Virus record (IMG/VR): IMGVR_UViG_3300042465_006114
Strand: one strand, 5' to 3'
Length of the DNA stretch: 20,000 bases
Origin: an uncultured virus (IMG/VR IMGVR_UViG_3300042465_006114)
Lineage: Duplodnaviria > Heunggongvirae > Uroviricota > Caudoviricetes
In this document: one piece after another, positions 1-20,000 of the stretch
Numbering within the stretch: the stretch's first letter is position 1
Layout: the number at the start of each line of letters is the position of its first letter
Notes under the pieces: generated by a model
The model's database searches: none
Told to the model about the DNA's origin: nothing
What the model saw: the letters and a program-made list of their open reading frames with translations, nothing else
Made by a program: the position numbers and the translations under genes

Positions 1-1
1 A

Positions 2-1369
2 TTATTTAATTTTGTTTATGTTTTTAGCATCAAATGCTCTAATCAATAAAGTTGCTTCTGTTTTATCCTCTGGCGAATCTAACGAATCTAATGGTTTTAA
101 ATTTTTATTATCTACTAAATCGAAAAATTCGTTTACTCTTACATCTGCTTCTAAAACACTTCTTTGTTGCTCTGTAAACAAATCTAAAAATGTTTTAACT
201 GCAATCTGTAAAGTTTTCGGACTTTTTATTCTTTTATCTCCTTGTCTTTCATTAAGCCTAAAAGCAATATAGGTATCTCTCATAGAAATCATTAACCTTT
301 GAGAAACAAAAGCTCTACTTGAAAAATTATTATCCTCTACTGCGGTTCTTAATTTGAATAAGAAATTAAATATAAAAGTGAAATTTGCTAGTTCATCCCC
401 AATCTTAATATTGGACATTAAATTATCTAATTCGTATTGTGGGTCAATAATCAATTCGTATGTACTTCCAGCAAACCTATCTTGTAAAGATAAATCTTGT
501 TTAAAATTCGCTTCATAGTTCACATCAGCTTCATTCAATAAAGAGTTTCCAGTTGCAATAACAAATACGTTTCCTTTTGTTATTACTTGTCCTCTACCGT
601 TTGTAATTTCTGGTCTTATCTCTAAACCCTCTTGTGTTCTTTCGGAAGGGTCTTTAATTTTTGACAAACCATCATTTAATACCCCAGCGGTATTTGGGTC
701 AAGTTTAGGTAACTCGTCTAATAATAAAACTGCACCAGAAAAATATTTTCCAGTTCTTTTATTCATTTCTTTTCTTGCATCTGTATATCCAAATGCATCA
801 ATTAATCTACCCTCTTGATAACCCTCAATAGTTTGCCCACCAACTATATCCAAAGGAGAAGTAAATTGATTACAGTTCAAAGTTATCAATTTATAGTTTA
901 AGGCATTTGCTACTTCTTTTGCAATAAAAGTTTTTCCAGTACCAGCACCACCATAAAGGTAAATATTGTTTCCAGCTTCAAAATCAGAAAGCATCAAATC
1001 AAAAATCTTTCTTTTCTTCCCATCTCCAGTTTTAACAACAACATTTTGCCAGTTAATAATCTGAACGGTTTGTGTTTTACCAATAAGCTCCAATACAGTT
1101 GAATCTAAATTATTTTTACCAATTTTGGTATCTCTAAATTTATCATCTACAATATCTTCAACTTGTTTCTTATCAACACCAGCTTTTGCTAACTTGTCTA
1201 TTGATTGATTAAACTCTCTTACCGCAAATAAAATATCATTATTAATACCTTCTACTCCAGAGGAAGTTTGCAAGGCATTTAACTTTCCTAATTGACCTTT
1301 TGCATCATCTCTTGTTTCTTGTGATAATGTTGTGTCGTTAATTACGATTTCTAATTCTTCTCTTGTCAT
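2..1369 (-). CDS. MoxR/CobS-like AAA+ ATPase (AAA_5 type)
   Basis: Walker A GGAGTGKT, Walker B LLLDE, sensor-1-like IATGN, arginine-finger-like QDRF; complete ORF with TAA at 2-4. Confidence 0.85.
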   Translation of the reverse strand: MTREELEIVINDTTLSQETRDDAKGQLGKLNALQTSSGVEGINNDILFAVREFNQSIDKLAKAGVDKKQVEDIVDDKFRDTKIGKNNLDSTVLELIGKTQTVQIINWQNVVVKTGDGKKRKIFDLMLSDFEAGNNIYLYGGAGTGKTFIAKEVANALNYKLITLNCNQFTSPLDIVGGQTIEGYQEGRLIDAFGYTDARKEMNKRTGKYFSGAVLLLDELPKLDPNTAGVLNDGLSKIKDPSERTQEGLEIRPEITNGRGQVITKGNVFVIATGNSLLNEADVNYEANFKQDLSLQDRFAGSTYELIIDPQYELDNLMSNIKIGDELANFTFIFNFLFKLRTAVEDNNFSSRAFVSQRLMISMRDTYIAFRLNERQGDKRIKSPKTLQIAVKTFLDLFTEQQRSVLEADVRVNEFFDLVDNKNLKPLDSLDSPEDKTEATLLIRAFDAKNINKIK

Positions 1370-1372
1370 AAT

Positions 1373-2395
1373 TTATATATTTTCTAATTCTGTTATGAAA
1401 TTACTTGTTATTAATTTTTGTTTTTCAAATCTACTCAAACTTTCGGATAAACCAACTTGTGTGATTATAAAATCTAATTCATTTGGCGACAACAAACTTA
1501 CAAAAGATTTTACAGATTTTTCTGTTGGGAATTGTCTTTTAATATCTTCTCTATCAGTATGAAGCATATCTACAATAGCATTTAACACTCCATCTATTTT
1601 TTTATCTGAATTACTTTGTGGCTCTGGAAAATCTGGTAATTCAAAATCCATATCATCTGGCTCTCCTTCTCCTTGTTCTCCACGCTTTTCGTAGTCAATT
1701 TTATCCTTTAATTCTTTGTCTTTATAACCTTTCGTAAAATCGTTTTCGGCTTCTCCTTTTTCAACCTTGTCTAAAAAATCTTCTAAGTCAATTTCATCTC
1801 CAGTATTATCAGATTGACCGCTTTGAGATTTTCTTTTTTGGTCTTTTTTTAATTCGTCTAATAATTTTTTAATATCTTCTGACGACATTCCTTCTCCTTC
1901 TCCTTCTCCTTCTCCCTCTCCTTCTCCTTCTCCCTCTCCTTCTCCTTCTCCTTCTCCTTCTCCTTCTTCTTTTTCTTTTTCTTTTTCCTCTTGCTTCTTT
2001 TTTTCTTCCTCTAATTCATCTTTCAATTTTTCAAGTAGCATTTCATTAAAAACTTTAGCAACTATTTCATATTTCTCGTTAAAGAAATTTAAAACATCTG
2101 GTAGATTATTGAATTTTAAATCTGCATAATCATCTCTAAATTTATAATCCCCTTCTTCAAAATTATTTATAAGAAAATGCATTTCTGTATCAAAATTATC
2201 ACTTATAATTTCCATTGATGAATAAAAAGAACAACCTATTGGATACCTAACAAAAGTCATTTTTTGTCTAAAAAACACTTCATCAGAGGTAATTTTTAAA
2301 TCATCATTTTTATTTTTTTTACTACTATCAAAATAATAGTAATCTGGAAACAACGGAACTAATCCTAACTCTTTTATTTTTTCTTGAATATTCAT
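1373..2395 (-). CDS. Acidic hypothetical protein with (GE)n linker, probable AAA+ partner
   Basis: 340-aa ORF 2-3 nt from its neighbours; coiled-coil K/E stretch followed by a GE dipeptide run; no MIDAS (DxSxS) motif seen. Confidence 0.7.
   Translation of the reverse strand: MNIQEKIKELGLVPLFPDYYYFDSSKKNKNDDLKITSDEVFFRQKMTFVRYPIGCSFYSSMEIISDNFDTEMHFLINNFEEGDYKFRDDYADLKFNNLPDVLNFFNEKYEIVAKVFNEMLLEKLKDELEEEKKKQEEKEKEKEEGEGEGEGEGEGEGEGEGEGEGEGEGMSSEDIKKLLDELKKDQKRKSQSGQSDNTGDEIDLEDFLDKVEKGEAENDFTKGYKDKELKDKIDYEKRGEQGEGEPDDMDFELPDFPEPQSNSDKKIDGVLNAIVDMLHTDREDIKRQFPTEKSVKSFVSLLSPNELDFIITQVGLSESLSRFEKQKLITSNFITELENI
1889..1966 (-). repeat. Hexanucleotide coding microsatellite (GAAGGA)n encoding Glu-Gly repeats
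   Basis: About 13 tandem tccttc/tccctc units on the + strand. Confidence 0.95.
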
Positions 2396-2397
2396 AT

Positions 2398-5300
2398 TTA
2401 TAAAATTCCTCCTAAATCAAATCTTGAATCATTAGACAATGCGTTAAACTCGTATGCATCTGCAAACTTAATTTGATTGCTATCAAAAGCACAATAAGAA
2501 AGCGATGCGTTTTCCAATCCACCATAAGGTTTTGTTGGTATGTATTCGTAAAAAATATAACCATCATAAGTTGTGAACACTTTTACATATTTTGTAAAAG
2601 ACTGCCACAATCTAATTATCTGCCAAGCATAAACCTCTGTGTCTTGTGTAAATCCACTATGTGAAGTTATGTTAGTCCAGAAATCAAAATCTCCAATATT
2701 ATAGTTTACTCTTAAAAAAGTAAGGTATTCTCTAATAGGATATTTTTCAACACCAAACCTTGAAAAATCAATTGGGTTCTTAATATCAATAAAGCATCTC
2801 AATAAAAAATTACCTCTATTTGGATTTAACTTTTTAAGTATTTCCGAATCCACTCCAGCTTTATCCGCCCTATCTTCCCAACTTGTAGCAAAAAACTCCG
2901 ACATCTCTCTCTTGACTGCAAAATAATGTGCGTTATTGGTTTCGTATGTTTTCCAATTTACAAATAAAACGTTTGTTCCGTGAAATACTGGTTGTGGTTC
3001 TTTTGTAATTGGATTAATAACTTTCGATACTCCAGCATAACTATCGTTTAAATATGCGGTTTCCCAATCTCCAAAAAACGATTTAAACTCTGGCGTTCTA
3101 ACATTAAAATATTCTATTTCTGTTAATTGTGATTTTAAAGCGTTTATAGAGGTCATATCTGTTTCTTCGTATTGTTTATCAAAACTTGAAATCTTTAACC
3201 CATATACACCTATTACTCTTTCCTCAATAGATTTTAAACTCATTTCAGCATCGTTAAGTTTTCTCAACTTCAAAATAAATGAATTAATCTCTCTTTGGTA
3301 AAAAGCAACTTCTTCATTTGATAGTATTGGTTTTTTTAAATCCAACTCTTTTGCTAAATCTGAAATCCTTTGCGATAAGTATTTACGTTCTAACTCAAAA
3401 TTACGTTTTGGTTTTTCGGTTTTGCTTGGCTTTGGTTCTTCAATAATTTCTTTTGGAGCATCATAAAGATTAAATTCATCCCAATTATATTTATCTGTAA
3501 ATTCTTTTCTACTATAAATAAAACCAACAAGGTCTGTATAATTTAATAAATTTCTTAAAAAAGTAACGTTACCGTATGTTTTACCATTTTGGTCAACTAT
3601 TTTAAATTCAAAATAATCTCTTTTTGGAAATAGTGAATAATAATCTTTTAAATGGACTAGCAATTGTACAGCACTATAAATTCCAAAGTCAGAAGTGAAT
3701 TGTCCATCTTCCGAAACTGGATACAGTTTCCAAACACTTACTTTTTCTTTTGATACTTCTTCATAATCATCATACATACCTATCTTTTGTAAAAACTTTA
3801 ATGTATTTGGGTCTGCTGGATATAATCCTTGACCATCAATAACAGTCAGCCTATAAACAGTAGGCGGTTCTAATTTATAAAATTCTTTAAAGTAACTTCC
3901 TTTTATGTCTAATATTCTTATTTCTTTTTCTAAAATCCAACCCCCTTTTTTAATAAATTCTAAAATTAATTTTTTAATTTCAACATCTTCATCTGTAATA
4001 CTTTCTTCATCAATTATAGGCGTTGAAGTTGATTGAGTTTTTTTCCAGTCTAAATAACCAAAAATCAATAATTTTGAATTATCAGAAATCATCAAATCTT
4101 CTTTAGGAATACCTAAACTATATTTATAAGACCGAAGTGTAACAACATCTCCAGTATCCGTATTTACTATGTCAAAATCTAATGTTTTATCGCCTTTACT
4201 CCAATCATTTATATTTACTAAGGTAAGATTATTATTCTCAATTACACTATCAATTTGCTTAAACATATCAATTTCTCCAGAAGTAAACTTACTAATAGTT
4301 TTTTCGGTTTTACTTGATATTCCTAAATCAGAAGCAAAAATTTCTTTTCTTTTTGAAGCATAAAATTCGCTTTTTCCATTATTATAAACTACAAAATCAT
4401 CAGTAAATATTTCTATAAAAATATCTTCAATAGACAATAATTCCCTATCTCCGTAATTTTTATCAATTGGAATACCTATTTCAGTAAGTTTTTGCATTAC
4501 CATATCCCTTAAAGCTAAATCAGCTCCAATCCATATTTTAGATTGTTCTAATTCTTCTTTAATAAGTGTTTTACCAGTTTGTTCTTTGGTTTTACTTGGG
4601 GTAGCCTTTGGAGTTCTTTTAGCTCTTTCTTTTGTAGTTTTTATTTCTAAATCAACTAAACTACCATCAGCATTTCTTATTTCATTATCATCAAAATCAA
4701 AATAAACATTTAACTTTGTATTTTTATCTTTATTTTCAGTACCATACATTCCAAGTTCTCCATAAACAAAAGGCATCATTAATCCAATAACGTCTTTACC
4801 TAAAGTAAAAGATGGGTAATAGGTAAAAATTAAAGCTCTTTTATTAGTTTGAAAACTAACATTCATAAATGTACTTCCGCCAAGCTTAACTAATGAACTT
4901 AAAAAGTTAATCATTAAATCTGGAAAAACAGCCATTTTTTCATCATTAATTTTAAATACAACTTCTTTATTATAAGAATAGTTTGAAGCTACTTTAAAGT
5001 AAGTTAATAACTTTAAAATATCAATATATACAACCCTTTTAACTTCTATTTCTTTAGGTATAACTTGTGCGTAATTTGGGTATTTAACATCAAGTTTAAT
5101 GAAACCATCTGGAAACACCTCTTTTAAAGATTTTGAACTTAATTTTTCTTTTTTATAAACGCCTTTAAAATCTCTTTCGTCAGAAGGTATGGTTAATAAA
5201 ATATGTGCGTTAGTAGCGGTAATTCCATTTTCGTCAAAGTTAATACCAGTCATTGCTGGTCGTAATGGCTCTGTACCTAAAAACGGTTTTAAAATTTCAT

Positions 5301-6216
5301 TTAACCCATCATCACTTGGACTTGCATCCCATTCTACCTTTTTTGGTAATCTAATATTTTTAAAAGAATCTGGTATTTCGCTCCAATTATTAACTGTAAC
5401 GTCAGTAGCACCACCTTTTGCATAACTAAAAACAATAGAACCTCCATCAGCAAATAAACCAGTTTCAGCACCAACTACTCCATCAGCATCCATATCTATT
5501 ACATCATTGTAATTGTTTAAATCCCTTGCTGGTGTATTTCCTTTTTTTGAATCTCTAACAAGACTTACTTTACGAACTACTCCACCGTGTTTTAATCCAG
5601 CTCTTTTAAGTAAAGTATAATATTTTGGGTTTTCGTACAAATGGTCTTTTACGATTTTCATTTGTTCACGTTTACTAGAAGTATGTTCGCTTTCAGCTTT
5701 CATACCTAAGTCAACTTGTGTTTGTAATTCTTTTACAGAAACTTTATGTTTTTTAGCAATTTGAGTAAGTGTCATTCCTTCGGCTAAATGTCCTCCAGTA
5801 ATGTGTTTGTATATTTCGTGGTCGGTCATTGTTTTACCACCATACTTATAACTTGCTCCAGTACGTTTTATGTTTTTAGGTATATCGCCACCTTTTGCAA
5901 ATGAAACTCCACCACCTTTTTCGTTTATTGCAGATAACACTTCTCTGTTAGTCATCATTTTACCATTAAACTCATTTTTGGTGTTGTCTGATACTGCTGG
6001 TGCGGTAATAACAACTTCTCCACCTTGCATTTCCAATGCTTGTCCAGTAGATTTGTTTACTGCTTTAATACCACCCTCTGCGTGAGTTTTACCTACTAAA
6101 TATCCGCTTAAAGTTCCTTTGTTATGTATAATAGTCTGCCCTTGTCTTTTACCAACGAGTACTCCGCCAGTAGGCGTTTGTTCTGCTTTATTTTCTGTTA
6201 GGGTTGATTTTTTCAT
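2398..6216 (-). CDS. Large polyvalent phage protein: GG-motif N-terminus, DUF5661-like, beta-clamp-like and C-terminal ART-PolyVal-like ADP-ribosyltransferase domains
   Basis: GMKAESEHT...IVKDHLYENPKYYTLL (DUF5661-like); RPAMTGINFD..ATNAHIL...YPNYAQVIP...LMMP (DnaN-like); RTPEFKSFFGDWE..SKVIN..PVFHGT..YF..IKNP..YDG..FDSNQIK (ART-PolyVal-like). Confidence 0.75.
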   Translation of the reverse strand: MKKSTLTENKAEQTPTGGVLVGKRQGQTIIHNKGTLSGYLVGKTHAEGGIKAVNKSTGQALEMQGGEVVITAPAVSDNTKNEFNGKMMTNREVLSAINEKGGGVSFAKGGDIPKNIKRTGASYKYGGKTMTDHEIYKHITGGHLAEGMTLTQIAKKHKVSVKELQTQVDLGMKAESEHTSSKREQMKIVKDHLYENPKYYTLLKRAGLKHGGVVRKVSLVRDSKKGNTPARDLNNYNDVIDMDADGVVGAETGLFADGGSIVFSYAKGGATDVTVNNWSEIPDSFKNIRLPKKVEWDASPSDDGLNEILKPFLGTEPLRPAMTGINFDENGITATNAHILLTIPSDERDFKGVYKKEKLSSKSLKEVFPDGFIKLDVKYPNYAQVIPKEIEVKRVVYIDILKLLTYFKVASNYSYNKEVVFKINDEKMAVFPDLMINFLSSLVKLGGSTFMNVSFQTNKRALIFTYYPSFTLGKDVIGLMMPFVYGELGMYGTENKDKNTKLNVYFDFDDNEIRNADGSLVDLEIKTTKERAKRTPKATPSKTKEQTGKTLIKEELEQSKIWIGADLALRDMVMQKLTEIGIPIDKNYGDRELLSIEDIFIEIFTDDFVVYNNGKSEFYASKRKEIFASDLGISSKTEKTISKFTSGEIDMFKQIDSVIENNNLTLVNINDWSKGDKTLDFDIVNTDTGDVVTLRSYKYSLGIPKEDLMISDNSKLLIFGYLDWKKTQSTSTPIIDEESITDEDVEIKKLILEFIKKGGWILEKEIRILDIKGSYFKEFYKLEPPTVYRLTVIDGQGLYPADPNTLKFLQKIGMYDDYEEVSKEKVSVWKLYPVSEDGQFTSDFGIYSAVQLLVHLKDYYSLFPKRDYFEFKIVDQNGKTYGNVTFLRNLLNYTDLVGFIYSRKEFTDKYNWDEFNLYDAPKEIIEEPKPSKTEKPKRNFELERKYLSQRISDLAKELDLKKPILSNEEVAFYQREINSFILKLRKLNDAEMSLKSIEERVIGVYGLKISSFDKQYEETDMTSINALKSQLTEIEYFNVRTPEFKSFFGDWETAYLNDSYAGVSKVINPITKEPQPVFHGTNVLFVNWKTYETNNAHYFAVKREMSEFFATSWEDRADKAGVDSEILKKLNPNRGNFLLRCFIDIKNPIDFSRFGVEKYPIREYLTFLRVNYNIGDFDFWTNITSHSGFTQDTEVYAWQIIRLWQSFTKYVKVFTTYDGYIFYEYIPTKPYGGLENASLSYCAFDSNQIKFADAYEFNALSNDSRFDLGGIL

Positions 6217-6239
6217 ATTTATTTTAGTATAATAAAAAG

Positions 6240-6247
6240 CAAATATA
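6240..6247 (-). promoter_or_regulatory. Bacteroidota-type -7 promoter element TATATTTG for the polyvalent protein operon
   Basis: caaatata on +, 23 nt upstream of the start at 6216; matches TAnnTTTG. Confidence 0.65.
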
Positions 6248-6380
6248 AATAATTAAATTGAATCATTTTAATTATATTTTAAATAATAATTATTTTGTAT
6301 TTGTTTTAAACTGAACTAATTGCAAAATAAAAAATTTCATTTATTTTTAATATTATTTATAATATTATTTTATAATTATA

Positions 6381-6388
6381 TATATTTG
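6381..6388 (+). promoter_or_regulatory. Bacteroidota-type -7 promoter element TATATTTG for the small + strand gene
   Basis: tatatttg 28 nt upstream of the ATG at 6417. Confidence 0.65.
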
Positions 6389-6416
6389 TGGTTATTAATT
6401 AATAAAAATTAAAAAG

Positions 6417-6536
6417 ATGCAAGACGTATTTAACATTAAAAGTCCAAACTGGTTGGGAGGTACAAATGTACATAACACAATTACAATTGTGTTGTTAGTA
6501 TTAGTAGCTTACAAAGTTGGAGCATTTAAAAAGTAA
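6417..6536 (+). CDS. 39-aa single-TM membrane peptide (MQDVFNIKSPNWLGGTNVHNTITIVLLVLVAYKVGAFKK), not in the ORF track
   Basis: Hand translated; own promoter element, A-rich leader, hydrophobic segment with basic C-tail, terminator directly downstream. Confidence 0.75.
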   Translation: MQDVFNIKSPNWLGGTNVHNTITIVLLVLVAYKVGAFKK

Positions 6537-6556
6537 TTAAATTATTTTTTTAGTGT

Positions 6557-6590
6557 AAAAAAAATGCCACTCTTTCGGGTGGCTTTTTTT
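6557..6590. terminator. Bidirectional intrinsic terminator
   Basis: A8 tract, stem GCCACTC-TTTC-GGGTGGC (6566-6583), T7 tract; lies between convergent genes. Confidence 0.85.
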
Positions 6591-6738
6591 CGTTAATGCT
6601 AAAAACTATACAATCCTTTTAAAAAACATCAACTTCCTACTTACTCAATTATTGGCTCGGCTATCCGTTTCTATATATATGTTTATCTGAAACTTCAATA
6701 GATTGTTGACTGTCCACTTCTACCTACTCAAATAGTTT

Positions 6739-6939
6739 TTATTTTTCTAATAATTCAACTCTAACAATTAGAATATTCAAATAATCATTCATAGATAATA
6801 ATTGATGTTTTAAAAGCAATTGATTAGCATCTGACAAGCCATCTATTTTGTCCGAATATAAAAACATACTTAATTTAGTTACTTTGTCAAGCAATTCATC
6901 TTTTTCTGTTTTCAATCTGTCTAAAAATGTGTTTTCCAT
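6739..6939 (-). CDS. Small helical-hairpin phage protein, crAss001_48-like family; possible anti-defence nucleotide sponge
   Basis: Pattern R(L)xxExxELxxKxxKLxxF...LLxxQLxxMxxYxxILxxR recognised from that family; function is inference. Confidence 0.65.
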   Translation of the reverse strand: MENTFLDRLKTEKDELLDKVTKLSMFLYSDKIDGLSDANQLLLKHQLLSMNDYLNILIVRVELLEK

Positions 6940-7067
6940 AATATTTGTAGCACTTAACCTTGCAATCGGTTTCTTGGTTTATTTTGTTAAATTCAGCCTT
7001 TGAAACTTCCCTACTTTGTGTACAATTTTTCAGAAAGTTTCACTACTTGCCATTAACGCAGTTTTTT

Positions 7068-8351
7068 TTATTTTACTAATCTATCAATAATTACTTTGAA
7101 TTGCTTTGCAATACCTTCCCACTTCATTGCGGAAACTTTATTAAAAGCGTTTTCTATTTTTTGCTTAACTTGTTCTTGCAGTTCTGGTTCTTCGTTTGAT
7201 AATCCATAAACAACTTCGCATAAAGTTTTTACTTCCATTGGGTTTGTTGTAAGTCTTATTTTTTCAAAGTCATTTACAAATACCGATTGTTGGCTAAACA
7301 TAAAATTCAAAGTGTTTTCTCCGTTGTCTGTTATCTCTGTAATAGAAGTGTGTTTTGGACAAACCACAAGTGTTTTAGTAGCCATAGCTTCTGTTATTGT
7401 TAATCCCCAACCTTCCGCAGTTGTAGTGGTAATAAAGCAATCAAATGAATTGTAGATTTTATTTAGTTCTTCTGGAGTGCAACCTTTATTTTCTGAAAAA
7501 TCTTTTGGAACAATTACATCTTTACCTACTTCCAGTCCTACTCTATCGCAAAGTCTATAAATGTTTATCCCCATAGGGTCTGTTGGATTACAATGAAGAT
7601 ATAACAAGGCATCAGCACCAGTAGTGTGTTTGAACATAGCAAATCCCATAATAAGACTTCCGAAATCTTTTCTAACTTGGTTTCTGTTTACGCTTCCGAA
7701 TACAAATGTATTTTCTCTTTCAGCACCAAATAATTCAACTTTAGCTAATCCTTTGTTTAATTCCGAATAAGGATAAAAATCGGTTGTATTAGTTCCGTGC
7801 GGTATAATTTTAATCTTTTTGAATTGTGTGTCAGAAAGTAACGGTTTCATCACTCCTTTGGCGTATTGCGTATAAGTAACTACTTCATCGAAAAATGATA
7901 ATACTTTTAAATCAGCCATTCTTGGCTCACTATCAATTGGGAAATAAATTATCGACTTAAAGTTAGGTCGGTTTTCTTCTCTCTTTTTATTTTTTACTTC
8001 TTTTAGATTATCAGCCATTGCATTAATAACTTCTACATCTTGTAAAAAAAACAAAGCATCAAAATCGTTTTGATAAATTATTTGAAGTAACTCAATTCGT
8101 CTATAAACATCTCCTCTAGTGTCTTTGTCGCCAGTTTGCAAAGCTGGTATTACTTTTACGTTTGGTAAGTAATCATAAACTGCTTTACTCTTATCATTAA
8201 TAGCAAAAATGACAATACTTAAATTTTTGTCTTTCGCCCATTCATTTACAAGTTCTTTAGCAACTGCTCCAAATCCAGTTGTGCAATTCCAATCAGCATA
8301 TACTAATAATGATTTTTGTGTTTCTACTTTTTTGCGGTGTACGACTTTCAT
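7068..8351 (-). CDS. Glycosyltransferase family 4 (GT-B fold)
   Basis: TGFG N-terminal loop, IPHG, VNRNQVRKD, EGWGLTITEAMA (Ex7E motif). Confidence 0.9.
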   Translation of the reverse strand: MKVVHRKKVETQKSLLVYADWNCTTGFGAVAKELVNEWAKDKNLSIVIFAINDKSKAVYDYLPNVKVIPALQTGDKDTRGDVYRRIELLQIIYQNDFDALFFLQDVEVINAMADNLKEVKNKKREENRPNFKSIIYFPIDSEPRMADLKVLSFFDEVVTYTQYAKGVMKPLLSDTQFKKIKIIPHGTNTTDFYPYSELNKGLAKVELFGAERENTFVFGSVNRNQVRKDFGSLIMGFAMFKHTTGADALLYLHCNPTDPMGINIYRLCDRVGLEVGKDVIVPKDFSENKGCTPEELNKIYNSFDCFITTTTAEGWGLTITEAMATKTLVVCPKHTSITEITDNGENTLNFMFSQQSVFVNDFEKIRLTTNPMEVKTLCEVVYGLSNEEPELQEQVKQKIENAFNKVSAMKWEGIAKQFKVIIDRLVK

Positions 8352-8695
8352 AATTTGTTGTTTTAAGTTTCTGGTTGTAAATATACTATTTATTAAATAA
8401 ATAATATTTGATTGTATGAATTAATGCTTTTATATAAAAGTATATCCATATTAAAACTGTTATCCAAGACATCACTATTAATATAGATAAAGTCAAATTA
8501 TAATAAAATTTTATACTTTTATGAAAACTAAATTCTTGTAAAATTTTTTGACTTTGTTCAAATAATCCTATTGTGTTTGGTTCATTTAAAATTTTTAAAA
8601 TGTAAATTCCAATTGGATATGCTACAAAGCATCCTAATAAATAAATTTGTAATCCGTTCATAATTTTTGTTTTTAAGTTTCTGGTTGTAAATATA
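8347..8695 (-). repeat. 39-bp direct repeats (8347-8385 and 8657-8695) spanning a promoter-like element, leader and start codon
   Basis: 36/39 identical; perfect 25-nt core ttttaagtttctggttgtaaatata at 8361-8385 and 8671-8695. Confidence 0.95.
8386..8661 (-). CDS. Hypothetical two-TM membrane protein
   Basis: Two hydrophobic segments; ORF lies exactly between the direct repeats. Confidence 0.65.
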   Translation of the reverse strand: MNGLQIYLLGCFVAYPIGIYILKILNEPNTIGLFEQSQKILQEFSFHKSIKFYYNLTLSILIVMSWITVLIWIYFYIKALIHTIKYYLFNK

Positions 8696-9209
8696 TGTTA
8701 ATTATTTTATTTTCTTTTTCGTATTCTAATCTTTTTAAGTATGCTTCTTCTTCGGTTTTAAACATTCCCAAATTTATTTTTTTGTGATTTATTTGAATTT
8801 GACTTAACCATCTTTTATCTCTTGAAATATAAGAAACTCCTCTATAAACACTTGAAGTTTTTTTACCTATAAATCTATGACAATTATTTTCTGATGCTGA
8901 AACCCATTCTAAATTTTCAATTCTATTGTCTTTTCGGTTTAAATTTTTGTGATTTACTTGTTTTTTATTATTTTCATTACTAATAAAAGATTTAGCAATC
9001 AATCTATGAACTCTAAATAATTTTGTTTTTTTTTCAAAAATTAAGTGAATCAAACAATAACCATCTTTGTCTAAATATTGAGGTATTATTTTTTTTTCAT
9101 TTTTAATTCTACCAAAATTACTTACTTGATACAAAATATCAAAACCATCTAACTCTTTCCAAATTTCGCCTTTTATATCTTTGTTAGATATATTTTTATG
9201 AATTTCCAT
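8673..9209 (-). CDS. NUMOD4-HNH homing endonuclease with C-terminal AP2-like domain
   Basis: EIWK..YQVSNFGRIK (NUMOD4); VHRLIA..VNHKN..DNRIENLEW (HNH_3); SSVYRGVS..W..LGMFKTEEEA (AP2-like). ATG at 9209 preferred to GTG at 9224. Confidence 0.9.
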   Translation of the reverse strand: MEIHKNISNKDIKGEIWKELDGFDILYQVSNFGRIKNEKKIIPQYLDKDGYCLIHLIFEKKTKLFRVHRLIAKSFISNENNKKQVNHKNLNRKDNRIENLEWVSASENNCHRFIGKKTSSVYRGVSYISRDKRWLSQIQINHKKINLGMFKTEEEAYLKRLEYEKENKIINIYLQPET

Positions 9210-9337
9210 AATAATAAAAAGCACCTAATTTCGTAAAATGGTGGATTCACTACTCTCAAATGCTATTAAATTTATATTTTTTCGCCACTTACATTATTCC
9301 ACCATAGATAATGTATTGAAAATATAATAAAAAAAAT

Positions 9338-9964
9338 TTAATCTATTCCTTTTTCTCTATTATCTGATAAACTCATAACATAGTATGTAGCTGGGCAATT
9401 TTCCGCTTTTTTGTGCTTTCCATTTTGCATCATATTTTGTATTAAAGCAAAGTCGTGTCCATATTCTGCATCGTGCTTAGGCATTTGCTTTAAAAAATCA
9501 GTTCTTACAATTAGTTCACTATGACCTATCATACCGTATTCTAAACGAGAAACCCTTGTTCCGTTTACTGGTTTAACTTCCGAGTTAAAGTAAACAAAAT
9601 CTAAATCAGTTCCTTCTATTTGAGAAAGATAATTTTCAAAATGATTAGGTAAAATAATATCATCGTTAGCAAAAAATACAAAATACTTTCCTTGTGCAAT
9701 TTGTATGTTGTTATTGGTAATTGCAAAACCGTGTCCGCCTTGATTAATTGGATTGTTACATATCATCAAGTCATTTCCATTATGCGAACATTGGTCTATT
9801 AATCCAGCAAAATATTCGCTATCTATAAAGTCTTGCATTACTGGACAACCATCTCCTACAACATAAGCTTCCCAACCATTTGTGTTTTGATTAGCAATAC
9901 AATTTATTGCTCTTATAGTTCTTTCTGGTCTGCCATAACTAGGCATTGATAATGTTAATCTCAT
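9338..9964 (-). CDS. Glycosyltransferase family 2 (GT-A fold)
   Basis: MPSYGR N-terminal strand, VVGDG, AQGKYFVFFANDDII (DxD-like), GHDFAL. Confidence 0.85.
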   Translation of the reverse strand: MRLTLSMPSYGRPERTIRAINCIANQNTNGWEAYVVGDGCPVMQDFIDSEYFAGLIDQCSHNGNDLMICNNPINQGGHGFAITNNNIQIAQGKYFVFFANDDIILPNHFENYLSQIEGTDLDFVYFNSEVKPVNGTRVSRLEYGMIGHSELIVRTDFLKQMPKHDAEYGHDFALIQNMMQNGKHKKAENCPATYYVMSLSDNREKGID

Positions 9965-10218
9965 AATTTTTCTTCTTTTTTATATATTTCTAATAGTTCT
10001 TTTTGTATAGTAAGAATTTGTAAATCACTTAATGCTTCTACATCATAAGTTCTTGATTTGTCTATAACTTCTAAAAGTAAATCTAATTTATAAGCAAGAG
10101 AACCTAATTCTTCTTGGGTTTCAATATCTTCAAAATCTTGTACAAAGTCAATTACTATTTGACTGTATTTTTCCATATTATAATAAGTATCGTTGCTTAA
10201 CTGCTCTATTGTTCTCAT
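9961..10218 (-). CDS. Hypothetical phage protein ending in KELLEIYKKE motif
   Basis: ATGA overlap with the downstream GT2; helical, acidic. Confidence 0.65.
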   Translation of the reverse strand: MRTIEQLSNDTYYNMEKYSQIVIDFVQDFEDIETQEELGSLAYKLDLLLEVIDKSRTYDVEALSDLQILTIQKELLEIYKKEEKL

Positions 10219-10220
10219 AA

Positions 10221-10427
10221 TTATTTAATTTTATTTTTAAGTTGCATTTCTAGTTTCTGAACATTAATCATTTGCGTTACTACATTGCAAATAGCGTTTG
10301 CTTGTGGTATAAAAGCTTTGTCTGATTTAACTTTTTCAAGCGTATCAAATAATACGCCTTTAATATCAAAATTAACATTTTCTGTTCTTACTATTTCTGA
10401 TATTTTATTGTTTTGTTGTAATTCCAT
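10221..10427 (-). CDS. Hypothetical phage protein
   Basis: 68-aa ORF in operon context. Confidence 0.6.
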   Translation of the reverse strand: MELQQNNKISEIVRTENVNFDIKGVLFDTLEKVKSDKAFIPQANAICNVVTQMINVQKLEMQLKNKIK

Positions 10428-10690
10428 TTTTCTTTTTTGTAGATTTCTAATAGTTCTTTTGTCGTTAATTCTTTATGTCCAAAATCATTACTCCATCCAT
10501 TTTCATAACAAGAATAAGTATGTTCATCTAAAAAATGAGCAAACCCAATAGTAAATTCATCTCTATCTACTTCTGTTTCTTCAATACCAGCCAATATACC
10601 AGCTTCAAAAAGTTCATCTTCTGTTTCTCTACCGTTTAAATTTTGTTTATGTAAAAAAGAATAATATTCTACTTTTTCTTTTAGTGTCAT
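10391..10690 (-). CDS. Hypothetical phage protein with TTKELLEIYKKE motif
   Basis: 99-aa ORF, ATGA-coupled to the upstream small ORF. Confidence 0.65.
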   Translation of the reverse strand: MTLKEKVEYYSFLHKQNLNGRETEDELFEAGILAGIEETEVDRDEFTIGFAHFLDEHTYSCYENGWSNDFGHKELTTKELLEIYKKEKWNYNKTIKYQK

Positions 10691-10806
10691 AATTTAAAAA
10701 TATTTTTTATTAAAAAAATAATTAACAAAATCATTGTTAGAATTATTATTAATCCAGAATAAAAAGTCAATATTCTTACTATTAATTTTTTATTTTTTTG
10801 TTTCAT
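10687..10806 (-). CDS. 39-aa membrane peptide (not in ORF track)
   Basis: Hand translation MKQKNKKLIVRILTFYSGLIIILTMILLIIFLIKNIFKL; stop overlaps next start (ATGA). Confidence 0.5.
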   Translation of the reverse strand: MKQKNKKLIVRILTFYSGLIIILTMILLIIFLIKNIFKL

Positions 10807-10897
10807 ATTTTTTTTCTTTTTTGTCGTTTTCAATATAACCTACTAAAATAAACTTTCCATAAAACCATTTGTAGCAAGGAACTTTATCTTCTTTCAT
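10790..10897 (-). CDS. 35-aa hypothetical peptide (not in ORF track)
   Basis: Hand translation MKEDKVPCYKWFYGKFILVGYIENDKKEKKYETKK; starts 1 nt after the upstream stop. Confidence 0.4.
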   Translation of the reverse strand: MKEDKVPCYKWFYGKFILVGYIENDKKEKKYETKK

Positions 10898-10898
10898 C

Positions 10899-11009
10899 TT
10901 AAAAATATTTAATGTACAATGCTGAAAAAATAACTGCAACAAAACCAAATAAAATTAAACAAACAATAAACTCAATAAAATTTTTTAAAACATAATTCCA
11001 TTTTCTCAT
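10899..11009 (-). CDS. 36-aa membrane peptide (not in ORF track)
   Basis: Hand translation MRKWNYVLKNFIEFIVCLILFGFVAVIFSALYIKYF; ATGA overlap with the acyltransferase stop. Confidence 0.5.
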   Translation of the reverse strand: MRKWNYVLKNFIEFIVCLILFGFVAVIFSALYIKYF

Positions 11010-11689
11010 AACTCCATTTTTTCAAATTCATCTATAATTTCTTGTATCTCTAATTCTGTAAATTTGTTTTTTAAATGTGTATTTTGTTTTATACATCTTG
11101 GGGGTGTTCCAACATAAAGTCCAAAGCATTTAGGATTTACTTTTTTAGTAATAACCGTTCCCATTCCAATCATACTTCCAGAACCAATTCTTGAATATTG
11201 ATGACAAACACTACCTAATCCCATATTGACATAACTACCTAACAATGTATGACCAGCGATTATTACATTACAAGCTAAAGTACAATTGCTATTTATTGTA
11301 CTATCGTGTCCAATATGACTAGCTTTTAACATAACAATATTGTCGCATAAAATAGTTGGTTTTTCACATCCAGCATTTACAGTAACAAACTCTCTAAACG
11401 TATTGCCATTTCCGATTATCACTCCTTGATTTAGTTTTCCAAAATATTCCTTATGTTCTGGTTCAGTTCCAATTGAACAAAATGATTCAAAATGATTATT
11501 ATCGCCTATTACAGTATCTCCAGTAATATAACAAAAAGCACCGATGTAATTGTTTTTACCTAATACAACATCATTTCCTATAATAGCAGTAGGGTGTATG
11601 TAGTTACTACTATCTCTAACAATAAATCTATAAGTACCGCTTAAAGAAGCGTGTTGACTTTCGTCTTGATTTGGAGTTAAATCTTCCAT
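11006..11689 (-). CDS. LpxA-like left-handed beta-helix acyltransferase
   Basis: IHPTAII, hexapeptide repeats, FREFVTVNAG, SHIGHDS, VCHQYSRIG parallel the LpxA motifs IRExVTI, HxAHDC and VHQF. Confidence 0.8.
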   Translation of the reverse strand: MEDLTPNQDESQHASLSGTYRFIVRDSSNYIHPTAIIGNDVVLGKNNYIGAFCYITGDTVIGDNNHFESFCSIGTEPEHKEYFGKLNQGVIIGNGNTFREFVTVNAGCEKPTILCDNIVMLKASHIGHDSTINSNCTLACNVIIAGHTLLGSYVNMGLGSVCHQYSRIGSGSMIGMGTVITKKVNPKCFGLYVGTPPRCIKQNTHLKNKFTELEIQEIIDEFEKMEL

Positions 11690-11691
11690 AG

Positions 11692-12318
11692 CTATTTATT
11701 GAATTTAGTTAAGTATATTTCCTCTGATGGTAAGCCACCCCACATATCAATATACATTGCTCTGTTTTGAGCAAAGCGATTGTTTAAAGATGGTTCTTTA
11801 GCAATAGTCATTGAATTACGATATACAATTGGGTCTAAAAAAGAAGTCCAAGTTTTGTTGGCTTTCATTAAACTCATTTTGTAATCAAACGAATTATCTT
11901 CAAAGTATGCTGGAAAAAACTCCTCGTCAAATTTACCAGCTTTTTTCCACATATCTACTTTCAAAATAAAACTGCACCAGTTCTGAAAAGAATTAATGAA
12001 GTCGGCATTTTGGTTATTTTTAATTACCATTTTAATTTCGTGTTCTGTTCTTCCTAAGTAAATATCATCGTTTAGCATTAAAACGTGAGTAGCATCTACT
12101 TTTTCTGCATAATCCATTATGTAGTTCCAGCTTTTTGCAACTCCTAAATTTTCTTCTGGTCGGTAAATTGCAAATTTTTCCTCTCTAGTTATTATGGATT
12201 GATTTCCATTATCTACAATAAAGATTTCGTTATCTTTAAAATCCTCAAAGTATCCACTTAAAGCTTCGTTAAGCAAATCTGCTCTATTCAATGTTGGTAT
12301 TCCAATTATTAGTTTCAT
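11692..12318 (-). CDS. Glycosyltransferase family 2 (GT-A fold)
   Basis: IPTLNR, IVDNG, NLGVAKSWN, LNDD, FDEEFFPAYFED. Confidence 0.88.
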   Translation of the reverse strand: MKLIIGIPTLNRADLLNEALSGYFEDFKDNEIFIVDNGNQSIITREEKFAIYRPEENLGVAKSWNYIMDYAEKVDATHVLMLNDDIYLGRTEHEIKMVIKNNQNADFINSFQNWCSFILKVDMWKKAGKFDEEFFPAYFEDNSFDYKMSLMKANKTWTSFLDPIVYRNSMTIAKEPSLNNRFAQNRAMYIDMWGGLPSEEIYLTKFNK

Positions 12319-12330
12319 ATTGATTTAATT

Positions 12331-12468
12331 TTAATATTCTATTCGTTCACATTCTTTTTTACACACTTTAGAGCAATAAATACTTTCGCAAGATTCTCCG
12401 CAAAAATCACAAAAATTGTTTATTGGTTCGTCTGGAGTTTGTTCTTTACATTCATCGTAGTTTCCCAT
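12331..12468 (-). CDS. 45-aa zinc-finger peptide (not in ORF track)
   Basis: Hand translation ...FCDFCGESCESIYCSKVCKKEC...; CxxC...YCSxxC treble-clef-like pattern; fills the operon gap. Confidence 0.65.
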   Translation of the reverse strand: MGNYDECKEQTPDEPINNFCDFCGESCESIYCSKVCKKECERIEY

Positions 12469-12471
12469 ATC

Positions 12472-13008
12472 TTATTTTATTAAAAATGTTTTTTTATGAA
12501 TAGCTACTTCTCCATCTTTAATTTGAGATTCAACAATTTTTTTAGAAATTACTTTGCTTAATTTTTTAAAACATTTGAATAATTGTTTACTATTTAAAAT
12601 ACCAGCTTCGTTTAAACCGTGAATTTCTTTTCTAATTTTTTCCGCATCTGTAATAAACCCTTTAGATATTTTAAAACCTTGTTCTTTAATTTGTTCTTTC
12701 AAACTTAAATACGGTTCTGCTTTACCAAAAATTAAAGATATTGAAATATCTCTATTTTTTTTATCATACATTATTTCTTTTAATATATCAATATCTCTTT
12801 GTTGAATAATAGGTTCTCCAGTTTCTTTATTAAAGATTGTGCCATCAACATCTTTTTCTAATTTAATGTTTTTTAATGTGTTTAATGGTTTTTTAGGGTA
12901 AACAATTCCAGTTGTTTTATCAATTATACCATCATTAGTGTCGCAAACTTTAGATACAATTTTTTCGACTTTTGAAATTTCTTTTAATTGTTTTTTTGTT
13001 GTTTTCAT
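12472..13008 (-). CDS. Hypothetical basic protein
   Basis: 178-aa ORF; internal repeat DGIIDKTTG / DGTIFNKETG. Confidence 0.65.
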   Translation of the reverse strand: MKTTKKQLKEISKVEKIVSKVCDTNDGIIDKTTGIVYPKKPLNTLKNIKLEKDVDGTIFNKETGEPIIQQRDIDILKEIMYDKKNRDISISLIFGKAEPYLSLKEQIKEQGFKISKGFITDAEKIRKEIHGLNEAGILNSKQLFKCFKKLSKVISKKIVESQIKDGEVAIHKKTFLIK

Positions 13009-13068
13009 TTTCTTAGTTTTAATTATTATTTAATTTTTAGCACCCTCTTTCTTCAATTAATATTCAAG

Positions 13069-13256
13069 CAAGGTTTAAGACCTTGTGTAAAAAAGTTAGG
13101 GTCAAGCCGAGAACTCATTTGTGTTGTATGGTGCGTAACTTTTATACAATTAAGTATTCTGTCCATCTAAATTCAGCAATTCCTTTCTCAAGGGAACAAC
13201 ACATTCAGACTCACATCTGATATTCTTATTTATACTCGTGTCAATGTTTTCCGAGT
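13069..13256 (-). ncRNA. Candidate structured RNA with several stems and pseudoknots
   Basis: Six complementary segment pairs in a 250-nt intergenic gap (see findings). Confidence 0.55.
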
Positions 13257-13261
13257 TTTTA

Positions 13262-13603
13262 TTAGCAATGATGCTCTTCTCTATGACAATTTGAACAAAG
13301 AAGTATGCATTTATCTAACTCAAGTTTTAAATCATCTGATAGCCCACCTCTTGAATTAAAATAGTCTTTATCTTTTGTACTAGGGTCTATGTGATGAAAC
13401 TCTAATGCTGCAATACATTTGTTGTATCCACATTTTATACATTTACCACCTTTATAATCTACCGCCAGTTGCTTTGTATTTCTTTGTCTTTCTTTATTAG
13501 ATATGACAATACAAGATTTACAATAAGAACTAGCTTTGGTTGATTTATAAAAATCATCTTTAGATTTACTTAATTTACACTTAGGACATACTTTATTACT
13601 CAT
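13262..13603 (-). CDS. Zinc-binding HNH endonuclease
   Basis: CPKC..CKSC N-terminal zinc motif; CIKCGY..LEFHHIDP..LLCSNCHREEH. ATG at 13603 preferred to TTG at 13609. Confidence 0.85.
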   Translation of the reverse strand: MSNKVCPKCKLSKSKDDFYKSTKASSYCKSCIVISNKERQRNTKQLAVDYKGGKCIKCGYNKCIAALEFHHIDPSTKDKDYFNSRGGLSDDLKLELDKCILLCSNCHREEHHC

Positions 13604-13784
13604 TGTCAATTGTTTTAAAAATAAAGGTTTTATACATTATGGATAACCTTTAACCACCTACCATTACTGATAGTATCTTTGTGTAAAGCGTTAAAGTCTA
13701 TCTTAACTACATCTTATTAAATGGTAGGGATTTAACCTACGTTTCTTTACAAAGGTATTCAATGTTTAACCTTAACTTTATTAG

Positions 13785-13855
13785 TTACCCAAATAGGATT
13801 TGAACCTATAATGACTGCACCAAAAACAGTAGTGTTACCGTTACACTATCGGGCA
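13785..13855 (-). tRNA. trnQ: tRNA-Gln (anticodon TTG), CCA not encoded
   Basis: TGCCCGA/TTGGGTA acceptor stem, GTGT-AACGGTA-ACAC D arm, ACTGT-TTTTGGT-GCAGT anticodon arm, ATAGG-TTCAAAT-CCTAT T arm. Confidence 0.95.
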
Positions 13856-13860
13856 ATTTA

Positions 13861-14166
13861 TTAACCAATTATTTCTCCAGTAAACATATCTACTGAATAT
13901 TGTCTTGTAGCTTTTTGCGTAATACATATTTTTTCAATGATTGCACTTGTAGAATAAATCTCGTTGTATTTTTTTGATTTTAAATGGTAAGTGATTTTTA
14001 CACAATCTCCTTTTTCAAATCTTAACTGTGATACAAGAGCTTTTATATCTTGAAAACAAACAAAGGCAACTGGTAAATAAATTTCTTCATTTTTTACCCT
14101 AATGATAATTTGTGTTACCTTATCGGAAACATTTATTATGTCCATTATTTTGCCAACTACAACCAT
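13861..14166 (-). CDS. OB-fold ssDNA-binding-like protein (DUF3127-like)
   Basis: MxVxGKI start, beta-rich pattern, GDxVKITYxL; last gene of the replication module. Confidence 0.55.
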   Translation of the reverse strand: MVVVGKIMDIINVSDKVTQIIIRVKNEEIYLPVAFVCFQDIKALVSQLRFEKGDCVKITYHLKSKKYNEIYSTSAIIEKICITQKATRQYSVDMFTGEIIG

Positions 14167-14201
14167 ATAAAATATATTATATGTAAAAATAATTATTTTT
14201 T

Positions 14202-15041
14202 TTAATATTTTAACATTTCTATATTAATTTTTTGCAAAAGAATGTTTAAATCTAAATTTAATAGAAATCTATTTACAATAAATTCTCTTGCAAATTTTTT
14301 AATCATATCTTCTTTTTCAAACTGCATATCAGCAACCTTTTTAATGTATTCATTTTTGATAACATTTTCGGTTACTTTCTTTTTTCGTTGCTCCATATAC
14401 AACTTGTTACCGTAATCCATAGCTTCGTCAATAAGTTTTTGGTCAATGTTACCTTTAGTAATTGGTATTAACTTATTAAACTTTATAAAATTGTAAAGAG
14501 AATCTCCAGCATCAATATAAGTCAATCCTAATTCGTTTTCTTTTTTTGCAATAATTAAAAGCTCTTTAAAATTAGAAACTCTTTCTTCATTTGGCATTGG
14601 CACAATTTCATCTTCTTTTAGTTTTTGTATATTATTTCTAACTTTAAAAACAACTTCGTTTCTATGTTCTTGATATGATTTTAAAACTTTAGAAACATAT
14701 ATTGGAGAAAGTTTTCCATAATGCTCGGCATCTGTATTTAATGTTTGATTAGCCAATAGATTTATGCACTCTTTTAAGTCGTAAGCATTAAACGTAGGAA
14801 AGTGTTCCTTTATAAAATTAGATAACAAATTAATTTGTGATGCTTCTGGAGTTTCTATTCCGACATAAACTGCCCATCTAACAATTAAAGAATTTAAAAT
14901 CATCAAATCTTCTTTTGTTGAAAAGAATTTTAATCGCTTATCTGTAATGTAAGCATTGTAAAGGTTAATTTCCTTTGAATTAGTATTTGGTAAATTACTA
15001 ATTATTGAAACCGAGTTCTGTTGCTTTGATAACTTGTTCAT
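14202..15041 (-). CDS. Hypothetical replication protein, possible helicase loader
   Basis: Directly downstream of and overlapping the initiator-like gene; helical; function inferred from position only. Confidence 0.5.
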   Translation of the reverse strand: MNKLSKQQNSVSIISNLPNTNSKEINLYNAYITDKRLKFFSTKEDLMILNSLIVRWAVYVGIETPEASQINLLSNFIKEHFPTFNAYDLKECINLLANQTLNTDAEHYGKLSPIYVSKVLKSYQEHRNEVVFKVRNNIQKLKEDEIVPMPNEERVSNFKELLIIAKKENELGLTYIDAGDSLYNFIKFNKLIPITKGNIDQKLIDEAMDYGNKLYMEQRKKKVTENVIKNEYIKKVADMQFEKEDMIKKFAREFIVNRFLLNLDLNILLQKINIEMLKY

Positions 15042-15669
15042 AAGCGTTTTCTTGTTTTGTTTTTTCTGTCTTAATATTTTCGTTTAAATATGATTCAAAC
15101 TTATTTCCAAACAATGTATTTGGAGTTAAGTAATCCTCAAACTTTGTGTTTTGCCATTTAGTAGATTTTACCGAAATAACTTTTATAAAATCATCTAACG
15201 TATAACCTTCGCTAAATCTTGCATTAATATTAATTATAGCAACTTTTGAATTTGTCTTAAAAGATTTACCAGTACATTCATTTAAAAAGTTAATAATCTT
15301 TTCAATCAATTCATCATTGGTCTTTGGTTTAACTTGGGGTTGTCTTAATTGTTTTGCTTTAGGTTTTAAAATTACATATTTAGGTTTTATTACTTCATCT
15401 TCTGGATTAATAGACATAACGTTTCCGTATAAATTAATTATTATTTCGTTTCTTTTTTTAACTAAAGAATAATTTTTTATATATTTTGGAAACACATCTA
15501 TTCCGTACTGAATTATACGATAATATGTGCTTTTAGCAACATTAGGTGTAACACTTAATTTTATCACTTGACCATTCTCTCCATTATACTGAATAAGAAG
15601 TGGCATCCAAGTTTGATAATACAACGCACCTTTACTTCGTAAGTCTTTGATAAATAGCATTAGCTCCAT
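14998..15669 (-). CDS. Phage replication initiator-like protein with Phg_2220_C domain
   Basis: IINFLNECTGKSFK..INARFSEGYTLDDFIKVI..W....YLTPNTLFGNKFESYLNE. Confidence 0.8.
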   Translation of the reverse strand: MELMLFIKDLRSKGALYYQTWMPLLIQYNGENGQVIKLSVTPNVAKSTYYRIIQYGIDVFPKYIKNYSLVKKRNEIIINLYGNVMSINPEDEVIKPKYVILKPKAKQLRQPQVKPKTNDELIEKIINFLNECTGKSFKTNSKVAIININARFSEGYTLDDFIKVISVKSTKWQNTKFEDYLTPNTLFGNKFESYLNENIKTEKTKQENAYEQVIKATELGFNN

Positions 15670-15899
15670 TAGTCATCTATTAAATCGTCATAAGATACAT
15701 TTAGTGCTTTCTTTATTGGTTTTAATGTATTGATGTTAAAGTTCGTTCTTTTGCCATTAATAATTTCGTTAAGGATATACATAGAAACAGATTCTCCATT
15801 GTTGGTTTGTTTAATTAAATTATGCAAATCTTTTTGTGTCATACCTCGTTTAATAAGTATCTTATAAATCTTGGTTACTTGAATAGTTATTTCTTCCAT
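15669..15899 (-). CDS. XRE/Cro-family HTH regulator
   Basis: ILIKRGMTQKDL...LNEIINGK..NINTLKPIKKALNVSYDDLI. Confidence 0.85.
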   Translation of the reverse strand: MEEITIQVTKIYKILIKRGMTQKDLHNLIKQTNNGESVSMYILNEIINGKRTNFNINTLKPIKKALNVSYDDLIDD

Positions 15900-15900
15900 T

Positions 15901-16113
15901 TTATTGTTTTAAATATTGAGTAAAATAATCGTATTTTTTATGGCGTATCGCATCGTTATAATTAGAAACAAAACTTTTAGAACCTAACTTAACTAATGTA
16001 TTAGAAACACTTGTTTTTATAGATTCTAAATCTACTTGTCCAAATAAATCTCTGTAAATTAAAACAGTTAAATTATCAATTGCTTCAAAAGAAGGTGTTT
16101 TTATTATTTCCAT
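15901..16113 (-). CDS. Hypothetical protein
   Basis: Start MEIIK at 16113 is TAATG-coupled to the upstream stop, preferred to 16146. Confidence 0.6.
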   Translation of the reverse strand: MEIIKTPSFEAIDNLTVLIYRDLFGQVDLESIKTSVSNTLVKLGSKSFVSNYNDAIRHKKYDYFTQYLKQ

Positions 16114-16439
16114 TATAAATTTAATTTGTAAGTTGTAAAATTGCAAACTTCGTTGTTACGGTCAAATGAATTGTTTGGAATAGATTCAATTTCATATCCC
16201 CTTTCTCTTAATTTAAAAATAATAGACGACAACCTTGTAGCACCATAAAGACTGATTGCAGTCCAACTATCAATTGTTCCATTTTCAATAAGATGTTTTT
16301 TTACTTTAGAAATTTTTGTACTTTGTTTTTCAAAAGATTTTCTAATTTTAGTTCTTGGTTTAACTACTGATTGACTAATAGTTTTTTCTTCTTTAATAGG
16401 TTTGAAAAGATTTAAAAAAAAATGTGTTAAATTGTTCAT
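16113..16439 (-). CDS. Winged-helix DNA-binding protein (HTH_39-like)
   Basis: VKKHLIENGTIDSWTAISLYGATRLSSIIFKLRERGYEIES. Confidence 0.75.
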   Translation of the reverse strand: MNNLTHFFLNLFKPIKEEKTISQSVVKPRTKIRKSFEKQSTKISKVKKHLIENGTIDSWTAISLYGATRLSSIIFKLRERGYEIESIPNNSFDRNNEVCNFTTYKLNL

Positions 16440-16470
16440 TGTTTTAGATTTAAGTTATTGTTTCCTTTTA

Positions 16471-16478
16471 CAAATATA
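16471..16478 (-). promoter_or_regulatory. Bacteroidota-type -7 promoter element TATATTTG for the replication operon
   Basis: caaatata on +, 31 nt upstream of the start at 16439. Confidence 0.65.
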
Positions 16479-16525
16479 AACAATATTTTTAATAATATAA
16501 TATATTTTAAAAAATATATTATATT

Positions 16526-16675
16526 TTATTTACTGTTTATTTCTCTGATTGTATTTTCAACCATTTTTCTACAATCTTCTGTTACTATATACCATAATAC
16601 ATTTTCTAAACCAGCTTTAGCTATTGCTAATTTTTCTTTTAAAATTTGTAATTCTTCTTTTTGAATTTTTTCCAT
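16526..16675 (-). CDS. 49-aa hypothetical helical protein (not in ORF track)
   Basis: Hand translation MEKIQKEELQILKEKLAIAKAGLENVLWYIVTEDCRKMVENTIREINSK. Confidence 0.6.
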   Translation of the reverse strand: MEKIQKEELQILKEKLAIAKAGLENVLWYIVTEDCRKMVENTIREINSK

Positions 16676-16681
16676 TTTTTT

Positions 16682-17410
16682 TTATTTTAAAATTTTAATT
16701 TTGTTTTTTAATTCGTTTGGGAAATCATTTTTAAGAACCCAGTTTAAATAACCAACATCTTCAATAACTGACTTATTCAAATTTTTACCAAACGACCAGC
16801 GTACAGTTCCATCTTTATCCATATAAGTCTTATTACTAAAATCATATCTTTTTTTATTAGCTTGACATTCTAAATCTATTTCTTGTGGTGTTTTTTCTTG
16901 ATTTGATTTTATCTGGTGTAATAAAACTTCTAACGTTGCTCTTACGTCATTTAAAGCATCGTGCGAACCTTCTAGTTTATTTCCAGTATATCTTTCATAA
17001 ACTGCTCCAAGATTATTTGGATTAAGTAGGCGTTCGTATTTTAAAACATCAACCAAGTTTAATTCCCAAGTAGGAAATTCAATATTACATCTTTCAAATT
17101 CTTGTATTAAAAGTGGCACATCATAGTTATCTGAATTATAACCTCCAATATCGCAACCATTAAAATATTCATTTAAAGCAATTGCTATCTGTGAAAAGTA
17201 TGGTGCGTCTTTAACTTTTTCATCTGTAATTCCGTGAACATCGGATGCTTCTTTTGGAATAGGAATTAACGGTTTAATCAACATACACTTTTCTTCTTTG
17301 TTTCCTTCTAAATCAATTTTTATACAAGCTATTTGTACAATTCTTGAATTTACAATATCTAGTCCAGTTGTTTCTAAATCGAAAAAAATAATTGGTTTTG
17401 AAATTTTCAT
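16682..17410 (-). CDS. DEDDh 3'-5' exonuclease (DnaQ/epsilon-like)
   Basis: ExoI FFDLETTG, VHGI, ExoII GYNSDNYD, ExoIII HDALNDV; C-terminal FGK...YLNW extension. Confidence 0.92.
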   Translation of the reverse strand: MKISKPIIFFDLETTGLDIVNSRIVQIACIKIDLEGNKEEKCMLIKPLIPIPKEASDVHGITDEKVKDAPYFSQIAIALNEYFNGCDIGGYNSDNYDVPLLIQEFERCNIEFPTWELNLVDVLKYERLLNPNNLGAVYERYTGNKLEGSHDALNDVRATLEVLLHQIKSNQEKTPQEIDLECQANKKRYDFSNKTYMDKDGTVRWSFGKNLNKSVIEDVGYLNWVLKNDFPNELKNKIKILK

Positions 17411-17427
17411 TTTATTTGTTTGTTTGT

Positions 17428-17550
17428 TTATTTATTTAATTGTTCTTGTTCTTTAAAATATGCTTTTAGAAATAAATTAAAATAATATTCCTTTTCAGAA
17501 ATATTACATTTAAAATATCTTTCAGCTAAATAGTCGGACATTGTTTTCAT
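17428..17550 (-). CDS. 40-aa hypothetical peptide (not in ORF track)
   Basis: Hand translation MKTMSDYLAERYFKCNISEKEYYFNLFLKAYFKEQEQLNK; fills operon gap. Confidence 0.5.
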   Translation of the reverse strand: MKTMSDYLAERYFKCNISEKEYYFNLFLKAYFKEQEQLNK

Positions 17551-17556
17551 TTTTAT

Positions 17557-17790
17557 TTAATTAAATAATTCAGTTAATAATACACCACATAAAGCTCCTA
17601 CTCCAGCTCCTAAAGAATATATTAATTTTTTTTTCATAGAACTCATTGCTAAACGTGAAACATTAAAAGTCCATAGTAAAGAAATAAGAAAAGAAACAAA
17701 AAATATTCCTATATATAAATGTTTTGTTATTAAAATAGTAGAAATAGAAACAAGTCCTATTTGAAAGAATGATTGGAAAAATGTTTTCAT
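17557..17790 (-). CDS. Small three-TM membrane protein
   Basis: Three hydrophobic segments, GAGVGALCG C-terminal helix. Confidence 0.7.
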   Translation of the reverse strand: MKTFFQSFFQIGLVSISTILITKHLYIGIFFVSFLISLLWTFNVSRLAMSSMKKKLIYSLGAGVGALCGVLLTELFN

Positions 17791-17798
17791 ATTTTAAT

Positions 17799-18176
17799 TT
17801 ATATAAAGAACCAGAATAATGTAAAGAAAAAAATAATAATAGAAATTATACAGTAAAAAATAAAAAAAATAAATTCTTTCTTATTTTGTACTGTTTTTTT
17901 TTCTTTCATATAGTTTTCTTTTCTCTGAATTTTAAGTGAATTTTCTATTTCTGTAATTACAATTTTATCTAAAACTTTAATCCAATATACATCCCCTTCT
18001 TTTGAATTATTAAACATAAAAGCACCTATCAATTTAGAATCTCTAAATTCTTGTCTTGTGTCCATCTTTATATTTCTTTCTTTAAAGTATCTAATATGAT
18101 TTGCATAAGCAAGTGCTTGGTCTTTTTCAGTAAGTTGATTTACTAAAATTTCATTCCATAATATTTCTTTTTTCAT
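17799..18176 (-). CDS. Hypothetical protein with C-terminal membrane anchor
   Basis: Start MKKEILW at 18176 is TAATG-coupled (alternative start 18200); hydrophobic C-terminus. Confidence 0.6.
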   Translation of the reverse strand: MKKEILWNEILVNQLTEKDQALAYANHIRYFKERNIKMDTRQEFRDSKLIGAFMFNNSKEGDVYWIKVLDKIVITEIENSLKIQRKENYMKEKKTVQNKKEFIFFIFYCIISIIIFFFTLFWFFI

Positions 18177-18352
18177 TATTTTATTTTTTTTATTTTCCAT
18201 AATCCAATATAAGTATTTCCCCTAGACAACATTTCGTTTTCTCCAATACTACCATATAAAACAGTGGTATTTAAAGTTGGAAAGTTGTGTAAATAAAAAA
18301 AAGTGCATTTGTTAAAAATAACAACATTTTCGATTGTATAATTAAATTTCAT
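18176..18352 (-). CDS. 58-aa hypothetical protein (not in ORF track)
   Basis: Hand translation MKFNYTIENVVIFNKCTFFYLHNF...IGLWKIKKIK; starts 2 nt after the upstream stop. Confidence 0.5.
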   Translation of the reverse strand: MKFNYTIENVVIFNKCTFFYLHNFPTLNTTVLYGSIGENEMLSRGNTYIGLWKIKKIK

Positions 18353-18354
18353 AA

Positions 18355-18594
18355 TTAAACTAGTCTTTGTCTATAAATAACAAAGTAATAACTATTACCA
18401 TTTTCATCTTCAACTCTATAATCATCCATAGTCATATCCTCATTCCAACCCAATGTAGATTTCATAGAATAAGACTTTACTTCACAAGTTGATTCAATCC
18501 AATCTCTAGCTTCTTCTTCTCTTAAAAACGCTAAACAAAATGGAGTTACATTTTTTTGAACTCCTTTATACAAAACATTAAAAACTTCTATCAT
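18355..18594 (-). CDS. Hypothetical phage protein
   Basis: 79-aa ORF in operon; F..EEEA..W pattern. Confidence 0.65.
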   Translation of the reverse strand: MIEVFNVLYKGVQKNVTPFCLAFLREEEARDWIESTCEVKSYSMKSTLGWNEDMTMDDYRVEDENGNSYYFVIYRQRLV

Positions 18595-18610
18595 AATTAT
18601 AAATTTAAAA

Positions 18611-18868
18611 TTAATCTAATAATATATAAAATGCTTCTGGATTGTTATCTCCAAACCAAGCAATACCTTTTTGCATTTCTCCAATAAGTTTATCGGAAAG
18701 AGAACCTCTTAACTCGTAAAGCATATTACACCCAATTATAAAATCGTACATCGACAATTCTAAATTGTTTAAATAAAATTCTTGCCCACTAAAAGGATTT
18801 GTAACCACATCTCCTTTTTCGTAAACTTCTCCTTTAAACCAATCTGGTAAAATTTGTTTTTCTATCAT
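18611..18868 (-). CDS. Hypothetical phage protein
   Basis: LPDWFKGEVY..G..VTNPFSG..LSMYDFIIG..NPEAFYILLD; ATG at 18868 preferred to TTG at 18883. Confidence 0.7.
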   Translation of the reverse strand: MIEKQILPDWFKGEVYEKGDVVTNPFSGQEFYLNNLELSMYDFIIGCNMLYELRGSLSDKLIGEMQKGIAWFGDNNPEAFYILLD

Positions 18869-18876
18869 TTTATTAT

Positions 18877-19107
18877 TTACCAATTACTAACGTTATTAAT
18901 ACAATAATCACTTCCAACTTGTGCATTTATCCAATCTCCAGCTTGAAGATAAAATTTTTGTTCTTTTCCAGAGCATTGATTTCTAATTACAACTGAATAA
19001 TCTTTTACATTGTCGCTCACAACTAAACCGCAATTACATTCTGCAATTTTTTCAGCAGAGCATCCGAACAAAATTGGCATAGCCAATACAATAAATAATT
19101 TTTTCAT
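18877..19107 (-). CDS. Small Cys-rich lipoprotein
   Basis: MKK + hydrophobic core + LFG-C lipobox; four further Cys; beta-rich mature part. Confidence 0.75.
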   Translation of the reverse strand: MKKLFIVLAMPILFGCSAEKIAECNCGLVVSDNVKDYSVVIRNQCSGKEQKFYLQAGDWINAQVGSDYCINNVSNW

Positions 19108-19143
19108 AATAGTTTTGTTTTTTATATTAATAGTTCATTGGTA

Positions 19144-19151
19144 CAAATATA
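19144..19151 (-). promoter_or_regulatory. Bacteroidota-type -7 promoter element TATATTTG for the small-ORF operon
   Basis: caaatata on +, 36 nt upstream of the start at 19107. Confidence 0.7.
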
Positions 19152-19271
19152 AATAGGTTTTTTGGTTTAACAAAATAATAATGAATTATTTTAGTTAAAA
19201 TTTAGTTAAAATTATTATTTAGATGTTTCGGTTAATTCTAGTTTATTTTTTTTTTAAAAAAAAATTAAAAT

Positions 19272-19439
19272 AGTTATTCCCACGAAGTTCCCAAATTTCT
19301 TTGTAAGTTGTTGAATATTAGTACTAAAAGTCCCAAGTTATTCCCACGAAAAAAAAGTTATTCCCACGAAATTCCTAAATTTATTTGTAAGTCATTGAAA
19401 ATCAACACTAAAAGTTCCACAAAAGTCCCACGAAAAAAA
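19272..19439. repeat. Two imperfect 84-bp tandem units containing four CCCACGAA boxes
   Basis: agttattcccacgaa at 19272, 19336 and 19356; variant aagtcccacgaa at 19423. Confidence 0.9.
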
Positions 19440-19629
19440 GTTTTTTAAAAAAAAATTGTTTCTACCAAAACTAGTTGCAACCATTTTCCCAAAGTTAGGA
19501 AAAAGGTTTAATCACATTTTCTTTGATTTAAGCAACGATTTTATATTTTAAGAGCAAGAGTTTAGAATTGATAAAACAATTAACCAGACACCCTTAAATT
19601 TAATTTATTAGGTGTTTAAAAAAATATTG

Positions 19630-19637
19630 TACATTTG
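19630..19637 (+). promoter_or_regulatory. Bacteroidota-type -7 promoter element TACATTTG
   Basis: Matches TAnnTTTG; followed by two stems and a T tract rather than an ORF. Confidence 0.6.
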
Positions 19638-19640
19638 CAA

Positions 19641-19734
19641 TACGAGGTTGCTTCTCGTAATAAACCATCAGCACCATAGTTTTGTTTTTAGTAGTTCATT
19701 AACATTCCTCAAAAAGCTGGTGGTTTTCTTTTTT
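19641..19734 (+). ncRNA. Candidate trans-acting antisense small RNA
   Basis: 5' hairpin TACGAG/CTCGTA, 11-bp stem AAACCATCAGC/GCTGGTGGTTT, T tract; loop matches 19109-19139. Confidence 0.65.
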
Positions 19735-19860
19735 AACTTATTTTAAGTCGATTTAAGAGATTATTTTTAATAAGGTGGTATATAGTTATACTAAGGACAA
19801 TTTATTTAAAGCATAGTATCTTATTATTAAGTCAGAAGTATATCAGTATTTTTTTTTTGG

Positions 19861-19902
19861 CGTTCCACTTCGTTACACACCTCCGTTCCACTTCGTTCCA
19901 CT
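19861..19902. repeat. Four short CGTTCCACTT-like repeats
   Basis: Copies at 19861, 19871 (variant), 19884 and 19894. Confidence 0.85.
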
Positions 19903-20000
19903 GTTATATTTTTTTTGTCTTGTCGGGTTTATTTTTCTTCTCTGTTATCTAAATTTATTTTAACATTTTTTTAACATTTACAGTAACTGTTGTGGGGGGG

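What the first reader, a model, noticed from the sequence alone, without database searches (positions are those of the whole stretch)
13069..13256. Candidate multi-pseudoknot non-coding RNA downstream of the tRNA and HNH gene
Seen on the minus strand: hairpins ACUCG/CGAGU (13256-13234) and UCAGA/UCUGA (13220-13205); long-range stem UGUGUUGU/ACAACACA (13203-13196 with 13127-13120); a UCC/GGA hairpin whose loop UUGAGAA pairs with UUCUCGG (13113-13107) using G-U pairs valid only on this strand; a 12/13-bp stem (13148-13136 with 13098-13086) that crosses the long-range stem; and hairpin CAAGGU/ACCUUG (13085-13069). I cannot match it to a named family. Inference: a ribozyme, conformational switch or nuclease-associated RNA.
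Basis: partly seen in the sequence, partly recalled or inferred. Interest (0 to 1): 0.72.

Follow-up and report, generated by a model that had tools for sequence, protein, structure and literature searches.

The report
Phage structured RNA gene invaded by HNH
The flagged stretch is a real gene for a folded, pseudoknotted non-coding RNA found in many phages but missing from the RNA catalogue and of unknown job, and here a selfish HNH nuclease gene has inserted into its front end.

Summary
The finding is real but larger than flagged. Window 13256-13037 (minus strand) encodes an uncatalogued phage RNA family. A pattern scan found 88 stretches in viral contigs. Only two contigs matched among 185,579 species genomes, both from metagenome bins.

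The RNA has a 5' hairpin P0, a GNRA-capped hairpin P1, a long-range stem P2 and a hairpin P3. The P3 loop pairs with UUCUCGG as a pseudoknot. A variable arm P4 and a 3' stem domain complete it.

- P1, P2 and P3 covary.
- The pseudoknot has double compensatory changes in two lineages and breaks in two others.
- Rfam has no match.

A homologue lies in Cellulophaga phage phi14:2, in the interval where Drobysheva et al. reported an abundant unexplained RNA. This scan had already found the family in six other windows.

What is new here is the HNH arrangement. The HNH gene sits between a truncated native 5' fragment, cut exactly after P1, and a complete gene with a substitute P0'-P1' module. That pattern indicates homing, not partnership. 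The RNA's function remains unknown.

The parts
13784..13855 (-). tRNA-Gln (UUG), immediately upstream of the RNA gene on the same strand
   Evidence: ARAGORN; Rfam tRNA model, 56.7 bits
13746..13773 (-). Native (canonical) P0: hairpin AAGGU/ACCUU with loop UAAACAUUGAAU, followed by UUGUAAA. This is the start of the truncated native 5' fragment
   Evidence: Sequence. The same motif lies upstream of the core in about 65 of 73 distinct family members. RNA-library contigs cover it at depth 306-3581
13674..13745 (-). Native variable leader, ending in the conserved CUUUACACAAAGAUA
   Evidence: the majority of members carry UUUACAUAAAGAUAC directly before P1
13658..13673 (-). Native P1 (CUAUCA-GUAA-UGGUAG). 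The native gene copy is cut off immediately after its last G
   Evidence: Identical to the commonest P1 of the family. The sequence after 13658 (GUGG...) departs from the family's AUGUGUUG
13617..13651 (-). Terminator-like hairpin AAAGGUU/AACCUUU plus a U run, in front of the HNH gene
   Evidence: Read from the sequence. Inference only; the scan did not list it
13262..13609 (-). HNH endonuclease gene (115 aa from TTG at 13609; ATG at 13603), read here as a free-standing homing endonuclease
   Evidence: Pfam HNH, E = 0.0011, 19.5 bits against a cut-off of 21.4. 70 relatives in viral contigs. Homologous stretches in named phages are annotated HNH endonuclease
13234..13256 (-). P0': substitute 5' hairpin ACUCG/CGAGU with loop GAAAACAUUGACA
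   Evidence: The stem covaries across ACUCG/CGAGU, AGUCG/CGACU, AGUGG/CCACU, ACUUGA/UCAAGU and CUUCGC/GCGAAG
13221..13233 (-). Short linker AUAAAUAAGAAUA of the short-leader allele class
   Evidence: P0' lies at a fixed distance of 45-47 nt from P2 in members of this class
13205..13220 (-). P1': UCAGAU-GUGA-GUCUGA, 6 bp with a GNRA tetraloop
   Evidence: All 6 P1 pairs show changes on both sides across 69 sequences
13197..13203 (-). P2 5' strand UGUGUUG
   Evidence: Pairs with 13126-13120. 99.4% of cells are paired and 2 of 7 pairs show compensatory change. L002 replaces the whole helix with ACGUGAG/CUCACGU
13180..13196 (-). P3: UUCC-CUUGAGAAA-GGAA. Loop bases 13191-13185 (UUGAGAA) form the 5' strand of the pseudoknot
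   Evidence: 3 of 4 P3 pairs have compensatory changes, for example UCAC/GUGG in phi14:2 and UUGC/GCAA in L002
   Evidence: The length of the stretch between GGA and CAAAUGAG varies from about 29 to 73 nt and the sequence is not conserved. The closing helix in this window is my inference, by analogy with other members
13120..13126 (-). P2 3' strand CAACACA
13114..13119 (-). Invariant joiner AAUGAG
   Evidence: Invariant in 69 of 69 aligned sequences, though fixed by the search pattern. Also kept in L002, which was found through its protein neighbour and not by that pattern
13107..13113 (-). Pseudoknot 3' strand UUCUCGG, pairing with 13191-13185
   Evidence: Double compensatory change CUUUGGAAA with UUCCAAG in L179/L251 and in L249/L250. 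Uncompensated in L193 and L248
13037..13103 (-). 3' domain: ACCCU (13102-13098) with AGGGU (13046-13042), inner stem CUUUUUU/GAAGAAAG, apical hairpin CAAGGU/ACCUUG (13085-13069), tail GCUAA
   Evidence: Both anchors found in 65 of 73 members, with ACCCU/AGGGU in 47 of them. The inner stem has many different complementary versions. The window's MFE fold gives the same domain

Best explanation
Window 13256-13037 (minus strand) is a gene for a stable, independently folding, trans-acting non-coding RNA. It belongs to a large family that is essentially confined to phages, probably phages of Bacteroidota.

The RNA has two parts:
- a compact 5' core: P0, then GNRA-capped P1, then P2 enclosing P3 and the variable P4, with the P3 loop locked to a downstream strand as a pseudoknot;
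- a 3' stem domain ending in GCUAA.

The gene lies in the phage's tRNA/tmRNA gene neighbourhood and is probably transcribed with it.

The adjacent HNH gene is not a partner. It is a homing endonuclease that has inserted exactly at the P1|P2 junction. Upstream it leaves the native P0-leader-P1 fragment (13773-13658). Downstream lies a complete gene whose 5' end is a substitute P0'-P1' module, so the RNA can still be made.

Shown: the family, the fold, the strand, the phage restriction and the insertion architecture.

Inferred:
- The RNA works by binding a conserved host or phage factor of translation or RNA metabolism. The loop, joiner and pseudoknot bases stay fixed even when all the stems change. 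I put this functional guess at about 0.3.
- The HNH enzyme cuts intact alleles at or near the P1|P2 junction.
For: Family:
- Scanning with the core pattern gave 88 stretches in viral contigs, 73 distinct with the window.
- The covariance model R1 hit 81 of 81 sources searched, at 52-110 bits.
- Only 2 contigs matched in genomes of 185,579 species; both come from metagenome bins.

Fold:
- 96.4% of cells are paired against 88.0% in shuffles; 0 of 500 shuffles reach the observed value.
- 11 of 24 pairs have changes on both sides.
- Partners slid by 1-3 columns pair in only 38-50% of cells.
- L002 has wholly different P2 and P3 stems but the same loop, joiner and pseudoknot strand.
- The pseudoknot is compensated at two pairs in two lineages.

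Strand:
- There are many U.G pairs.
- 42 of 42 neighbouring tRNA/tmRNA genes lie on the same strand as the RNA.

Expression:
- Contigs from RNA libraries of four runs in three studies carry the intact P1|P2 joint at depth 195-5481. The HNH ORF has depth 3-12 in the same runs.
- The phi14:2 homologue (84 bits) begins 8 nt after g004.
- It lies in an interval with no CDS up to g006.
- Drobysheva et al. report the g004-g005 junction as very abundant and stable through infection (passages read).

No partner protein: the largest flank cluster covers 5 of 72 loci.

HNH insertion:
- The window and L074 carry different native 5' fragments.
- Both fragments are cut at the same nucleotide, after the last G of P1.
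- HNH follows in opposite orientations.
- A shared segment comes next: P0', P1', P2 5' and P3, 92.4% identical over 79 nt.
Against: - Function is not established by anything here.
- The pseudoknot breaks in 2 of 4 lineages that carry the UUCCAAG strand (L193, L248). Its end pairs are not always kept: U140C in 5 of 79 matches and U49G in 1 of 79.
- Most sequences were collected with patterns that fixed the loop, joiner and pseudoknot strand, so their invariance is partly built in.
- RNA-library contigs cannot prove transcription. DNA carry-over, and summing one conserved word over many phages, could inflate depth (tool caveat).
- I saw neither the paper's coordinates for the phi14:2 transcripts nor its supplementary tables.
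- Only 23 of 72 loci have a tRNA or tmRNA within 1.5 kb.
- P0 could be a DNA-level hairpin promoter and not part of the RNA.
- The opposite HNH orientations in the window and in L074 are not explained by simple homing.
- L073 has HNH beside the RNA without any remnant.
- The HNH Pfam score is below the curated cut-off.
Confidence: 0.8

Rival explanations
1. A self-cleaving ribozyme or RNA-processing module that cuts itself out of the polycistronic tRNA/tmRNA/ncRNA precursor. The invariant loop, joiner and pseudoknot would form the active site.
For: - The core sequence stays invariant while the stems change.
- The fold is compact and pseudoknotted, with GNRA tetraloops.
- The RNA sits in rows of RNA genes on one strand.
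Against: - No hammerhead, twister, twister-sister, hatchet, pistol, HDV-like or glmS model matches, even at E up to 10 in the window or at gathering score in 20 loci.
- No read-level ends were available; one search gave contigs only.
- In phi14:2 the RNA accumulates as an abundant stable species, which suits a functional end product as well as a ribozyme.
Confidence: 0.1
2. A cis-acting leader, either a riboswitch or a protein-binding operator, that controls the downstream gene (here the 178-aa ORF at 13008-12472).
For: The RNA ends 28 nt before the ORF start in the window. A conserved pseudoknotted pocket is typical of aptamers.
Against: - Downstream genes are unrelated between loci; the largest flank cluster covers 5 of 72.
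- The 178-aa protein has no relatives in viral contigs.
- Several members are followed at once by a tmRNA gene.
- Others are followed by a terminator directly after the 5' core (L144, L156, L254).
Confidence: 0.05
3. A guide or cofactor RNA of the neighbouring HNH nuclease, by analogy with the RNAs of IscB or TnpB.
For: The three closest relatives of the HNH protein (84%, 57% and 57% identity) are the only 3 of 70 HNH loci that carry the RNA within 3 kb.
Against: - Only 4 distinct places among about 75 have this HNH beside the RNA.
- Orientation flips between them.
- The same RNA allele occurs without HNH (L071, L072, L078, L105).
- The protein is a 115-aa HNH-only protein with no RuvC or bridge-helix parts.
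- A different endonuclease family (NUMOD4/HNH_3) sits beside the RNA elsewhere (L081).
- There is no variable guide-like end.
Confidence: 0.03
4. Mainly a DNA-level element: hairpin promoters, a replication or packaging signal, or simply the recognition site of homing endonucleases, with no functional RNA product.
For: P0 has a conserved TTGA-containing loop and stands at the 5' edge. The gene is a repeated target of endonuclease genes.
Against: - U.G pairs are valid on one strand only.
- Long-range P2 and the pseudoknot covary across variable inserts.
- RNA libraries show high depth over the core.
- The homologous interval of phi14:2 gives an abundant transcript.
Confidence: 0.04

Closest known systems
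The abundant 'long non-coding RNA' of the g004-g005 junction of Cellulophaga crAss-like phage phi14:2 (Drobysheva et al., bioRxiv 10.1101/2020.03.07.982082; passages read)
   Same: Homologous sequence and fold. R1 scores NC_021806 3102-3206 at 84 bits. P0 (from 2912), P1, P2, P3 (UCAC/GUGG, compensated), the joiner, the pseudoknot strand, the optional stem and the 3' domain (to 3359) are all present. It lies on the rightward strand, as the paper says of the transcript.
   Different: The paper reports only transcript abundance and timing, with no structure, family or function. I could not see its coordinates because the supplementary tables are closed. The phi14:2 copy has a long leader and the optional stem. 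The window's copy has the short P0'-P1' front, lacks the optional stem and has an HNH gene inserted.
GOLLD and ROOL RNAs (large phage- or prophage-borne structured RNAs often next to tRNA genes; recalled, not from a call)
   Same: Ornate phage-borne RNAs of unknown biochemical function that sit in tRNA gene neighbourhoods and carry GNRA-type tertiary-contact motifs.
   Different: No Rfam match to either. The RNA here is about 220 nt in the window, and about 450 nt in phi14:2 with its leader, against roughly 600-800 nt. There is no sequence likeness.
HEARO / IscB omega RNA (RNA associated with an HNH endonuclease)
   Same: A structured, pseudoknotted RNA beside a gene with an HNH domain.
   Different: There is no Rfam HEARO match. 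The protein is a 115-aa HNH-only homing-type enzyme, not an IscB of about 400-500 aa with RuvC. The linkage is sporadic and occurs in both orientations.
Free-standing homing endonuclease genes of phages, and group I introns that carry HNH genes (recalled)
   Same: Sporadic HNH genes inserted at a highly conserved target. Flanking sequence travels with the gene. The carrier allele differs at the presumed recognition site.
   Different: - The target is a non-coding RNA gene.
- The insert is not an intron. No group I model matches. The junction letters do not fit group I splice sites. About 107 nt outside the ORF is too little for a ribozyme core.
- The intact joint exists as DNA in many phages.
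Integrative elements that insert into tRNA or tmRNA genes and restore them with their own copy of the displaced end (recalled)
   Same: Insertion into a stable-RNA gene, a displaced native fragment left on one side, and a substitute end that keeps the gene whole.
   Different: No integrase is present. The replaced part is the 5' end. The substitute differs in sequence, keeping only the fold.

Membership tests
Uncatalogued phage RNA family (phi14:2 g004-g005 RNA family) | GNRA-capped P1 directly before A-UGUGUUG | tested here: met
   Window 13220-13205 is UCAGAU-GUGA-GUCUGA. P1 covaries at 6 of 6 pairs. R1 scores the window at 90.2 bits.
Uncatalogued phage RNA family (phi14:2 g004-g005 RNA family) | P2 enclosing P3 (loop CUUGAGAAA) and a variable P4 | tested here: met
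   Window 13203-13120. P2 is 99.4% paired and P3 98.2% paired across 69 sequences.
Uncatalogued phage RNA family (phi14:2 g004-g005 RNA family) | Joiner AAUGAG, then a strand complementary to the P3 loop (pseudoknot) | tested here: met
   Window 13119-13107. It has UUCUCGG, giving two U.G pairs; 7 of 79 pattern-free matches share this form. The pseudoknot covaries in two lineages.
Uncatalogued phage RNA family (phi14:2 g004-g005 RNA family) | 3' domain closed by ACCCU/AGGGU with tail GCUAA | tested here: met
   Window 13103-13037.
Uncatalogued phage RNA family (phi14:2 g004-g005 RNA family) | Optional stem AAGUAGUUA...UAACUACGU between the core and the 3' domain | tested here: not met
   Absent in the window, as in 12 of 65 members with both anchors. 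It is not a defining feature.
HEARO / IscB omega RNA | Match to the Rfam model, and an adjacent IscB-type protein | tested here: not met
   No match at E up to 10. The neighbour is a 115-aa protein with HNH only.
Group I intron carrying an HNH gene | Interrupts a gene, has a ribozyme core that matches the model, and has U before the 5' splice site and G at the intron end | tested here: not met
   No group I match. The insert is flanked by ...UAG|G and ...UGA|A. About 107 nt lie outside the ORF. The intact joint is common as DNA.
Known self-cleaving ribozyme classes (hammerhead, twister, twister-sister, hatchet, pistol, HDV-like) | Match to the class model or topology | tested here: not met
   No Rfam match. 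HDV-like folds are poorly captured by sequence models, so for that class the result is inconclusive.
tRNA / tmRNA | Detected by ARAGORN or Rfam | tested here: not met
   Only tRNA-Gln at 13784-13855 is detected. tmRNA genes in other loci lie beside the RNA, not over it.
GOLLD / ROOL | Match to the Rfam model | tested here: not met
Free-standing HNH homing endonuclease | HNH catalytic motif | tested here: inconclusive
   Pfam HNH E = 0.0011, 19.5 bits, below the 21.4 cut-off. The C-terminal CxxC...NCHxxxH region is conserved in 70 relatives. DNA-level relatives are annotated HNH endonuclease in named phages.
Free-standing HNH homing endonuclease | Sporadic presence at one conserved site, with empty sites in relatives | tested here: met
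   The junction is the same in the window and L074. Intact P1|P2 is present in most of the 73 distinct family members. The allele occurs without HNH in L071, L072, L078 and L105.
Free-standing HNH homing endonuclease | Cleaves the empty site | not testable with these tools
   Needs an enzyme assay.

The most novel reading that the evidence does not exclude
The invariant loop-joiner-pseudoknot core is the working centre of a new functional RNA class. Phages of Bacteroidota would use it to take over or protect the host's translation or tRNA machinery. It could be a decoy or sponge for a host defence or RNA-binding factor, or a new catalytic RNA. It would matter enough that homing endonucleases which invade its gene persist only when a substitute 5' module keeps the RNA whole.
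Probability: 0.2. Interest if true: 0.85.

Novelty: new variant of a known kind. Interest (0 to 1): 0.62.

Why it matters
- The family is widespread in phages, appears highly expressed, and is absent from Rfam. It has a tightly conserved pseudoknotted core.
- A cultured model exists (phi14:2 on Cellulophaga baltica), so its function can be tested directly.
- This window adds a natural experiment. A selfish nuclease gene split the RNA gene at a helix boundary, and the gene is complete again downstream with a different P0-P1 front of the same fold. That argues the 5' hairpins are needed as structure, not as sequence, and that the phage cannot afford to lose this RNA.
- It also marks the P1|P2 junction as a probable homing site.
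- It shows that conserved phage RNA genes, like tRNA genes for integrases, are landing pads for mobile elements.

Tried and rejected
- **Single-sequence folding.** It gives no signal, so I did not rely on it.
- **Relatives of the downstream 178-aa protein.** None in viral contigs.
- **The window in named phages.** The whole window has no near match. The window's own RNA did not reach E 1e-5 in the distant search. A canonical member was needed to find phi14:2.
- **Whole genome.** None is held for this window.
- **Sigma-70-type promoter and terminator scan.** Nothing useful around the RNA.
- **P0 as a promoter.** I first read P0 plus the following TAnnTTTG or TATAAATA as a promoter. I could not fit the spacing of either sigma-70 or Bacteroidota promoters. 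RNA-library contigs cover P0 as deeply as the core, so I now lean towards P0 being part of the transcript. This remains unsettled.
- **Splicing of the HNH insert.** The joint 13658|13204 in RNA libraries looked like a spliced form. The same joint is the commonest DNA form in viral contigs, so it is not evidence of splicing.
- **Uncovered bins.** Parts of the stretch without cover (for example 13138-13171, the variable P4) say nothing.
- **Linked protein.** None found in the flanks.
- **Fremin et al. 2023 (PMC10690425).** I read passages and searched six supplementary files for six contig numbers, with no hit. Three files could not be searched, so I cannot say whether the family is among their candidates.
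- **Nature version of the phi14:2 paper.** Not held.
- **Literature searches**. No paper describing this RNA family turned up.
- **The 522-nt ORF-free stretch 6217-6738.** z = -1.55, nothing striking.

Full report
**1. What is at the coordinates**

The finding lies in a 253-nt gap (13261-13009) on the minus strand, the coding strand of nearly all genes in the window. The gap separates a 115-aa HNH gene (13609-13262) from an orphan 178-aa ORF (13008-12472). A tRNA-Gln gene lies at 13855-13784.

As a single sequence, however, the stretch is unremarkable:
- The MFE z-score is -1.33 on the minus strand and -0.69 on the plus strand.
- 200 of 200 shuffles have a perfect helix of at least 8 bp.
- 128 of 200 shuffles have at least 12 pairs with at most one mismatch.
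- Rfam gives only the tRNA at gathering score. In the gap it gives nothing better than E = 1.2.

**2. Relatives**

The closest relative of the HNH protein is L001, 84% identical. It shares with the window only two things: the HNH gene, and two conserved blocks of the gap separated by unrelated sequence. One compensatory change was already visible in the first hairpin.

- An 18-base word from the first block found 6 viral contigs.
- A gapped pattern across both blocks found 88 stretches. With the window that makes 87 sequences, 73 of them distinct.
- A model of the 5' core (R1) hit 81 of 81 sources I searched, at 52-110 bits. The window scores 90.2 bits.
- A pattern scan of one genome for each of 185,579 prokaryote species found 2 contigs, both from metagenome bins.
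- No protein family travels with the RNA. Among 437 flank ORFs from 72 loci, the largest cluster covers 5 loci.
- tRNA or tmRNA genes lie within 1.5 kb in 23 of 72 loci. All 42 such genes are on the RNA's strand.
- In several loci a tmRNA gene follows within a few tens of bases.

**3. The fold** (RNA sense is the window's minus strand)

*P0.* This is a hairpin with the conserved loop AAACAUUGA. It is present upstream of the core in about 65 of 73 members: 66 regex hits, one of them false by eye. In the short-leader class, to which the window belongs, the stem takes at least six different complementary forms.

*P1.* Six base pairs capped by a GNRA tetraloop. All six pairs covary.

*P2.* UGUGUUG with CAACACA. 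Two of 7 pairs show compensatory change in the main set. L002 replaces the helix wholesale with ACGUGAG/CUCACGU.

*P3.* UUCC-CUUGAGAAA-GGAA. Three of 4 pairs are compensated. Examples are UCAC/GUGG in phi14:2 and UUGC/GCAA in L002.

*P4.* A variable arm.

*Joiner and pseudoknot.* The joiner AAUGAG comes next, followed by UUCUCAG (UUCUCGG in the window). That strand pairs with the P3 loop.

*Overall pairing.* Across the structure 96.4% of cells pair, against 88.0% in shuffles (0 of 500 as high). With slid partners the figure is 38-50%.

*Rows used.* That alignment holds 69 rows: 68 of the 73 distinct sequences plus phi14:2. I left out L112, L117, L147 and L155 as near-duplicates and L134 for an insertion.

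**4. The pseudoknot**

My first patterns fixed both pseudoknot strands, so I re-scanned leaving them free. Of the 79 matches:
- 57 are canonical.
- 7 have A to G, giving a U.G pair.
- 4 change an unpaired loop base.
- 5 break one end pair (U140C).
- 1 breaks the other end pair (U49G).
- 1 has C to U, giving a G.U pair, plus an end mismatch (L184).
- 2 carry a two-hairpin expansion before an intact 3' strand (L176 and L188, seen in L256 and L255).
- 1 has both strands changed at two pairs (L179, CUUUGGAAA with UUCCAAG).
- 1 has the changed 3' strand with an unchanged loop (L193).

A metagenome scan for the changed 3' strand gave 4 loci. Three are compensated: L249 and L250 are identical, and L251 is like L179. 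One (L248) is not.

In total, two independent lineages are compensated and two are not. The changed loop never occurs with the canonical 3' strand. I take the pseudoknot as supported but not proven.

**5. The 3' domain, and what does not hold**

After the core, most members have an optional stem: 53 of the 65 with both anchors. The window lacks it. All 65 have a stem domain, closed by ACCCU/AGGGU in 47 of them, with a much-varied complementary inner stem and the tail GCUAA. The window's copy is 13103-13037 and folds that way on its own.

It also uses the strand that the family pairs inside the 3' domain. It is at chance level. I reject it.

Some members consist of the 5' core followed directly by a terminator (L144, L156, L254). 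The core is therefore a unit of its own.

**6. Evidence of expression**

A canonical member found Cellulophaga phage phi14:2, a crAss-like phage.
- Its copy runs from P0 at 2912 to GCUAA at 3359, on the rightward strand.
- It begins 8 nt after g004.
- It sits in a 1.7-kb interval without CDS, which also holds a tmRNA-like gene scoring 46 bits against a cut-off of 47.

Drobysheva et al. state the following (passages read):
- The g004-g005 and g005-g006 junctions are transcribed rightwards above most protein genes.
- They are present from the earliest time point and do not decline.
- Their function is unknown.

I did not see their coordinates, so the match of RNA to transcript is an inference.

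In four freshwater RNA libraries from three studies, the contig depths are as follows:

| Region | Depth |
|---|---|
| Family's intact P1\|P2 joint | 195-5481 |
| Bin 13172-13205, which holds P2 5' and P3 | 644-4219 |
| P0 bin (13750-13783) | 306-3581 |
| HNH ORF | 3-12 |

Contigs cannot prove transcription, and shared words add up over many phages. I treat this as suggestive only.

**7. The HNH gene**

Upstream of the HNH gene the window holds a second, canonical front end of the RNA gene:
- P0 at 13773-13746;
- a leader ending in CUUUACACAAAGAUA;
- P1 (CUAUCAGUAAUGGUAG) at 13673-13658.

Immediately after the last G of P1 the sequence leaves the family. Next come a terminator-like hairpin, the HNH ORF, P0' five bases after its stop codon, the short linker, P1' and the rest of the RNA.

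L074 (the same contig as L001) is built the same way:
- It has a different native front, of the phi14:2 type, with P1 CGGAGUAAUUCUAG.
- That front is cut at the same nucleotide.
- The HNH gene is in the opposite orientation.
- The next segment (P0', P1', P2 5' and P3) is 92.4% identical to the window's over 79 nt.

Other arrangements:
- L073 has HNH without a remnant.
- L002/L003 has a 57%-identical HNH placed divergently beside a short-leader copy.
- L071, L072, L078 and L105 have the short-leader allele without HNH.

Two different native alleles are interrupted at one point and carry the same cassette. That is what homing gives. The flipped orientation and the origin of the substitute module remain unexplained.

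The insert is not an intron. No intron model matches. The junction letters do not fit. Too little non-ORF sequence is present. The 'spliced' joint seen in RNA libraries is simply the common DNA form.

**8. A second endonuclease at the same RNA gene**

In L081 a NUMOD4/HNH_3-type endonuclease gene lies between two RNA genes. The first is a core-only copy ending in a terminator. The second is a divergent 'type B' copy that keeps a loop UGAGA complementary to UUCUCA and continues into the optional stem and 3' domain. L103 has a remnant of that endonuclease gene. L146 has the two RNA copies. These RNA genes are recurrent landing sites for homing endonucleases.

**9. Function**

Nothing here shows what the RNA does. 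Several things argue against a cis-regulator, against a host housekeeping RNA, and against a nuclease guide:
- the phage restriction;
- the tRNA/tmRNA neighbourhood;
- the apparent abundance;
- core bases that stay fixed even when every stem is replaced;
- the lack of a linked protein.

I commit to a trans-acting RNA that binds a conserved host or phage factor in translation or RNA metabolism, at about 0.3. A ribozyme is the main rival, at 0.1.

**10. Earlier work of this scan**

A look-up by sequence showed six earlier windows in which other agents reached the same family, the same phi14:2 link and the same 'function unknown'. I had reached these points independently. Those notes are not independent evidence. 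New here are the HNH insertion at the P1|P2 junction with a substitute 5' module, the pattern-free test of the pseudoknot, and the RNA-library depths.

Noticed in passing
window 8673-9224 (-): A second, unrelated homing-type endonuclease gene (NUMOD4 + HNH_3 + AP2 domains, 183 aa) lies between glycosyltransferase genes. The same family sits beside the RNA gene in locus L081.
   Followed up: partly
window 2398-6216 (-): A 1272-aa 'polyvalent' protein with DUF5661 near the N-terminus and an ADP-ribosyltransferase (ART-PolyVal) match at the C-terminus, below Pfam's cut-off.
   Followed up: no
window 19267-19439: Two tandem copies of an 84-nt unit (82% matches) that contain repeated GTTATTCCCACGAA / AGTCCCACGAA words, in an ORF-poor end of the window. 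These may be iterons or a regulatory array.
   Followed up: no
window 8338-8385 and 8648-8695: A 48-nt direct repeat (85% identical) flanks the small ORF 8386-8661, overlapping the gene starts on the minus strand.
   Followed up: no
window 6217-6738 (-): A 522-nt ORF-free stretch with a strong terminator-like hairpin (GCCACCC...GAGUGGC plus a U run). Fold z = -1.55. No Rfam match at gathering score.
   Followed up: partly
window 1889-1971: About 14 copies of a 6-nt unit (TCCTTC) inside the ORF 1373-2395 on the minus strand, that is, a repetitive peptide tract.
   Followed up: no
L081:1459-2400, L103 and L146 (oriented with the RNA on +): Core-only copy with terminator, then a NUMOD4/HNH_3 endonuclease gene (intact in L081, a remnant in L103), then a divergent 'type B' copy of the RNA. 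Type B keeps a loop complementary to UUCUCA and shares the 3' domain.
   Followed up: partly
L255 and L256 (viral contigs behind L188 and L176): An expansion of about 36 nt, forming two small hairpins between the joiner AAUGAG and the pseudoknot 3' strand. The first hairpin covaries between the two loci (UGAGU/ACUCA against CAAGU/ACUUG). One second hairpin has a GNRA loop.
   Followed up: partly
L166 (NC_021806) 4031-4502: A tmRNA-like match in phi14:2 at 46 bits, just under the gathering score of 47. It lies in the same CDS-free interval as the RNA and may be the paper's second abundant RNA.
   Followed up: no

Follow-up and report, generated by a model that had tools for sequence, protein, structure and literature searches.

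The question raised by this locus is whether a small RNA is encoded by the interval 19630–19737, on the + strand of a phage sequence whose credible genes all occupy the − strand between 19107 and 2, and whether such an RNA would be directed against the early transcript that diverges from it. The window, i.e. the whole stretch of 20,000 nucleotides analysed here, comes from an uncultured phage; the DNA runs bearing its sequence are lake, freshwater and aquatic metagenomes, and the source is probably a lake-water phage with Flavobacteria as its host group. Genes for a replication initiator, a DnaQ-type exonuclease, small helix-turn-helix proteins encoded at 15669–15899 and 16113–16439, HNH endonucleases, glycosyltransferases and a 1272-aa polyvalent protein are present, the last of these (2398–6216, − strand) having a DUF5661 domain and a weak, sub-threshold match to a polyvalent-protein ADP-ribosyltransferase domain. 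The window also carries a tRNA-Gln, and a tRNA was the sole match within it in a gathering-level Rfam scan. Positions 19108–20000 are non-coding and repeat-rich. Among cultured phages a nucleotide-level relationship was found only with Flavobacterium psychrophilum phages, via the exonuclease gene alone, at 68.8% identity and with a different gene order, and a search of the GenBank phage collection with the candidate sRNA region gave no match. The exonuclease had relatives of at most 31–53% identity, without synteny, in IMG/VR and metagenomes, a tblastn search with 12 early proteins against 108 loci gave no match, and the neighbouring 90-aa and 133-aa proteins yielded no useful loci as search queries.

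All of the sequence features listed for this interval in an initial annotation were found at their coordinates by direct check of the letters, and the ORF-less + strand unit complementary to the divergent leader that it described is present in the sequence. The unit is made up as follows.

19630..19637, + strand: −7 box TACATTTG of the candidate sRNA, fitting TAHHTTTG (from sequence; kept in homologues)
19642..19737, + strand: predicted ORF-less transcript of about 95 nt (+1 placed by the position of the G at −5; fold)
19641..19659, + strand: 5′ hairpin, lineage-specific (palindrome unique in the window)
19662..19672, + strand: 5′ arm of an 11-bp stem, pairing with 19716–19726
19673..19715, + strand: 43-nt loop, with block 1 at 19676–19689 and block 2 at 19690–19700, the latter extending the 9-mer at 19692–19700
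19716..19726, + strand: 3′ arm of the 11-bp stem, pairing with 19662–19672
19727..19737, + strand: T run, the putative terminator tail (from sequence)

ATG is absent from the + strand between 19642 and 19735, and a listed 44-aa GTG frame (19612–19746) begins upstream of the predicted start. With its own −7 box, no ORF, and a stem and T run as predicted terminator, the interval has the makeup of a trans-encoded sRNA gene. Its sequence anatomy is established, and from this we infer transcription and the transcript ends. Bacteroidota promoters are described as having a −7 element TAHHTTTG with a G at −5, and a −33 TTTG element that is weak (PMC6847099); a clear −33 TTTG is absent upstream of the sRNA −7 box. 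The form TA[CT]ATTTG occurs in eight copies in the window; intergenic sequence makes up 12% of the window and holds six of them (binomial p 6.6e-5), and these intergenic copies include boxes before the early operon and before other gene blocks. By contrast, TANNTTTG alone shows no enrichment (42 occurrences in the window vs 40 expected). A promoter and terminator scan of the sigma-70 type is unsuited to this phylum and missed the long-loop hairpin.

Another + strand unit lies amid the − strand genes at 6381–6590, with a TATATTTG box at 6381, a 39-aa ORF (6417–6536) whose product has a hydrophobic segment and ends in KK, and a classical terminator (6566–6583). A TACATTTG box on the − strand inside this ORF (6463–6470) would yield an antisense transcript, and the layout, as read from these elements, resembles that of a type I toxin-antitoxin pair.

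Folding of the candidate RNA gave −22.7 kcal/mol for the + strand (z −3.48, 0 of 200 shuffles as good) and −19.2 kcal/mol for the − strand (z −2.05, 7 of 200 shuffles as good), and the 11-bp stem has, as the initial annotation had noted, a single T/G position that allows pairing in the + strand RNA only. The palindrome at 19641–19659 forms 6 bp, or 7 bp with a G·U pair; the 5′ hairpin proposed there exists in the window but is not conserved in two homologues. Within the loop, block 1 has a mean unpaired probability of 0.61 and the 9-mer one of 0.86. A near-identical stem and T run, with a 5-nt loop, follows tRNA genes in a Flavobacteriales genome, and this fits the reading of the candidate's stem and T run as a + strand terminator; the 43-nt loop, unusually long for an intrinsic terminator, counts against a terminator. 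At L115 1510–1550 and 1620–1660, in that Flavobacteriales genome, there are two tandem tRNA genes with a terminator after each, and the similarity of these terminators may be a clue to the origin of the phage stem or to the host group of the phage. The + strand promoter and hairpin could instead constitute the leader or attenuator of a + strand operon past 20000, since the window stops there and + strand genes could lie downstream, and P4 CI RNA, which is cut from an operon leader, offers a precedent. This we regard as very improbable, as the 265 nt that follow the T run contain no start of a + strand ORF, two homologous contigs end at a poly-G run or 35 nt beyond it with no ORF between, and in a 219-nt context the + strand fold persists and no alternative anti-terminator fold is seen.

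The transcript proposed as the target diverges from the candidate gene, and the following features were recognized in and around its leader.

18877..19107, − strand: first early gene, encoding a 76-aa lipoprotein of an uncharacterised phage family (listed ORF)
19108..19139, − strand: predicted 32-nt 5′ UTR of the early mRNA (+1 placed at 19139 by the G at −5 rule)
19127..19138, − strand: 5′-terminal mini-ORF Met-Asn-Tyr-stop, inside the paired segment (read from sequence)
19144..19151, − strand: −7 box TATATTTG of the divergent early promoter (from sequence; promoter and flank 82–85% identical in homologues)
19267..19434, no strand: two 84-nt tandem units with iteron-like repeats, separating the early promoter from the sRNA gene (repeat analysis; 80–81% kept in homologues)

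The lipoprotein belongs to a family of 69 related clusters, all of them unnamed and without a Pfam family, that is widespread in aquatic phage contigs and has invariant Cys/Asn-Cys-Gly and SD..DYSVVIR motifs. Its predicted structure is a small beta-barrel (pLDDT 80) whose fold does not reveal a function; the model had no PDB match at E ≤ 0.001, and comparison with PHROG gave a single weak match, to Cor (E 9e-4). Homologues were found at 20 IMG/VR loci and one genome locus (L088–L108), the common part being the 3′ two-thirds of the gene, and since nucleotide-level sharing is limited to the mature part, the gene moves as a cassette. The leaders at these loci are unrelated to that of the window, and a matching RNA was present within 3 kb at none of them.

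The complementarity between loop and leader consists of a 14-mer found exactly at 19109 and 19676 only, and a 9-mer found exactly at 19131 and 19692 only, in the 20 kb. As had been reported, the two segments have the same order in the loop as at 19109–19122 and 19131–19139 of the divergent leader. Dinucleotide shuffles of 19108–20000 produced a non-overlapping 14-mer repeat in 150 of 2000 cases, and a 14-mer with a colinear 9-mer in 2 of 2000. Local alignment of the two copies ends with a 31/25-nt segment and there is no flanking homology; because the identity begins at the predicted +1 (19139) and ends at 19109, it covers the predicted 5′ UTR alone. The predicted loop–leader duplex comprises 25 bp with a 6-nt bulge and begins at +1, with an energy of −23.5 kcal/mol. 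Pairing had been proposed to extend from about the predicted 5′ end to 2 nt before the lipoprotein AUG, and its extent is upheld, but the gap to the AUG is 1 nt (19108) rather than 2.

To place this duplex among other potential targets, the loop was compared with 6575 − strand windows of 40 nt (mean raw duplex energy −9.9 kcal/mol, sd 3.15), among which the leader, at −24.0 kcal/mol, was second to a coding site at 7382–7421 (−27.2 kcal/mol). After correction for accessibility the lipoprotein leader became the best predicted target among 32 start regions (−18.4 or −18.2 kcal/mol), in line with the original proposal, with runners-up at −14.3, −13.6 and −12.0 kcal/mol and the strongest coding sites at −15.2 and −14.2 kcal/mol. 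The predicted margin of the leader over other targets, 3–4 kcal/mol, is real and modest. A near-complement at 8659–8675, also pointed out in the initial annotation, is real but weak (duplex −13.6, net −9.1 kcal/mol, rank 7 of 32). Raw duplex energies of the full RNA against 60-nt windows were unusable, its own antisense locus dominating them. Two small proteins encoded at 9961–10218 and 10391–10690 (− strand) have a common C-terminal KELLEIYKKE motif, and the sequence coding for it, which forms the start regions of the next genes, resembles the lipoprotein leader and provides the second and fourth best predicted loop targets.

Identity of the two copies does not of itself prove antisense use, because leader duplicates are common in these phages; duplicated leaders precede ordinary genes at 3 of 14 lipoprotein-bearing loci and at the window starts 8351 and 8661. 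The anti-leader copy probably arose by such a leader duplication. These two genes have leaders (8352–8392 and 8662–8702, − strand) that are near-identical over about 38 nt, include a TATATTTA box, and represent a duplicated promoter–leader cassette adjoining an HNH endonuclease gene.

Homologues of the RNA gene were sought in IMG/VR with a pattern naming the two stem arms only, and two homologous contigs, L113/G001 (11.1 kb) and L114/G002 (4.5 kb), were recovered, showing that the + strand unit is conserved in two other phage contigs. Both stem arms are identical at 11 of 11 positions, an identity thus imposed by the search pattern. The sRNA −7 box and the next 4 nt are identical at 12 of 12 positions in both homologues, with flanks at 30–73% identity, and the 5′ tail is at 30–35%. 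The 5′ two-thirds of the loop differ only by one additional C and by the lengths of two T runs, whereas identity in the 3′ third is 40–47%. A T run of differing sequence follows the stem in both contigs, and identity over the entire alignable region is 58–61%. This is the pattern expected if the promoter, the closing stem and the pairing surface matter and the rest does not. A tblastn search with 27 ORFs from the homologue contigs produced no match in the window at E ≤ 1e-3; the early genes of G001 and G002 encode an RNA-polymerase alpha-CTD-like protein, a sigma region-4 protein, methylases and RecT, and their first early gene encodes a 139–143-aa protein with no Pfam family. As judged from sequence comparison, the element common to the three phages is a non-coding module.

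A non-coding stretch of about 900 nt surrounding the RNA gene (window 19108–20000; L113 1–1344 and L114 1–931, minus strands) is common to the three phages in mosaic form, the shared parts being the early promoter, GTTATTCCCACGAA-type iteron-like repeats, the RNA gene, several short blocks and a terminal poly-G run. This run of 7–10 G follows a conserved block of about 20 nt in all three phages (window 19994–20000, the start of L113, and about 36–45 of L114), and its presence in all three indicates that it is not a sequencing artefact. L113 ends exactly there, L114 ends 35 nt beyond and the window stops inside the run, which may be a physical genome end or an assembly breakpoint. In G001 the early promoter and the iterons are separated by an inserted 134-aa ORF (L113 764–1168, locus minus strand), in the + orientation of the window and with its own TATATTTG box and terminator; its product has a C-terminal hydrophobic anchor and no Pfam family.

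Comparison of the three phages also bears on whether the loop copy (copy B) is simply a duplicated start region, either as a decaying relic or as the start of a small − strand gene (25-aa frame 19677–19600). Copy B does end in ATG on the − strand, and duplicated leaders before real genes are, as noted, common in these phages. The frame, however, has 25 codons in the window and 7 codons in both homologues, a strain variant has a 1-nt insertion inside it, and a TANNTTTG box is absent on the − strand to the right of copy B. Copy B is also far better kept than its surroundings (about 60% identity), unlike a relic. Because the opposite frame is not conserved and copy B is kept, both a hidden gene and a decaying relic are largely refuted and we give this explanation the slightest of weight; the possibility, raised in the initial annotation, of a relic duplicated leader transcribed on the minus strand is likewise largely ruled out by the homologue comparison.

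In G001 and G002 the divergent early promoter is followed by the same first 11 transcribed nucleotides and then by a different leader, and the 11-mer AGTAGTTCATT occurs in exactly two copies per homologue, one at the leader and one in the loop. A loop–leader duplex starting from +1 is predicted in all three phages, with energies of −16.3 and −19.1 kcal/mol in the homologues, and in each of the three phages 0 of 1000 shuffled loops paired as well. In accessibility-corrected rankings the leader is first of 8 start regions in G002 and second of 18 in G001. At one position of the 11-mer, opposite a G of the loop, the window has U and the homologues have C; the outcome is G·U in the one case and G-C in the other, so that pairing is kept. 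In the window the predicted pairing does extend close to the lipoprotein start, as first claimed, but the part of it that is conserved involves the first 11–13 nt of the early transcript, irrespective of which gene comes first. The mini-ORF begins at nucleotide 2 of the predicted early mRNA in the window, is the same in G002 and has six codons in G001; it shows one substitution across the phages, which is synonymous (third base of the Tyr codon). Compensatory covariation was not detected, two-sided changes being found in 0 of 14 stem pairs, for which the arms were fixed by the search pattern, and in 0 loop–leader pairs; between loop and leader the three phages show one one-sided compatible change and one mismatch (G001). 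Conservation in three phages and pairing potential are established, and from them we infer repression and its purpose.

The absence of covariation leaves conservation that would suit a protein-binding site equally well, and the identical segments could be operator-like DNA sites of one phage or host DNA-binding protein, with the hairpin and T run serving as terminator or insulator. Consistent with this, the copies are direct repeats with the 11-mer repeated exactly, one of them lies across +1 to +11 of the early promoter, where operators are typically found, and the region is full of other repeats resembling protein sites. However, the sites are non-palindromic, and the spacing of the 11-mer to block 1 varies between copies and phages (2 nt in the loop copy vs 8 nt in the window leader, and different again in the G001 and G002 leaders), which is easier to reconcile with RNA bulges than with a rigid protein site. 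The second copy moreover lies exactly in the loop of a conserved stem, between a strand-specific −7 box and a T run, and the sole difference between the copies is one tolerated as a G·U pair. DNA sites are for these reasons judged a rather improbable explanation.

If the RNA is made, its main job could nevertheless be other than pairing with the early leader: it could be an origin-associated transcript or an activator that protects the mRNA 5′ end, or could regulate further mRNAs of the phage or host whose leaders are A-rich. On either side of the gene lies a set of iteron-like repeats that has been conserved along with it, and the A-rich runs of several other start regions pair weakly with the loop. 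The 14-nt block 1 has an exact leader partner in the window only, and is kept in G001 and G002 though their adjacent leaders give just partial A-rich partners. In G001 the paired segment lies 28–43 nt upstream of the AUG, beyond the ribosome footprint. Set against these points, the duplex comes within 1 nt of the AUG in the window and covers the AUG in G002, the leader ranks first or second among start regions in all three phages, and the sequence bears no mark of a primer or R-loop function; a different main job is in our view unlikely.

A covariance model built from the three homologues detected the RNA gene at 19642..19737 with E 1.5e-15, the window being one of its training sequences, and had no credible match in the remaining 71 of the 74 sources searched (four rows, E 0.03–0.8). 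In 151 Flavobacteriales genomes the tRNA terminator was its sole match, the stem pattern had 0 matches in 401 Flavobacteriales genomes, and an exact 30-mer of the RNA was absent from IMG/VR. A gapped pattern of the 14-mer and 9-mer matched two IMG/VR contigs in an unrelated coding region, and these were set aside as chance matches.

A strain-variant contig in DNA run X6 covers 19356–20000 and departs from the window by 22 substitutions and 7 indels, of which 25 are listed. The block 19626–19727 contains none of these 25 (a priori p 0.014–0.045), a figure to be read with a post-hoc largest-gap test that is non-significant (p 0.30) and with four substitutions beyond those listed that could fall in this block. 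The differences nearest to the block are at 19625 and a T-run length change at 19728/9. Among contigs of metatranscriptome run X11 on 17000–20000, 0 bridge 19626–19712 and one touches 19713–19766; these are assembled contigs of one RNA library, which cannot indicate absence, strand or ends.

Several known RNAs invite comparison. CopA of R1 and RNA I of ColE1 are transcribed from the complementary strand of their targets and have loops of 6–7 nt. The candidate is like them in its loop-presented recognition sequence, its long complementarity, a chaperone that is presumably unneeded and an mRNA leader beside iteron or origin sequences; unlike theirs, its complement is a displaced copy in a 43-nt loop. 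RNAs of the C4 type are cut by RNase P from the transcript carrying their own target, and the Rfam C4 family also includes P4 CI RNA. The suggestion in the initial annotation of an analogy to P1 c4 or P4 CI RNA does not extend to kinship, since the candidate has its own promoter, is divergent to its target and lacks a C4 match even at E ≤ 10, a scan of 19100–20000 at that threshold giving two unrelated chance rows. In logic c4 is the closest: in P1 and P7, two exposed short segments of c4 RNA pair with phage mRNA near the translation start and block expression (PMC12197685), and 14 nt and 9 nt (11 extended) of the candidate's loop pair with two leader segments. Whereas c4 is processed from the operon of its target, an antirepressor, the candidate has its own conserved −7 box and as its target the first early gene, whichever that is, in a host phylum that, unlike the c4 setting, is without Shine-Dalgarno sequences. 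The P22 sar and lambda OOP RNAs, of about 70–77 nt, likewise pair with phage mRNA and lower its translation or stability (PMC12197685); they overlap the target gene on the opposite strand, whereas the candidate gene is about 570 nt from its target. A cis-antisense RNA of the OOP/sar type was rejected here, nothing being conserved opposite the candidate (frame of 25 vs 7 codons, no − strand promoter box to the right).

The explanation we favour is that 19630–19737 encodes a + strand antisense RNA that targets the divergent early leader and damps early expression, a proposal which, on the sequence evidence above, we consider to stand at about an even chance. The candidate would probably represent a new family of phage antisense RNA within a known kind of base-pairing RNA. 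According to this proposal a promoter of the Bacteroidota host type would drive an RNA of about 95 nt, ended by the long-loop hairpin and U run, and the loop would display an 'anti-leader' that pairs with the 5′ UTR of the early mRNA from nucleotide 1 to 1 nt before the start codon. Bacteroidota are described as initiating translation without Shine-Dalgarno pairing, via open A-rich leaders (PMC6847099). As the early mRNAs have no Shine-Dalgarno sequence and rely on an open A-rich leader, the duplex should block ribosomes, and would keep them from both the first early gene and the 5′-terminal mini-ORF. It may also bring about double-strand cleavage of the mRNA, or polarity on downstream genes, and the likely outcome would be that early expression is damped or shut off. 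For the lysis/latency or early-to-late switch suggested in the initial annotation, the sequence offered support neither for nor against.

A broader and more speculative proposal, which we hold to be doubtful, is that these roughly 900 nt form a portable 'early-control cassette' moving between otherwise unrelated Flavobacteriales phages, and that its RNA turns off any early operon linked to it by masking the 5′ end of that operon's mRNA. The parts of such a cassette would be the early promoter, the three-codon mini-ORF, the iteron-like repeats, the anti-leader RNA gene and the poly-G end.

Regulatory RNAs of phages are known nearly only from Proteobacteria and a few Firmicutes. The text of a 2025 review of phage sRNAs does not mention Bacteroidota or Flavobacterium (PMC12197685), no literature on antisense or small RNAs of Flavobacterium or Bacteroidetes phages was found in open-access text, and Bacteroidota are absent from titles among the matches listed for phage sRNAs in open-access text. 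An RNA that masks leaders would provide a clean natural test of initiation control in Bacteroidota, and a module common to phages without detectable similarity of their early proteins bears on the spread of regulatory cassettes in aquatic phages. Were the cassette proposal true, the masked extreme 5′ end would be the ribosome loading point in a system without Shine-Dalgarno sequences, and the specificity of RNA-based immunity or early shutoff would be set by the cassette and not by the genes.
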